From assembly GCA_963665235.2 (NCBI GenBank), contig CAXXLX010000001.1, positions 1,664,001 through 1,728,000 of the forward strand: a stretch of DNA of 64,000 nucleotides, in the 5' to 3' direction. Under the pieces are notes generated by a model. That model did no database searches and was not told where the DNA came from. It saw only the letters and a list, made by a program, of their open reading frames with translations. This stretch comes from Candidatus Poribacteria bacterium (GTDB lineage Bacteria; Poribacteria; WGA-4E; WGA-3G). The translations under genes and the position numbers were made by a program. Numbering within the stretch: position 1 is the first letter of the stretch; each line of letters opens with the position of its first letter. Positions 1-64,000 of the stretch are shown one piece after another.

Positions 1-542
1 GGTCCGATGAGGCACTTCTTGGGATAGAAAAATTGGAACGGACGAACACCAAACAGGATTGGAAACATTTTTTTCGATTCTGGTTGGCTGTCCGAACGAA
101 TCGACTGCTGCTGTACGCCAGAAAGAAAGAGTGGGAACGTTTCGATGAAATCCTTACGGAAGTGAGTGCTTACATGGAAGTGGAGTTGAAAAAATGGGAT
201 GCAGGTCAACCCGTAAATCTTAGCGACCTTGTCTGGTTCACTCACGATATTGGGTGTTGTCTGGTCTGGACGAGGAGGTATAGCGAGGCGGTCCGTTTCC
301 TACAGGTCGCCAGTGATTTGGGAAACAAAAATCATTATGGGCATTTCATGCTTGCCGTGAGCATCTGGGCATCGGAGAAAGAGCGGGAGAAGACTTTACA
401 TCATCTAAAGATAGCTCAGGATTACTATGCGGTAGATTACTATAATTTTCGGGATAGCTACTACCCATCTTTCCGTGGAACCCCTGAATTTTCGGATGTC
501 AAAGATGATCCGGAATTTCTGAAAGTTCTGGGACAGAAGTAA
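1..542 (+). CDS. TPR-like helical repeat protein (probably 5' truncated by window edge)
   Basis: ORF 33-542; helical segments 'YSEAVRFLQVASDLG', 'HFMLAVSIWA..EKTLHHLKIA'; C-terminal 'PEFSDVKDDPEFLKVL' resembles TPR-end motif. Confidence 0.5.
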   Translation, partial: SDEALLGIEKLERTNTKQDWKHFFRFWLAVRTNRLLLYARKKEWERFDEILTEVSAYMEVELKKWDAGQPVNLSDLVWFTHDIGCCLVWTRRYSEAVRFLQVASDLGNKNHYGHFMLAVSIWASEKEREKTLHHLKIAQDYYAVDYYNFRDSYYPSFRGTPEFSDVKDDPEFLKVLGQK

Positions 543-610
543 GTCGATTGAATTATTAGACATTATGCCGGTTTAATTGTAGTCCTCTGTTTCGTTAGCA
601 GGGACGGTGC

Positions 611-758
611 GTAGGGGCGGGGTTTCCCCGCCCGATTTGAAATCGTGTTTATAGGGCGAGGGGACCTCGCCCCTACAAGGTTCACAGGCGCATTCTGATT
701 AAATCATTATAACGTCTATTATTTCTGTGGTAGGTTCGGTTTCCTAACCGCACCTACC
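611..758. repeat. Cluster of GTAG-type REP palindromes (inverted pair plus a third hairpin)
   Basis: GTAGGGGCGGGGTTTCCCCGCCC at 611, inverted GGGCGAGGGGACCTCGCCCCTAC ending ~676, GTAGGTTCGGTTTCCTAACCGCACCTAC at ~729. Confidence 0.7.
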
Positions 759-797
759 AATCCTAAGATATTAAGCACTAATCACGGAGGATGTTAA

Positions 798-2812
798 TTG
801 ATGAACCCACAGAAAACTTCTGCGGTAGTGTTCAGCATCACACTATCGCTTATTTTAATCGTAAACGGACAGAACGTCGCGGCACAAAACACACAAACCG
901 TTAAGAAAGAACTCCCCGCAGTCAAAACGGAACAGCCACCAACTATTGATGGTGTTCTCGACGATGCTTGTTGGCAAGACGCACCAAAAGCCGTTGGTTT
1001 CACCGACCAACGCACCGAAAGACCTGCCAAAAATCAATCCATCGGTAGACTAATTTACACAGATAAAGCCATCTATACGTCGGCCTTCACCTCTACGATG
1101 ATATGCCCGACAAAATTGTGGCGCGTCAAATCAAAGATCAGACGCGAATCAGCGGGGAAGACTGGGTGTCGTTCAGTCTCGACCCATTCCACACACACCA
1201 GTTTTCCGACAGGAATTTTTTCATCGTAAATCCACTCGGCACGAAATACGCGCATCTCGCCACCGGCCGGGCAGAAAAGAGCGAATGGATTGGGCTCTGG
1301 AAAGCTGCAGCACAGATTGTCCAAGATGGATGGGTTGTAGAGATGGAAATCCCATGGCAGATGCTGGATTACCCCGACACAAAAAAACCTATTCGGATGG
1401 GCATCAACTTTGACAGGTTGCAACAACGGACCAGCGAACGTTCATGGTGGTGCAATTTAGGGGTTCAGGAATTTCGAGAAAACGATGGACATTGGATTGA
1501 CGTATTACCCCCGCCGCGAAAACGTGAGCTAAAGGTGTTACCCTACCTAATTGGCGGTATCAGCGAATCAGAAACTTCTGTAGGAGCGACCTCCCGGTCG
1601 CGAAGAGAATATACCGCTCGCGCAGGAGCGGACCTACGTTATGAGATTACGCCACAACTCCGCCTCATCGGAACAGCTAACCCCGATTTTGATAACATTG
1701 AACAAGCTGTCGAAGGCATCGACTTTTCTTACGGCGAACGTTACGTTGGGGACCGGCGTCCGTTCTTTTCCGAAGGTGGAAATGTGTATCATCTCGGCAA
1801 TCTTTTCTATTCACGTCGGATAATGGATATGGATGGCGGGCTTAAGCTGTTTGGGAAATTAGGAAAAAACACCTCCGTTGGCACGTTAGGTACCTATCAT
1901 CGCAACAATCAGAACTTCATTTTACGTGCAAAACAATCCTTAACAGCAACTTCCCACATCATCGCCGGGTTTCTAACGCACCATCGTCCTGACATGGCTA
2001 CAAATAGTGTAGGTCACCTTTCAGGGAGTGTTAGACACGGTAAGTTTTCGGCGGAATCAAGCTTCACACAAAGTTGGGAAGGGGGGGCAGATGGAAGAAC
2101 AGGAGATGTCAATTTAAGATACAACGGTTCGCTTTTTCAATCAGTGTTATTTGGATATTTTGTAGCTCCAGATTTCGTCAATAACCTCGGCTATCGACCG
2201 TTCACCGGCCTCCGTGGCGGCGGTTTAGAAGGAATCATCTCAAACGAATGGCGGCACGGATTAATCCGTAGTATTTTCGTTGGGGGGAATGTTATAGCTG
2301 CTAACAATTACGAGGGTGAGGTATTTCAGCGAGATTTCTCAGTCTTCTCAAATTTCTCGACACATAGTGATTACGGACTTTCTATTAATTGGTATGGCGG
2401 ACGATTTCAAGAATACACTGATAGTGTTTTTAGCATTGGATTAAGAGCACGTACCTCAGATCAGTTCAACAATGTCAGTGTTAGCTATAATTGGGGTGAA
2501 CAGGCAGATAAACGACTTCATCGCGTCAGTGGAAACCTGAATCTCCGTGTCTACGGTTTCACAGCAGGACTTTCCTCAAGTATCCAATGGCATTTTGAAA
2601 GACGCTACCAACAAATCCTAACCCTCGCGTATGATTTCAGCCCCGCCCTAAGCCTCGGCAGCCGATTAATCTGGCAAGTGGAGGGGATCAATATTTACTT
2701 TGCATTGCGCCGCTCTGGATATGCTGGCACCGATTTCTTCATTATCCTCGGTGACCCAAACGCATTGGAATTCAAACAACGCTTGATCGCAAAAGTGATT
2801 CGGGCATTTTAG
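798..2812 (+). pseudogene. Secreted CBM9-like/DUF5916-type outer-membrane protein, frameshifted at ~1075
   Basis: Signal peptide and 'PPTIDGVLDDACW' in ORF 798-1229; continuation in ORF 1103-2812 ('DGWVVEMEIPW', 'NPDFDNIE', 'RRPFFSEG', 'FYSRRI'). Removing 2 bp from ATCTATACGTC joins the frames (AIYVGLHLYDDMPDK). Confidence 0.7.
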
Positions 2813-3012
2813 TGAGGTGGTGTCCATCTTTCCTCCGCGTTTTCCGTGTTCTCTGTGTTTTCCGCGATTCTGACAACACACACGCGAAATCCATCCTTCC
2901 ACTCTTCCAATCTTCCATTCTTCATATTTTCCCGCTTTACATTTCTTCGCGAATCTGTTATCATAGAGAAAATATTATCTTGAGCGACAGACCGCTTTTT
3001 AGGAGCAAACCC

Positions 3013-4140
3013 TTGGCAGACTACGCAAAAGCCGCTGTGTATCCCTCAGAACTGCGCGAATTTGAGGATGACAAAACAGGCACCCATATTTATCAACTTA
3101 CAAACGATACCTCTATTAACCATAATCTCTATTTCTTGACACCCTCGTTCACGCCGGACCAGAAGCATCTGCTTTTTACCTCGTACCGTTCTGGAAAACC
3201 CAATTTTTTCAAATTGGAATTTCCTGATGGGAATATTGTACAGTTGACAGATGCCGACGAAGTACACGGCTACTCCGGGGTAATTTCCAAAGATGGCAAT
3301 GAGCTTTTTTATACGGAAGCAGCCGCTATCAAGGCGATTCATCTTGACACCTTTGCGGAACGCGTGCTTCAAGAATTCCCCGGGGGCAGTCTCGGCGAAT
3401 GTAGCGTAAGCGCGGATGAACAGTTTATCGTAACAGCCATGAAACGCGATGGCAAATCGCACATCACCGTCACCGCCACGGATGGCAGCGGCGGCGAGGT
3501 TATCTATACTTCGCCAGAACAGACCATTATCCACCCGCAGTTCCACCCGAAACATCCCGAACTCATCGCTTATTCCGGTGACCCCGCCCCACGAATGTGG
3601 ACTATCAAACGGGATGGCACCGAAAACCGATTGCTGTATCAACATGAAAACAGCGAGTTTCTCGTCCACGAAACGTTCCTCGGCGCGCAGGACGAACTGA
3701 TTGTAACGCACTGGCCATACTCCCTGCGGCGGATATCCTTACAAACACTACAGATGCAGACAATTGCAGATTTCAATGCATGGCATATTGCAAGCAATCA
3801 AGCGGGAACAAAGGTGTTGTGCGACACGGTACACCCCGATATCGGTCTGCGATTGGTCGATGTGGAAACAGGTGAACACGCGCCTATCTGTTATCCGCAG
3901 AGTTCATGTAGCGGAAGCCAATGGAAAAAGGACCGGTACGCGCTCGCTGCGGATTGGGCAGCAGCACAGCAGGAAGGCGATAGAGAACGCGCTTTGAGTT
4001 GGATGGAGATGAAGGTGGACACGGTATATGGTCCGCAATGGACACATCCGCACCCCTCGTTTAGTCCTGATGAAACATCGGTCGTATATACATCAGATGT
4101 ATCTGGACATTCGCAGGTTTACGTCGCTATGATTCCGTGA
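3013..4140 (+). CDS. Oligogalacturonate lyase/TolB-like beta-propeller protein
   Basis: 'YFLTPSFTPD', C-terminal 'HPHPSFSPDETSVVYTSD'; TTG start at 3013 after AGGAG, in frame with ORF 2812-4140. Confidence 0.7.
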   Translation: MADYAKAAVYPSELREFEDDKTGTHIYQLTNDTSINHNLYFLTPSFTPDQKHLLFTSYRSGKPNFFKLEFPDGNIVQLTDADEVHGYSGVISKDGNELFYTEAAAIKAIHLDTFAERVLQEFPGGSLGECSVSADEQFIVTAMKRDGKSHITVTATDGSGGEVIYTSPEQTIIHPQFHPKHPELIAYSGDPAPRMWTIKRDGTENRLLYQHENSEFLVHETFLGAQDELIVTHWPYSLRRISLQTLQMQTIADFNAWHIASNQAGTKVLCDTVHPDIGLRLVDVETGEHAPICYPQSSCSGSQWKKDRYALAADWAAAQQEGDRERALSWMEMKVDTVYGPQWTHPHPSFSPDETSVVYTSDVSGHSQVYVAMIP

Positions 4141-4160
4141 GGGGGTACGGATAAAAGCGG

Positions 4161-4799
4161 TCAGGGCAGTTGAGGCACAATATCCTTAAGCGTGCCTTCT
4201 GCTTGCGCGAAATCTTTGATTTTCGGCTCAAGGGCTACTGCTTGTCTGAGGGAATCCAAAGCCTTTTGCGGTTTATCCTCTAATGCATAAGCACATGCTA
4301 AGTTGTAGTGGAGCAGGGCAGTGTTCGGAAAGGTTTGAAGTGCCTCCAGGCATACCTTGCGAGCAGCAGCAGGAAGATTCTGCTGGAGATAGGCTGTCAT
4401 CAGATTGATGTGGCCCTCCACAACATCCGGTGCCATCTCAATTGCCACCTTTAGATTTTCCACTGCCTCCGCGTATTGTTTCGTATACAAATAGGCGCGT
4501 CCGAGGTTGTTATATGCAGAGGGGGAGTTTCTGAAAAAAAGCGTGCGTTTTTTGTTCCGAATCGCTTTTTTGTAGGCTGCAATCGCTTTTTCCGGTTCAC
4601 CGTTACGCATGTGGAAACCAGCTTCGCGATAGTTATCATTGAACTGCGTTTGATGGTGCCAGACCCACAGAAATAGAACGGTCACCGCAAGGCAAAACGT
4701 CATACACCCGATTCTGAAAACTTTGTTCGTGAACGTTTGTTCCGCCTCAGAGTCCTCTATAGGTTGGTGTTCTTGAGGTTGAGTTTCGTTAGAATTCAT
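4161..4799 (-). CDS. Membrane-anchored TPR protein
   Basis: N-terminal TM helix; TPR motifs 'AYNNLGRAY', 'HYNLACAYAL'. Confidence 0.8.
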   Translation of the reverse strand: MNSNETQPQEHQPIEDSEAEQTFTNKVFRIGCMTFCLAVTVLFLWVWHHQTQFNDNYREAGFHMRNGEPEKAIAAYKKAIRNKKRTLFFRNSPSAYNNLGRAYLYTKQYAEAVENLKVAIEMAPDVVEGHINLMTAYLQQNLPAAARKVCLEALQTFPNTALLHYNLACAYALEDKPQKALDSLRQAVALEPKIKDFAQAEGTLKDIVPQLP

Positions 4800-4863
4800 A
4801 ATTTATTTTCATGACAGTAGGCATTCTCCGAATGCCGGACGCAACAGAAGGGAGACATATCAA

Positions 4864-5919
4864 ATGAAAACTTACGGTTTTGGTATCATAGGGTGCGGAA
4901 TGGTTTCCGATTTTCATTCCGCAGCAATTTCTGAATTAGAACACGGTCAGTTAGTTGCTGTGAGCTCACGAAATCCTGACAATGCAAAACGGCTCACAGA
5001 TAAATATAACGTTGAAGGCTATAGCGATTATACCGAAATGCTCAAACGGGATGACCTCGATATTGTATGTGTTTGTACACCCAGTGGCGCACATCTTGAG
5101 CCGGCTGTTGCTGCAGCCGAAGCGGGTAAACACGTTATTGTCGAAAAACCGCTGGAAATCACATTGCAACGGTGCGATGAAATTATTGATGCCTGCGATA
5201 GTGCCGGGGTTCGGTTATGTGCCATCTTCAATTCTCGCTTTACTGAAGGTGCACAACTTGTTAAATCGACGATTGAGAGCGGGCGATTCGGCAAGTTGAC
5301 ATTGGGCGACGCTTACATCAAGTGGTATCGTTCCCAAGAATACTACGACAGCGGCGGATGGCGTGGCACGTGGCATCTCGACGGTGGCGGCGCGCTTATG
5401 AATCAATCTATCCATGCCATTGATCTGTTACAGTATTTCATGGGCCCCGTCCAGTCCGTGCAAGCGTTCACCGCCACGTTAGCACACAAGCGGATAGAGG
5501 TTGAAGACGCTGCTGTCGCTGCCCTCCGCTTCGAAAACGGAGCGTTGGGCGTTATTGAAGGCACAACCGCCGCCTACCCCGGTATGCTTAAGAAAACTGA
5601 AATCTGCGGTACAAAAGGCACTGTGATTTTAGAGGAAGAGGACATTGTCAAATGGGAATTTGACCCGGTGCTGCCAGCAGATGCCGAGATTCGGGAAAAA
5701 TTCGCCAAAAAGACCGACACCGGCGGCGGTGCATCCGACCCACGCGCTATCAACCATGCAAATCACCGGCGGCAGATGGAAAATCTGATTGCCGGGCTTG
5801 AAAGCGATGCATCACATCTCGTTGACGGCCGTGAGGGCCGAAAGGCAGTTGAAATTATCCTCGCCATCTACCAGTCCAGCCGTGAGGGCCGCATCGTCGA
5901 ATTGCCACTTCCGATCTAA
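4864..5919 (+). CDS. Gfo/Idh/MocA family oxidoreductase
   Basis: GIIGCG Rossmann motif, 'HVIVEKP', 'GGGALMNQSIHAID'. Confidence 0.92.
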   Translation: MKTYGFGIIGCGMVSDFHSAAISELEHGQLVAVSSRNPDNAKRLTDKYNVEGYSDYTEMLKRDDLDIVCVCTPSGAHLEPAVAAAEAGKHVIVEKPLEITLQRCDEIIDACDSAGVRLCAIFNSRFTEGAQLVKSTIESGRFGKLTLGDAYIKWYRSQEYYDSGGWRGTWHLDGGGALMNQSIHAIDLLQYFMGPVQSVQAFTATLAHKRIEVEDAAVAALRFENGALGVIEGTTAAYPGMLKKTEICGTKGTVILEEEDIVKWEFDPVLPADAEIREKFAKKTDTGGGASDPRAINHANHRRQMENLIAGLESDASHLVDGREGRKAVEIILAIYQSSREGRIVELPLPI

Positions 5920-6881
5920 GGATAATCAAACACAATCTTGATTGCTTCGTTTTTGCGGTTCAGTGCCATCTCAAATCCTTTTTGCGCCTCGGTGAACGGT
6001 AGATGATGCGTTATAATCGGTGAAACATCCAGGCGGCCTTGGGCAATCATATCCATCGCTAACGGAAAATCGTTGGGTACGTCCGGCCCGACTGAACCGA
6101 TGAATCGGATGTTCTGGCGGAAGAATTCGCTGAAATTGAAGCTATAGACTTCATCGTCCGGTACACCGAAGGCGAGTAGGGTTCCGCCGCGTTTCAGAAG
6201 GGTGAGGCACTGGTTAATCGTTTCAGTTTGGTGCCCGACCACTTCAACAACGAGGTCCGCCATTCTACCGTCCGTAATTTCCTTAACCACCTCGACGAGG
6301 TCTTCGTGCGTAGGGTTAATCGTGTGTGTAGCATGCATCCGCTTGGATACCTCAAGCCGAAAATCGACCAAATCGGTCGTTATCACTGTTCGTGCGCCAA
6401 GGTTGCTCAACATGTGCGTAAAGAGCAGTCCCATCGGGCCCTGTCCTATAACAACGGTATCCAGATTAAGCAGATTGCCTAATTTTCGGCATGCCCAAAC
6501 GACCGTGCCAAGCGGTTGCGCCATCAAAATACAATCTTTTCGGGCACATTCTGCCAACGGCACGGTTACACTTTCATCCGATAGGAAGTATTCTGAAAGT
6601 CCCCCGATGTGTCGTGGCAATGCGAGCACCTCGTCCCCCTCCTTGAATTTGTCCGATTTGGTCTCGGTTACAACGCCAATTGCTTCGTGAATAGAAAGCC
6701 CGGGACCGAGCGGGTAACGTTCCGCTGGATGTTCAAGCACAAACGACGGCATATCACTGCCACAGACTGCACTGTGAAGGGTTTTTATCATGACAGTGCC
6801 GCTCGGATATGCGGAGAGTTCTGGTTTTTCTATATCAATCATTTCAATTTGACGTGGTGCGACAATTTGGCCTACTTTCAT
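5916..6881 (-). CDS. Zinc-binding (MDR) dehydrogenase
   Basis: 'CGSD', 'HEAIG', 'GQGPMG' motifs. Confidence 0.88.
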   Translation of the reverse strand: MKVGQIVAPRQIEMIDIEKPELSAYPSGTVMIKTLHSAVCGSDMPSFVLEHPAERYPLGPGLSIHEAIGVVTETKSDKFKEGDEVLALPRHIGGLSEYFLSDESVTVPLAECARKDCILMAQPLGTVVWACRKLGNLLNLDTVVIGQGPMGLLFTHMLSNLGARTVITTDLVDFRLEVSKRMHATHTINPTHEDLVEVVKEITDGRMADLVVEVVGHQTETINQCLTLLKRGGTLLAFGVPDDEVYSFNFSEFFRQNIRFIGSVGPDVPNDFPLAMDMIAQGRLDVSPIITHHLPFTEAQKGFEMALNRKNEAIKIVFDYP

Positions 6882-7891
6882 AAAACCCCCTTATCGGAAG
6901 AGAGGATAGACAACACACGCTCATGCAGTATCCCGTTTGTTGCAACGACTCCGCGATTTTCGTTCATACGTCTCCCGCTAAGAAAGTTAAGCGGTTGTCC
7001 GTTTGCGTCTGTTACGCAGCCACCTGCTTCTTCAACGACAATTAACCCTGCGGCGTGATCCCATATACATTCCCTATAGTCAGGGTATTGTGGGTTTGGC
7101 AGGCGAATATAGAGGGCTGCTTCGCCGCGTGCAACGATGCCGTACTTGGCTTGACTATCTATTCGGATAGGTGGTGCGTTGAGCCCCAGCTGCTTTGCAA
7201 TTTTGATGTGCGTATCGCTATCCCCATGTGTAGATTCAAAGCTTTCTGCTAAGCGCGTCACATTTTTTGAAACGTGCGCGTCTGCTAAGCGATGATTTCC
7301 ATTTATAGCGTAAACTGCTGTGCCTTCCCCGCGGGTGGCAACAAAGAGGCACCCGCGTTCGGTTTTAGGCGTATCCAATCGGTGCGGTAAATTAGGGCAT
7401 CCCAAAACGCCTATTTGAACCTCGCCATTGACAATCCATGCCAGGGCAATTGCGTATTGGTCGTGGCGCAGGAAACCCTTAGTACCATCGATTGGGTCAA
7501 GCGTCCAGAAACCCGATTTTTGAACGTCACCCGCCCCCCGGTCAATCCAGTTGCAGACGTTTTGTTGAAAGTTCTCTGTTTTCGAGGTATCAGTCTGCAC
7601 AAAACGTTTGACGTAGTCGGTGACACGCTCTAAAAGGTGCCTGTTCCGTTTGAGTGATTGTGCGTCTTCCTCAGCGACAATAACATCTTCAGGAAAAGCA
7701 CCACCGATTGCTTTACATATCAGTGCCTGTGCCCCGAAGTCCGCCACGGTAACGGGGCTCCGGTCGGTTTTTTGAATAGCATCGGTTGATACCATTTCAG
7801 TTTGAACCTGTTGGCAGAGTTCACTCGCTTTTCGGACCGCATCAATTGCGACCTGTTTTTTACATGGCATTTCTTCTGTCCTACAGCACAC
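6878..7891 (-). CDS. 3'(2'),5'-bisphosphate nucleotidase (inositol monophosphatase family, HAL2-like)
   Basis: 'SPVTVADFGAQ', 'WTLDPIDGTKGF', 'GVLGCPNL', 'DSQAKY', 'IWDHAAG'. Confidence 0.88.
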   Translation of the reverse strand: MCCRTEEMPCKKQVAIDAVRKASELCQQVQTEMVSTDAIQKTDRSPVTVADFGAQALICKAIGGAFPEDVIVAEEDAQSLKRNRHLLERVTDYVKRFVQTDTSKTENFQQNVCNWIDRGAGDVQKSGFWTLDPIDGTKGFLRHDQYAIALAWIVNGEVQIGVLGCPNLPHRLDTPKTERGCLFVATRGEGTAVYAINGNHRLADAHVSKNVTRLAESFESTHGDSDTHIKIAKQLGLNAPPIRIDSQAKYGIVARGEAALYIRLPNPQYPDYRECIWDHAAGLIVVEEAGGCVTDANGQPLNFLSGRRMNENRGVVATNGILHERVLSILSSDKGVL

Positions 7892-7912
7892 GATAGTGTC
7901 TGCTGCCTCCTT

Positions 7913-8539
7913 TCAAAACAGTGTTAATTTCGGCAGTTCGTCCGTTTCTTGTAGTTTTTGTTTGACTTCGGCGATGTCGTTAATGACCGTGTTCCGCATT
8001 AATCTAAAATTGTTCCCCTCTTGCCGTAATACATACGCCGGATTAAAGGTTGCCATAGCAAAAGGTGCATAATGCGTATCCGTAAACCAATGTCCGCGTT
8101 GCTCTGTGATGCGGAAGCTGCGATGGATGAGCGTTTTTGCTGCGGGCGCGCCCATACATAAAATTACGGAAGGCTTAATTAGGGTAAGTTCACCATCAAG
8201 CCATTTGGCACACGCTCTAATTTCCGCTGATTTCGGGGGTCGGTTTTTCAACACGCCATTTTTAAAGTCAGCGGCACGGCATTTGATAATGTTCGTTAGC
8301 CAAATGTCACTTCGCATCAAGCCGTTTGCAATCAGCACTTCATCTAGGAGCTCTCCAGCGGGGCCTGAAAATGGAAACGTGGTTTGATTGTCAGCGGCAG
8401 ACGGGCCTTCGGCCACAATAGTTAATTTTGCGGCGGTATCGCCAGCGCCAAAAACCACGTTAGCACGGGTTTCCGCCAGGGCACAATCCGTACAAACGTT
8501 TGCGCGGGTTTTGAGGGTTTGCATCTGTGTGTGTGTCAT
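7913..8539 (-). CDS. Uracil-DNA glycosylase, family 4 (Fe-S)
   Basis: CxxC..L..R.NVVFG, 'TNIIKCR', 'NRPP..EI.AC'. Confidence 0.8.
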   Translation of the reverse strand: MTHTQMQTLKTRANVCTDCALAETRANVVFGAGDTAAKLTIVAEGPSAADNQTTFPFSGPAGELLDEVLIANGLMRSDIWLTNIIKCRAADFKNGVLKNRPPKSAEIRACAKWLDGELTLIKPSVILCMGAPAAKTLIHRSFRITEQRGHWFTDTHYAPFAMATFNPAYVLRQEGNNFRLMRNTVINDIAEVKQKLQETDELPKLTLF

Positions 8540-8562
8540 AACGGGTGAACCGCTCTATCTCT

Positions 8563-11058
8563 TCAAGTTTGCTGGGTGCTGCCGGTAGTCTTTGTAAACT
8601 GCACGCTGGCGTGGACAAGTGTCTCGGTTGGGGAGAAAGTTAACTTATAAATCGGTTTCTCCCAGCTGTATTGATAATTCCCGCCATAAGCCGATACATT
8701 TATTGGGAGGTAGTCCTCCGGTACATGGATAAAACAGGTCCCGGTTGCCTGTCTAGGCGGTTTGATAATCAGGAGATAACTTTGACTGTGAGAGTCCCAT
8801 CCGGACGATAAAATTTCAACCGCCCCTTGGGTATAGTGCATATCTGTAGCGAGCAGCTGCGGTACGTTTTGTTCTTCTCGGAAGCAGAGCAATTTCGCGG
8901 AGCGAGGGGCGATATTAACCAGCGTGACATTTTTAGAAACAACCCCTAGGTACTGTTGCATCCAAAAATCGTGAACGAGATAGTCTTTATCAGGATTAAG
9001 CCCGAAGGTGTCAAGATTTAGATGGACATCGTCCTGTTGGTCTTTCCAATTAAAAACTGCTGCAAGATGCCATGCTTCGCGCGATGTTTGAACGGGTAAG
9101 TGCCATATTCTGGGAAAAGGGCCGTCATATCGATCAATAGGAGTTGCGGCGTTACCGCCCAATGGTAACAGCTTCGCCAGCAATTCAGCGCGATGCGGGG
9201 AAAGGGTTGTAGGCGTATCCGCGCATAAGGTCGCAGCACCACTTAACGCAGCTGCTGTCATCTCAACGATTGCCTCATTAACAGGCCGAGGTTCATCTAC
9301 GGTGAGCTCCCCGTAGACGTAGTGCCACAACGTATTATGTGCACTGAGATGTCCGGTGTACCGGCTCAGCCTATGCTTAACGCCGTTTTTCTCATGCCAC
9401 AAGTCACTTTGATATGCCCCCTTTTGCCGCGGCATCGGATAATTGATACCGAAAGTACCGATACTTGCACTCTCAATTAGATTGTACCCAGCAAGCACAC
9501 CATCGCTTTCCGTTTCATCGACAGCTTTCTGTAGCAAACGGACCGCTAACCGGTATAATTCGGCTGAAGTGAGCGAGCTATCATGCCAGTTCGCCTGCGC
9601 AGCAATGGACATCATGCCATTGGTATAACTCGACAAATCGACTTTAATGAGGTCATATCCCCAATTATCTACGATATGCTTAATCAATTCACGGACACGG
9701 GTTTGTGCTTCCGGATGCGATACATCCAATATAACCACAGCAGGCCCTCTGCCGGGTAAATGCACCTCAGCAGGCGCATCGCCGGTTCGCAGACATGCCG
9801 CCGGATGCTTTTGCACCCACTCCGAATTACACACAACGCCAAACGGGTCGATACAGATACCTGCCTTGAAACCGCACCCATGAATACGTTCTACCAGTGG
9901 GCGCATGCCTTCAGGGAAGTGTTCAGGGTTCAGGGTTAAGTCTCCAGGAGCAGTTTGCCACCCGAGGTCTAAATGAATGTAGACATCTTCCCCGGTCACT
10001 GTCGGGTTAAAAAGCGGACTTTCGGCAATTGTGGAGGTTTGTTCCTCGATGCTCTTAGCACTGAGCTCGCCTTCAAGATTCTCCAAGGTGAAATTCCAGC
10101 CTGTGAAAACCTTGCAAGCGGGAGGTTTTCCGAGGGATGTGTTTTCTGGCGAGGTTGTAGGCGGCGTTTGCACCATAGCCTCGGTTGCAATTCGTTCGAT
10201 GTAGCGCGTATGGACTGAAGGCGCATCTTCTGAAAAGTCAAGGTAGCCGATTTCGGAGGTTATCTGTTCGCCAACTTGACACTCATATCGTTCACAATCA
10301 TGGTAAAGTGCCCAAGCTGTTAACCCTTGGGGTGATTTACGTTTAGGGGGTTGGTAACCTATCTGAATATGGGGCCACCACCGTTCGGTTGTAAGAAAAC
10401 CGAACATGAATGCCTTTTTGCTATCGGTATCGTGTAGGATGCCGTTATGATAAGATTGTATAGGAAGGTTGTCTTGACTTAAGCAGAATCCATCGTAGAT
10501 TTTTCGATAACTCTCGTTCGCTGATATCGGGGGCGTTTTCAGAAAAAGATGGTATTGGGAGGGATGCCCCCCTAATTGAACAGTTCCCTGCTGAGCGGCG
10601 ATATCGATCAGCGTGATACTCGTTAGACGGATAGGCACCTGCTTCAAGTTTTCAATACAAACTTTCAATAGAATATAGGGGTGGTCCCTGTAGCAGGTGA
10701 GGTACGTATAGACTCGAAGCCCCATTCCATTTGTTGCTGTCTCGTTTGCATGTGAGGAATTTTGGCGTTTTCCTCTGCCCTTTGTAGGTTCATAAGAGAA
10801 CCGTACGGTTTGGTAGGCCCCAAATGCATCTGTCCCCGGCAATTCTGTTTGGAATTCTCTAAGTCCAGCGTCCGAGGTTTTCAACGTAGTGCCATCTTCA
10901 AGGCTCACTTGTGTGTACCCATTCCTGATAACTGTTTGGCCCGTTGCATCCTTATAGTTCCATGTGCCTTTTTGTAAATTAAACTCTATTTTGTATTTGT
11001 GGTGGTTTATCACGACCAGTTTACCTTGCCGTGAGACTGCTAGCTCCTCTAGTTTCAT
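8563..11058 (-). CDS. GH36-like alpha-galactosidase
   Basis: 'LDLGWQ', 'FPEGMRPLVERIH..GFKAGI', 'LDVSHPE', 'WGYDLIKVD', C-terminal 'AVFNW...DFW'. Confidence 0.7.
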   Translation of the reverse strand: MKLEELAVSRQGKLVVINHHKYKIEFNLQKGTWNYKDATGQTVIRNGYTQVSLEDGTTLKTSDAGLREFQTELPGTDAFGAYQTVRFSYEPTKGRGKRQNSSHANETATNGMGLRVYTYLTCYRDHPYILLKVCIENLKQVPIRLTSITLIDIAAQQGTVQLGGHPSQYHLFLKTPPISANESYRKIYDGFCLSQDNLPIQSYHNGILHDTDSKKAFMFGFLTTERWWPHIQIGYQPPKRKSPQGLTAWALYHDCERYECQVGEQITSEIGYLDFSEDAPSVHTRYIERIATEAMVQTPPTTSPENTSLGKPPACKVFTGWNFTLENLEGELSAKSIEEQTSTIAESPLFNPTVTGEDVYIHLDLGWQTAPGDLTLNPEHFPEGMRPLVERIHGCGFKAGICIDPFGVVCNSEWVQKHPAACLRTGDAPAEVHLPGRGPAVVILDVSHPEAQTRVRELIKHIVDNWGYDLIKVDLSSYTNGMMSIAAQANWHDSSLTSAELYRLAVRLLQKAVDETESDGVLAGYNLIESASIGTFGINYPMPRQKGAYQSDLWHEKNGVKHRLSRYTGHLSAHNTLWHYVYGELTVDEPRPVNEAIVEMTAAALSGAATLCADTPTTLSPHRAELLAKLLPLGGNAATPIDRYDGPFPRIWHLPVQTSREAWHLAAVFNWKDQQDDVHLNLDTFGLNPDKDYLVHDFWMQQYLGVVSKNVTLVNIAPRSAKLLCFREEQNVPQLLATDMHYTQGAVEILSSGWDSHSQSYLLIIKPPRQATGTCFIHVPEDYLPINVSAYGGNYQYSWEKPIYKLTFSPTETLVHASVQFTKTTGSTQQT

Positions 11059-11105
11059 GCCTGCGTTTCCTTCCGTCTGATTAGTCGGTTAATTGTAAAA
11101 AGGAT

Positions 11106-11246
11106 CAGGACTTACGCAAATTTAGCAGGAGCCTCAGTATTCGGGCAAACGGTTTCCCGCTCCTCTGGGCGGGGTCCCCCCGCCCGCTAGGTCTCCCTCT
11201 AAATCCCACTATCATAAAGGTTTATCAACGCGCTGCGTAAGTCCTA
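11106..11246. mobile_element. MITE family C, copy 1 (TIR CAGGACTTACGCA), REP cargo
   Basis: CAGGACTTACGCA...TGCGTAAGTCCTA; AAGGAT on both flanks. Confidence 0.8.
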
Positions 11247-11253
11247 AAGGATA

Positions 11254-11826
11254 TTAGAGTTGCGCCACTGCCTGATAGAAAGTTAAATGTGTATCGCCGT
11301 ACTGTTTCAGCCGGGTACGCGTTAGGCATCCAACGGTGGCTGGCAGTAGGGTCCGTTTATGATGTTCCACTAGCAGTGTCCCCGTGGTTTGCAGCAGGCG
11401 AGTCTCTGCTATCTGTCCAAGGCATTTCTCGTAAAGCCCGGCATTGTACGGTGGGTCGAAGTAGATAAGCTCAAAATTTTCTGACCGTTTGTGGAGAGTA
11501 GCGATGCCTTCCTGTACATCTCGCCGGAGCAGCTGCACCTGCGGGGCTGCAACCGCCACCCCACACGTTTGGAGGTTGCGTTCAATCAGGTGAAGACAGC
11601 CCGGATGTCGTTCCAAGAAGACTACCCGTTTTGCTCCACGGCTGAGAGCTTCAATGCCGATATTGCCAGTTCCAGCACACATGTCCAGAAATGTTGCATC
11701 GATGACTCGTTCACGCAAAATACTAAAAACAGATTCTTTGACCCTATCCCCGGTTGGACGAACAAGCAGGGCTCCTTTAGGACGTATTAAGCGTCTACCG
11801 CCAAATTTACCGGCTATAATTCGCAT
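11254..11826 (-). CDS. rsmD: 16S rRNA (guanine966-N2)-methyltransferase
   Basis: 'MRIIAGKFGGRRL', 'RPTGDRVKESVF', 'EALSRGA', 'DPPY'. Confidence 0.93.
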   Translation of the reverse strand: MRIIAGKFGGRRLIRPKGALLVRPTGDRVKESVFSILRERVIDATFLDMCAGTGNIGIEALSRGAKRVVFLERHPGCLHLIERNLQTCGVAVAAPQVQLLRRDVQEGIATLHKRSENFELIYFDPPYNAGLYEKCLGQIAETRLLQTTGTLLVEHHKRTLLPATVGCLTRTRLKQYGDTHLTFYQAVAQL

Positions 11827-11871
11827 GATGAGCACCCGCGCGGTACACCTGCTATCAAGGTTCAAACTCAC

Positions 11872-11985
11872 CAGGACTTACGCAAATTTAGGAGGTTTAT
11901 CGTAGGGGCGAGGTGCCCTCGCCCGCTAGGTCTCCCTCTAAATCCCATTATCTATGGACTTTATCAACACACTACGTCCGTCCTA
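11872..11985. mobile_element. MITE family C, copy 2
   Basis: CAGGACTTACGCA...TACGTCCGTCCTA; CTCAC duplicated on both sides; internal GTAGGGGCGAGG REP. Confidence 0.75.
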
Positions 11986-12021
11986 CTCACCTATTTTGAC
12001 AGGTGCTCCACGGAGAGAGTT

Positions 12022-13332
12022 TCAAACGAACAGTTTCGGAATAACCGTTCCATCGTTCACAACTTGTATCGGTCGACCGGAGCGCGAGTAATTCTCTTTT
12101 TCATAGTCAATTCCGAGTGCGAAACAGAGCGATGCAAACAGATCAGGGACACCGATTCCCTCTGTCACAACCTGCATTCCATCCGGACTCGTACTGCCGA
12201 TGACTTGTCCACCCTTGATACCGCCGCCTGCTACGACAGCGGACCACCCATTTGGATGATGGTCGCGTCCATCATTTTGGTTGATTCGCGGTGTCCGACC
12301 GAATTCACCCAACCAGAGGACGAGCGTTTCATCAAGCAGATCGCGTTCATTGAGGTCTTTGAGAAGCATCGCAAACGCAGGGTCAACAACGTTAAGCAGC
12401 TCTTTCGTTCGATCGAAATTGTTTTCGTGCGTATCCCAACCATCAAGCGTGACTTCAACAAATTTAACACCGGCTTCAACGAGTCGCCTTGCCATCAAAC
12501 ATCCCTGCCCGAATCGGTTCATGCCGTAAGCCTCACGTAGAGCAATCGGTTCTTCGTTCAGCTCAAATGCTTTAACATTCGGGGAATTAATAAGCTCGTC
12601 CGCTTTTTTGTAGATAGCCTCGTGCGCTTCGGTCCCACGTCCAGTACGTTTTGCAATGAAATCCTTTTCAATCGTGTTCAGCATTTTGAGCCGTTCACGA
12701 AAACGATAGGTATCCATTTGTGCCGGATATGAGATGTCATCCACCGGTTTCATCGGATTATTCACAACAAATGGGTCGTGTGACGCACCGAGAAACCCAC
12801 CGGTGTAAGTTGGCGAATTGATATTTACGCAGCTCGGTAAAGTTAATTCGTCGTCCTCAACATAGTAGGAGGTGAGAGAACCGAGCGTTGGGTGACGGAC
12901 CGCGCCCCCAGGAGCATAGCCTGTATGCAATAGGTAACGTGCACGTTCATGATTGCCCTCGCGGGATACCATCGAGCGGAGAATGGCGAGGTGATGTGCC
13001 TGCTCCGCTACATTTGGGAGATGCTCTGAAACTTCAATACCTTTGACGCTTGTCGGAATCGCAGCGAAAGGTCCACTATTTTTTTCCTTCGCGGGTTTCG
13101 GATCAAACGTATCTAACTGACTCGGCCCACCACTCATAAACATAACGATGCAATGTTTCGCCCGCGGAACAACACCCGCTATTTCTGTCCCCGCACTAGC
13201 AGTGCCGAAGTGTTGCATGGCAACAAGCCCGAGAAAACTGCTGACACCGCATTTGAAAAAGCCGCGGCGAGAAATTTCCTTATGCCATAACTCAGGTGTA
13301 TCGTATTCGGGAATCCATAATCCTGATTTCAT
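12022..13332 (-). CDS. DUF1501 family protein with Tat-like signal
   Basis: 'SRRGFFK', 'GGPSQLDTFDPKP', 'CLMARRLVEAGV', 'GWDTH', 'GEFGRTP', 'GRDH'. Confidence 0.9.
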   Translation of the reverse strand: MKSGLWIPEYDTPELWHKEISRRGFFKCGVSSFLGLVAMQHFGTASAGTEIAGVVPRAKHCIVMFMSGGPSQLDTFDPKPAKEKNSGPFAAIPTSVKGIEVSEHLPNVAEQAHHLAILRSMVSREGNHERARYLLHTGYAPGGAVRHPTLGSLTSYYVEDDELTLPSCVNINSPTYTGGFLGASHDPFVVNNPMKPVDDISYPAQMDTYRFRERLKMLNTIEKDFIAKRTGRGTEAHEAIYKKADELINSPNVKAFELNEEPIALREAYGMNRFGQGCLMARRLVEAGVKFVEVTLDGWDTHENNFDRTKELLNVVDPAFAMLLKDLNERDLLDETLVLWLGEFGRTPRINQNDGRDHHPNGWSAVVAGGGIKGGQVIGSTSPDGMQVVTEGIGVPDLFASLCFALGIDYEKENYSRSGRPIQVVNDGTVIPKLFV

Positions 13333-13658
13333 TAAATTAACAGCATTCGCAACGCAAATGTTTTTACGAATGCTTCTCCTTATTTTAGCCCGCTAAAAAA
13401 TCGTCAGTCGCAAGAACAGTGGCACCTGCGGGATAGATGCCATGTTCTCATGCAGTTTGTCTCTGAAGTTGAGATGTTTTGACTAGTTTCTATATATTTG
13501 TTTGCCAATTTAAGCCGCCCGGTTTACCTCACATTAATATGATAACACATTCGCGTTTCAAAAACAAGCACAAAGGGACCGGCTTGCATGCGTTGTCGAC
13601 ACTACAGCGTTTGACGATGTCCCAAAATCCGTATTCTGGGTTGCACACTTCATTAAAC

Positions 13659-14264
13659 TCAAGGGGTGCCGTTGAACAAGGCGTTCTTAAAGTCTTCAAG
13701 GCTGTCGGCTTTGGCAGCGGCAAGAAGCAACTGATTAAGGTAATCTAAATCGCCAATTGCCTCTATAAGCGGCTTTAGCCTTTCTGCTACATCGGTCTGA
13801 AATCGGGCCGTTAGCACCGTGAGAACCGCTTTGCGCGCCTGTAGTTTTCGACCCTGTTCGATGCCTTGTTCGATGCCTTGTGTGATGCTTTGTGCGATGT
13901 CTTGTGTGATGCCTTGTGCAATACTTTGTGCAATGCCTTGTGCAATGCCTTGTGCAATGCCTTGTTGTCGACCCTCTTCTCGACCCTGTTCGATGCCTTG
14001 TGCGATCCATTTTTTACTTAGGTCTTGTATAACAGAAGATTCTTGCACGGTTGCCTCCAATACTGCGTTCCAAATCGTTTCGGAACCATAGATTAAACCA
14101 CCTAAAATCGCAAAATCCGCTAACGCCTCTATTTTCTGCGATTCATCAACTGAACTCGTTTCAATCACCTCTACACACCGACGAAGCCACGCCGGACCAT
14201 CCAACTCGGCAGGCGGTGCCATCAGTGCAGCGAACGGAACAAGCTCCACACGATTCGAATCCAA
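13659..14264 (-). CDS. Duplicated C-terminal part of Rpn-family gene; likely small ORF from GTG at 14048
   Basis: Near copy of 14282-14775; GGAGG-5nt-GTG internal start; expanded GIAQ/GIEQ 12-bp repeats. Confidence 0.6.
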   Translation of the reverse strand: MDSNRVELVPFAALMAPPAELDGPAWLRRCVEVIETSSVDESQKIEALADFAILGGLIYGSETIWNAVLEATVQESSVIQDLSKKWIAQGIEQGREEGRQQGIAQGIAQGIAQSIAQGITQDIAQSITQGIEQGIEQGRKLQARKAVLTVLTARFQTDVAERLKPLIEAIGDLDYLNQLLLAAAKADSLEDFKNALFNGTP

Positions 14265-14281
14265 AGTCTAGGTTGCACACT

Positions 14282-15267
14282 TCATTGAACTGAAGTGTTG
14301 ATGCCTAACAAGACGTTACTAAAGTCTTCAAGGCTGTCGGCTTTGGCAGCGGCAAGATGCAACTGATTAAGGTCCTCTAGCTCGTCAATCGCCCCTATAA
14401 GCAGTTTTAGCCTCTCCACCGCATCGGTTTGAAATCGGGCCGTTAGCACTGTGAGAATCGCTTTACGCGCCTGCAGTTTTTGCCCCTGTTCGATACCCTC
14501 TTCTCGACCCTGTTCAACACCTTGTGCGATCCATTTTTTACTTAGGTCTTGTATAACAGAAGATTCTATCACGGTTACCTCCAATACTGCGTTCCAAATC
14601 GTTTCGGAACCATAGATTAAACCACCTAAAATCGCGAAATCCGCTAAATCTGCGATTCATCAACTGAACTCGTTTCAATCACCTCTACACACCGACGAAG
14701 CCACGCCGGACCATCCAACTCCGCAGGCGGTGCCATCAACGCCGCAAACGGAACAAGCTCCACACGATTCGCATCTAACAGCTTTTGACCATCCATCTTC
14801 CACAACCTGATAACACGATACTCTATGTGAATATTATAGCCCGGAATCTCTTGAACGTATTGACCCGGGTCATTCTCCCCTGCCTCTCTATCCAAGTAAA
14901 TGACATGAGAACAGATAGGTAATTTGTAAGCCGCGAGGCAATTGCCGATGTAGCCTGCCATGCGGAACGGCATCGGGACATCCCGACTATCGCGTGTTTG
15001 AAACTCGCAGTGGACAATAATTTGCTTACCCCCGATAGTCACTAATATGAAACTATCAGCAATGTGTGTTTTCATAGTGAGCTGTTCAGTTTCAATGACT
15101 TCACAGGTATCCGCCTCTATGCCGAGGAACGTTGTGACAAACCCCATCGGGTCTTTGCGTACACTTCGGCCTGTAACGTTATCAAACGGTTTGGGCAAAA
15201 TGAGTTTGCTATCGGGGGTTACTATTTTCTGCCCGTTTGACGGTGGTGCGTTACGATTTTCTGCCAC
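14282..15267 (-). pseudogene. Rpn/YhgA-like recombination-promoting nuclease (PD-(D/E)xK), frameshifted at ~14650
   Basis: 'ADSF...IVHCEFQT...MPFRMAGY'; C-terminal 'QGVEQGREEGIEQG' and 'ARF...LNQLHLAA'; net 10-bp deletion versus the duplicate copy. Confidence 0.75.
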
Positions 15268-15423
15268 AGTGAATCTCCTCGGTGCCGTAAAGTTCTTATT
15301 TCTAATTCATTATACCCTATTTCTCCGGTAATTGTCAAGTTTTAAAAATCTAAAAAACAGAGGCATGCAGTTTTCCAAAATCAACGCTGAATGTGTGTTT
15401 GCGTTCAAAACCTACTTGCAGGA

Positions 15424-16197
15424 TTAGATATTTGAACGCGATTGACATCCATCCACGTTGATGCACGCGCCTGTTACAAGACTTGCACGCTCGGAAGCGA
15501 GGAAGACGACAACATTAGCGATTTCTTCGGGCTTTCCGAACCGTCCGAGAGGCATATCGCTTTTGACAAAGGCTTTCATCCCTTCAGGGTCGCTTTCCAT
15601 GCGTCGTGCCCAGCCGCCGCCAGGGAAGAGGATGGACCCCGGGGCAATACTATTGACACGGATATTATCGGCCGCAAGTTCATTGGCTAACGATTTTGCC
15701 ATACTAATTTCGGCAGCTTTAGCAGCGTTGTAGGTGATATGTCCCCCGCCTTCTCTACCGTATATGGAGGCTATCATTAAAATGACCCCCCCGCCCTGTT
15801 TCCGCATTGCTGGGATTGCAAGCCTATTTATTCGCGCTGCCGAAACCAAATTCAGGTCAAGAATTTCGTGCCATTCGTCATCAGAAATGTCGTCTAACGG
15901 TGTCTTGCGACTGCCGCCAACATTATTGACGACGATATCAACGCGCCCGTAATGTGCCAACGTCTCTGTCATGAAAGCTTCAACTTGAGCGGCATCGGTC
16001 ACATCGGTGGATTTGGCAAATACTTCTGCGCCGTGTGTACCAAGCTCCTCGGTTACGGTTTGTAGTGTGTCAGGGTCTCTACCGCAGATGCTGAGCCGGG
16101 CCCCCTCTTGTGCAAAACCGAAAGCGATAGCTCTTCCTATTCCGCGGCTTGCGCCTGTTACAACAACGACCTTGTCTGTCAATCCTAAGTTCATCAA
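15424..16197 (-). CDS. Short-chain dehydrogenase/reductase
   Basis: TGASRGIG, NNVG, YNAAK. Confidence 0.92.
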   Translation of the reverse strand: MMNLGLTDKVVVVTGASRGIGRAIAFGFAQEGARLSICGRDPDTLQTVTEELGTHGAEVFAKSTDVTDAAQVEAFMTETLAHYGRVDIVVNNVGGSRKTPLDDISDDEWHEILDLNLVSAARINRLAIPAMRKQGGGVILMIASIYGREGGGHITYNAAKAAEISMAKSLANELAADNIRVNSIAPGSILFPGGGWARRMESDPEGMKAFVKSDMPLGRFGKPEEIANVVVFLASERASLVTGACINVDGCQSRSNI

Positions 16198-16256
16198 ACA
16201 GCCTCCATTTCTTTTATAGATATATCATCCATACAGGTCTAAACAGACCAAAGGAT

Positions 16257-16949
16257 TCAATTTTCCTCTTTAAGCCGATAACCAACGCCATATACGGTCT
16301 CAATCTGGTTTCCGAGATTTCCTAATTTGCGTCGGAGGCGACTGACATGCGTATCCACCGTCCGGTCCACGCCGTAGTATTCCTGTCCCCATATAACGTC
16401 CATCAGAATATCGCGTGTAAAAACGCGTCCTGGGGAACGTGCAAATAGGGTAATGAGTTTAAACTCGGTAGCGGTCAGGTCAATAGGTTTTTCTTCTGTC
16501 AACACCTGATGCCGTGCCAGATCGATTGTCACGCCATGCGTTTCAATGGAGTTTTCCTCTTCCGCTTCTTGACTGGCTCTGAGCCGACGGAGGACAGCAG
16601 TGACGCGTAAAACGACCTCACGCGGACTAAAGGGTTTCGTGATATAATCGTCTGCCCCTAATTCTAACCCTGTTACGCGGTCATCCTCCTTTACCTTCGC
16701 TGTCAGCATGACAATCGGAATGTGTTTGGTACGCGGATCGTTCTTCAACAGTCGACAGACGATAAGTCCATCTACCTCCGGCAACATCAAATCTAACAGG
16801 ATGAGGTCAGGGGGGTTATCTACAGCACGCTGTAGTGCATCGCTCCCATTTCGGACGATGTTTACCTCAAAGTCCGCCTGTCGGAGGTTATATCTCAACA
16901 ACTCTGCGATATCACGCTCATCTTCAACAACTAAAATTTTTGCTTCCAT
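16257..16949 (-). CDS. OmpR/PhoB family response regulator
   Basis: 'ILVVEDE', 'LLDLMLP', 'GADDYITKPFS', wHTH 'RTVDTHVSRLRRKL...YGVGY'. Confidence 0.92.
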   Translation of the reverse strand: MEAKILVVEDERDIAELLRYNLRQADFEVNIVRNGSDALQRAVDNPPDLILLDLMLPEVDGLIVCRLLKNDPRTKHIPIVMLTAKVKEDDRVTGLELGADDYITKPFSPREVVLRVTAVLRRLRASQEAEEENSIETHGVTIDLARHQVLTEEKPIDLTATEFKLITLFARSPGRVFTRDILMDVIWGQEYYGVDRTVDTHVSRLRRKLGNLGNQIETVYGVGYRLKEEN

Positions 16950-17049
16950 CCGTCCTTCCTTACTATTGTCCGCTCAAAATAAGTTTACAAAATTCCACAT
17001 TTCTTTTTAAAAATGTATCATATTTTCTGGGGAGAGTCAAGTTTTTATT

Positions 17050-18093
17050 TTATCTATTCTGTTCAATAACAACCGCTTCAACGGTTTTCAACGTCACCCG
17101 GTCACCTACTTGGAAGGAGCATCGGTAATCGGTTTGGACGAAGTAGGATTCTCCTTGAACTTCAACGCAATACGTGAAATCGTGCCCCTTGAATTCGCGT
17201 GCGACGATATAACCTGCTGCTTCATTACCCGTATCCGGTGAACATGGGTGCATTGTGATATATTCAGGACGAATTGAAAGGAGGACACGCGGCGTGTCTG
17301 ACATATCAAACCGTAAATTCCCGAACGGCGTTTCAGCGATACCGGCTTTGACGTGCGTTTCAACGATATTGGTTTTTCCTAAAAAATTTGCCACATACAC
17401 CGTTTTTGGGCGGCGGTAAACATCTTCAGGCGTGCCGAGCTGTTCAAGCGTCCCACTGTTCATCACAGCGAGCCGTTCAGCGAAGCTGAGTGCCTCCTCC
17501 TGGTCATGCGTTACCAAGACAACGCTGATACCGGCGGTCTTTAATAGGGCTCTAACCTCCTCTCGGGTAGCTTGGCGGAGCCCAGCGTCCAGGCTGGAAA
17601 AGGGTTCATCTAGAAGTAGGAGTTTCGGTTGCGTAGCGAGTGAACGTGCTAAAGCAACGCGTTGCTGTTCACCGCCCGATAGATGATGCGGCATGCGTTC
17701 GTGGAGATGCGCAATTCCTACCCGTTCTAAGGTTTCTAAAGCACTTGCACGCCGTGCCTTTTTGGACATTTTTCGACTGAGACCAAAGGCGGCGTTATCC
17801 AGTACGTTCTTATCCGGAAAAAGCGCGTAATCTTGAAAGACAAACCCAATTCCCCTATGTTCAGGAGGGATATGCACGTCCGAATCGGCTAGCAGACGGT
17901 TTTCCATAGCAATTGTGCCCGCGTCCGCCTTTTCAAACCCGGCAAGCAGACGTAACGTTGTCGTCTTACCGCACCCGCTTGACCCGAGGAGCGCGAAAAT
18001 TTCTCCCGGATAGACCTCAAAGCTGACATCCTTGACGACAGGTGTTCCTGCAAATTCCTTTGTAATCAATTCAACTGTGAGTAGCGGTGTCAT
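17050..18093 (-). CDS. ABC transporter ATP-binding protein (FbpC/PotA-like)
   Basis: GSSGCGKTT, LSGGEQQR, LLLDEP, C-terminal TOBE-like region; start at 18093 after GGAG. Confidence 0.9.
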   Translation of the reverse strand: MTPLLTVELITKEFAGTPVVKDVSFEVYPGEIFALLGSSGCGKTTTLRLLAGFEKADAGTIAMENRLLADSDVHIPPEHRGIGFVFQDYALFPDKNVLDNAAFGLSRKMSKKARRASALETLERVGIAHLHERMPHHLSGGEQQRVALARSLATQPKLLLLDEPFSSLDAGLRQATREEVRALLKTAGISVVLVTHDQEEALSFAERLAVMNSGTLEQLGTPEDVYRRPKTVYVANFLGKTNIVETHVKAGIAETPFGNLRFDMSDTPRVLLSIRPEYITMHPCSPDTGNEAAGYIVAREFKGHDFTYCVEVQGESYFVQTDYRCSFQVGDRVTLKTVEAVVIEQNR

Positions 18094-18145
18094 TGCATCA
18101 ATCTCCAAATAGCAGTCAATGAGAGTTGGAAGTTCACCCATTAGA

Positions 18146-18658
18146 ACGTGAGTTTGAAAAAGGTTTTCCCCTAGTTATACCATTTCTAATTGAAAATGCA
18201 TAAACTTCCTCTTTGTAGTAGCATAAACTTCCAGTTTGTGCTTTGTAGTAGCATAAACTTCCAGTTTGTGCTTTGTAGTTAAACTTCCAGTTTGTGCTTT
18301 GTAGTAGTAAACTTCCAGTTTGTGCTTTGTAGTAGCATAAAAGTTTGTGCTTTGTAGTAGCATAAACTTCCAGTTTGTGTCTTCCGTTCTCCGTTTCATT
18401 TCTAACAACCGGTAATGATAGAATAATTAATAAAAATGGTATTAGTATGAAGAGCAGGCTGGTTACCCGAATACTGGGCGATAAGTCCGCTCCTTAGGGA
18501 CGATCCGTTTATAGGCAGGTCCATGGGTTTCTGCCCGCCTCTTAGTCCCGTAGGGACGATATCTTTATAGAAAGCCGTTAACGCCTGCCTCTTAGTCCCG
18601 TAGGGACGATATCTTTATAGAGGTTAGGAAAAACAGACATTTATTATCAAGCTCACGT
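18146..18658. mobile_element. MITE family B, copy 1 (TIR ACGTGAGYTTGA), contains a nested family A element
   Basis: ACGTGAGTTTGA...TCAAGCTCACGT with ATTAGA on both flanks; cargo repeats TTAGTCCCGTAGGGACGATATC. Confidence 0.8.
18178..18441. mobile_element. MITE family A, copy 1 (TIR TACCATTT, TSD TTA), degenerate 30-bp REP array
   Basis: TTA|TACCATTTCT...AAAAATGGTA|TTA; units TAGCATAAACTTCCAGTTTGTGCTTTGTAG. Confidence 0.85.
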
Positions 18659-18659
18659 A

Positions 18660-20591
18660 TTAGAGGGTGTGCCCCGCCCCTGATGAGGGCATATAAAGAT
18701 TCAGCGCAAAACTAATCAAACTCAGAACACTTCGCGGAATGTAATCGCCTAAGACCAATCCGAGGAAAAACGGAATTGCACGCCGATACGTCTGCCATCC
18801 CCAGAAACGGAGAATTAGGAATTTAATGAACCAGCTGACCATCACAGGAAACCAGAAGTAGATGAGCCCACCCCACGATGCACCTGAAAGGACGTAGCCT
18901 GATGGATGGAGCGTCCACCACAACAGACGGGTGCGTAAAAAGTTCAAGAGAAACACGAACGCAAACCCGCCACACATAAAGGTAATCGCACCGATATTTG
19001 GTGACCTTGGATGTTGCAACCAACTCTGAAGTGGGTTAAAGCTCTCCCACCCAAAACGCCCAACAACGCCTTGACATTTGGCTAACACACCGTAATGGTA
19101 TGCAACCTGTAGATAGGTCCAAAACGTAGCGACTGCCCCGACTCCGATAGCAAGTGCCATGGCGATAACTAACGTTTTGCCCGGTATGCGTGCACGTTCC
19201 CCGATGCGCAGCGATTCAATCTGGTTCGGCATCGGATGTGAACGGTTGCAACGGTTAAAAGCGTAGAGGAATGTCATCACGGTGAGGTTCGCTGAGCCGA
19301 GGGTTCGCGTGCCGAACATGCTCACCATCATTTGACGCGGATTAATGCCGATAACTTCGTGGTAAGGCGGGCCCAATTCCGCTCGGACTCGTCCGATTGC
19401 CAGAGCAAACGCGATAAACAACCCGTAAAAAACAGCTATAACCCATAAGGACATGCCCGCAGCATAGCAAAAGACACAGACAAGCCCAACGCTGAGAATT
19501 GTAAGTACCGCCACGGTCCGGTAAGAGAAAGGCTCGTTTATATCGTCCCCTTTTTCGCGGCCGAGAAGATGCCTGAAAAACCGGGCTAAGTGACGGCGAC
19601 CCATCCACACGGTCAAGACAGCAATACCTACCCATGCACCAGCAGCGCGGTCATTGAAATGGAGAACGCTCATGTTAGAGATGCCGAGCATGCTTGCAAT
19701 CACACGTTCCGCCCGGGTGAGCCAGAAGAAAAACCACGTTGAAAATGCCAAGTCAAGCGGCATGAAATAGGTTAACCCCACAATCGCGAGGTTGAAGGAC
19801 ATTGAGGCATAACCGATGGCACTCCACGGTTTTTCTGTAAAATGTCTATCCAATCGATAATTGGCAGGTAAAGCGGGAATTACGGGGAAAAGGTCGTGTA
19901 AACCTGCAAGTATGCGCAGCAGTGCCGCAATTCCAAGCCCAAACCAGAGCGCGCGCGACCGAAAAAAGGAGCGGTTCGTCGTGATTTGGAGCGGCAGCTG
20001 CGTTAGCGGAAAACTCAGTTTTTCACGTTCCATCCACTGTTTTCGCAGTAGCAGCCCTAAACACAGCAACGAACCGTAAAGCACAAAGATAAACCCCGAC
20101 CAGATAAGCGAAGGGATTATCCATATCCGAAGATGCTCCGATGTATAAAGTGTGGATTCCCCTTCATAATACCCAGTCAACCATTCAGAGTCGTGGACTG
20201 TTAACCATTCCGGAATGTGGTGGAGAAAAAGTTGTGCCCACTCGTTTTCGGGGGTTGCGAACCAGAAAGGGTGTGCTAATGTCCCCATCAGAATCGCCAT
20301 CATCGCATGACCAGAGATAGTGGACACCATCGTCACCATGATGTAGAGAAGCAGCAGCTCCGCGGGCTTAAAGGCTACGCTTGGTGAGATTTTTCGAAGC
20401 ACCACGTTAAGCAGCAGCAGCACAACTAACGTGAAAACTGCGTTAGAGAAGGGGGAAACGAGCGTGTACACCGCATACCAGAGTTCACTCGCTATCCCAA
20501 CCCAATACGCGTTCACAACGACCAGGATTAAGCCGACAATTATCGTTTTTTTTGTGATGACCTCGGGAGGTGTCGAGGTGCGTCCATTCAT
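18660..20591 (-). CDS. Polytopic membrane protein (DUF6785-like, putative transporter)
   Basis: Many TM helices; 'LRKQWMEREKLSFPL', 'YRRAIPFFLGLVLGD'. Confidence 0.65.
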   Translation of the reverse strand: MNGRTSTPPEVITKKTIIVGLILVVVNAYWVGIASELWYAVYTLVSPFSNAVFTLVVLLLLNVVLRKISPSVAFKPAELLLLYIMVTMVSTISGHAMMAILMGTLAHPFWFATPENEWAQLFLHHIPEWLTVHDSEWLTGYYEGESTLYTSEHLRIWIIPSLIWSGFIFVLYGSLLCLGLLLRKQWMEREKLSFPLTQLPLQITTNRSFFRSRALWFGLGIAALLRILAGLHDLFPVIPALPANYRLDRHFTEKPWSAIGYASMSFNLAIVGLTYFMPLDLAFSTWFFFWLTRAERVIASMLGISNMSVLHFNDRAAGAWVGIAVLTVWMGRRHLARFFRHLLGREKGDDINEPFSYRTVAVLTILSVGLVCVFCYAAGMSLWVIAVFYGLFIAFALAIGRVRAELGPPYHEVIGINPRQMMVSMFGTRTLGSANLTVMTFLYAFNRCNRSHPMPNQIESLRIGERARIPGKTLVIAMALAIGVGAVATFWTYLQVAYHYGVLAKCQGVVGRFGWESFNPLQSWLQHPRSPNIGAITFMCGGFAFVFLLNFLRTRLLWWTLHPSGYVLSGASWGGLIYFWFPVMVSWFIKFLILRFWGWQTYRRAIPFFLGLVLGDYIPRSVLSLISFALNLYMPSSGAGHTL

Positions 20592-20678
20592 TTTTTCACC
20601 GAGGGCATTTATGGCAATTGGTAAAATTGATAATAGGTGCGGTTTCAAACCGCACCTACTAGGGAATCGGGTAAGTTA

Positions 20679-21124
20679 TACCATTCCTAATTGAAAATGT
20701 CTCTTTGTAGTAGCATAAACTTCCAGTTTGTGCTTTGTAGTAGCATAAACTTCCAGTTTGTGCTTTGTAGTAGCATAAACTTCCAGTTTGTGCTTTGTAG
20801 TAGCATAAACTTCCAGTTTGTGCTTTGTAGTAGCATAAACTTTTAGTTTGTGCTTTGTAGTAGCATAAACTTCCAGTTTGTGCTTTGTAGTAGCATAAAC
20901 TTCCAGTTTGTGCTTTGTAGTAGCATAAACTTCCAGTTTGTGCGTTCTTGTAGCATAAACTTCCAGTTTGTGCGTTCTTGTAGCATAAACTTCCAGTTTG
21001 TGCGTTCTTGTAGCATAAACTTCCAGTTTGTGCTTTGTAGTAGCATAAACTTTTAGTTTGGGTCTTCCGTTCTCCGTTTCATTTCTAACAACCGGTAATG
21101 ATAGAATAATTAATAAAAATGGTA
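20679..21124. mobile_element. MITE family A, copy 2, 12 tandem 30-bp REP units
   Basis: TTA|TACCATTCCT...AAAAATGGTA|TTA; CATAAAC every 30 bp from 20714 to 21044. Confidence 0.88.
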
Positions 21125-21141
21125 TTATACCAACTTACAAA

Positions 21142-22676
21142 TTATTCACCAGCAGCTTGAGGCAATTTCACTGGCGGGACAATTTCATCGGTCAAAATCG
21201 GGGGTTTATCATGTTGTGTGAGATATTTTTCGAATTCCCCAGCCTTAATCACACGAATGGCTTCCTGTAATTGTGTGTCGTATTCTAAATTGACAACCTT
21301 TTCAATTCCGACGTTGAGGTTAAAGAGTTGTTCCGCACGTAGTTTGAGCCATCGTTTGCTGACAAGGATTCCATCTTTCGCAAGCATTTCGTTTAGTTCG
21401 GGTAGCTCTGCTTGTAGCAAGGTGAAGTCCTTGGGCGTTTCGCCTGTGCGCTTCATCTCGTCAACAATCCATTTTGTGACGAAGTTTTCGACAGCGTTTC
21501 GCTTTTCGGCTATACCTTGCATTGTCAATTCCAGCTCGTCTGTTTTATGCGGTGCGATAGCAATATGTGGGGTAATTCCTGTCTGTTCAATTGATGTGCC
21601 GTTTGGTGTAAAATAGGTGGAAATGGTAAGCGACATTGCGCCGACTGCCTCTAAAGGATACCGTTTCTGGACAACTCCCTTTCCGTATGTTTTGGCACCG
21701 ATGAGGATACCTCTGTTAGTGTCCTTCACGGCACCTGCGACGATTTCAGACGCGCTCGCGCTGTACTCATTGATAAGGACAACGAGGGGCATCTGTGGGT
21801 CACACAAGGTTTCAGAGGTCGCCTTGTAATCCTCATTGAATCTCGGTTCACGGCCACGGGTTGAAACGATAGTGCCTTCAGAAATAAATGCATCAGCAAC
21901 GTAGAAAGCAGCGCTCAGAATACCTCCCTGGTTATTCCGCAAATCTAAAATAAGAGCTTTCATGCCAGCCGCCCTATGTTTGAGCAGTGCATCGGTAAAA
22001 TCTTTTGAGGTCCCCTCGTTCCGATTTGTCCCCCAAACTCGCGAAGCCGGATATAACCGATTTGGTCTGCCAACATCGTCGATATAACACTCTCAGATTT
22101 GATTGTAGCACGTTTTAGTGTCACTTCAAACGGGTCTCGAAATTCGCGTTGGACCGTAATTGTTACATCTGTCCCCTTTTTTCCCCGGAGGAGGTCTACC
22201 ACATCGTTAATCGTCAGCCCTGTTCTTTCGTTGAGATGAATTTTTTTCCCATTAACTTCGGTGATATAGTCGCCTGCTTGAAGTCCTGCGGCTTGTGCTG
22301 GGGTATTCGGCATCGGTTTAGAAATTTTAATGAATCCCTGATGGTCCTCGTAAATTTTAACACCGAGCCCCCCAAATTCTGCGTCGTAGAGGTTTTCAAC
22401 GGCCCGTCTCTGCTCCCGCGGGGGAACATAATACGTATACGGATCGCCCAGGGAGGCAAGGGCCCCTTTAATAGCCCCTCGGTACATCTCATCGCTATCT
22501 ACGGGTTTATAGTAATGTCTTTCAGCAGTGTAGATAGCTCTTGCTAATGCCTCGTTCAACATTGCGCGGGTTATCCGTTCTTCGTCGCTAATAGCGGTGT
22601 CGTCAACCTGTATCAGTAAAAACGGTACGACGATAGCAATGGCCAAAACGATGACCGATAAAACATATCTTTTCAT
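21142..22676 (-). pseudogene. S41 C-terminal processing peptidase (CtpA-like), split by a frameshift at ~22025
   Basis: N-part 'DPYT', 'FGGLGV', PDZ, 'IGYIRL'; C-part 'LILDLRNNQGG', 'SASASEI', 'TYGKG'; frames offset by 1 nt (real lesion or assembly error). Confidence 0.8.
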
Positions 22677-23073
22677 TAGTGAAGTCCTTTCTGATATTCA
22701 GCGATTGTTCGTGCTTCTGATTTTAATGTTAAGTCTGTCAATTTTCTTTTACTTTTTTAATATGATACCATGATTGTGATATTCTTGCAAGCAGAATTTT
22801 AGAATCGGGATGCGTAAAGTTTTTGTAACGTGAGCTTGATAATAAATAGCCGTTTGCTCTAACCCTTTTTTCATCGCGAAAAAAGCGGAATAATTGTAGC
22901 ATAAACTTTTAGTTTGTTCAGTTTTTTGTAGCATAAACTTTTAGTTTGTGCGGTTTTTTGTAGCACAAACTTCCTAGTTTGTGCGGTTTTTTGTAGCATA
23001 AACTTCCTAGTTTGTGCGGTTTTTTGTAGCATAAACTTCCTAGTTTGTGCGGTTTTTTGTAGCATAAACTTTA

Positions 23074-24312
23074 TGAAGATTAAGAAATTAATTCGGTAAT
23101 TTCTGTTTTTATGTTATCCTATTGTCCCAGGAGGTATTGTCTTATGTCAAAACGCCATGAACTTGAACTCAGTAAAGATGAACGCCAAAGACTGATTGAA
23201 CTCCGCGATACAGGGGAACCCGCTTATCTTCGGGAACGTGCGGCTGCCCTGCTAAAGATAGCCGCGGGAACTTCTCCACACAAAGTCGCCCTCAAAGGGC
23301 TGCTAAAGAAGCGAGATCCGGACACTGTTTATGCCTGGCTTCGCCGATACCAAGAAGAGGGCATTCAAGGATTGTTTCATAGACCGGGCCGTGGCCGCAA
23401 ACCCGCGTTCGCCCCCAAATCCCCCGAAGAAGCAGAAACCGAGGCGTTGACGGCTATAGGACAAGACCCGGGACAAGTCAAGGCACATCAAACGCGCTGG
23501 ACGCTTCGCACGGTTGGCGAGGTTGTGCCGTGGCTTGCTAATATCTCTGTGCCGGGTATCCATCAAATCTTCTCACGCCTGGGCATCAGCTATAAGCGTG
23601 CTAGACTGTATTTGCAGAGTCCGGATACAGACTATGCCAAGAAAATCGAACGGATACAGCAAGTTTTAGAAGAGACCCATCAAAACCCACAGAACACGGC
23701 TGTGCTTTATCAAGATGAGTTCTCATTTTACCGAAACCCCACTATAGCAAAAGACTGGGCACAGACAGGGACAAAAACGCCATTAGCCCATCAGAGTTAT
23801 CAATCGGATAAAACTATTTATGGTATCGGTGCTATGAACCCCCATACAGGAGACGTTGTTTATCAGCAAGTGCCAAGCTGCACAGTTGTAGCCCTCCATA
23901 CATTTTATACCGAGATTTGCCAACGCTATCCCGACAAGCAACGGATTTATCTTATCCAAGATAATCGGGCGATACATTTTCACGCCAATTTGATGGAGGC
24001 ACTGCTGCCGCAATCGGTCTCCTTTGTGAAACCGACCCCGCCGAATTGGACCGGAAAACTTTCCGAGAAAATCGGTGAACTGACAAAACTCCCGATTGAA
24101 ATAGTGCAGCTGCCGACTTATGCGCCGTGGACAAATCCGATTGAGAAGTTATGGCGATGGGTGCGGCAATCGGTTCTGCATATCCATCGCCTCTGCGATG
24201 AGTGGGAGACCCTCAAAGACAAGGTGCTTGACTTTATGACACAGTTTAGAGGCGGCTCACAAGCATTGCTACGCTATGTCGGATTATTACCGAATTAATA
24301 AATTAATCTTCA
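23074..24312 (+). mobile_element. IS630-family insertion sequence
   Basis: Imperfect TIRs TGAAGATTAA..TTAATTCGGTAAT; TTTA on both flanks. Confidence 0.88.
23144..24298 (+). CDS. IS630 family transposase
   Basis: HTH 'TVYAWLRRYQEEG..GRGRKP'; DDE motifs 'YQDE', 'QDNRAIH', 'LPTYAPWTNPIEKLW'; AGGAGG before ATG 23144. Confidence 0.92.
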   Translation: MSKRHELELSKDERQRLIELRDTGEPAYLRERAAALLKIAAGTSPHKVALKGLLKKRDPDTVYAWLRRYQEEGIQGLFHRPGRGRKPAFAPKSPEEAETEALTAIGQDPGQVKAHQTRWTLRTVGEVVPWLANISVPGIHQIFSRLGISYKRARLYLQSPDTDYAKKIERIQQVLEETHQNPQNTAVLYQDEFSFYRNPTIAKDWAQTGTKTPLAHQSYQSDKTIYGIGAMNPHTGDVVYQQVPSCTVVALHTFYTEICQRYPDKQRIYLIQDNRAIHFHANLMEALLPQSVSFVKPTPPNWTGKLSEKIGELTKLPIEIVQLPTYAPWTNPIEKLWRWVRQSVLHIHRLCDEWETLKDKVLDFMTQFRGGSQALLRYVGLLPN

Positions 24313-24525
24313 TTTAGTTTGTGCGGTTTTTTGTAGCATAAACTTTTAGTTTGTGCGGTTTTTTGTAGCATAAACTTCCTAGTTTGTGCGGTTTTTTGTA
24401 GCATAAACTTCCTAGTTTGTGCGGTTTTTTGTAGCATAAATTTTTAGTTTGTGTCTTCTGTTTTTTGCTAAAACTACCACAAAACGCTCTAGGTCAAAAC
24501 TTTTTTCAAACTCGCGTTTTTGTAC

Positions 24526-24732
24526 CAGGACTTACGCAAATTTAGCAGGAACATTAGTATTCGGGCAAACGGTTTCCCGCTCCTCTGAGCGGGGTCCCCC
24601 CGCCCGCTAGGTCCGCCTCTAAATCGGATAAACTTGTGTGCTCCGTGCCGTTCCGTTATTGTCCCCCGCCCGTTAGGTCCGCCTCTAAATCCCCCTATCA
24701 TAAGGATTTATCAACGCGCTGCGTAAGTCCTA
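24526..24732. mobile_element. MITE family C, copy 3
   Basis: TTTGTAC|CAGGACTTACGCA...TGCGTAAGTCCTA|TTTGTAC. Confidence 0.85.
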
Positions 24733-24746
24733 TTTGTACTGGGTTC

Positions 24747-24776
24747 ACGTAAATCGAACCAGTTTGAAATAGAAAC
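24747..24776 (+). repeat. Solitary degenerate CRISPR repeat upstream of the leader
   Basis: ACGTAAATCGAACCAGTTTGAAATAGAAAC, 25/30 identical to the array repeat. Confidence 0.8.
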
Positions 24777-25050
24777 CCACGAACCTGTTATAGACAACGT
24801 TTGCGCGGAGAGCTGCTGATAAATGCTGCTGTCGACCTCGCTGCGATAAGCAGTTTCCGTGCTTGTCTCACCCCATGAATTCCGTAAAAAAACGGGATAA
24901 TCCCTTGTCACACAAGGATCCGTCAACCTCCTAGGAAATTTGCGTTACCGGCGGTCGACAAAAATTTGCCCTCTAAACGAAAAAAAATAAAAATAAATTT
25001 GACAAACAGTATAAGGATGTAGTATAATATTAATGCTGATTAAGCGAAGC
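24777..25050 (+). promoter_or_regulatory. CRISPR leader with putative sigma70 promoter
   Basis: GTCAACC...GGTCGAC inverted motif, A-tract, TTGACA 24999-25004, TATATAAT 25023-25030. Confidence 0.7.
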
Positions 25051-28000
25051 CTTTTAATCGAACCAGTTTGGAATAGAAATTTCATTATTTAACAGAATCG
25101 CACGACTTGTATCATCCTTTTAATCGAACCAGTTTGGAATAGAAATCTTCTGAATTAACTTTGAAATGAGAGAAGAAATTAATACTTTTAATCGAACCAG
25201 TTTGGAATAGAAATGTGTGAAACCTGTTTTGGTGGCAACCGTGTCAGCATTCTTTTAATCGAACCAGTTTGGAATAGAAATTTTGTGGTGATACCGAGAT
25301 AACCCAGTCCAGACACTTCTTTTAATCGAACCAGTTTGGAATAGAAATTTAAAACCAACTCGCCCGCGCCGCTTTCGTCAAATTGACTTTTAATCGAACC
25401 AGTTTGGAATAGAAATTCGCGTAGTTTTGCAACCACGCTATCCCCCACTTCCTTTTAATCGAACCAGTTTGGAATAGAAATTTTGACACACCGACAAGCA
25501 CTCCAAACCCTCATTCGCCTTTTAATCGAACCAGTTTGGAATAGAAACAACACTGATGGCGATGTCTTTGCAAGAGTTTTTACAACTTTTAATCGAACCA
25601 GTTTGGAATAGAAACTACGTAATATCTAATCTTGAATCCATGTGGCACGTTCAACTTTTAATCGAACCAGTTTGGAATAGAAACAATCTCTGGATAGCGG
25701 GGCAGGTGGTAGTTCCCTGACTTTTAATCGAACCAGTTTGGAATAGAAACGGTCTATTTTAGTAAGATTGGAAAGGAAGGGGAACAACCTTTTAATCGAA
25801 CCAGTTTGGAATAGAAACTTCTGGACTACTGCCCAATGGGAGAACACGGACACGCTTTTAATCGAACCAGTTTGGAATAGAAACTGGCCGGTATCGTTTC
25901 CGCAGGGGCCAGTATGGCAACTTTTAATCGAACCAGTTTGGAATAGAAACCTTTTATGTTTCCTGTGCCAGACCGCTCTGTGATTGCTTTTAATCGAACC
26001 AGTTTGGAATAGAAACTTGGACGGTATTTTAGGGGGATCTGCTTCGGTGGCCCTTTTAATCGAACCAGTTTGGAATAGAAACGCGGAAAACGTGGGGGGC
26101 ATCGGCGTAAATCATGTAGTCTTTTAATCGAACCAGTTTGGAATAGAAACAGGCGGCCCGGCATCGGTGCTGGGACCGCCCACAAACTTTTAATCGAACC
26201 AGTTTGGAATAGAAACGCTGCTGAATCTCTCCAACCGCCTTATCCTCCCACCTTTTAATCGAACCAGTTTGGAATAGAAACTGATTTCAGTATTGATAGG
26301 AATTCGTAAAGGCATTTTACTTTTAATCGAACCAGTTTGGAATAGAAACACAGCGGTTCAATATAACGTCGTTGTTGGGAATGACTTTTAATCGAACCAG
26401 TTTGGAATAGAAACGCTTCGGACAAAGTCAATAAAGCCCCGCTATCCGTTCTTTTAATCGAACCAGTTTGGAATAGAAACGATACGTTGTCTCTTGTTGG
26501 CGGTGGAACTATTAGCAACTTTTAATCGAACCAGTTTGGAATAGAAACATAAAATCTTTGTTCTTACCGGTAAAGACACACCTCTTTTAATCGAACCAGT
26601 TTGGAATAGAAACAGCGGAGTACTGCCTCCGCCTCTGGTCGAATATCGACCTTTTAATCGAACCAGTTTGGAATAGAAACAAGTTTTTTTAAACCTTTTT
26701 CTGTTATTAGCGTCTAACTTTTAATCGAACCAGTTTGGAATAGAAACGTTTCGATAGTCTTCAAGTGCTTCTTCATCGCATTTCTCTTTTAATCGAACCA
26801 GTTTGGAATAGAAACGCTCCATTTCCATGAGCTCACACAAGTCTATCATGCCGCTTTTAATCGAACCAGTTTGGAATAGAAACTATAAGGAGAAACGACA
26901 TGAAAGATTATCAAGTTCTCTCTTTTAATCGAACCAGTTTGGAATAGAAACTCTGTAAAAGTACCTACCAACGTTGCAGGATCCGCACTTTTAATCGAAC
27001 CAGTTTGGAATAGAAACGGATGTTCCATCGGTGCCATATTTGACGATGCGGGCACTTTTAATCGAACCAGTTTGGAATAGAAACGTTACCTCCGAGTTCG
27101 GACTTTTGACTGTCCATTTAGCTTTTAATCGAACCAGTTTGGAATAGAAACCTTGAATCTCCGACACAATAGAGGCGTGTGGAGAAGACTTTTAATCGAA
27201 CCAGTTTGGAATAGAAACGAAGGAATCCCGGTTGGTTCGATTTGGAGAGAATTGACTTTTAATCGAACCAGTTTGGAATAGAAACCGCTCATAGGAAAGT
27301 CGCATTACGTGCTGTCGTTTACTTTTAATCGAACCAGTTTGGAATAGAAACGTAAAAGGATGCTAGCATGGCAGAAAAGTCATTAGCTGCTTTTAATCGA
27401 ACCAGTTTGGAATAGAAACTTTCGAAAACATGTCCGGCTGTCACGACAAAATTTTGCTTTTAATCGAACCAGTTTGGAATAGAAACGCCGAAAACGATTG
27501 TCGCTGCACCCGTCGTTATTTCTTCCTTTTAATCGAACCAGTTTGGAATAGAAACCTTGTGTTTCGTTGTCGTTTTTAGACTTGAGCTCGTCCTTTTAAT
27601 CGAACCAGTTTGGAATAGAAACATGAGATTGTTGCACAATCTCAAACGGTCGAGGAGCTCGCTTTTAATCGAACCAGTTTGGAATAGAAACTCGGTTCCA
27701 ACAGTGGCTTTGATACCCGCCTTTATCTCCTTTTAATCGAACCAGTTTGGAATAGAAACGGTACTGATAATCTTCAAGTGCTTCTTCATCGCACTTCCTT
27801 TTAATCGAACCAGTTTGGAATAGAAACAGTATATTTCCATTAGCATCGATGAGAGTATATCTCCTTTTAATCGAACCAGTTTGGAATAGAAACGATTTTG
27901 AGATACGGGTGTGTGTCAATTCGCATCTCACTTTTAATCGAACCAGTTTGGAATAGAAACTCAGACATAACCGAATACGATTGGCAATTCAATAGTCCTT

Positions 28001-31000
28001 TTAATCGAACCAGTTTGGAATAGAAACGTTTACGCCGCTGTTTCTGTATCCGTTTTTTGAGTTCTTTTAATCGAACCAGTTTGGAATAGAAACTGCGCGG
28101 TCTTTTGTGCTAACTCTCACCTCACAGGCTTTTAATCGAACCAGTTTGGAATAGAAACCGAAACTATCGAAGTATTGACAACTTTGATCGAGGTCACTTT
28201 TAATCGAACCAGTTTGGAATAGAAACTCGATTTTTGGATCGACAAATTCAGCGATCGTTCTCATCTTTTAATCGAACCAGTTTGGAATAGAAACGAAACC
28301 GCAGCAATTCTAACAGAGCTCTGCGGCATACTTTTAATCGAACCAGTTTGGAATAGAAACAGTATCTCAACGAACAAGGACGAAAAAGCTTCATCGCTTT
28401 TAATCGAACCAGTTTGGAATAGAAACTCGAGTTGTGCGGAGAGTTGTGGGAAGATGGTGCCAGTCTTTTAATCGAACCAGTTTGGAATAGAAACTTGCAA
28501 GCGAAGACTTTATTATCTAGTAGCCCCCCGCTTTTAATCGAACCAGTTTGGAATAGAAACTTGGCCGTCACGGTGGCGAGCTCTGGAGTGTTACGAGTGC
28601 TTTTAATCGAACCAGTTTGGAATAGAAACTGAAACTCTACATTGGGGGCCTTGTAAGCAAAGCCGAACTTTTAATCGAACCAGTTTGGAATAGAAACTCA
28701 ACAAGGCGACTCTGCTAACGTTGATTGAGAACTTTTAATCGAACCAGTTTGGAATAGAAACATGATAACAACGATGGACATCGCAGGCGACGATGAATCT
28801 TTTAATCGAACCAGTTTGGAATAGAAACGTTGGCGATCCTAATGCTACGACTATCTCTGAAGGTGCCTTTTAATCGAACCAGTTTGGAATAGAAACTCTT
28901 TAAAGATGCATGTATATCGCTTTCCGTTTTTGACTTTTAATCGAACCAGTTTGGAATAGAAACGTTAAACGACACGATTATGCTGTTTTCTGTATCAACT
29001 TTTAATCGAACCAGTTTGGAATAGAAACCTATCAAGTTGCCAAGAAACTTTTCAAGAAGCGGTTTCCTTTTAATCGAACCAGTTTGGAATAGAAACGTTG
29101 TGCCTGGGTCATGCTGTCCTCCGCATTGCTAATTCCTTTTAATCGAACCAGTTTGGAATAGAAACATGTCACCGCCAGAAGTGTTGAGACCTGAACTTTT
29201 TTCAACTTTTAATCGAACCAGTTTGGAATAGAAACCCGCGTCCGCGCTGGTCTTCATACAGCGCGGTCTCTATCTTTTAATCGAACCAGTTTGGAATAGA
29301 AACGAGATTTTGGATGGTGCTGCAACGAAAGAGGCAGCAGACTTTTAATCGAACCAGTTTGGAATAGAAACTGCATAGAAGGCTTAAGCGACGAGAACGC
29401 TTATAAGGCTTTTAATCGAACCAGTTTGGAATAGAAACGAATTTATTACACGGGGACGTATTGATGTAGAGGACTTTTAATCGAACCAGTTTGGAATAGA
29501 AACGTGTTCACTCCAGGCAGGCTTGCGTCGGTGCTAAACCTTTTAATCGAACCAGTTTGGAATAGAAACCTTCGAACCGAATAGCCGCACGTTCTAATTC
29601 CCCGACTTTTAATCGAACCAGTTTGGAATAGAAACTTTTTAACAGCGTCGACAAGATGTTCCAGCATGAAGCCTTTTAATCGAACCAGTTTGGAATAGAA
29701 ACTAAAAAACGCTTGATTTTGGCACGGAAGTATGCGCGACCTTTTAATCGAACCAGTTTGGAATAGAAACTTACTCGTGCGGCTCAGGCCACAAATCATT
29801 TTTCGCCCTTTTAATCGAACCAGTTTGGAATAGAAACAATGCTACCGCCCGACTGCGTGGAAATGAACAAAGCAGCTTTTAATCGAACCAGTTTGGAATA
29901 GAAACATCATGTCAGAGACTTCCTTAACATCTAACAACCCCCTTTTAATCGAACCAGTTTGGAATAGAAACGGTTGCCCTCTGTATCCGTGGCCTCTAGT
30001 GCCCGCACTTTTAATCGAACCAGTTTGGAATAGAAACGGCACAAAAGGCACGCGAACGATACAACCGTCTGGCAAACTTTTAATCGAACCAGTTTGGAAT
30101 AGAAACGCTCAAACAGCACTTATCGCTCGGACAAACTCTGAACCTTTTAATCGAACCAGTTTGGAATAGAAACCGCGTCCTCGCTTGTCGTATCGGACAG
30201 CAAAGGGAGACTTTTAATCGAACCAGTTTGGAATAGAAACCGCGCAGATGCGTACGTCGAATTGATTCAAACCGAGCTTTTAATCGAACCAGTTTGGAAT
30301 AGAAACCTTTTCGTAGTAAGATGCCCACCGTTGATTTGTGGATACCTTTTAATCGAACCAGTTTGGAATAGAAACAAAAATCATACGTGGCGCGAAGACC
30401 ACCCCTTTTGCTTTTAATCGAACCAGTTTGGAATAGAAACCACAGGTAAATTTATTGAGGGTGAAGCACATCTACGACTTTTAATCGAACCAGTTTGGAA
30501 TAGAAACGATAATCGATGCTTCTCGTATACCGGAAGTCTTCTTTTAATCGAACCAGTTTGGAATAGAAACTTCTGTGTGTTACTAATGGAGCAGCTGCAA
30601 ACCGGGTAGCTTTTAATCGAACCAGTTTGGAATAGAAACTTCTAAAACCGTCCGCACGGTTTCTTCAAAGGCGATCAGCTTTTAATCGAACCAGTTTGGA
30701 ATAGAAACGAAATTCACGCCACCGCGGCCGCGCTGCTCTTCATACCTTTTAATCGAACCAGTTTGGAATAGAAACAGCAATATCCGTTTCAAGGAAATGC
30801 TCTCCATGAATCTCCTTTTAATCGAACCAGTTTGGAATAGAAACAGAGGATGGGGAAATGCACGCGTTTGATATTGGGGCTTTTAATCGAACCAGTTTGG
30901 AATAGAAACACAGACGAATTGCCCGCTTGCTGTCCACCGTCAGAAGACTTTTAATCGAACCAGTTTGGAATAGAAACGAGTTCTTCAATTCGGACGCGGA

Positions 31001-32581
31001 GTTCGCTAATTTCCTTTTAATCGAACCAGTTTGGAATAGAAACACGCGCTTGTTCAGCGAATTCAAACAAGGTCGGTGACTTTTAATCGAACCAGTTTGG
31101 AATAGAAACGTGCGTTTGATACAGAGGAGCAGGTGTTGTTGACCTTTTAATCGAACCAGTTTGGAATAGAAACTGCTAAATACCCTAACCAAGGACGACT
31201 CTCTGCAAACCTTTTAATCGAACCAGTTTGGAATAGAAACGCACCGCGGGAGCGGGAGGAGGAATAGGGATGTGGAGAAGCTTTTAATCGAACCAGTTTG
31301 GAATAGAAACTTTGACTGCCAACGGGAATTGGGGTGATATTGAAATCCTTTTAATCGAACCAGTTTGGAATAGAAACTTGCACATGAAGGACAAGGACAA
31401 CGTGTACAGCATCAGCACTTTTAATCGAACCAGTTTGGAATAGAAACAAACTCGCCTGGCAAATTCTCGTTGAACGCCAACTTTAGCTGGATGTGCAGCA
31501 GCGGTCAAAAGTGTTGAATCGCCTGGCAAATTCTCGTTGAACGCCAACCCTTTTAATCGAACCAGTTTGGAATAGAAACGCGCGGATGGCAACGCGCTGG
31601 TTGAGGCGGTCAAAACTTTTAATCGAACCAGTTTGGAATAGAAACTCTTGCTGGCCACCACGCTGAACATACTCTTCAATTACTTTTAATCGAACCAGTT
31701 TGGAATAGAAACTTCGGTGCGAGGGTGTTGTAGCGGGCAATGCTGAGTGCTTTTAATCGAACCAGTTTGGAATAGAAACAAGGCGATTGCTCCAAGAAAC
31801 CACCCGGTATCCACCTTTTAATCGAACCAGTTTGGAATAGAAACCTACTGTGACGTTCAATAGTTCGCCCTTACTGGATACGTCTTTTAATCGAACCAGT
31901 TTGGAATAGAAACTATTGTTCAGGATTAGCTAACAGTCGACGGACTTTACTTTTAATCGAACCAGTTTGGAATAGAAACCAGGCGTGGTGACGCGCATCA
32001 ACGCAATTTGAAACGCTCTTTTAATCGAACCAGTTTGGAATAGAAACTTGGAGCTACGGCGTAACCGAAACTGGCGAAATCCTTGCCTTTTAATCGAACC
32101 AGTTTGGAATAGAAACATGCGCGCGTGTGCGTGCGTGTGCGTGCGTGTGCGTGCGTCTTTTAATCGAACCAGTTTGGAATAGAAACCATATTCTTTCCGA
32201 GATGCACCTGTCTTACCAATCCATGCTTTTAATCGAACCAGTTTGGAATAGAAACGCTTTCCACTCATGACTCATGTCTCGTACACCTCTCCACCTTTTA
32301 ATCGAACCAGTTTGGAATAGAAACCAAGCAATTAGAGATACCATCAGAGGAGAGCGATAGCTTTTAATCGAACCAGTTTGGAATAGAAACGCGGTGAGAT
32401 GGTGCAGCGGTGAGATGGCGTGCATAGGCTTTTAATCGAACCAGTTTGGAATAGAAACCACTTCAATTCTCGGTCGCTTTTCGAATATAGTGTAGACTTT
32501 TAATCGAACCAGTTTGGAATAGAAACAAGCAATCAGTACAAGCAGAAAGATGCCTGTAATTACGCTTTTAATCGAACTAGT
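25051..32581 (+). CRISPR. CRISPR array, repeat CTTTTAATCGAACCAGTTTGGAATAGAAAC (30 bp), ~111 full repeats plus 1 truncated; type I-B-like
   Basis: Repeat recurs every ~67 bp with unique ~33-40 bp spacers; 3' end ATAGAAAC resembles a Cas6 handle; leader on the left, degenerate terminal repeat at 32565. Confidence 0.98.
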
Positions 32582-32606
32582 AATGACGGGTCCGTTTTTG
32601 GGGTAT

Positions 32607-33014
32607 ACGCCCCGACTAAGCTCAGAACACAAATAGCCCATGGGCCGCCACAAACCGAGTGATAGCAAGGGTCCCGGAGGCGTGAAAACCTAAATGGCCC
32701 ACTCTGTCTTAGGCATTATATGCCACCGGTATAGGCCCCGACTAAGTTCTGAACACAAATAACCCATGGGCCGCTACAAACCGAGTGATAGCAAGGGTCC
32801 CGGAGGCGTGAAAACCCAAATGGCCCACTCTGTCTTAGGCATTATATGCCCCAGTTATAGGCCCCAACTAAGTTCTGAACACAAATAGTCCATGGGCCGC
32901 TACAAAACAAGTGATAGCAAGGGTCCCGGAGGCGTGAAAACCTAAATGGCCCACTCTATTTTAGGCATTATATGCCACCGGTATAGGCCCCGACTAAGTT
33001 CTGAACACAAATAG
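32607..33014. repeat. 126-bp tandem repeat, ~3.2 copies
   Basis: CCC(G/A)ACTAAG at 32611, 32737, 32863, 32989. Confidence 0.9.
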
Positions 33015-33181
33015 GGCATAATCAACTAAAAACCGGGAGAGCTACATAATAAATTCACGCATAAATACAAAATATTTAAACACCATTTGACAATTTGTTA
33101 ATGGTCCGTTAAAATAAAAATGTGATTTTAGGGATTAGAGACTCTAAACTTGTGAACTCAAAACAGAGATATGGAGACATC

Positions 33182-35476
33182 ATGAATACTAATCATTTTT
33201 TTATAACACTCTTTTTGATTAGCGTCCTTGTTTTGCCAAAAGCTGTTGCCGCGGATGCTGCACACACCGTACTTGAAGGACACACGGATTCGGTATACAA
33301 CGTTGCCTTCAGTCCTGATGGAAACCTGCTGGCAAGTCAAAGTAGAGATGGGACTGTCAATATTTGGAATCCCAACACACGACAATTGTTACGAACCTTA
33401 AACACGAAAGATAGTGGCGGAATAGCGTTTAGTCCGGATGGAAACGTCCTCGCGAGTGGTGCATCAACAGATAAAGTTGTAAATCTGTGGAATCCGAATA
33501 CCGGGGAGCACCTGAATTCCTTCAAAGGACATGAAGCTGACGTGAATAGGGTCATATTTAGGCCCGATGGGGATGTTCTGGCAAGTGGAAGTTCGGACGG
33601 TAAAGTACATCTTTGGGACCCCGAAACAGGCGAACTTTTACGAATTTTGAATACCAATAAGCTTGCCGGATTAGCTTTCAGTGCTGATAGTCGTATCCTT
33701 GCTAACGGAAGCTGGGAGGGAGCACTCGTTAAAATCTGGAATCCTGAAACAGGACAACCGCTACACACCCTTAAACCAGCTGTCGATGTGGTCTTTGATG
33801 TCGCGTTTAGTCCTAATGAAAATATATTGGCAAGTTCCGGGTGGAGTGGAATTGACTTATGGGCTGCCGATACAGGAGAACACCTGCTCCCTTTTCCAAC
33901 AGACAGCGGACGGTTTTTATTATCCATTGCCTTTAGTCCGGATGGACGACTCCTTGCATGTGGACAGGATAACAAGACAATAACCTTGTGGGATGCAGAC
34001 AGGGGGATGTTATTGCATACACTACGCGGACACGCCGGTGATACTAGAGATAGTGACACAGCCTACGTTCGTGACGTCGCGTTTAGTCCGGATGGACAAT
34101 TCCTCGCAAGTGCAGGCGGTGATAAAACTGTACGTCTCTGGGAAATTACACCCCCAGATGAAATTTTACCACCGAAGTTTCCTGAAGGTCTAATCGGCCC
34201 GAACGTCAAAACATGGACCGAGGATTTCAACGACGGTAATCTCGATTCATGGACGAAACGGGAACACCAACGTGAAAGAGTCACATGGGAGGCAAAAAAC
34301 GGACGGCTGGACGTACAGACCCAACCCTTCTGCAACGGACGATTGAACATCTATAACATGTTGGCACATAACACCAATTACACGCTCGATTTTACCGCCT
34401 TTCCTATTGAAGAGGCGCAATTACGTGTTAAACTGAAAGTGCTCGATACAGAAAACGCGAATGCTGGAATTTTTATAGGCAAACAACCGGACAGTTTATT
34501 TGATAAGGTATTCCAACATGCATATCTATTCGCAAATCATACAATCGGGGGACCAGATAATTGGGGAAACAGTGGGGTGCCGACGATTGGTGTAAACCTA
34601 ACAGAAATTGATGTTGTGTTCGACCGTGGGCACTTCCATCTCTATTCTGAAGGGAAATTTATCGTTGACTTCCAAACCAGCCTCAAAACGATAGATTACG
34701 TGGGTATAGTCGTTTTTCCCAAAAGATGCGGGGGCAAAGCTGCGGTGACACTGGACGATTTCGAAATCTCCGGGCCATCCATTTCCGCTGTTAAAGTCCC
34801 AAAACCGGAACCTGAGGATAAAATAGAAGATGAACCGATTGAAATAGAGGGTGTCTGGGTTGAGGATTTCAGTGATGGAAAACTTGATGCATGGACAGAG
34901 TCTAAACATCAGCAGGAAGATAAAAGAGACACTTGGCAAGCAAAAAATGGACTGCTGGATGTGTGGATTCAACCACTTCCTGACCATGCACTCATACAGA
35001 CATATCAGTTGGAATTTACCGGTCTTCCTATTAAGGCAGAAAAACTTCGCGTTAGGGTTGACGTGCTTGAAGCACATCATGCAAACGTCGGTATTCTCAT
35101 CGGACAACGCGACTTAAATGGGTTTTTACATAGGCGGACCTATAAAATCCTTCATAAGAGTATATGGGGTCCAATAGCGTTCCAAGGTCAAAATCCAGCG
35201 GGCGGGTATGAAAATCTAAAGGACATAGAGATTGTCTTCGATAAGGGGCATTTTGAACTGTTATCTGAGGGAGAGCATATCCTAGAGTTTAATGAACCTA
35301 ATCTGCCCTTTGTTGATTGTCTCGGCATCGTTGCCTATACGACTGAAGTACCGCTTGCCCATTTTGTTATGGATAATTTCATCGTTTTGGAAAGCACTGC
35401 CCCAATACCGGAAGTCCTGAATGTCCGTGCTAAGGACAAGGCCGCTATCTTATGGGGAGAATTGAAACAGCAATAA
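33182..35476 (+). CDS. Secreted WD40-repeat protein with two tandem beta-sandwich-like domains and Poribacteria-type C-terminal tail
   Basis: Signal peptide; 'GHTDSVYNVAFSPDG..LAS..D.TV.IW' repeats; duplicated 'W.EDF.DG.LD.WT' domains; tail 'VRAKDKAAILWGELK'. Confidence 0.88.
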   Translation: MNTNHFFITLFLISVLVLPKAVAADAAHTVLEGHTDSVYNVAFSPDGNLLASQSRDGTVNIWNPNTRQLLRTLNTKDSGGIAFSPDGNVLASGASTDKVVNLWNPNTGEHLNSFKGHEADVNRVIFRPDGDVLASGSSDGKVHLWDPETGELLRILNTNKLAGLAFSADSRILANGSWEGALVKIWNPETGQPLHTLKPAVDVVFDVAFSPNENILASSGWSGIDLWAADTGEHLLPFPTDSGRFLLSIAFSPDGRLLACGQDNKTITLWDADRGMLLHTLRGHAGDTRDSDTAYVRDVAFSPDGQFLASAGGDKTVRLWEITPPDEILPPKFPEGLIGPNVKTWTEDFNDGNLDSWTKREHQRERVTWEAKNGRLDVQTQPFCNGRLNIYNMLAHNTNYTLDFTAFPIEEAQLRVKLKVLDTENANAGIFIGKQPDSLFDKVFQHAYLFANHTIGGPDNWGNSGVPTIGVNLTEIDVVFDRGHFHLYSEGKFIVDFQTSLKTIDYVGIVVFPKRCGGKAAVTLDDFEISGPSISAVKVPKPEPEDKIEDEPIEIEGVWVEDFSDGKLDAWTESKHQQEDKRDTWQAKNGLLDVWIQPLPDHALIQTYQLEFTGLPIKAEKLRVRVDVLEAHHANVGILIGQRDLNGFLHRRTYKILHKSIWGPIAFQGQNPAGGYENLKDIEIVFDKGHFELLSEGEHILEFNEPNLPFVDCLGIVAYTTEVPLAHFVMDNFIVLESTAPIPEVLNVRAKDKAAILWGELKQQ

Positions 35477-35565
35477 ACCCCTGAATGACGCGTCCGCATG
35501 GTCCTTCGTAACTGTAATAGGCGTAGGACGGACGCAGCGCGTTGATAAGTCCCCAGGATAATCGG

Positions 35566-36018
35566 ATTTAGCGGGTATAGCGGGCGAGGAAACCTCGCCC
35601 CTACGAAGCTAACGCATCTTGATACCGTAGGGTCGGGGTCCCCCCGCCCTATTAGCTGACTTTATCAACTTGGATTCGGTTGTGTTTTCCAGCGATTGTG
35701 GAGCCATAACCACTGTTCCGGATATTTGTGAATATACGTTTCCAACTGTTTCAGCAGACGCGTCGTATAGATTTCAACATCTCGCTCAACTCAAATTTAG
35801 CGGGTATAGCGGGCGAGGAAACCTCGCCCCTACGAAGCTAACGGAGCTTGATACCGTAGGGTCGGGGTCCCCCCGCCCTATTAGCTGGCTTTATCAACTC
35901 GGATTCGGTTATGTTTTCCAGCGATTGTGGAGCCATAACCACTGTTCCGGATATTTGTGAATATACGTTTCCAACTGTTTCAGCAGACGCGTCGTATGGA
36001 TTTCAACATCTCGCTCAA
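35566..36018. repeat. 229-bp tandem duplication covering REP hairpins and the acyltransferase 3' end
   Basis: ATTTAGCGGGTATAGC at 35566 and 35795; a family C-like end at 35524. Confidence 0.85.
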
Positions 36019-36802
36019 AGTTATCCGAGGGTTCCAGGAACATAGGGGGCGAGATATAGACATGATGCCGGTCATCTGGTTGTCGGATGTCCAGGGAAAA
36101 GAGAATCGGCGCGCCCGTTTTCAAGGCGAGGGTAACAGGGCCACGCGGCGTAGAAGCAGGTTTACCGAAAAAATTGATGAACACCCCCTCCGGCCCAGCA
36201 TTCTGATCGGCGAAGAATCCAACTGCGTCGTTGTTTTTAAGGGCGCGTAGGGTTTGACGAATTGCCCCCCTACGCGGAATCAATTTCAAACTTAGATGTT
36301 CCCGATATTGCGAAATATAGGTATTGAGTTGCACATTTTTCAGCGGAAAGGCAATCGCTTTCGCCCGGTTCGGAATAAGCGCGCCGTAAACAACAGAGAG
36401 CAGCTCCCAATTTCCAAAGTGAGGTAGGAACACAATTGCACCTTTTCCTTTCGCCAAGGCAGCGTGGATATTTTCTCCCCCCTCCACGTTGATTTCATCC
36501 CAGATATTCTCTGCACTCAATTTCGGGAAACGGAGAAACTCAATACCAGTTTTACCGAGATTGATAAAGCACATCTTACAAATTTCTTCGCGCTGTGCCG
36601 CGGTTAGGTCGTTACCGAATGCAATCTCTAAATTGTGTAGTGCAATCTGCCGCCGTTTTTTGAGGGTTCGATACAGCAATTTACCGATGTCCCGGCCAAG
36701 TTGCATCCCCCATTTTTTCGGGAGACCCCGGCAGACCCAACCGAAAATAGCGACGAGTCTATAAACAACGCTGTCTATCCATTTGTTACGCTTCGTACGC
36801 AT
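35909..36802 (-). CDS. Lipid A biosynthesis acyltransferase (LpxL/HtrB family)
   Basis: 'HFGNWE', 'DQNAG', 'FFGKPA', 'PEQWLWLHNRWK'. Confidence 0.9.
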   Translation of the reverse strand: MRTKRNKWIDSVVYRLVAIFGWVCRGLPKKWGMQLGRDIGKLLYRTLKKRRQIALHNLEIAFGNDLTAAQREEICKMCFINLGKTGIEFLRFPKLSAENIWDEINVEGGENIHAALAKGKGAIVFLPHFGNWELLSVVYGALIPNRAKAIAFPLKNVQLNTYISQYREHLSLKLIPRRGAIRQTLRALKNNDAVGFFADQNAGPEGVFINFFGKPASTPRGPVTLALKTGAPILFSLDIRQPDDRHHVYISPPMFLEPSDNFERDVEIHTTRLLKQLETYIHKYPEQWLWLHNRWKT

Positions 36803-36823
36803 CAGGCATCTCCGAATTGACTA

Positions 36824-36946
36824 ATTGGCTGTTGGCTATTGGCTGTTGGCTGGTAGCAAAAGGAAGAGGACACTGACGCGCATCAGAAACCTACTTAGAA
36901 TCACAAAATCTTGCTAATTGCTAATTGCCAATCGCTAATCGCCAAT
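36824..36946. repeat. Heptamer tandem tracts in inverted arrangement
   Basis: (TGGCTRT)n at ~36825-36855 and (GCYAATY)n at ~36913-36946. Confidence 0.55.
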
Positions 36947-37053
36947 CTAGTATATCATGCATGCCGACAGAAAACAATTTATTTTTTCTCTTGACATCTG
37001 CTGGGAATTACTATAGCATATAGTCACATTCCGAGGACAAAAGGAGAAAAGTA

Positions 37054-38055
37054 ATGAATGTATCAGATAACACAGCGAGTACGCCCGATGACAAAACACC
37101 GCTGCAACCGATGAAACCGACCGACATTCTGGACGCAATGTTTAGTCTGTATCTGCGGCATTTTCGGCTGTTTTTGGGAATATCAGCAGTTTATTTTGTG
37201 GCAATGCTAGTCTTCAATTTTACTTTATTCGGCTGGATTTTCTACACCCTTAGTAACACCCCATTAGGATTAGGGCACGCATCAGCAAGGTGGGGGACAG
37301 CAATAGTCATTCTATTCGTGATTGTAGTTCCTACAATAGTTTTCGTCACCTTGTTAGTTACCGGGGGGCTTATCTTCGCGAGTGCGCGGTGCTATTTAGG
37401 GGAACAGACCACATTCAGCGTTGCCTTACAGCACGTCCTCAGGCGGTTTTTTCCCTACTTTGGCAGCAGTCTCCTCTGGGGATTGGCTGTCGGAGCGTTC
37501 CCGTTTGCCATCTATCTTGCTGTCAGCCTCCTCTGGGGACTGATTGTCGGTGTGTTAGCGACTACACTTATCGGTATACCGTTTGCCATCTATTTCGCTG
37601 TGCTTTGGTATTTCTATAGCGTGGCTGTTCTAGTAGAGGACAAACCAATAATGCAGTCATTCCGCCGAAGCAAGGAATTAGTCAAGGGGACGTGGTGGCG
37701 TGTCTTCGGTATTTTGTTAGCGATTTATCTGCTCATTTTCATGGTTAACTTTATCCTAAACGGGTCTTTGGGATTAATCCTTTCGTTGGTAGGAGGTGCG
37801 CAGGGTGTGGATATTCTGGAATTGATGAGGCAGATTTTTTTGGGGGGAACTTCTATCGAATCTTCTAATATCTTACTTTTTTCCCTAATTCGGAATTTCA
37901 TCAATTTAGCTGTTACAACCTTTTTGCTACCGTTGGGTATCATCGGTACCGTTCTCCTCTACTACGATTTGCGAATTCGGAAGGAGGGGTTTGATATTGA
38001 GAGAATGGCGACACATGTAGATACGGAGCAAGAAACCCCCGTTAATGGAGTATAA
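37054..38055 (+). CDS. Integral membrane protein (GDPD membrane-anchor-like)
   Basis: 'DILDAMFSLY', 'SFRRSKELVKGTWWRVFG', 'YYDLRIRKEGFD'. Confidence 0.7.
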   Translation: MNVSDNTASTPDDKTPLQPMKPTDILDAMFSLYLRHFRLFLGISAVYFVAMLVFNFTLFGWIFYTLSNTPLGLGHASARWGTAIVILFVIVVPTIVFVTLLVTGGLIFASARCYLGEQTTFSVALQHVLRRFFPYFGSSLLWGLAVGAFPFAIYLAVSLLWGLIVGVLATTLIGIPFAIYFAVLWYFYSVAVLVEDKPIMQSFRRSKELVKGTWWRVFGILLAIYLLIFMVNFILNGSLGLILSLVGGAQGVDILELMRQIFLGGTSIESSNILLFSLIRNFINLAVTTFLLPLGIIGTVLLYYDLRIRKEGFDIERMATHVDTEQETPVNGV

Positions 38056-38060
38056 TCAAA

Positions 38061-39092
38061 ATGTCAAATGGATTGTTTTCGCGTATTATGACACCGTGTG
38101 TCCTTATTTTATTCGGGATTACGGCAATTCACACCCTCTATGTTTGTAAACGTAATTCCGACGCGTCGTGGGGGTTTGACACGGTATACGGTCTTTCTCC
38201 GAAGGAAACCTCTAAACCTGAAAAGGGAATGTGGGGGCGGTCCGCTGATCTTCGCCTATCGCAGATGAACACCGTAAACGGTGTTACCTGGGGCTGGTTT
38301 CTACAGGTTCCGTGGCAGCATTTCGGTTTCCTGTGGATAGCGATGGGACCGCTTAGCTTGGCAATAGCGGCACGGCAGCGCGGCCTAGACATAACAGGAG
38401 ACGAAGCATGGCGAATCACATTCCGAAGAATTTGGCACCTTCTCGGCACATATCTGTTTTTATTTGTCCTCAGCCTTCTATTAATCACTCTCTTTTCTAT
38501 AATCGCTTATGGAACGGGAATCATTGAGAACATGACGATATTTCTAATCTTCCTGGGGCTCCTCGGCGCGGTTATAATCTATTTTATGGTGAAGTGGAGC
38601 TTTCACAACCAAACCATCGTCCTTGAGAATTTACCGATAATTCCAGCTTTCCGCCGAAGTAGTGAACTCGTCCGGGGGGTATGGCTAAAGGTTTTCGGTG
38701 TTTACGCGATTGTGATTTGGTTAACCCAGAGAATCATCGCCGTTTCACTAGCAGTAATGGCGTTGCTACTTTCCGGTATCGTCCCTGAATTTGAGCATGT
38801 GGGTCAGGAATTGCAGTCGGGAGAGTTCATTACACTCCTTGTTGGCGGTTATGCTGGAATAACTTTATGGGGTACCCCAAGCTTCTCAGTGGTTTTACTG
38901 ATGGCAACGGTAAGAATGGTCATAAATGCTCTAGTGTTGCCTATTTTGGCGGTTTTTACGATGCGTCTCTATCTGAAACAGGTGGAACGTGGCGGTGCAC
39001 CCCCTATCCCTACTGAAACGGAAGAGGAAAACTTCAATGAAAACGTCGATACTTCTTTGCCTGATGGTCTGTTTTATAGCAGTGTCCGCTGA
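38061..39092 (+). CDS. Paralogous integral membrane protein
   Basis: 'AFRRSSELVRGVWLKVFG' motif shared with the upstream gene. Confidence 0.65.
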   Translation: MSNGLFSRIMTPCVLILFGITAIHTLYVCKRNSDASWGFDTVYGLSPKETSKPEKGMWGRSADLRLSQMNTVNGVTWGWFLQVPWQHFGFLWIAMGPLSLAIAARQRGLDITGDEAWRITFRRIWHLLGTYLFLFVLSLLLITLFSIIAYGTGIIENMTIFLIFLGLLGAVIIYFMVKWSFHNQTIVLENLPIIPAFRRSSELVRGVWLKVFGVYAIVIWLTQRIIAVSLAVMALLLSGIVPEFEHVGQELQSGEFITLLVGGYAGITLWGTPSFSVVLLMATVRMVINALVLPILAVFTMRLYLKQVERGGAPPIPTETEEENFNENVDTSLPDGLFYSSVR

Positions 39093-39687
39093 AGGGTTGG
39101 CAAGAACCGAGGGGCAGAAATTTCGGGAGGAGCTGGCTGAACAACGGGGCGAGATGCCTGTCTCCTACGAAAAATATAGGGAATTTTTGGAAGAACGTTT
39201 TGACTCCAAACCCGCCTCGCGTCGGAATAGCTCTTGGGGTGATAGCTTAAAATATCTCCTGCTAATACTTGGCATTCTTGCATTGAGCGCGGCAGTCCTC
39301 TTCTTTATCAGGCAAATTCGGATGAACCTGATTACAGAGGCACATGAGGCAGCCCCCGAATCTGAAGTAGCAGATGTGCACACAGAAAAGGTAGCACTCG
39401 CGCGGGCAGAAACAGCTGTAGCAGCTAGCGATTTTCGGGGAGCACTCCGATTCCTCTATCTCTCCGCGGTTTTAAACCTCCAAGAACGAGGGTTACTCCC
39501 GTATGATAGAAGCTTGACGAACCGAGAATATCTCCGCCATGCACAAACGAACCTTAACTTACAAGATAACCTGCGTCCTATAATTACAGTTTTCGACGAG
39601 GTCTGGTACGGACACAAACCTTGCGATGCGAAAACCGTCGCTGATTACAGAGCCCTATTGCAAAAGGTGTATGCAGCGGAGGGTTAG
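39037..39687 (+). CDS. DUF4129 domain protein
   Basis: 'FRGALRFLY', 'TNREYL', 'FDEVWYG'. Confidence 0.8.
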   Translation: MKTSILLCLMVCFIAVSAEGLARTEGQKFREELAEQRGEMPVSYEKYREFLEERFDSKPASRRNSSWGDSLKYLLLILGILALSAAVLFFIRQIRMNLITEAHEAAPESEVADVHTEKVALARAETAVAASDFRGALRFLYLSAVLNLQERGLLPYDRSLTNREYLRHAQTNLNLQDNLRPIITVFDEVWYGHKPCDAKTVADYRALLQKVYAAEG

Positions 39688-39727
39688 GGAGGTTCGCAAG
39701 ATTCCATAGCAGGCGAGCGGAGGTCCT

Positions 39728-40864
39728 ATGATTCGATATTTTATCTTCAGCGTGCTCCTGGGTGGGGTGCTTGCTTTTTCTCAGATTTCCTGCGATTCCT
39801 CTGAAAATAGGAGCCTGCTTCATCAGGTCCTGCGTCAGTTGAAGTTCCGCGTCACAGAAATATCGCCAGAATATCCTATCCGACCGAATAGATTTGATGT
39901 GCTGTTTTTGCAAGACCTCAACGAACCCCTTACTGAAAAGGAGCGCGATCAGATTCATAAATTCGTTCAAAACGGTGGGACCTTAATTGTAGCAGCGGAC
40001 AGTTTGAAACTTGATAATCTCTTTAGGGATTATCAGATAGCACTGCGCAGCTCACCCAGCTATATAAAATCTGCGCGACGCATGCCAAACAAACCGTTTT
40101 TTTCGTTGCTGCCGGTCGATAACATTCGTGCCCATACCCGTTTTGTTATTGACCCCCTAGAACGGGAAGTGGCACCTCTCTACGGGGAATCGGACAGGTC
40201 CGTGATGATAACGTTTGGTGAAGGGGCGGGCCGTGCTTATTTCATCTCGTCCACCTATCTTTTTGGGGATTCCGGGCTGCGAAATTATCCAAATGCTAGA
40301 CTCCTTTACAACTTGATGTCGACGTTTCCTCACAAAGCGCATATCGGGTTGAGCGAAGCACAAGATCATTACTTCCCCCCTCGGTCAGAACAGAATAGGG
40401 GGAACTTCATGGCACTTCTGTTTAAAACACCAGTGGGTCTGGGGATTATTTACACCTGCCTTGCGCTCTTTATTTTTCTGACCCTGCGCGGCCGGCGATT
40501 CGGCAAACCGTTGCACGTCCAGGAAAAAAACAGGCGGCTCAGCGCGGAATATGTCCTCGCTATGACTGCCTTGTATCAGAAGGGAAACACCCGCATGGAA
40601 ATTTTGAAGCAGCTCCGCGATAAATTCAAACATGACCTATCAGAGCGATGGCGTGTCAATCCTAATTTAGGAACAGCTGCGTTTATAGATGAATTGGGAC
40701 AGCGCGGTGCGATAGATGAATTGGGACAGATTTCAAATCTACTCACAGAACTTGAAACGAAACGGGATATTTCGGAGGCACAGCTCCTTGAAATTGCACA
40801 ACGCGTTGAAACATATTGCGAAACACAGCGAATTGGTAGGACAAAATTTACAACAGAAACCTAA
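39728..40864 (+). CDS. DUF4350-like protein
   Basis: 'FVQNGGTLIVA', 'GRRFGKP', 'EYVLAMTALY'; position upstream of moxR. Confidence 0.7.
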   Translation: MIRYFIFSVLLGGVLAFSQISCDSSENRSLLHQVLRQLKFRVTEISPEYPIRPNRFDVLFLQDLNEPLTEKERDQIHKFVQNGGTLIVAADSLKLDNLFRDYQIALRSSPSYIKSARRMPNKPFFSLLPVDNIRAHTRFVIDPLEREVAPLYGESDRSVMITFGEGAGRAYFISSTYLFGDSGLRNYPNARLLYNLMSTFPHKAHIGLSEAQDHYFPPRSEQNRGNFMALLFKTPVGLGIIYTCLALFIFLTLRGRRFGKPLHVQEKNRRLSAEYVLAMTALYQKGNTRMEILKQLRDKFKHDLSERWRVNPNLGTAAFIDELGQRGAIDELGQISNLLTELETKRDISEAQLLEIAQRVETYCETQRIGRTKFTTET

Positions 40865-40883
40865 AAATCTTTAGAGAGGAAAA

Positions 40884-41837
40884 ATGGATAATTTGGTTCA
40901 AACCGTTTTTGACAAAATGAAGCAGGAGGCTCAAAAGATAATCGTTGGGCAGGAAGAGATTTTTGAATTGGTAGTAGTCAGCTTCTTTTCAGGCGGACAT
41001 GTCTTGCTGGAAGGTGTCCCCGGGACTGCCAAGACGTTAATCGCCAAAACGTTGGCATTGGTCATATCGGGGGAATTCAGCCGGGTGCAATTTACGCCGG
41101 ACCTCATGCCATCCGATATTGTCGGCACGAGCGTTTACGATTTGACGACGAACCAATTCGACCTCAAACGCGGGCCTGTTTTCACCAATGTACTGCTTGC
41201 TGATGAAATTAACCGTGCCCCTGCAAAAACTCAATCCGCGCTATTGGAATGTATGGAGGAACGGCAGGTCAGCATTGATGGGACCCGCCATCAATTGCCG
41301 CTCCCGTTTATCGTGTTGGCAACGCAAAATCCTATAGAATATGAAGGCACCTATCCGCTCCCTGAAGCACAACTCGATCGGTTTTTGTTTAAATTGCGCG
41401 TTGGTTATCCGGGGCAGGAAGCGGAGACGCAGCTTCTGATGAACTATCATCAAGGTTTCAATGCCGCCCGTTTAGAAGCAATAGGCGTTGAAAGTGTCGT
41501 TGATAGTGCGCTGCTTGAGCAGTGTCAAACGTTTATCCAATCGGTTACGGTGGAAGATTCCATTTTTAACTATATTGTGAGTTTAGCAGAGGCATCGCGT
41601 ACCTCTCATGAATTGGTTTTAGGCGGCAGTCCACGTGCATCCATCGCGCTGTTGTTGGCAAGTAAAACCTATGCGGCTTTGCAAGGTCGAGATTACATTT
41701 TGCCGGATGATGTTAAACTCCTCGCGCCCCATGTGTATCGCCATCGGATTCTGTTGAAACCTGATGCCGAAATTGAAGGGTTATCCGCCGATGATATCAT
41801 CGACAGATTGCTCGCCGAAGTAGAAATACCGCGCTAG
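40884..41837 (+). CDS. moxR: MoxR family AAA+ ATPase
   Basis: '[11 protein letters not shown]', '[10 protein letters not shown]', 'DEINRA', '[14 protein letters not shown]'. Confidence 0.95.
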
Positions 41838-41857
41838 TGTTCTAATGGAGTGCTCTC

Positions 41858-43219
41858 ATGCAACTAAGCAATCGCCTTTTCCTGTTTTTACTGCCAGTAG
41901 CAATTCCGATTATGCTCTACAACGTCTCTCCGAACCTATTGTACGTTGGTGGCGGTTATCTGCTGCTGCTATTTATCGTTTGCGTTGTAGATTACACGAC
42001 GAATCCCCTATCTACAAAAATTGAGGTTAGGCGCGAGATGAACTCTAAGTTCTCGTTAGGTGTAGAAAACCGCGTGACACTAAAGGTTGTGAACCGTTCC
42101 GACTATGCGTTAAGGTTACGTCTCAAGGATGATTTTCCCGACGCGTTTGGATTTGCGGAGCTCATCCACGACTGCCGCGTCGCGCCTTCAAGCGAAGAGG
42201 CTATCTTGTATTCGCTCACCCCGTTGCGCCGTGGACTTTACCAATTTGGGGACATTCATCTGCGGTGTTGGGGCATTTTAGGACTGATAATCCGGCAACG
42301 GCGGGTTGACGCGGAAACGGACGTGAAGGTCTATCCGAATCTGCAAGCAGTCAGGCAGTATGAGCTTTTAGTCAAACGTGGCATGCTCCACCAGCTCGGT
42401 CTTAAAAATTCACGTCAATTTGGGGAAGGGACAGAGATGGAACGGTTACGGGAGTATTATCCTGACGACGATTTTCGCCGCATCGACTGGAAGGCAACAG
42501 CACGACATCGAAAACCAATCGTTCGGGAATTTGAGACAGAACGGAGCCAAGATGTCATTATCATGTTAGACACTGGAAGACTCATGGCCTCCCCGATTTT
42601 GTTGGAAGAGGTTACAGAAGCATCGGCAGCACAAAATCAGAACACCCAAAAGGCGATGATTAAACTTGACTACGCTATCAATACAACCCTTATGACCAGC
42701 TATGTCTCAACGCTCAAGGGGGATAAGGTTGGGCTTATCGCTTTCGCGGATAATGTCCACCAATACCTCGCCCCGAAGGCAGGTAAGAAACAATTTTTGA
42801 CGATGTTAGAAACGATTTATGCTCTACAGGTTTACCCCGTTGAACCCGATTTTGAGACAGCGTTTAAATACCTCGCTACAAAACAGCGAAAACGTGCATT
42901 CATTCTCCTTTTCACAGACATCTTGGATAAAGATTCGGCTGAGGGAATAGCGACTTACGTGGGAACGCTTTCTAAACATCACCTCGTCGCTTGTGTAACG
43001 TTGACAGACTCCAGTATCGTGGCGTTAGCTGAACAGCAGGTTACCAATTCTCAAAAGGTCTATCAGAAAGCAATTGCCGAGAAATTATTGGCGGAGAAGC
43101 ATGCAACGTTAGAAATCCTTCGCAGGCAGGGCATTATTACTATTGACGTACCCGCGCACCAATTGACGATGGCAGTTGTGAATAAATACTTGGAACTCAA
43201 AGCAAAGTCTAAAATTTGA
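41858..43219 (+). CDS. DUF58 (vWA-like) protein
   Basis: 'LREYYPDDDFRRIDWKATAR', 'LDTGRLM'. Confidence 0.9.
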   Translation: MQLSNRLFLFLLPVAIPIMLYNVSPNLLYVGGGYLLLLFIVCVVDYTTNPLSTKIEVRREMNSKFSLGVENRVTLKVVNRSDYALRLRLKDDFPDAFGFAELIHDCRVAPSSEEAILYSLTPLRRGLYQFGDIHLRCWGILGLIIRQRRVDAETDVKVYPNLQAVRQYELLVKRGMLHQLGLKNSRQFGEGTEMERLREYYPDDDFRRIDWKATARHRKPIVREFETERSQDVIIMLDTGRLMASPILLEEVTEASAAQNQNTQKAMIKLDYAINTTLMTSYVSTLKGDKVGLIAFADNVHQYLAPKAGKKQFLTMLETIYALQVYPVEPDFETAFKYLATKQRKRAFILLFTDILDKDSAEGIATYVGTLSKHHLVACVTLTDSSIVALAEQQVTNSQKVYQKAIAEKLLAEKHATLEILRRQGIITIDVPAHQLTMAVVNKYLELKAKSKI

Positions 43220-43225
43220 TAGCTG

Positions 43226-44155
43226 CTAACGATGGAATAGGTAAGCGAATAGGCACACACCCGTTATTGCCCCGAATCCGATTTTGACAAGTGGGGGTAA
43301 ACTTGAGGGAGATATAAACCCTTCAATAAGTCCTGCAATGATGAGCAGGACGACACACCCACCGATGAGTTGGATAGCGGTTTTGGCGGCATCTGTCAAC
43401 GCACGTTTTCGGGTGAACGGTGTCGGCGCAATGAGAGAATACCCCATTTTTAACCCCGCACCCCCCGCTATAAAAATGGTTGTCAATTCTATATAACCGT
43501 GCGGCGAGACGAAGGACCAGAGAGGTAGGGCTGCCCCATAAACATGACATAATCCCGCAACCGCGCCTATTAGAACACCGTTGAAAACTAAAATATACAC
43601 GGTGCCTACCATGAACAGGATACCCCCAGCAAACGCCAAAAAAGCCACCCGGATGTTATTTGTCATGACGAAAGAGGCAAACAGATTTCTGGATTCGGCA
43701 GGCGTAGCGTTCCACGGGTCTTCACCCAACTCCCGGATATGGGTGACGGTCCCTTCCGAAACGATTTGTTCGGCAGCACTGGGGATTGTTAAAGCGAACC
43801 AATACGCTCCGCCAAACGCGATGCCGAATAGTAAGAACGCAATAGCAATAACATTGAGGTTACGACGAAACAGCATCGGAAACCCGGATTTGAAAAAGAG
43901 ACGGACTGTCCCACGTTTTAGCGGAGAGGTTTGGTAAACCCTTGCATGCGCGCGAGCGGCAAGCTCGTTTAAGTATAAAACACACCGGTCGTTTGGAAAA
44001 TCGCGACGGGCGACCGCTAAATCGGAGGTGACGCGTCGATATAAATACCCTAATCGGCTGAGTGTCACGGAATTTGCCTGCCGCGAATGGGCTAAGAGCC
44101 CCTCAAGCTCGGACCAGGTTGGCTTCTTTTTCGCAATAAATTCTGCTGAATTCAT
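43226..44155 (-). CDS. Stage II sporulation protein M family membrane protein
   Basis: 'YRRVTSDLA', 'NNIRVAF', 'PHGYIEL', 'AGLIEGFISP'. Confidence 0.88.
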   Translation of the reverse strand: MNSAEFIAKKKPTWSELEGLLAHSRQANSVTLSRLGYLYRRVTSDLAVARRDFPNDRCVLYLNELAARAHARVYQTSPLKRGTVRLFFKSGFPMLFRRNLNVIAIAFLLFGIAFGGAYWFALTIPSAAEQIVSEGTVTHIRELGEDPWNATPAESRNLFASFVMTNNIRVAFLAFAGGILFMVGTVYILVFNGVLIGAVAGLCHVYGAALPLWSFVSPHGYIELTTIFIAGGAGLKMGYSLIAPTPFTRKRALTDAAKTAIQLIGGCVVLLIIAGLIEGFISPSSLPPLVKIGFGAITGVCLFAYLFHR

Positions 44156-44215
44156 AGATTAATCCGTTTTTGCAAAAATTACACAATGTAGCGCGAGCAA
44201 AACTCGCTCCTATCG

Positions 44216-45730
44216 TTAAGCTCCCGCGGTGCGTGGCATCCGCAGCGGCTCTTTGCCCATCTCTGCAAACAGCAACTTCATCACCAATTCCGCCTTCAGC
44301 GCAGCATGCTCCGGAGAGTTCCAAAGGTTATTGACCTCCCCCGCATCCGTTTTCAGGTCAAACAATTCGCCATACTCCCGGTTGTAGTAGACAGTGAGTT
44401 TATACCGGTCATCGACGTAGGTTTTGACGTGAACGGTTGTAGGCTCATGGCGGTTTTCAACGATAATGTGGTCACGGGCTAGTGCTTCTTGGTTTCCGGA
44501 CCAAACCGGTGTCTGGTCGATGCCGGTCATCGGCCGTGGAATATCAATCCCGGACGCACTGAGAAACGAAGGTGCGAGGTCGACGAGACTTTGCAACGCT
44601 TCCGATTGCGCTCCCGCAGGCACAACGTCCGGATAGCGAACGATGAACGGCACCCGAATTACGTCTTCGTAGTGGAACGCGCCCTTCGCAATGAGCCCGT
44701 GCTGTCCATAAAAATGCCCATGGTCGGAGGTGAAGACAACCAAGGTGTTATCAGCAAGCCCAAGTTCGTCAAGTTTGCCCAGGATGCGTCCGATGTATTT
44801 GTCCATCAAGCTTACCATGCCGTAATAGACTGCGATGTCTTTCGCAAGCGCATCGCGGTTTCGTAAATGCGATCTGAATCCATGTACACCCTTTCCAGTT
44901 TCACGCCATTCAGAGAAATCCGGTTTTTGCTGTTGCGTCAGTTGAAAGTGCGGCGGATTGTTTTCATGTTCGCCTTCGGTCACAGCTGGGACCGTCAAGG
45001 TTGCTGGGTCGTACATCGTATCCCACGGTTCTGGCACAAGATATTTCGGGTGCGGGTCGAAAAAGCTTGCCCAGAGGAAAAAGTTCTCGCCGTTCTGTTG
45101 ATATTCTGTCATAAGCGCGTTGGTTCGCTCAGCAATCCATGTATCATAATGATAAGCCTCCGGAATCGGCCATGTGTGATATTGCCCTCTGGCATTCCCT
45201 GTAGGCGGGGCAAAATAGTCACGCCAATTTTCAAGTCCGTTTTCCTCCATCCAGATAGCGTAATGTTGCCCGACGTGTGCTTCATCAGCGTGGTTTCGTG
45301 CCAACTCAACATGCTCAAATCCGTAAAACGGTTCACTGAAGTTCCGCCAGAAATCTAAGTCTTGTAGGATTGGATAGGATTCTAGGGATGGGAACTCATC
45401 GGTTCCGTGCAAGGGTTGAAAGTGCGCTTTTCCGACAAGTGCGGTGCGGTAGCCTGCCGCTGTGAAATCTTCACCGACAGTGTGCTCATCCTCGGACAGT
45501 TTCGTGCCAAGAGACCAGGCACCGTGCTGACTCGGATATTTTCCAGTGATGATAGAGGCGCGGGTCGGCGTGCAAGTCGGGTTAGGGCAGTAGGCTCTAT
45601 GGAAAAGTGTGCCGCCCTGTGCTAAAGCATCCAAGTGAGGTGTCTGAATTTCGGGGTTGAGGCACCCCAAGGTATTCCAATGTTGTTGGTCGCTTGTGAT
45701 AAGCAAAATATTCGGTCTCGTTTTATCCAT
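44216..45730 (-). CDS. Sulfatase (Cys-type)
   Basis: 'PNILLITSDQ', CxPxR 'CTPTRAS', 'GKAH', 'TSDHG'. Confidence 0.93.
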   Translation of the reverse strand: MDKTRPNILLITSDQQHWNTLGCLNPEIQTPHLDALAQGGTLFHRAYCPNPTCTPTRASIITGKYPSQHGAWSLGTKLSEDEHTVGEDFTAAGYRTALVGKAHFQPLHGTDEFPSLESYPILQDLDFWRNFSEPFYGFEHVELARNHADEAHVGQHYAIWMEENGLENWRDYFAPPTGNARGQYHTWPIPEAYHYDTWIAERTNALMTEYQQNGENFFLWASFFDPHPKYLVPEPWDTMYDPATLTVPAVTEGEHENNPPHFQLTQQQKPDFSEWRETGKGVHGFRSHLRNRDALAKDIAVYYGMVSLMDKYIGRILGKLDELGLADNTLVVFTSDHGHFYGQHGLIAKGAFHYEDVIRVPFIVRYPDVVPAGAQSEALQSLVDLAPSFLSASGIDIPRPMTGIDQTPVWSGNQEALARDHIIVENRHEPTTVHVKTYVDDRYKLTVYYNREYGELFDLKTDAGEVNNLWNSPEHAALKAELVMKLLFAEMGKEPLRMPRTAGA

Positions 45731-45768
45731 GGGCTATTCCTTTGTTAGGGCACAACGGTGTGTGCCTA

Positions 45769-47037
45769 CTACTTTTTTCGCAAAATCAGTAAAAATTCAG
45801 ATTTCATTCCATCCGGATTTTTGTTTTTCCGTGCGCCAAATAACTGCCTCGTTTTTATCCGATCTTCATAGACCTTTTCAAATACGAATCCCCGTTCGGT
45901 AAAATACTCCATCAATATCCGCCAGATTTCAACCGTTATGCCGTCAATTAGCGGGTTTCCAACGAAGATAGCGGCAGTCGCGTTTGGTTTCAGGCAACTC
46001 ATAGAATTTTCAAGCGCGTTCAGGGTATGGCAAAAATATGAATCCAATAGGTTAATCAGGTTATTCCGGGTGAGTGCTGCTCTTATTTCGTCCAGCGTTT
46101 TCGTCTGAATGACCCTATCCGCCTTGCGATAAGGGATTTCAAGTCGCGCTAATTTTTGGATTTCTGTTTCCGCATAACCTAACCAAAACAGCTCCATTTT
46201 GGTGGTGCGGATATATTCCTGCGCTTGAAGATAAGGCGGTGATGTAATCAAAGCGTCACATTCACGCGTAACGGGATAGTACGATGAATCAATGCCGCCT
46301 GTGGCTTCAACCCGATTCTGGTGCTGACAGGTTGCCATTACAAAGTCGTTGAGGTTCCGCAAGGTTTTCAGGGATAGCTTGTAAACCTCCGCCCTTAATG
46401 TCTCTTGCCAATCTGTCCTTAGTAGGTCCTCAATATAACGCAACTTCCGTTTCGACCTGAACAATTTGGGGGTTCGATGTTCTGCATAAGAGAAGTGTTT
46501 GCTCACCTTCAGTAAAGCCGATTCGATAATCTGTGAATAGGGTGTCTGTTCACAGGTTTTGATGAAACCCCAATATTTCGAGAGCGTCTTCAGCATTTCT
46601 GGCGGATACCAATAGGTTAAATTTGACCATTCGGGTGTAAACCGGTGTGAGGTTTGCTCGAGACGTTGTAGTATTTGACATAAATACGCCTCATTCAATC
46701 GTTCCTTGCCAAGATAGATTTTTAGGGGAATGATGTGATTCAAGAGCGGATTCAGGTCAAGGAGTACAGCGTTTCGTTTGCACAAATATGCCTCTAACCC
46801 CACCGTTCCAGAACCAGCAAACGGGTCTATAACCCAATCCCCCTCCTTTGTAAAAGCGTCAATAGCATATCGGACAACGTGCGGTATAAATTTTGCGGGA
46901 TAGTAGAAAATAGCGTGCGTCAGATAACCCGTATCCGTGATTTCAGGGACCAATTCGCGGAAGGAAATTAATTCCTGCCCCGGCGAGGTCTCTATAGGAA
47001 CGTGCTCCTCTGGGAAAAACGTTAATTGTTGTTTCAT
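45769..47037 (-). CDS. DNA methyltransferase (N4-cytosine/N6 type)
   Basis: 'YPAKFIP', 'DPFAGSGT', 'TSPPY'. Confidence 0.85.
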   Translation of the reverse strand: MKQQLTFFPEEHVPIETSPGQELISFRELVPEITDTGYLTHAIFYYPAKFIPHVVRYAIDAFTKEGDWVIDPFAGSGTVGLEAYLCKRNAVLLDLNPLLNHIIPLKIYLGKERLNEAYLCQILQRLEQTSHRFTPEWSNLTYWYPPEMLKTLSKYWGFIKTCEQTPYSQIIESALLKVSKHFSYAEHRTPKLFRSKRKLRYIEDLLRTDWQETLRAEVYKLSLKTLRNLNDFVMATCQHQNRVEATGGIDSSYYPVTRECDALITSPPYLQAQEYIRTTKMELFWLGYAETEIQKLARLEIPYRKADRVIQTKTLDEIRAALTRNNLINLLDSYFCHTLNALENSMSCLKPNATAAIFVGNPLIDGITVEIWRILMEYFTERGFVFEKVYEDRIKTRQLFGARKNKNPDGMKSEFLLILRKK

Positions 47038-48344
47038 GCGCTTTTATTTAAACAGCACTGCTTATATTTCCGGCCACTTCCACATGGGCAGGGAGCGTTT
47101 CGTCCAATCTTCCGTGATGAGGTGATGGCGGGCTGCGTTCCCAAACTACTGCGTTTCGGCGTTGTTTGTCGGCGTTCCCGCATTATCGGCATAATGCTAT
47201 TGGCGGGTCTCCCCGCTTGTATAGCCGAAGCCATCAGTTTCATCGGTTCATCGATATGTGTGAAAAAACGTTTATAACCAGCACAGAGGTAGTTCAAACC
47301 GTCCTCGCCTGATGGGGTTTTGATAATACGGTTTTTCGGACATCCCCCATTGCAAACGAACTTCACGTCACAATCACGACAGTACTGGGGAAGTGTATCC
47401 CGCTTATCCGTGCCAAATTTACGTTGGAAGGGTGAATCCACCAGCTCCGCAAGCGACGTTTCCTCAATATTGCCGATGTAGTAGTCAGGTGTCACGAAAT
47501 GGTCACAGGAATAGAGGTCACCGTTATGTTCAATTGCCATTGCATCGCCACAGGTTTCATTAAAAACACACAAACTCGGCATATACCCTAGCCAGGCCTC
47601 AAGGGCAACATCAAATATCTGGACAAAGATTTTTCCGATGTCGTTGACTACCCATTCATCGAAAATGGTGGTGAGGAATTCGCCGTACTGCTTTGCCGTG
47701 ACGGAGCGCGGGGATACGTTTTTACCATCGAAGTGCTCAACTGCTGGAATGAACTGCATAAACTCTACGCCAAGCCCCTTGAAATAGGTATACACCTCGT
47801 TCGGGTATTCCGCATTGTGGTTGTTGACAACGCAGAGCACATTGTAGTCAACGTTGTGCTGTTGTAAAACCCGCAACCCACGGATTACCTGTTCAGACGA
47901 TGAACGCCCGCGTTTGTCGTACCGGTACTTATCGTGAATCTCTGGGGGACCGTCAATACTTATGCCGACTAAAAACTTGTTCTGCTTTAAAAATCGACCC
48001 CATTCCTCGTCTAGGAGCGTGGCATTGGTTTGAAACGTATTCTGGATTGTCATGCCGGTCCGTCTATATTTCTGTTGATATCGGACCGCCTGCCGGAAAA
48101 AATCGACTCCCATCAACGTCGGCTCACCGCCTTGCCATGCGAACGTCACTTCGTTAATCTGCTGTGCCTCAATGTACTGCTTGACATAGTTCTCCAAAAT
48201 CTCGTCTGTCATTCGGAACGAGCCGGTGTCGGGATAGAGCTTCTCTTTTTCCAGATAAAAGCAGTATTCACAATCTAAGTTGCAGATAGGCCCGATGGGC
48301 TTCGTCATTACATGAAAAGCGCGAAGGGGTTTATGTTCAACCAT
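47034..48344 (-). CDS. Anaerobic sulfatase maturase (radical SAM/SPASM) with SEC-C tail
   Basis: 'CNLDCEYC', 'WQGGEP', SPASM cysteines, 'GRNAPCPCGSGRKYKQCC'. Confidence 0.93.
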   Translation of the reverse strand: MVEHKPLRAFHVMTKPIGPICNLDCEYCFYLEKEKLYPDTGSFRMTDEILENYVKQYIEAQQINEVTFAWQGGEPTLMGVDFFRQAVRYQQKYRRTGMTIQNTFQTNATLLDEEWGRFLKQNKFLVGISIDGPPEIHDKYRYDKRGRSSSEQVIRGLRVLQQHNVDYNVLCVVNNHNAEYPNEVYTYFKGLGVEFMQFIPAVEHFDGKNVSPRSVTAKQYGEFLTTIFDEWVVNDIGKIFVQIFDVALEAWLGYMPSLCVFNETCGDAMAIEHNGDLYSCDHFVTPDYYIGNIEETSLAELVDSPFQRKFGTDKRDTLPQYCRDCDVKFVCNGGCPKNRIIKTPSGEDGLNYLCAGYKRFFTHIDEPMKLMASAIQAGRPANSIMPIMRERRQTTPKRSSLGTQPAITSSRKIGRNAPCPCGSGRKYKQCCLNKSA

Positions 48345-48481
48345 CTGATTTTCCTCTTTCGGGTAGTTTTATCGGGTTTTTTTCTTGTTCAACCCGACGG
48401 ACAGTGTATAGGGTTCCAAACGTGTGTTAAAGTTTAGCATATTTCGTTTAAATCTACAAGGAAAAAACGTTAAAACAGACA

Positions 48482-49954
48482 CTATTCTATTTCATCAAAC
48501 GCTATAATCTTTTTTATTTTCCCCGGTTGTGCCCAATTGCACCTTCCTGCCCCATTCAGTTGATGCAGCAACGCCAAAATTTCCGGATTTTCAAGGGCGG
48601 TCTTAATCCTTTGTGCTTCCGCTTCCTGCCAGCACGGAATAAATGCATGCATCGCCTGATTGCCCTGCCAAACTTGTCCATCTACATCCCTTACCACAAT
48701 CGGATTAAATTGATCTTTTCCATACGCCTCCCACATTACCTTGAAAGGCGCAAACGCATAGGGACCAACGCCGAGCAGTGCCCACCAACACCCTCTATTC
48801 ATAGCTGCCCGAAGCAGTGCACCTCTCCGCGCTTGCAGTGTACCCCGGACATTTTGAAGGTAATCTCTTAGCGTATCGGACTGTTCAATTTGATTCCATG
48901 TGAGCGGTTTCCCTGTCTCCCGATGATACGGCAGCAGAATCCATCTGTGCGGCGCGGATATAGAATCTTGCCACAGCTCCTTTGTTGCAAGCGGATACAG
49001 AAACATTTCCGGGAGATGCGAAGGTTTGTGGTCAAAAATAAAAACGTCATTTGCACCACATGTATTGATACCCTGTCGGGGTTTCTGTTCAGGAGTCAAG
49101 CGAACTTCAAGCGTCTCGCCAACGTTGCATTCATCAAGATTTTGGACCACCCGCCACGGGTCGGCACGGTTTTTGAGCGGTAACGCCTGATGTTCAATCC
49201 ATTCTCTGTCTATCTCCCTGAAATATGTAATTGGGAACGTCTGAGGCGTATCCCCTCGAAATCTCGCACAACAGTAGGCGGTGTTGACCTCTTCAAAGAC
49301 TTTGGTTGATATAAATTCATACACGGTATCCACAGCGAAATTCCGGTGATTGGCACTATAATTTCTAAATCCGCTATGGGCACCATCGCCAAAAAAGAGA
49401 GAGGTCGGGAGGTAGAAACAACCCACGCCGTCCTGTTTGAGCAACCTTCCCAAAGCAATCTTCAGCACAAGTGCCGCAATGTCAATACGGGAAGCCCCTA
49501 ACAGTAGCTTCTGTGTATCTGGTCCAAGGCCCTCCTGTAGAAAGTAAGGTTTTAAGCGTGTTTTGTAAGTCGGGGGGAGGTCTCCGAAGTTCGCCCACGG
49601 TGGATTTCCAACGAGCACATCATATTGTCCCGCATGAGATTCCGTAATCACATCCTGGCAAAAGAGCTGTGCTGCAGGAAAATCAATCCCAAATTCCCGG
49701 TTGACGTTCTCTTTGAACTGTTCGAGATGTGCGGGCACTATTTCAATAAGCGTCAAGCGTGATAGCCGTTCGGCGGTAATGGGAACTCCGTTGCGTCGTG
49801 CAATATGGAGCAGTGCTAGTGGGAACACGCCTTGTCCGGCGGTAGGGTCACAAATATGCGCGCCTTCACACCATGCATCGAAGATGTTCCATCTATTGAT
49901 GAGCCATTCCGCCCATTTTAGCGGGGTAAAAATTTGTCCAATCTGTTTTTTCAT
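48482..49954 (-). CDS. N6-adenine DNA methyltransferase (TaqI/Eco57I-like architecture)
   Basis: 'GQIFTP', 'DPTAGQGVF', 'GNPPW'. Confidence 0.82.
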   Translation of the reverse strand: MKKQIGQIFTPLKWAEWLINRWNIFDAWCEGAHICDPTAGQGVFPLALLHIARRNGVPITAERLSRLTLIEIVPAHLEQFKENVNREFGIDFPAAQLFCQDVITESHAGQYDVLVGNPPWANFGDLPPTYKTRLKPYFLQEGLGPDTQKLLLGASRIDIAALVLKIALGRLLKQDGVGCFYLPTSLFFGDGAHSGFRNYSANHRNFAVDTVYEFISTKVFEEVNTAYCCARFRGDTPQTFPITYFREIDREWIEHQALPLKNRADPWRVVQNLDECNVGETLEVRLTPEQKPRQGINTCGANDVFIFDHKPSHLPEMFLYPLATKELWQDSISAPHRWILLPYHRETGKPLTWNQIEQSDTLRDYLQNVRGTLQARRGALLRAAMNRGCWWALLGVGPYAFAPFKVMWEAYGKDQFNPIVVRDVDGQVWQGNQAMHAFIPCWQEAEAQRIKTALENPEILALLHQLNGAGRCNWAQPGKIKKIIAFDEIE

Positions 49955-50234
49955 CTTATTATTAAGGATACCTGCTATTTTGGATTTTTGCAAGCGAATT
50001 TTATAATTTGACAATAGGTTGGAAAGCCGTTATAATTATACTGTGGTTATGTGTGAAACTTCCCGAGCCACCTGTCGATAAAGTGCTCAGAGAATGCAGT
50101 TCTCGGTATCACAACGCGCGGGGGCATCTCAGATTTCCAATTGCAGGATAAAGAATTGCGGAATATATTAATCTGAGCTTAAGTTGTTCCTTCGGTACCT
50201 GCCTCTGAGCAAGGTACCTCGGATAGAGGCAATT

Positions 50235-51677
50235 ATGCGTATAGAATTAATTCAACAGAAGGTCCCAATTGGGAGTCAAGTCACATTTACGCTGAAGACA
50301 GGCGAGAAATTTTCCGGCTCGCTTGCTGAGCTTGGAAGAGATTACATTGCGCTAGGCACCTCGGATGGCCAAGAAATTTTGGATGCTGACGCGATAGAGG
50401 GAATTCATCTAGAAAATCAGATGGAGGTGCCTGTGCCAGCGGACTCTAATTCAGTTCGTGTTTCAGATGAATTTGAGAAAATTAAAAACCCTTATGCTGC
50501 TTATGCTGGGGGGGGAATTGTCGGCGACCCGGACATGTTCTTTGGGCGTGACGAACTAATCCAAAATATTGCACAGGCTATCCAAACATCCCACTTACAG
50601 AGCAAATGTGTCTTGGTATTTGGGCAAAAGCGATCCGGCAAGTCTTCGGTTTTGTATCACCTAAAGGCATTACTTCAAAAAGACAAGAATCTGCTCATTC
50701 TTAATTTGGATAATATTGCTTCTATTAAGGGGGAGCATACCCGAATACCGCTCATGTACCAGATTCTCCGAAGTATTTTAACAGAGCTGGAATATGAAAT
50801 TGAGGACCGAGTAGAGGAAGGTTTCACTCCATTGGAATTTTCTATTCCTAGTGATGATGAATTTTATAACCATCCCAATCCTCTACAATGTTTTGGAGAT
50901 ACATTTAAGCGATTAAAACGCTTAGTTTCTAAACAAGAAGATTGGCGAGGGACCCGGGTTGTGCTCCTAATAGATGAATTCCAATACATCTACGATGGAA
51001 TCGTTGCTAACGAGATTCCTGAATCGTTCATGCAGAACTGGAAGGCTTTGTTGCAAGCTAACTATTTCAGTGCTGTCTTGGTAGGGCAGGATGTGATGCA
51101 AAAATTTAAAGAGCGTTTTCCTAACGAGTTTGGCACAACACAGGATGAGCGTGTCACCTACCTCAGCGAACTAGAAGCAATCAAACTCATTGAAGATCCT
51201 ATCCGTATTGGTAGGGGGCAAGGTGAAAGCCGTTATCGAGAGCAGTCAATTCGGAGGATTTTAGATCTCACGGCAGGCAGCCCTTTCTACATTCAAATCC
51301 TATGCAACCGTCTGGTTGGATACATGAATCGCAAGCATGCTGGGTTGGTGACAGAGGCGGATGTGGAACAAGTTCAAAACGATTTAATAGAAGGTCCGAA
51401 CGCTCTCGGTAAGGATAAGTTTGATAACCTCATCAACTCAGGAGATACATCCGAGGATGCTATATCAGATGATGATGCCTTGAAAGTTCTGAAAGTTATT
51501 GCAAGCAATAGTAGGACAGGCTCGTGTCATCGCGATAGCATTGTCTGTGAAACGAACTTGCCGATCCGTAAGATTCTAGACGATTTGGAAAAACGGGATG
51601 TTATTGAACGTAGACAAGGGCAATATTATCAAATTCAGGTTGGGCTTTTTAAAGAGTGGCTTATCGCTAACGGATAA
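50235..51677 (+). CDS. STAND-like P-loop ATPase with N-terminal Sm/Hfq-like fold and C-terminal wHTH
   Basis: 'NPY..G......FFGRDELI', Walker A 'GQKRSGKSS', Walker B 'LLIDEFQ', 'TAGSPFYIQ'. Confidence 0.8.
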   Translation: MRIELIQQKVPIGSQVTFTLKTGEKFSGSLAELGRDYIALGTSDGQEILDADAIEGIHLENQMEVPVPADSNSVRVSDEFEKIKNPYAAYAGGGIVGDPDMFFGRDELIQNIAQAIQTSHLQSKCVLVFGQKRSGKSSVLYHLKALLQKDKNLLILNLDNIASIKGEHTRIPLMYQILRSILTELEYEIEDRVEEGFTPLEFSIPSDDEFYNHPNPLQCFGDTFKRLKRLVSKQEDWRGTRVVLLIDEFQYIYDGIVANEIPESFMQNWKALLQANYFSAVLVGQDVMQKFKERFPNEFGTTQDERVTYLSELEAIKLIEDPIRIGRGQGESRYREQSIRRILDLTAGSPFYIQILCNRLVGYMNRKHAGLVTEADVEQVQNDLIEGPNALGKDKFDNLINSGDTSEDAISDDDALKVLKVIASNSRTGSCHRDSIVCETNLPIRKILDDLEKRDVIERRQGQYYQIQVGLFKEWLIANG

Positions 51678-51684
51678 CAAGATA

Positions 51685-52149
51685 ATGGATAAGTTTGAGA
51701 AAATTGAAAATGATTTATGGCCACTCTTGCGCGCCACAGAGAAAGCACTTCGCAACGTAATCACAACCACCATGACCAAGGCGTACGGAAATGATTGGAT
51801 AAAAAGTTTGGAGAAGGAACGTCCTAACCTGAAGAAAATTTTCGACGAGTGCCGGAACGCACAACAAAAAGAGGAGAAATCATTCGGAGAGAGAGCTTCA
51901 CAGAATCTGATTGATTTTACCTATCCCGCAGATCTGTTTGCGATTATTTGTGCAAAAGGGTTGTGGAATTCGCATTTTCATCAAATCTTTGGGCACAATC
52001 CCAATTATTGGGACCAACGCAAACAACTACTAGCGAAGTGTAGAAATCCCTTGCACCATCATCGTGATGTCCTTGAGTCCTATAAGCGTAGAACTGTTGA
52101 GGCATACTGTGAGGAAATTCTGACAATATTGGCTGACTATACGGAATAA
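51685..52149 (+). CDS. Swt1-like HEPN domain protein (putative RNase)
   Basis: 'E.ALRNVI......G..W', 'DFTYPADL..II...W...F', RxxxxH 'RNPLHH'. Confidence 0.75.
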   Translation: MDKFEKIENDLWPLLRATEKALRNVITTTMTKAYGNDWIKSLEKERPNLKKIFDECRNAQQKEEKSFGERASQNLIDFTYPADLFAIICAKGLWNSHFHQIFGHNPNYWDQRKQLLAKCRNPLHHHRDVLESYKRRTVEAYCEEILTILADYTE

Positions 52150-52192
52150 TAGAAAAGCAAAAAAACGATGGCAATTGATTAGGGGATGAATC

Positions 52193-52399
52193 ATGAGTGA
52201 AATCAAGTATCCATTTAAGCTGAGTATACTGCTACCTGAGGAAGGCGGTGGTTATCTAATTGAATTTCCCGACTTACCTGGGTGTATCTCTGATGGAGAA
52301 ACAATTGACGAAGCGATAACCAACGGAAAGGATGCCCTGTTCTGCTGGATAGAAACAGCGAAACAGTACGGAGACGAAATCCCGCAACCCAAATTATGA
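52193..52399 (+). CDS. hicB: HicB family antitoxin (short)
   Basis: 'EEGGGYLIEFPDLPGCISDGETIDEA...G.EIP.P'. Confidence 0.9.
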   Translation: MSEIKYPFKLSILLPEEGGGYLIEFPDLPGCISDGETIDEAITNGKDALFCWIETAKQYGDEIPQPKL

Positions 52400-53325
52400 C
52401 ACAAAAAACCGGCTTCATTTATCACATAGATTACCTTAATCACGACACCGGCCCGGGACACCCCGAACGGCCAGACCGGCTCCGCGCCAGCCTGGCAGCA
52501 CTCCAGCAAAGCGAGGTGTGGACACAACTCCACCACATAGAGCCGACACCCGCAACAATAGAACAAATTGCTTATGCACATAAACCCGGATATAGCGAAT
52601 ATATTAAGCAGTCCTGCGAGGCAGAAATTCCGCTCACTTACGACACACCTGTCGTGCAAGAATCGTTTGATATTGCCCTGCTTTCAACGGGTGGGGTGTT
52701 ACGCGCAGCAGAAGCGGTTGCAACAGGAAAAGTACGAAACGCATTCGCCCTGGTACGCCCGCCAGGGCACCACGCGACACCGGGTCAGAGCATGGGGTTT
52801 TGTCTGTTCAACAACATTGCCGTGACAGCCCGTTACCTTCAACGGGAACACGGAGTCGGAAAGGTCGCAATTGTGGATTGGGATGTACATCACGGCAACG
52901 GCACACAAGACATTTTCTACGAGGACAGCTCTGTCCTCTTTTTCTCTATCCATCAATCTCCGCTCTATCCGGGTACCGGTTCACGTTACGAACAAGGCAG
53001 CGGCGATGCACGCGGCACGACATTAAACGTCCCGATGCCAGCCGGAAGTGGTGATGATGAATATATAGGTGTTTTCACGAATACCCTCATCCCTGCCCTA
53101 CGAGAATTTTCACCGGAATTTCTACTGATTTCAGCAGGTTTTGATGCCCACTACCTCGACCCACTTGCAGGACTTGAAATCACCGCGGCCGGATTTTCCG
53201 CACTCACAGATATGCTCCTTGAGGTTGCCGAGGGGCGTGTTGTCTCAGCATTGGAAGGCGGTTACAGTTTGGAGGGCGTATCCGAGTCTGTTGTGGCACA
53301 TGTGAAACGTTTAGTGACGTTCTAA
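52396..53325 (+). CDS. Histone deacetylase family protein
   Basis: 'HPERPDRL', 'RPPGHHA', 'GFCLFNN', 'DWDVHHGNGTQ', 'LEGGY'. Confidence 0.93.
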   Translation: MTQKTGFIYHIDYLNHDTGPGHPERPDRLRASLAALQQSEVWTQLHHIEPTPATIEQIAYAHKPGYSEYIKQSCEAEIPLTYDTPVVQESFDIALLSTGGVLRAAEAVATGKVRNAFALVRPPGHHATPGQSMGFCLFNNIAVTARYLQREHGVGKVAIVDWDVHHGNGTQDIFYEDSSVLFFSIHQSPLYPGTGSRYEQGSGDARGTTLNVPMPAGSGDDEYIGVFTNTLIPALREFSPEFLLISAGFDAHYLDPLAGLEITAAGFSALTDMLLEVAEGRVVSALEGGYSLEGVSESVVAHVKRLVTF

Positions 53326-54044
53326 CTCACAGGTTTTTTCCCCACATGAATCGCAACGATGCCGAACGTCTTCCGGTAAAACTGTACGTCCGTTAGTCCA
53401 CACTCCGCCATAACGGTTTTCAACGCATCACAGTTCGGGAACTGCATGACAGACCGTGGCAAATACCCATACGCATCGTCGGTGTTGCGGGAGATGAGAT
53501 TCCCGATAAACGGTAAAACCTTAGTAAAGTAGAGGTAGTAGAGGCTACGGAATATCGGATTCACGGGTTGTGTAAACTCTAATATTGCGATTCTCCCGCC
53601 CGGCACAGCGACGCGCGTCATCTCGCGGATGCCTGTTTTGAGGTCGGCGACGTTCCGTATACCGAAACCGACAGAGACAATGTCAAAGGTATTGTCCGAA
53701 AACGGCAGGGTGAGCGTATCCGCTTCAATCGGTATGAAGGCGTGTGCGCGGCGTTGACGTTCTATCTTCTGCTTGCCAACAATTAGCATCTCAAAACAGA
53801 AATCTGAACCGATGACAACCCCTTCTGTCCCGAGCTTGTCCGCGTACGCCAGTGCAAGTTCGCCTGTGCCGGTGCAGACATCCAGCACCCTGCTTGTAGG
53901 CGCGACATCGCTTACCTTTACTGTTTCCCGCCGCCATACCCTGTCAAATCGCAAGCTTAATAGCGAGTTGAGGAAATCGTAATGACGCGCAATGGCTGAA
54001 AATAGGTTTTTTATACGGTGTGCCTGCGTAGATGCCATAAACAT
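53322..54044 (-). CDS. ubiE: UbiE/MenG demethylmenaquinone methyltransferase
   Basis: 'FSAIARHYDFLN', 'LDVCTGTG', 'FGIRNV', 'LEF'. Confidence 0.88.
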   Translation of the reverse strand: MFMASTQAHRIKNLFSAIARHYDFLNSLLSLRFDRVWRRETVKVSDVAPTSRVLDVCTGTGELALAYADKLGTEGVVIGSDFCFEMLIVGKQKIERQRRAHAFIPIEADTLTLPFSDNTFDIVSVGFGIRNVADLKTGIREMTRVAVPGGRIAILEFTQPVNPIFRSLYYLYFTKVLPFIGNLISRNTDDAYGYLPRSVMQFPNCDALKTVMAECGLTDVQFYRKTFGIVAIHVGKKPVS

Positions 54045-54084
54045 ACCGCTCCTAGGGGGTTAAGGTTCAGAGAAACGCGTTCCG

Positions 54085-56487
54085 TTACATGCGTAATTCC
54101 GCACCAAGCTCCTGATTCAATTGATGAACAACCTTGTCATGAAGGTCGTTAACTGCTGTATCTGTCAAGGTCTCGGTTGCGGAATGGTAGGTAATTGTAT
54201 AGGCGAGACTCTTTTTACCTTCCTGTACCTGTGCGCCGGTATATACATCGAACAGTCGGACAGATTTAACCCATTCTCCACCGGTTGCATAGATAATCCC
54301 TATCGGCATGTCTGATAGCAGGTCGGCATCTACGACAATCGCCAGGTCGCGTTGGACACTCGGATAGACAGAAATCGGCTCAAACTGTTTGTCAAACGTA
54401 GTAGTGTTCACTATTGCTTCCATGTCAAGTTCAAAGAGATACGCCTTATACGGCAGCTCGTAATTTTCAAGTACTTTCGGGTGCGCCTCACCGAAGATGC
54501 CGATTTTCTCATCTGCTACTGCTACTTCAGCATTGCGGCCCGGGTGGAAGGTTGGGTCTTTCGTTTTCTTAAGCGTCCACTTAGCAATACCGCAGTTCTC
54601 AAGTATACCCTCCACGATGCCTTTGATGTCAAAGAAATCGGGGTGCCGATAAGGATTGCCGTAGACACCGCCGCCAATCTCCCCGGCGAGGATACCAGCA
54701 ACGCGTCCCGGCTCTTCTCCATTGATGAACACCGCGGACATCTCAAAAAGGGCAATCGTGTCTATCTGATGATTGTGGTTATGTTGTGCGTTTTGAAGTA
54801 GGCTCGGCAGCAAGGTCGTGCGGAGAATTGACATTTCCGGGCTCAACGGATTTTGCAGTTTCTGTGCCTCCCGAAGCGGATTGTTGGCCTCCAACCGAAT
54901 ATTGTCAAACGCTTCAGGGCTGCCAAAAGTGTAGTTCACCGCTTCCATCATACCCGCTCCAAGCAGAAACCGTTTTATCCGTTTATGCACGACTGTTCTC
55001 GGGTTCGGTGTTGGCACAGGAATATCCCCTCTGGGCAGTGTAGTCGGGATGTTATCATAACCGTGGACGCGAGCGATTTCTTCAACCAAATCGATTTCAC
55101 GGGTCACGTCGGAACGGAACGTCGGCACCGTCACCGTGAGGCTCTCTTCTGCTCCTACCTGTTGTGCTGGACTAACCTCAAACCCCAAACGGCTTAAAAT
55201 CTGCGTTATCTCATCTGTTTCAAGCGTAGTGCCCAATACGAAATTGACGCGTTCCGGGCGGAGCTGAATCTGAGCCAGTTCGCGTTGTCCCGGGTAGACA
55301 TCAACCACGCCTTTACAGATAGTGCCGCCTGCCAATTCTACAATCAGTTGGGTTGCACGGTCGAGTGCAGGAATTACCGCCCCCACATCGGCCCCGCGTT
55401 CAAATCTGTAGGAGGCTTCCGTGTTTATACCTAACTTTTTGGCGGTTGCTCGGATGCTTGATGGATTGAAATACGCGCTCTCTAATAGGACATCACACGT
55501 TGTCTCTGTGATTTCGGAATCATATCCCCCCATAACGCCTGCAAGTGCGACCGGTTTTTCGGCATCCGCAATGACGAGCATATCGGGTGTAAGTTCACGT
55601 TCCACTTCATCGAGGGTTGTCAACTGTTCGTCCGCTGCGGCACGGCGTACGACAATACGGTTGTCGGTGAGCAGGTTATAATCAAAGGCGTGTAGCGGTT
55701 GCCCATACTCCATCAAAACAAAGTTGGTCACGTCGACGATGTTGTTAATAACGCCTACACCGACAGCTTCAAGCCGCTGTTTTAACCATTCGGGAGATTG
55801 TCCTACCTTAATGCCCTGAATAACGCGTGCTGCGTAGCGCGGACAGAGGTCAGGTGCGTCAATTGTTACGGAGGTTGCACTGTGGACATCGGTTTTGCCC
55901 TCTTGACAGTTCACCTGTGGTAGGTTTAAGACGTTCCCTGTTTCAGCGCGGATTTCGCGTGCAACACCGATAAGACTCAGACAATCCGGGCGATTCGGTG
56001 TAACCTCTAATTCCATCAGAACATCATCTAATCCTAAAGCCTTAGCAAGCAGTGTGCCCGGGGGGAGGTCGGTGGGTAATTCCATGAGTCCATCAGCATC
56101 AGCAGAGATGCCGAGCTCTTTTTCAGAGCAGAGCATGCCGTGTGATTCTTCGCCTCGCAGTTTGGCACGTTTGATTGTTAGACCGATAGGGAGTGTGGTC
56201 CCGATTGTGGCAACAGGGGCAAGCATCCCTTCTCGGACGTTCGGTGCACCACAGACAATCTGAAGTTCTTCCGCCTCGCCAACATCTACCTGACAGACGA
56301 CAAGTTTGTCTGCATTTGGATGCGGTCGAATAGAGCTAACACTGCCGACAACTACACCTTCTAGTTCGGCTCCGAGTTGTTTGATGGACTCAACTTCAAT
56401 GCCTAGCATCGTTAGTCGGTCGGCGAGTTCGCTTGGGGAAAACGCGAAATCTATGTAGGATTTTAGCCAATTTATGGTTACGTTCAT
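54085..56487 (-). CDS. pheT: Phenylalanine-tRNA ligase beta subunit
   Basis: 'HPNADKL', 'CGAPNV', 'TPNRPDCLS', 'RFERG', FDX-ACB C-terminus. Confidence 0.97.
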
Positions 56488-56587
56488 AATGTAAATGCCT
56501 TTTTAATGTTTTTCTTGTGTGAGGGCTATTTTCTTGTTGTCTGAATCACGGAAGGCACTCCGCGATTCAGACAGAAAAGAGAGCAGG

Positions 56588-56907
56588 ATTACCGAATTTA
56601 AAAATTAATCTTCATAAAGTTTATGCTACAAAAGACCGCACAAACTAGGAAGTTTATGCTACAAAAGACCGCACAAACTAGGAAGTTTATGCTACAAAAG
56701 ACCGCACAAACTAGGAAGTTTATGCTACAAAAGACCGCACAAACTAGGAAGTTTATGCTACAAAAGACCGCACAAACTAGGAAGTTTATGCTACAAAAGA
56801 CCGCACAAACTAGGAAGTTTATGCTACAAAAGACCGCACAAACTAGGAAGTTTATGCTACAATTATACCGCTTTTTTTCGCATGGACATTTATTATCAAG
56901 CTCACGT
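56588..56907. mobile_element. MITE family B, copy 3 (8 x 33-bp REP units), truncated at a lone IS630-like end
   Basis: TCAAGCTCACGT end at 56907; ATTACCGAATTTAAAAATTAATCTTCA at 56588-56614 resembles the IS630 TIR. Confidence 0.75.
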
Positions 56908-56911
56908 TGAT

Positions 56912-57928
56912 TTAAAACTGTTGTAAAAAGCGGAGGTCGTTTTCGTAGAAGGTGCGGATATCTGGGATACGGAACTGGAGGTTCGCGATACGTTCTACTC
57001 CCATGCCGAAGGCAAATCCGGTGACCGCTTCCGGGTCATAGTTGACAGCTCGGAATACCTCCGGATCGACGGCTCCTGCGCCCAAAATTTCAATCCATCC
57101 GGTGTTTCCGCAGCTACGACACCCTTTTCCCTGACATACGGTGCAGGAAATATCCACCTCCGCGCTCGGCTCGGTAAACGGAAAGAAATGGGGACGGAAC
57201 CGCATTTTTGTGTTTTCACCGAACATCTGCCGCGCGAAGGATACCAAAACCCCCTTCAATTCGCTAAACGTGACATGACTGTCCACGAGCAACCCCTCAA
57301 CCTGATGGAACATTGGAGTGTGTGAGACATCGTAATCCACGCGATACGCTTTTCCGGGGACAATAATACGGACTGGCGGTTTTCTATTTTCCATCACTCG
57401 GATTTGAACAGGAGAGGTATGCGTCCGTAAAAGATGCCCATCCGTTAGATAAAAGGTATCATGCAGGTCGCGAGCGGGATGGTCTTGCGGTGTATTGAGG
57501 GCATCGAAGTTGTAATACTCTGTCTCCACCTCCGGCCCGGTTGCGACTTCAAATCCCATTTGGTGGAATATCGCCTCAATACGGTCTAAGGTTTGCATCA
57601 CGGGGTGTGCTTTTCCGTAAGCCGGTTTTCGTCCTGGGAGGGTGATGTCAATCGCTTCCGCGTCAAGCTGCTGTTCCTGTTGCTGGCGATGCAGTGCTTG
57701 CGTTGTTTCTTCAAACGCCTGCGTTAGCGTTGCGCGTACCTCATTCGCGAATTTTCCAATTACGGGACGCTCCGCTTTGGAAAGCTTCCCCATGCCCTTC
57801 ATGACATCTGTTAACTTTCCCTTACGTCCAAAATACGCGATTCTAAGCGATTCAAGTTCATCCGATGATTTTATCTGTTTGAGAGCTGCAAGGGCTTCGG
57901 TTTGAATCGCTTCTAATTCTGTTTTCAT
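56912..57928 (-). CDS. pheS: Phenylalanine-tRNA ligase alpha subunit
   Basis: 'HPARDLHDTFY', 'RTHTSPVQ', 'FPFTEPS', 'GFAFGMGVER'. Confidence 0.97.
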   Translation of the reverse strand: MKTELEAIQTEALAALKQIKSSDELESLRIAYFGRKGKLTDVMKGMGKLSKAERPVIGKFANEVRATLTQAFEETTQALHRQQQEQQLDAEAIDITLPGRKPAYGKAHPVMQTLDRIEAIFHQMGFEVATGPEVETEYYNFDALNTPQDHPARDLHDTFYLTDGHLLRTHTSPVQIRVMENRKPPVRIIVPGKAYRVDYDVSHTPMFHQVEGLLVDSHVTFSELKGVLVSFARQMFGENTKMRFRPHFFPFTEPSAEVDISCTVCQGKGCRSCGNTGWIEILGAGAVDPEVFRAVNYDPEAVTGFAFGMGVERIANLQFRIPDIRTFYENDLRFLQQF

Positions 57929-57939
57929 GGTTGCCTCTT

Positions 57940-58197
57940 TAAAAGGATAATGCCTGTCCCTTTATCCCATTACCTCAAACACGTCGTTGAGGGTCATCTG
58001 GGGACGAAAGCGACAAGCATCTACTTCCGCGGTACCACCCCGCTTGACAGATGTGTGTCATCTGTCCACTTGATTTTTCTGTTTTCGATGGCTCTGGGAT
58101 GAAATTCGGCAGTTGCTCTCAAAACCGCGTTTGCAGCCGATGGCGCGGTCTCTCTTTTTGAGAGGTCTCAACAGCTTACGTTTGTCCCATCATAGCC
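57940..58197 (-). ncRNA. T-box riboswitch (Phe)
   Basis: Minus strand AGAGA and GGCTG stem I motifs, specifier GAAT-TTC-A, T-box AAGCGGGGTGGTACCGCGG, then TTTCGTCCC. Confidence 0.88.
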
Positions 58198-58234
58198 TGT
58201 TTGTCAATTCATTTATGCGGGTAATTGCGTCTGT

Positions 58235-58582
58235 CTATCCTTTTGCGATTGCGACAAGCTGCGCAAATGCGTCTGCATCATGTACGGCAAGGTCGGCGAG
58301 GACTTTGCGGTCTAGCGCGATGCCGGCTGTTTTAAGTCCGTGCATAAATTGACTATATGTGATTCCGTTCAGTCTTGCGGCGGCGTTAATCCGTGTAATC
58401 CAAAGTTTTCTAAAGTCGCGTTTGCGTGCGCGTCGGTGTGCGTAGGCGTGGTTCCATCCTTTTTCGACCGCTTCCATAGCGGTACGTCTGAGATTATTTC
58501 TGCCACCGCGGTAACCTTTGGAATGTTTCAGTATCCGTTTCCGCCGCTTTCGACGGACACTCCCTGTTTTTACTCGTGCCAT
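58235..58582 (-). CDS. rplT: 50S ribosomal protein L20
   Basis: 'MARVK', '[17 protein letters not shown]', 'DRKVLADLA'. Confidence 0.98.
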
Positions 58583-58591
58583 TCAGAGCTC

Positions 58592-58783
58592 CTAGTGAAT
58601 TAGGCGTTTCAAACGTTTTGCATTACTGGGGTCAACGAGGGTTGGTTGTCTCAAGCGTCTCTTCCGTTTTGAGGATTTTGAGAGAAACAGATGCCCGCCA
58701 TAAGCACGCTTGCGGCGGATTTTCCCTTTCGCTGTAAATTTAAAACGTTTTGCCGCCCCTTTGTGTGTTTTCATTTTCGGCAT
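58592..58783 (-). CDS. rpmI: 50S ribosomal protein L35
   Basis: 'MPKMKTHKGAAKRFK'. Confidence 0.97.
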   Translation of the reverse strand: MPKMKTHKGAAKRFKFTAKGKIRRKRAYGGHLFLSKSSKRKRRLRQPTLVDPSNAKRLKRLIH

Positions 58784-59050
58784 GATAATATCCTTCAACT
58801 TAACGGCTTATCTTTAGCGTTACAATTCTTTGTGAGAACATGAACAAACTGTCGTCGACATTATCGAGCGTAGTGGTGTACAACAAGCAATCCGCTTTCA
58901 AAAAGCCGTCTATTTGAAAGCAAGATTCGGTCTTTCCTACGGGTCGGTCGGACAAAAATTCGTGAAAAGTCCTCTCAGGGCGCAACCCTTCGTAAGTGCT
59001 TGGCGCGTTTACACAAAGCGTCCGGACAAGCACTCATGAGAAACTTCTCG

Positions 59051-59596
59051 TTACGAAGCTTTCGGTGCCAAGATCATCGACATGACGTTTGTTTCCATGC
59101 GAGGTGGGTGTTCTACCTCCCCCAGCTCGGCGACATCCGCTTCTAGCCGGGCGAGCATATTCCTACCCAATTCGGAATGGACCATTTCTCTGCCGCGAAA
59201 TCGCACTGTTGCTTTGACCTTCCAGCCGTTCTTCAAGAAATCTTCAACGTGACGTTTTTTGAACTGATAGTCGTGTTCAGCTGTATCCGGTCGGAACTTA
59301 ATTTCTTTCAGGACAACGCGTGTGCGCTTTTTTCGCGCTTCGCGTGCACGTTTGTTCTTTTCGTACTGATATTTGCCGTAATCCATAATCTTACAGACAG
59401 GCGGGTTTGCATTCGGTGAAACTTCAACCAAATCCAACCCAACGGCTTCAGCGCGTTCCATTCCTTCGCGGGGAGACATGACCCCGACCTGCTTGTTGTC
59501 CTGATCGATTAGTAAAATCTCACGGGCTCGAATCTGATAATTCGAACGACTCTGTCTTTCCTTCGTTTTCTGAGTACGTCTACCTCTGTAGTGTAT
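59051..59596 (-). CDS. infC: Translation initiation factor IF-3 (probable ATA start)
   Basis: 'LDLVEVSPNANPPVCKIMDYGKY', 'KEIKFRP', 'FRGRE'; frame open to ATA at 59596 behind GGGGGTG. Confidence 0.93.
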   Translation of the reverse strand: MHYRGRRTQKTKERQSRSNYQIRAREILLIDQDNKQVGVMSPREGMERAEAVGLDLVEVSPNANPPVCKIMDYGKYQYEKNKRAREARKKRTRVVLKEIKFRPDTAEHDYQFKKRHVEDFLKNGWKVKATVRFRGREMVHSELGRNMLARLEADVAELGEVEHPPRMETNVMSMILAPKAS

Positions 59597-59759
59597 TTTT
59601 CACACCCCCAAGTTGTAGATAGCTACCGGTTCACAATTGTGCGGTGCACAATCGGAAACCGTTCTTTACAAAATTCGGGCACTCATCAAAAATGGTGCCG
59701 GAAATGGTTTGTCTAGACATTAATGAGAAATTATACCACATATTCAACGTAAATGCAAG

Positions 59760-60116
59760 TTAAAAATAACCAATTGTCCACAATGTCCGTAAAATAATGA
59801 TTCCACCCGCTAATCCCCCGAGCGTAAGAATTAGGCAAAGCGCGATTATTAAGGTGAACCGAAAGATGCGGGCGGCTAATTCCGGTTGTGCTTTCACCCA
59901 TGCCCGTGCAAGGTTAAAGGTCAAAACAACGCTAATGAGAGACAGGATAGCTGCGCCTAAAAACGCCACGAGAATCCCCTGAAAATCTACCATCTGCATC
60001 GTTTCTGGCAGTGACCCGTATTGGGAATAACGTTTAATAACGACGATTAGGATGCCTATCAAAATTAGGAGAAATACCAAAAAACCGATTATCGCCTTTT
60101 TAAACTCGGTGCCCAT
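59760..60116 (-). CDS. Small 3-TM membrane protein, unknown function
   Basis: Three hydrophobic segments; GAGG before ATG. Confidence 0.6.
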   Translation of the reverse strand: MGTEFKKAIIGFLVFLLILIGILIVVIKRYSQYGSLPETMQMVDFQGILVAFLGAAILSLISVVLTFNLARAWVKAQPELAARIFRFTLIIALCLILTLGGLAGGIIILRTLWTIGYF

Positions 60117-60383
60117 TTCTAACCTCACAAGTATTAGTCCTATACTATTATAACGTATTTTCGAATTAAATGTTAACGAAATTTTTTGGGGTATGTCCAG
60201 TTTTTGGCAAAGGGATTGTCTGAATGCACGTCGCATTTGGGCGAGTACGCCGCAAATCGCAGATTAGCGCGGATTTATCAGATTGCGCGGATTTTAAGCT
60301 GTGTATCCATCAAGGTTTTGTGATTAAGGGCATAGCGTTTTTTGGTTGGGGTTGATTTGGCTGGGGGTCGGGGTTTAATAGAA

Positions 60384-60414
60384 ATAGGCAGGTAACACTG
60401 CCTGCTACCTGCCT
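60384..60414. terminator. Hairpin, possible terminator
   Basis: TAGGCAGGTA...TACCTGCCTA just downstream of the 60439 stop. Confidence 0.5.
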
Positions 60415-60438
60415 ATAAATAAGGTTGTGTCAAAAGCA

Positions 60439-62426
60439 CTACCAATGCCACTGAAATGTGCCACCACTACAAGTACTATCGCCGCGGGTGCATCCTGTGT
60501 AGGTTGCCCCACAGTTGGTTCGCTTGCAGATTTTCTGTGTTTGGTGCCAACCCACATTGCCACAGGTCCAATAGGCATTACCACAATTGCTGCAAGCTGA
60601 GACATGGTGTTCTGTTCGTGAACTGACCTGTGCCATACAACTTGTCCAATTCCTTCCGCCACACACTATAGGATATGCATGTGTATGCGACTGACACACA
60701 TAGTAATACCATTTCTAATTGAAAATGTCTCTTTCTTGTAGCATAAACTTCCAGTTTGTGTTGTTTTTTGTAGCATAAACTTCCAGTTTGTGCTTTCTTG
60801 TAGCATAAACTTCCAGTTTGTGCTTTCTTGTAGCATAAACTTCCAGTTTGTGCTTTCTTGTAGCATAAACTTCCAGTTTGTGCTTTCTTGTAGCATAAAC
60901 TTTTAGTTTGGGTCTTCCGTTCTCCGTTTGATTTCTAACAACCGGTAATGATAGAATAATTAATAAAAATGGTATAAGAACCAGATGAGCAGTTATCCCC
61001 ATTGCTGTTTGTCGGACATGTTTCTGAACGATGGCTATAAGCCTGAGCAGACGTATACGAATGCCCACAGGCCCCAGAAATCAATGCAGGATACTGATGC
61101 GTATGCGACTGACAGGCATAGAAGCTCGTCACTGTGCAAGTTTGTCCATAACTATCTGTCCCTGAACAACTTGCTTGTAAAGCATGTGAACTTGAATTAC
61201 TATTCAAATCTTTGTGTCCACAAGAATATGTCTGATGTGATTGACACTCATAAAATGAACCGCTATACCCCGATATTGTGCTACTATGATCTGAAGAAGC
61301 TTGGCATAAATACCCAGAATGTGTGCCACACGCGTAAGTGCTATGTTTATGATCATCAGGGGTGCATGGAGAGTAGGTATGTCCGCAACTTCCGACAGAA
61401 GGTTCGTGGCTAGCGATCTGAGTAGTAGGAAATCTGTGTCCACAAGATCCTGCGATATCAGGTGGGTTTGGATCCGGAGAAGGTGGTGAAGGCTCTGAGT
61501 GAGTGTGAGCACACCGATAAACCCCCGTATCTGCACAGTTCACGTTAGAACACGTTTCTTCATAGAGGTGTGTCCACTTTTCCGTTTGCAGACAAAAATA
61601 GTATTGAGTATTGTCTTGCGGATTCGCGCACGCTATTCTGTGTGCATACTTACTCGATACCTTTTCAGAGCAACCAGCACATCTGTGAGTACCAGTCAGT
61701 TTTGGATTTTTAAATATGCGATGCTCAACAACCCATGAACCACTCTGACTATACTCAGTAGGAGCCAGGGAGGTATCCTTAGTCCAACCAAAGTTAGCAC
61801 CAGGTCCACCACCTACAGAACCCCCTAATGCATAGTGAACAGGTATAAGTTTTACCTTACCTGAAGCAGTCCAGTTATACGGAGCAGATGCTGTTCTGAA
61901 TTTTGGACCCTCAAGATGTTGATATACCTCATAATTCTCTACAAGATTGTAATTTGGCACAATTGGGATATAGTATCCCACCTTATCTTGTTTAGTCACT
62001 TCTGCAAACGTTTGTCCATAGACTTTTACCTTGAAATCAGAAAATTCAACATATCCAAAACCCGTTACAAAAGCACGCAACCAAAATTTAATTTTTTTCG
62101 GTGGTTTAGGATCCCAAAAATTGCGCTTAAATCCATTTGTCCATTCGATATCTCGGTACTGATATTTGCCGAGGGGATGCAGGTTGGAGCTAATGAAAAT
62201 CGGTTTATTGACATCCGCCCACCTGTCAAAATCAAGTCCGCTATGTACTGTGAAGAAAGCAAGCGGTGTAAAATAAATCTTGCCTCTTTCAAGCATGTTG
62301 TGTTTTCCTTTATGTGAGGATACGTTCACAATAAAACATAAACTGATAAAAAACGTGCATAAAGATAAAGAACAAAAATGTCTTTTCCAATTTTTAAAGT
62401 TAAACAAAGTTAAACATGGTAAGCAT
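60439..62426 (-). pseudogene. Secreted Cys/His-rich repeat protein, disrupted by MITE A and a 10-bp duplication
   Basis: Repeats 'CGH...H...C...Y.CQSHTH'; removing the MITE restores SGSYYVCQSHTH in frame; AAGTTAAACA duplicated at 62397-62416. Confidence 0.8.
60707..60974. mobile_element. MITE family A, copy 3 (6 REP units)
   Basis: TAA|TACCATTTCT...AAAAATGGTA|TAA inside a CDS. Confidence 0.9.
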
Positions 62427-62474
62427 ATCTAAAATCTCCTTATAGGTGCGCGATACGCGCAGTATATTCTATGG

Positions 62475-63477
62475 TTACTTTTCGGGGTGAGTGGCTCTTT
62501 TTTCGTTGGATACTTCACAAATCAGGGCTCGTGTTTTTTCAAGAAATGGCCTAAAATAACCCTCGAGATCATCACCTTGATAGCTTCCGCCTCCACCGCC
62601 AGTTATATAAATGACTTCATTCCGTGCTTTGTATTCAAGGTAAGCAATTTCGGAGGCAATCTGTTTAGCTGCGATGTCGTTTTGGTCTACGGTCATTTGG
62701 AAGTGTTTGTCCTCCAATAGCTTTAACCGAGGCTGTTCTTCCAGAGAAACTCCTATCTTTATAGATACATTTACAGAGGGTGCTCTAAGTTTTTTTAAAA
62801 CAGGATTGCCTTCGCGATCTAGTCTCAATCCATCGCCTTCTTCGGATGGTTTGGGCCGATACCAATACCCTGGGGGTGGCGGTAACACCTTGTTCTGTTT
62901 GCGTTTATCTGTATCGAATTGAAAATCGTCCCCGCTACAGACCAACAAATGTTCTAAGCCGTGTGCTTTATAGACTTCTCTGAAAGCTTCGCGAAGTGCG
63001 TTACAGGCGTTTTCGGTTTCGGTTGTGTCTTGAAGATAGCCGTAATTGTAGAGAATATGATTAAAGTTAATTGTAGAGAATATGATTAAAGTTAATTGTG
63101 ACACGAGGAATTTCCCGTTGCGCTGTTTCCTTCAATTGGGTAATTTCTTCGGCGATCTGTTGTGCATTTGCAAAATCGCCCTTTTTTTCCAATTGATACT
63201 TGTTCTCCATCAACTGCTTGTAACGTTCATATTCTTCGGGTGTTGGCGCGAAACCGGTTCCCATCCAGACATCAACATAAGGTCTGCCGATTTTTCGGAA
63301 GAGGGGATTGCCATCGTCGTCGCGAATCAATTGACCCTTTTCGTTTTTGACGTATTCATATCCACCAGGGGCGAGACGTATCCCGGAGCGATATGCTTGG
63401 TCGCTTCCGATGTATTCACATCCGTTAATAATAGATATCAGGAGCACAAATGTGAAAATAAATAAGGTGCGCAACAT
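62475..63477 (-). pseudogene. Putative lipoprotein with duplicated domain, frameshifted by a 25-bp tandem duplication
   Basis: Lipobox-like 'IINGC'; TAATTGTAGAGAATATGATTAAAGT x2 at 63043-63092; removing one copy gives 326 codons. Confidence 0.75.
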
Positions 63478-63488
63478 TTTCCCCCCTC

Positions 63489-64000
63489 CTAATCAAGTAG
63501 GTATCCCAAGTTGTAAGCTTCGTAAGCACTTCTACGGACGCTGTCCGCTGCTTGACGCATCTTTTCTTTAGCTTGTTCATCAGAAAGACCTGATGACTTA
63601 AGGAAGACTCTGATAATAGGGATTTTGCCTTCCGCCTCTTTTTCCAATAGCGCAATATCGGTCGCAATCTGTTCGGCTTCTACGATGTTTCCTGCCTGCA
63701 GGTGTTGGCTATATTGCCTCTGTAATGCTTTATAGCGTTGATATTGAGCGGGAGTCGGTGCGAACCCAATGCCGGTCTCTATTTCCACAATAGGTTCTCC
63801 GATGGGGTGTAAAATAGGTTCTCCATTGTCATCTAACATTGGAACATCAGGGGATGCCCATCGGTATTCATAGCCTTCAGGCGGTGGTTCTAGTCCACGT
63901 TCGCGATAAAAAATCTCAACGAGTTGTTTCCGCTCTTCAAGAGAGAGTTCCGACCAAGCGTGGACGTGTGGTTTCTCAGGAGGTACTTCGGCTGGCATTA
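63489..64000 (-). CDS. Hypothetical protein paralogous to the downstream lipoprotein domains (possibly partial)
   Basis: Shared motif 'P.GYEY...G.P....IG.P.V....G.GFAPTP..Y.RYK.L'. Confidence 0.65.
   Translation of the reverse strand, partial: MPAEVPPEKPHVHAWSELSLEERKQLVEIFYRERGLEPPPEGYEYRWASPDVPMLDDNGEPILHPIGEPIVEIETGIGFAPTPAQYQRYKALQRQYSQHLQAGNIVEAEQIATDIALLEKEAEGKIPIIRVFLKSSGLSDEQAKEKMRQAADSVRRSAYEAYNLGYLLD

Follow-up and report, generated by a model that had tools for sequence, protein, structure and literature searches.

The CRISPR array in the window, the 64,000-nucleotide stretch of DNA analysed here, contains one spacer interval of 102 bp that very probably arose through off-target integration, in which a type I-B Cas1-Cas2 complex placed a 37-bp prespacer within a spacer of 35 bp that was already present. 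The same geometry recurs at six sites outside the arrays of the genome, three of which have a paralogous copy without the insert. On balance, we favor a broader reading of these observations, namely that the genome preserves, as a series formed in nature, at least seven off-target integrations made by one type I-B adaptation complex, including one inside a spacer of the system's own array and two that independently struck a single site in a dispersed element. Taken together, these events would record an in vivo target rule (C1, C9, A11-A12, A15, A29-C30, with cuts 30 bp apart) and the conversion of spacer DNA into a new pair of direct repeats, i.e., the first step in a proposed birth of CRISPR repeats.

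The 102-bp interval (31448-31549) lies between two perfect 30-bp repeats and consists of AAAC, a 30-bp sequence X, 37 bp, a second X, and a final C. This is the layout that a preliminary description of the locus had given, and its coordinates and both copies of X were confirmed. The parts of the unit and the two repeats that enclose it are as follows:

31418-31447, + strand, perfect repeat on the 5' side of the unit, CTTTTAATCGAACCAGTTTGGAATAGAAAC
31448-31451, + strand, AAAC, 5'-terminal 4 nt of the older spacer (35 bp), outside the duplication
31452-31481, + strand, X copy 1, TCGCCTGGCAAATTCTCGTTGAACGCCAAC, 30 bp of the older spacer and the duplicated integration target (neo-repeat)
31482-31518, + strand, 37-bp insert, taken as the newer spacer and present once in the genome
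31519-31548, + strand, X copy 2, identical to copy 1 at 30/30 positions
31549, + strand, C, the final nucleotide of the older spacer
31550-31579, + strand, perfect repeat on the 3' side of the unit, CTTTTAATCGAACCAGTTTGGAATAGAAAC

The flanking bases of the two X copies are unlike on both sides, with C versus A on the 5' side and T versus C on the 3' side, and the duplication is therefore exactly 30 bp. It thus has the length of the 30-bp repeat, as originally proposed. With up to three mismatches allowed, X occurs twice in the window, while none of 100 shuffles gave any match; when the full 102 bp was compared with the whole 5.3-Mb genome, only the self-match was recovered. Removal of one X together with the insert collapses the unit to an ordinary 35-bp spacer.

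Of 311 intervals that separate successive repeats of the 30-bp family across the genome, 302 are 33-41 bp long. Among these 302 spacers, 37 bp is the commonest length (n = 77), followed by 36 bp (n = 70), 38 bp (n = 67), and 35 bp (n = 35). These counts bear out two further claims of the preliminary description, i.e., that the insert is of normal spacer length (77/302) and that the collapsed spacer, at 35 bp, is normal as well (35/302). The remaining intervals are leaders, gene remnants, or intervals that contain degenerate repeats, leaving the 102-bp interval as the sole oversize one without such an explanation.

A genome scan for two-copy direct repeats with periods of 40-130, from which tandem arrays and dispersed repeat families were removed, identified six units outside the arrays that combine a 30-31-bp duplication with a unique insert of 36-37 bp, for a period of 67-68. 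They are located on two contigs, C1 and C2:

C1:2855846, sister unit that splits the gene of an IS1595-family transposase
C1:3903, sister unit
C2:252969, sister unit
C2:297674, sister unit over the stop codon of the gene for an 889-aa protein
C1:459384, sister unit in a multi-copy dispersed element
C2:328027, sister unit in a multi-copy dispersed element

When the unique near-exact pairs were restricted to periods of 50-94 that are not multiples of 3, four were at 67-68 and only two elsewhere (50 and 91). Several other candidates from the scan were set aside. At C1:44454, 295661, and 4199244, the pairs have periods of 66 or 63 and represent in-frame repeats within long ORFs; those at C1:828850, 829182, and 2695308 and at C2:513063 belong to abundant dispersed repeat families or have an "insert" that recurs elsewhere in the genome; and those at C2:15204, C2:324731, and C1:3799703 either deviate in length or contain parts that recur.

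Paralogs that preserve the empty site exist for three of the six sister units. In the transposase gene at C1:2855846, the break falls between the zinc ribbon and the DDE domain, and a paralog at C1:3980724 that is approximately 90% identical to this gene contains the target once and lacks the insert. Two copies of the dispersed element are interrupted at one and the same position, by the units at C1:459384 and C2:328027 with their unrelated 37-bp inserts, while seven other copies of the element are uninterrupted. This element is approximately 215 bp long and has terminal inverted repeats, on the basis of which we read it as a miniature transposable element; it was absent from the 40 relatives searched. 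A role for it as an RNA gene was also considered and rejected, given that it had no Rfam match and no covarying pairs. At C2:297674, the affected gene encodes an LVIVD-repeat protein of 889 aa with a C-terminal sorting domain, and the end of the gene is retained.

The seven inserts, i.e., those of the six sister units and of the 102-bp unit, are 36-37 bp long, all different, and without common termini. Each is present once in the genome, with best other matches of 13-15 nt. A transposable element with target-site duplication was rejected as their source, since all seven inserts differ and have no termini in common. In each of the seven units, the period is 67 or 68, though the spacers of the arrays range from 33 to 41 bp; based on the spacer-length counts, the chance that all periods would be 67-68 is approximately 0.006 if the duplication is fixed at 30 bp. 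Given this narrower range of periods than expected, off-target sites may accept solely prespacers of optimal length.

We then compared the duplicated targets with the repeat. When oriented for best fit, the five distinct non-array targets are identical to the repeat in register at 12, 12-13, 13, 14, and 16 of 30 positions; for random 30-mers of the genome, the probability of at least 12 identities is 0.11 and that of at least 16 is 0.002. A motif was defined by the positions kept in at least four of five sequences, comprising the native repeat and four off-target sites, with the 102-bp unit and the unit at C2:252969 held out. Seven positions were kept: C1, C9, A11, A12, A15, A29, and C30. The held-out 102-bp unit, read in array orientation, has five of these seven, a level reached or exceeded by 15 of 1766 windows inside normal array spacers (top 0.85%) and by 2.6% of random genome 30-mers. 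The held-out unit at C2:252969 has six of seven (0.5%). The pair A11-A12 is present in all seven targets, and positions 11-15 of the native repeat read AACCA. A position weight matrix built from the five sequences placed X only in the top 13%. Inspected post hoc, both cut sites of the 102-bp unit are preceded by AAC; the pattern A[AG]C before both cuts is found at 4 of 883 candidate positions in the spacers of the array.

These observations bear on whether X-37-X could have arisen by chance without any involvement of CRISPR, as a duplication or filler insertion from slippage, template switching, or break repair. Short tandem and dispersed repeats abound in the genome, and processes that generate repeats are thus active in it; the constant period of 67-68 in all units may also be counted in favor of such an origin. 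Against it, the 37-mer is neither duplicated nor a copy of any genome sequence, and the fact that it is single and uncopied speaks against both a tandem duplication and a local template switch. Slippage in particular was rejected, since only X is repeated and the 37-mer is present once. Furthermore, the duplicated length is 30-31 bp in seven of seven units, matching the type I-B repeat, and the targets have repeat-like positions in common. We consequently regard an origin unrelated to CRISPR as quite improbable and off-target integration as the reading that accounts for the units.

The array that hosts the 102-bp unit is preceded by a leader and a relic repeat:

24747-24776, + strand, degenerate relic repeat upstream of the leader, variant ACGTAAATCGAACCAGTTTGAAATAGAAAC, followed by the last bases of cas2
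24777-25050, + strand, leader of 274 bp, homologous to leaders beside type I-B cas genes
25051-32594, + strand, CRISPR array with 111 copies of the 30-bp repeat and, at its end, a degenerate copy

The 111 copies of the 30-bp repeat CTTTTAATCGAACCAGTTTGGAATAGAAAC span 25051-32526 and the degenerate last repeat lies at 32565-32594; in repeats 1-7, the final base is T, not C. Within the leader, at 24999-25028, a promoter directed into the array matches the consensus at 12/12 positions (TTGACA, an 18-nt spacer, and TATAAT). As the leader is on the left, the 102-bp unit, approximately the 96th, belongs to the old part of the array. No cas gene was present among the 20 ORFs of the window scanned on either side of the array, where the nearest gene is that of a DDE_3 transposase (23111-24298).

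The cas genes are found elsewhere in the genome, which comprises 5.3 Mb in four contigs. Contig C2 holds 201 further copies of the identical 30-bp repeat adjoining type I-B genes, in the order cas6, cas8b1, cas7, cas5, and cas3, then a cas1b fragment, and then cas2; the sequence that follows the relic repeat in the window matches the cas2 end and leader of this contig. The array in the window is part of this type I-B system, with its cas genes on another contig. Only the C-terminal 158 aa of the contig C2 cas1b are left, and a leader copy with three repeats and two spacers occupies the place of cas4 and the N-terminal half of cas1. This replacement indicates that the type I-B adaptation module is broken today. 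Past activity of type I-B adaptation is implied by the 302 spacers and, since its cas1 is now truncated, the integrase must have acted earlier; the integration into the spacer would thus predate the loss of cas4 and of the N-terminal half of cas1.

A second CRISPR system in the genome consists of type III genes together with a reverse transcriptase and a full-length Cas1, the only full-length Cas1 that the genome encodes. Given this and the truncation of the type I-B cas1, the insertions might instead have been made by a different integrase, either this reverse transcriptase-linked Cas1 or a casposase-like enzyme. The array beside the reverse transcriptase and type III Cas1, however, has 37-bp repeats and a period of 72-79, not 30 and 67, and two more arrays of the genome also have 37-bp repeats. 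The 30-bp duplication, set against the 37-bp repeats of these arrays, points to the type I-B integrase. One non-array unit, at C1:145875, does have the geometry of the 37-bp repeats, but it is single and imperfect. In addition, there is no casposon-like insert, the inserts being 36-37 bp and all different. A different integrase appears about as improbable as a duplication unrelated to CRISPR, and the type I-B Cas1-Cas2 remains our preferred agent.

We also considered whether the 102 bp could have been captured as a single, exceptionally long prespacer from foreign DNA that already held X-37-X, e.g., a mini-array of a mobile element. The length distribution of the repeat family argues against this, since 1555 of its 1559 spacers are 32-45 bp long and, apart from the 102-bp unit, none exceeds 92 bp; the spacer of that length includes a partial repeat. 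A scan of other arrays for the same pattern, as suggested in the preliminary description, found a single nested X-insert-X unit among these 1559 spacers. In 12 relatives, arrays belonging to this repeat family contribute 1143 spacers, three of which are oversize (73, 87, and 92 bp); upon inspection, none of these three has the X-insert-X form. The sole other genome in the species collection with an identical repeat, a MAG labelled Candidatus Poribacteria, has 114 spacers, none of which is common to this genome and none oversize.

Searches for the source DNA were also performed. The contiguous 102 bp, the occurrence of which in a phage or plasmid had been named in the preliminary description as evidence against mis-integration, was absent from both types of record: phage records gave three chance matches at E = 3 and plasmid records gave nothing. 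A megablast search of the whole array against phage and plasmid records gave no match for any of its 111 spacers, which makes the negative result for the source sequence uninformative; the phage and plasmid collections searched evidently do not cover the mobile elements of this organism. X searched as an exact pattern had no matches in metagenome, viral, and genome contig collections. Likewise, 26-nt stretches of three sister inserts gave no matches in viral contigs, and one of these stretches gave none in metagenome contigs. The pre-integration allele of the spacer was not present in 40 relatives, in which matches were at the level of the repeat only, and the first and last bases of spacers had no bias usable to orient the inserts.

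With X not being a repeat elsewhere in the genome or in the three contig collections, and with six sister units and their empty sites left unaccounted for, capture of one long prespacer is scarcely credible. An assembly artefact is no more so, even in a genome that is 92.6% complete with 5.65% contamination, since such an error is expected at the 30-bp repeats and not as an exact internal spacer copy around 37 bp found nowhere else, and sister units built in the same way are found in unique DNA on two contigs.

Off-target integration by type I-B Cas1-Cas2 is therefore well supported by the geometry of the unit, its recurrence at six sites, the three empty-site paralogs, and the fit to the motif; with this, the ruler-based mis-integration into a spacer that had been suggested for the locus is supported. 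In the proposed mechanism, type I-B Cas1-Cas2 would have inserted the 37-bp prespacer into the AAAC-X-C spacer and not at the leader-proximal repeat. One 3' end of the prespacer would attack the top strand after AAAC, while the other would attack the bottom strand 30 bp downstream, after CCAAC. Gap repair would then duplicate the intervening 30 bp, in the same way as the repeat is duplicated during normal acquisition. From the geometry, the enzyme was most likely Cas1-Cas2, and the type I-B one; the 37-mer probably came from foreign DNA.

X is identical to the repeat at 10-11 of 30 positions, a level of identity that is ordinary (36% of control windows were equal or better), and the insert is flanked by spacer-derived X, with no genuine CRISPR repeat beside it. 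The predicted RNA folds of X and the repeat had no structure in common. If transcribed and processed, the unit would give a crRNA with a 102-nt guide region, of which the first 34 nt would be the old guide. Lacking a repeat-derived handle, the 37-mer should not work as a guide and would confer no immunity. The preliminary description had gone on to propose that the unit shows how new repeat sequences could arise. While its natural mis-integration is supported, this latter part is at present only suggested by the unit, given that X is unlike the repeat, is present in just two copies, and gives no sign of later use as a repeat.

Together, seven repaired products of a single geometry in one genome, with three empty-site controls, indicate that the repeat-length ruler acts on non-repeat DNA in nature. 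The seven events also yield a testable target motif for the type I-B integrase. The nested event suggests both that an array can damage one of the memory units it holds and that spacer DNA can give rise to a new pair of "repeats". Such events appear to come at a cost, as one has split a transposase gene and another lies at the stop codon of a gene for a large, secreted-type protein.

There is ample documentation of Cas1-Cas2 integrating off target when the proteins are over-expressed or purified; records of inherited products from nature are rare. A search of open-access literature text found no description of integration inside a spacer. Off-target integration as such is already known; what is added here are six sister events, the empty-site controls, and the resulting motif. 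The closest precedent is reportedly the 2018 work of Nivala, Shipman and Church, in which over-expressed E. coli type I-E Cas1-Cas2 is said to have produced off-target "neo-CRISPR" units as rare events genome-wide; their natural evidence is described in a citing preprint as circumstantial and as coming from two other species. As far as that work is described, the units here resemble theirs in combining a spacer-length insert with a repeat-length duplication of a non-repeat target, in a choice of target guided by likeness to the native site, and as a possible seed of new repeats. They differ from those units in being found in a natural genome, in the type of system (I-B) and the length of the duplication (30 bp), and in the location of one target inside a spacer of the system's own array.

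The geometry also has a parallel in vitro. A study on P. furiosus Cas1-Cas2 describes full-site integrations at non-CRISPR plasmid sites 30-31 bp apart (Grainy et al., 2019; PMC6698737). These off-target sites have border bases shared with the repeat and an A-rich block in the middle, and the best site is 43% like the repeat (PMC6698737). The two cases thus agree in a 30-bp repeat, in paired cuts 30-31 bp apart, and in sites that are partly repeat-like, whereas the border bases are G/C in P. furiosus and mostly C1 and A29-C30 here (PMC6698737). In that study, purified proteins act on plasmids and no repaired, inherited products are described, while the present genome offers seven repaired chromosomal products (PMC6698737).

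The Haloarcula hispanica type I-B system requires a motif that lies approximately 10 bp away from the first cut, and the position of its second cut is determined by a ruler (Wang et al., 2016; PMC4872114). The system described here is of the same subtype and likewise has a 30-bp repeat and a mid-repeat motif, in this case A11-A12 (PMC4872114). The mutations described in that study were made in the real, leader-adjacent repeat, with no non-repeat targets among them (PMC4872114). Lastly, ectopic spacer acquisition at internal repeats has been described for type II-A systems (PMC8047081; bioRxiv 10.1101/2022.05.19.492656; PMC7999890). As in those cases, the new spacer here entered the interior of the array, away from the leader; in contrast to type II-A ectopic acquisition as reported there, which duplicates a genuine repeat, the target duplicated in the 102-bp unit is spacer DNA.

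Outside the window, on contigs C1 and C2 of the same genome, six further units share a common geometry, with a duplication of 30-31 bp, a unique insert of 36-37 bp and a period of 67-68. Empty-site paralogs are present for three of these six, and we read the units, like the split spacer of the window array, as off-target type I-B integrations:

C1:2855846, duplication plus unique insert
C1:3903, duplication plus unique insert
C1:459384, duplication plus unique insert
C2:328027, duplication plus unique insert
C2:252969, duplication plus unique insert
C2:297674, duplication plus unique insert

The 36-bp insert of the unit at C2:252969-253066 is similar to a variant type I-B repeat (CTATAATCGAACC..GGAAT). 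This insert may be DNA that the integrase captured from an array of foreign origin belonging to the same repeat family; alternatively, the unit may be a decayed array fragment with a duplicated spacer. The arrays of relatives also contain oversize intervals, among them one of 73 bp in genome G008 (L015:15010-15082) and one of 87 bp in genome G016 (L026:7891-7977), and no internal duplication was found in either; the 73-bp interval is as long as two spacers would be without the intervening repeat.

Within the window array, a terminal T replaces C in the seven leader-proximal repeats (25051-25481), as expected if a mutation of the first repeat had been copied on by seven later acquisitions. Two spacers have a 24-nt stretch in common (29236-29259 and 30722-30745; 92% identity), placed at a different offset within each, and probably derive from variants of one target region. 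A low-complexity spacer with GCGTGT-type repeats lies at 32117-32156. Upstream of the leader, a relic repeat precedes the final bases of cas2 (24747-24800), and the window array looks like a relocated copy of the cas2 end, leader and array. Upstream, a gene for a DDE_3 transposase (23111-24298) lies next to it, as do short tandem repeats (24303-24450). Immediately behind the degenerate last repeat of the array, a 126-bp unit occurs three times in tandem, the copies being 89-92% alike (32604-33040).

The type I-B adaptation module itself is broken:

C2:156000-157700 (positions 1-1700 of extracted locus L004), disrupted type I-B adaptation module

A cas4-like start is kept for approximately 25 codons and then gives way to a leader copy, three repeats and two spacers, which stand where the remainder of cas4 and, in cas1, the N-terminal half would be expected. 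The last of the three repeats is truncated at the point where the cas1 remnant picks up again.

The genome additionally harbors a dispersed element, approximately 215-270 bp long and bearing inverted repeats at its termini (AAAGTTTGGAC...), which is present in about 9-11 copies and was not found in the 40 relatives searched:

C1:656530-656800, example copy of the dispersed element

The element gave no Rfam match and no covariation. One site within it has been struck twice by spacer-like insertions, and short arrays of the 37-bp-repeat type adjoin some copies. Separately, short tandem arrays whose units measure 30-75 bp and carry palindromes (e.g., units around TCCCTACGGGAC and GTGCACAGCACGC) are unusually abundant in this genome and occur at many places.

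A single unit in AT-rich non-coding DNA (C1:145875-145990) has a duplication of approximately 36 bp, with one mismatch, and a period of 75. Its geometry is that of the 37-bp-repeat arrays, and the second adaptation system may have produced it by integrating off target.
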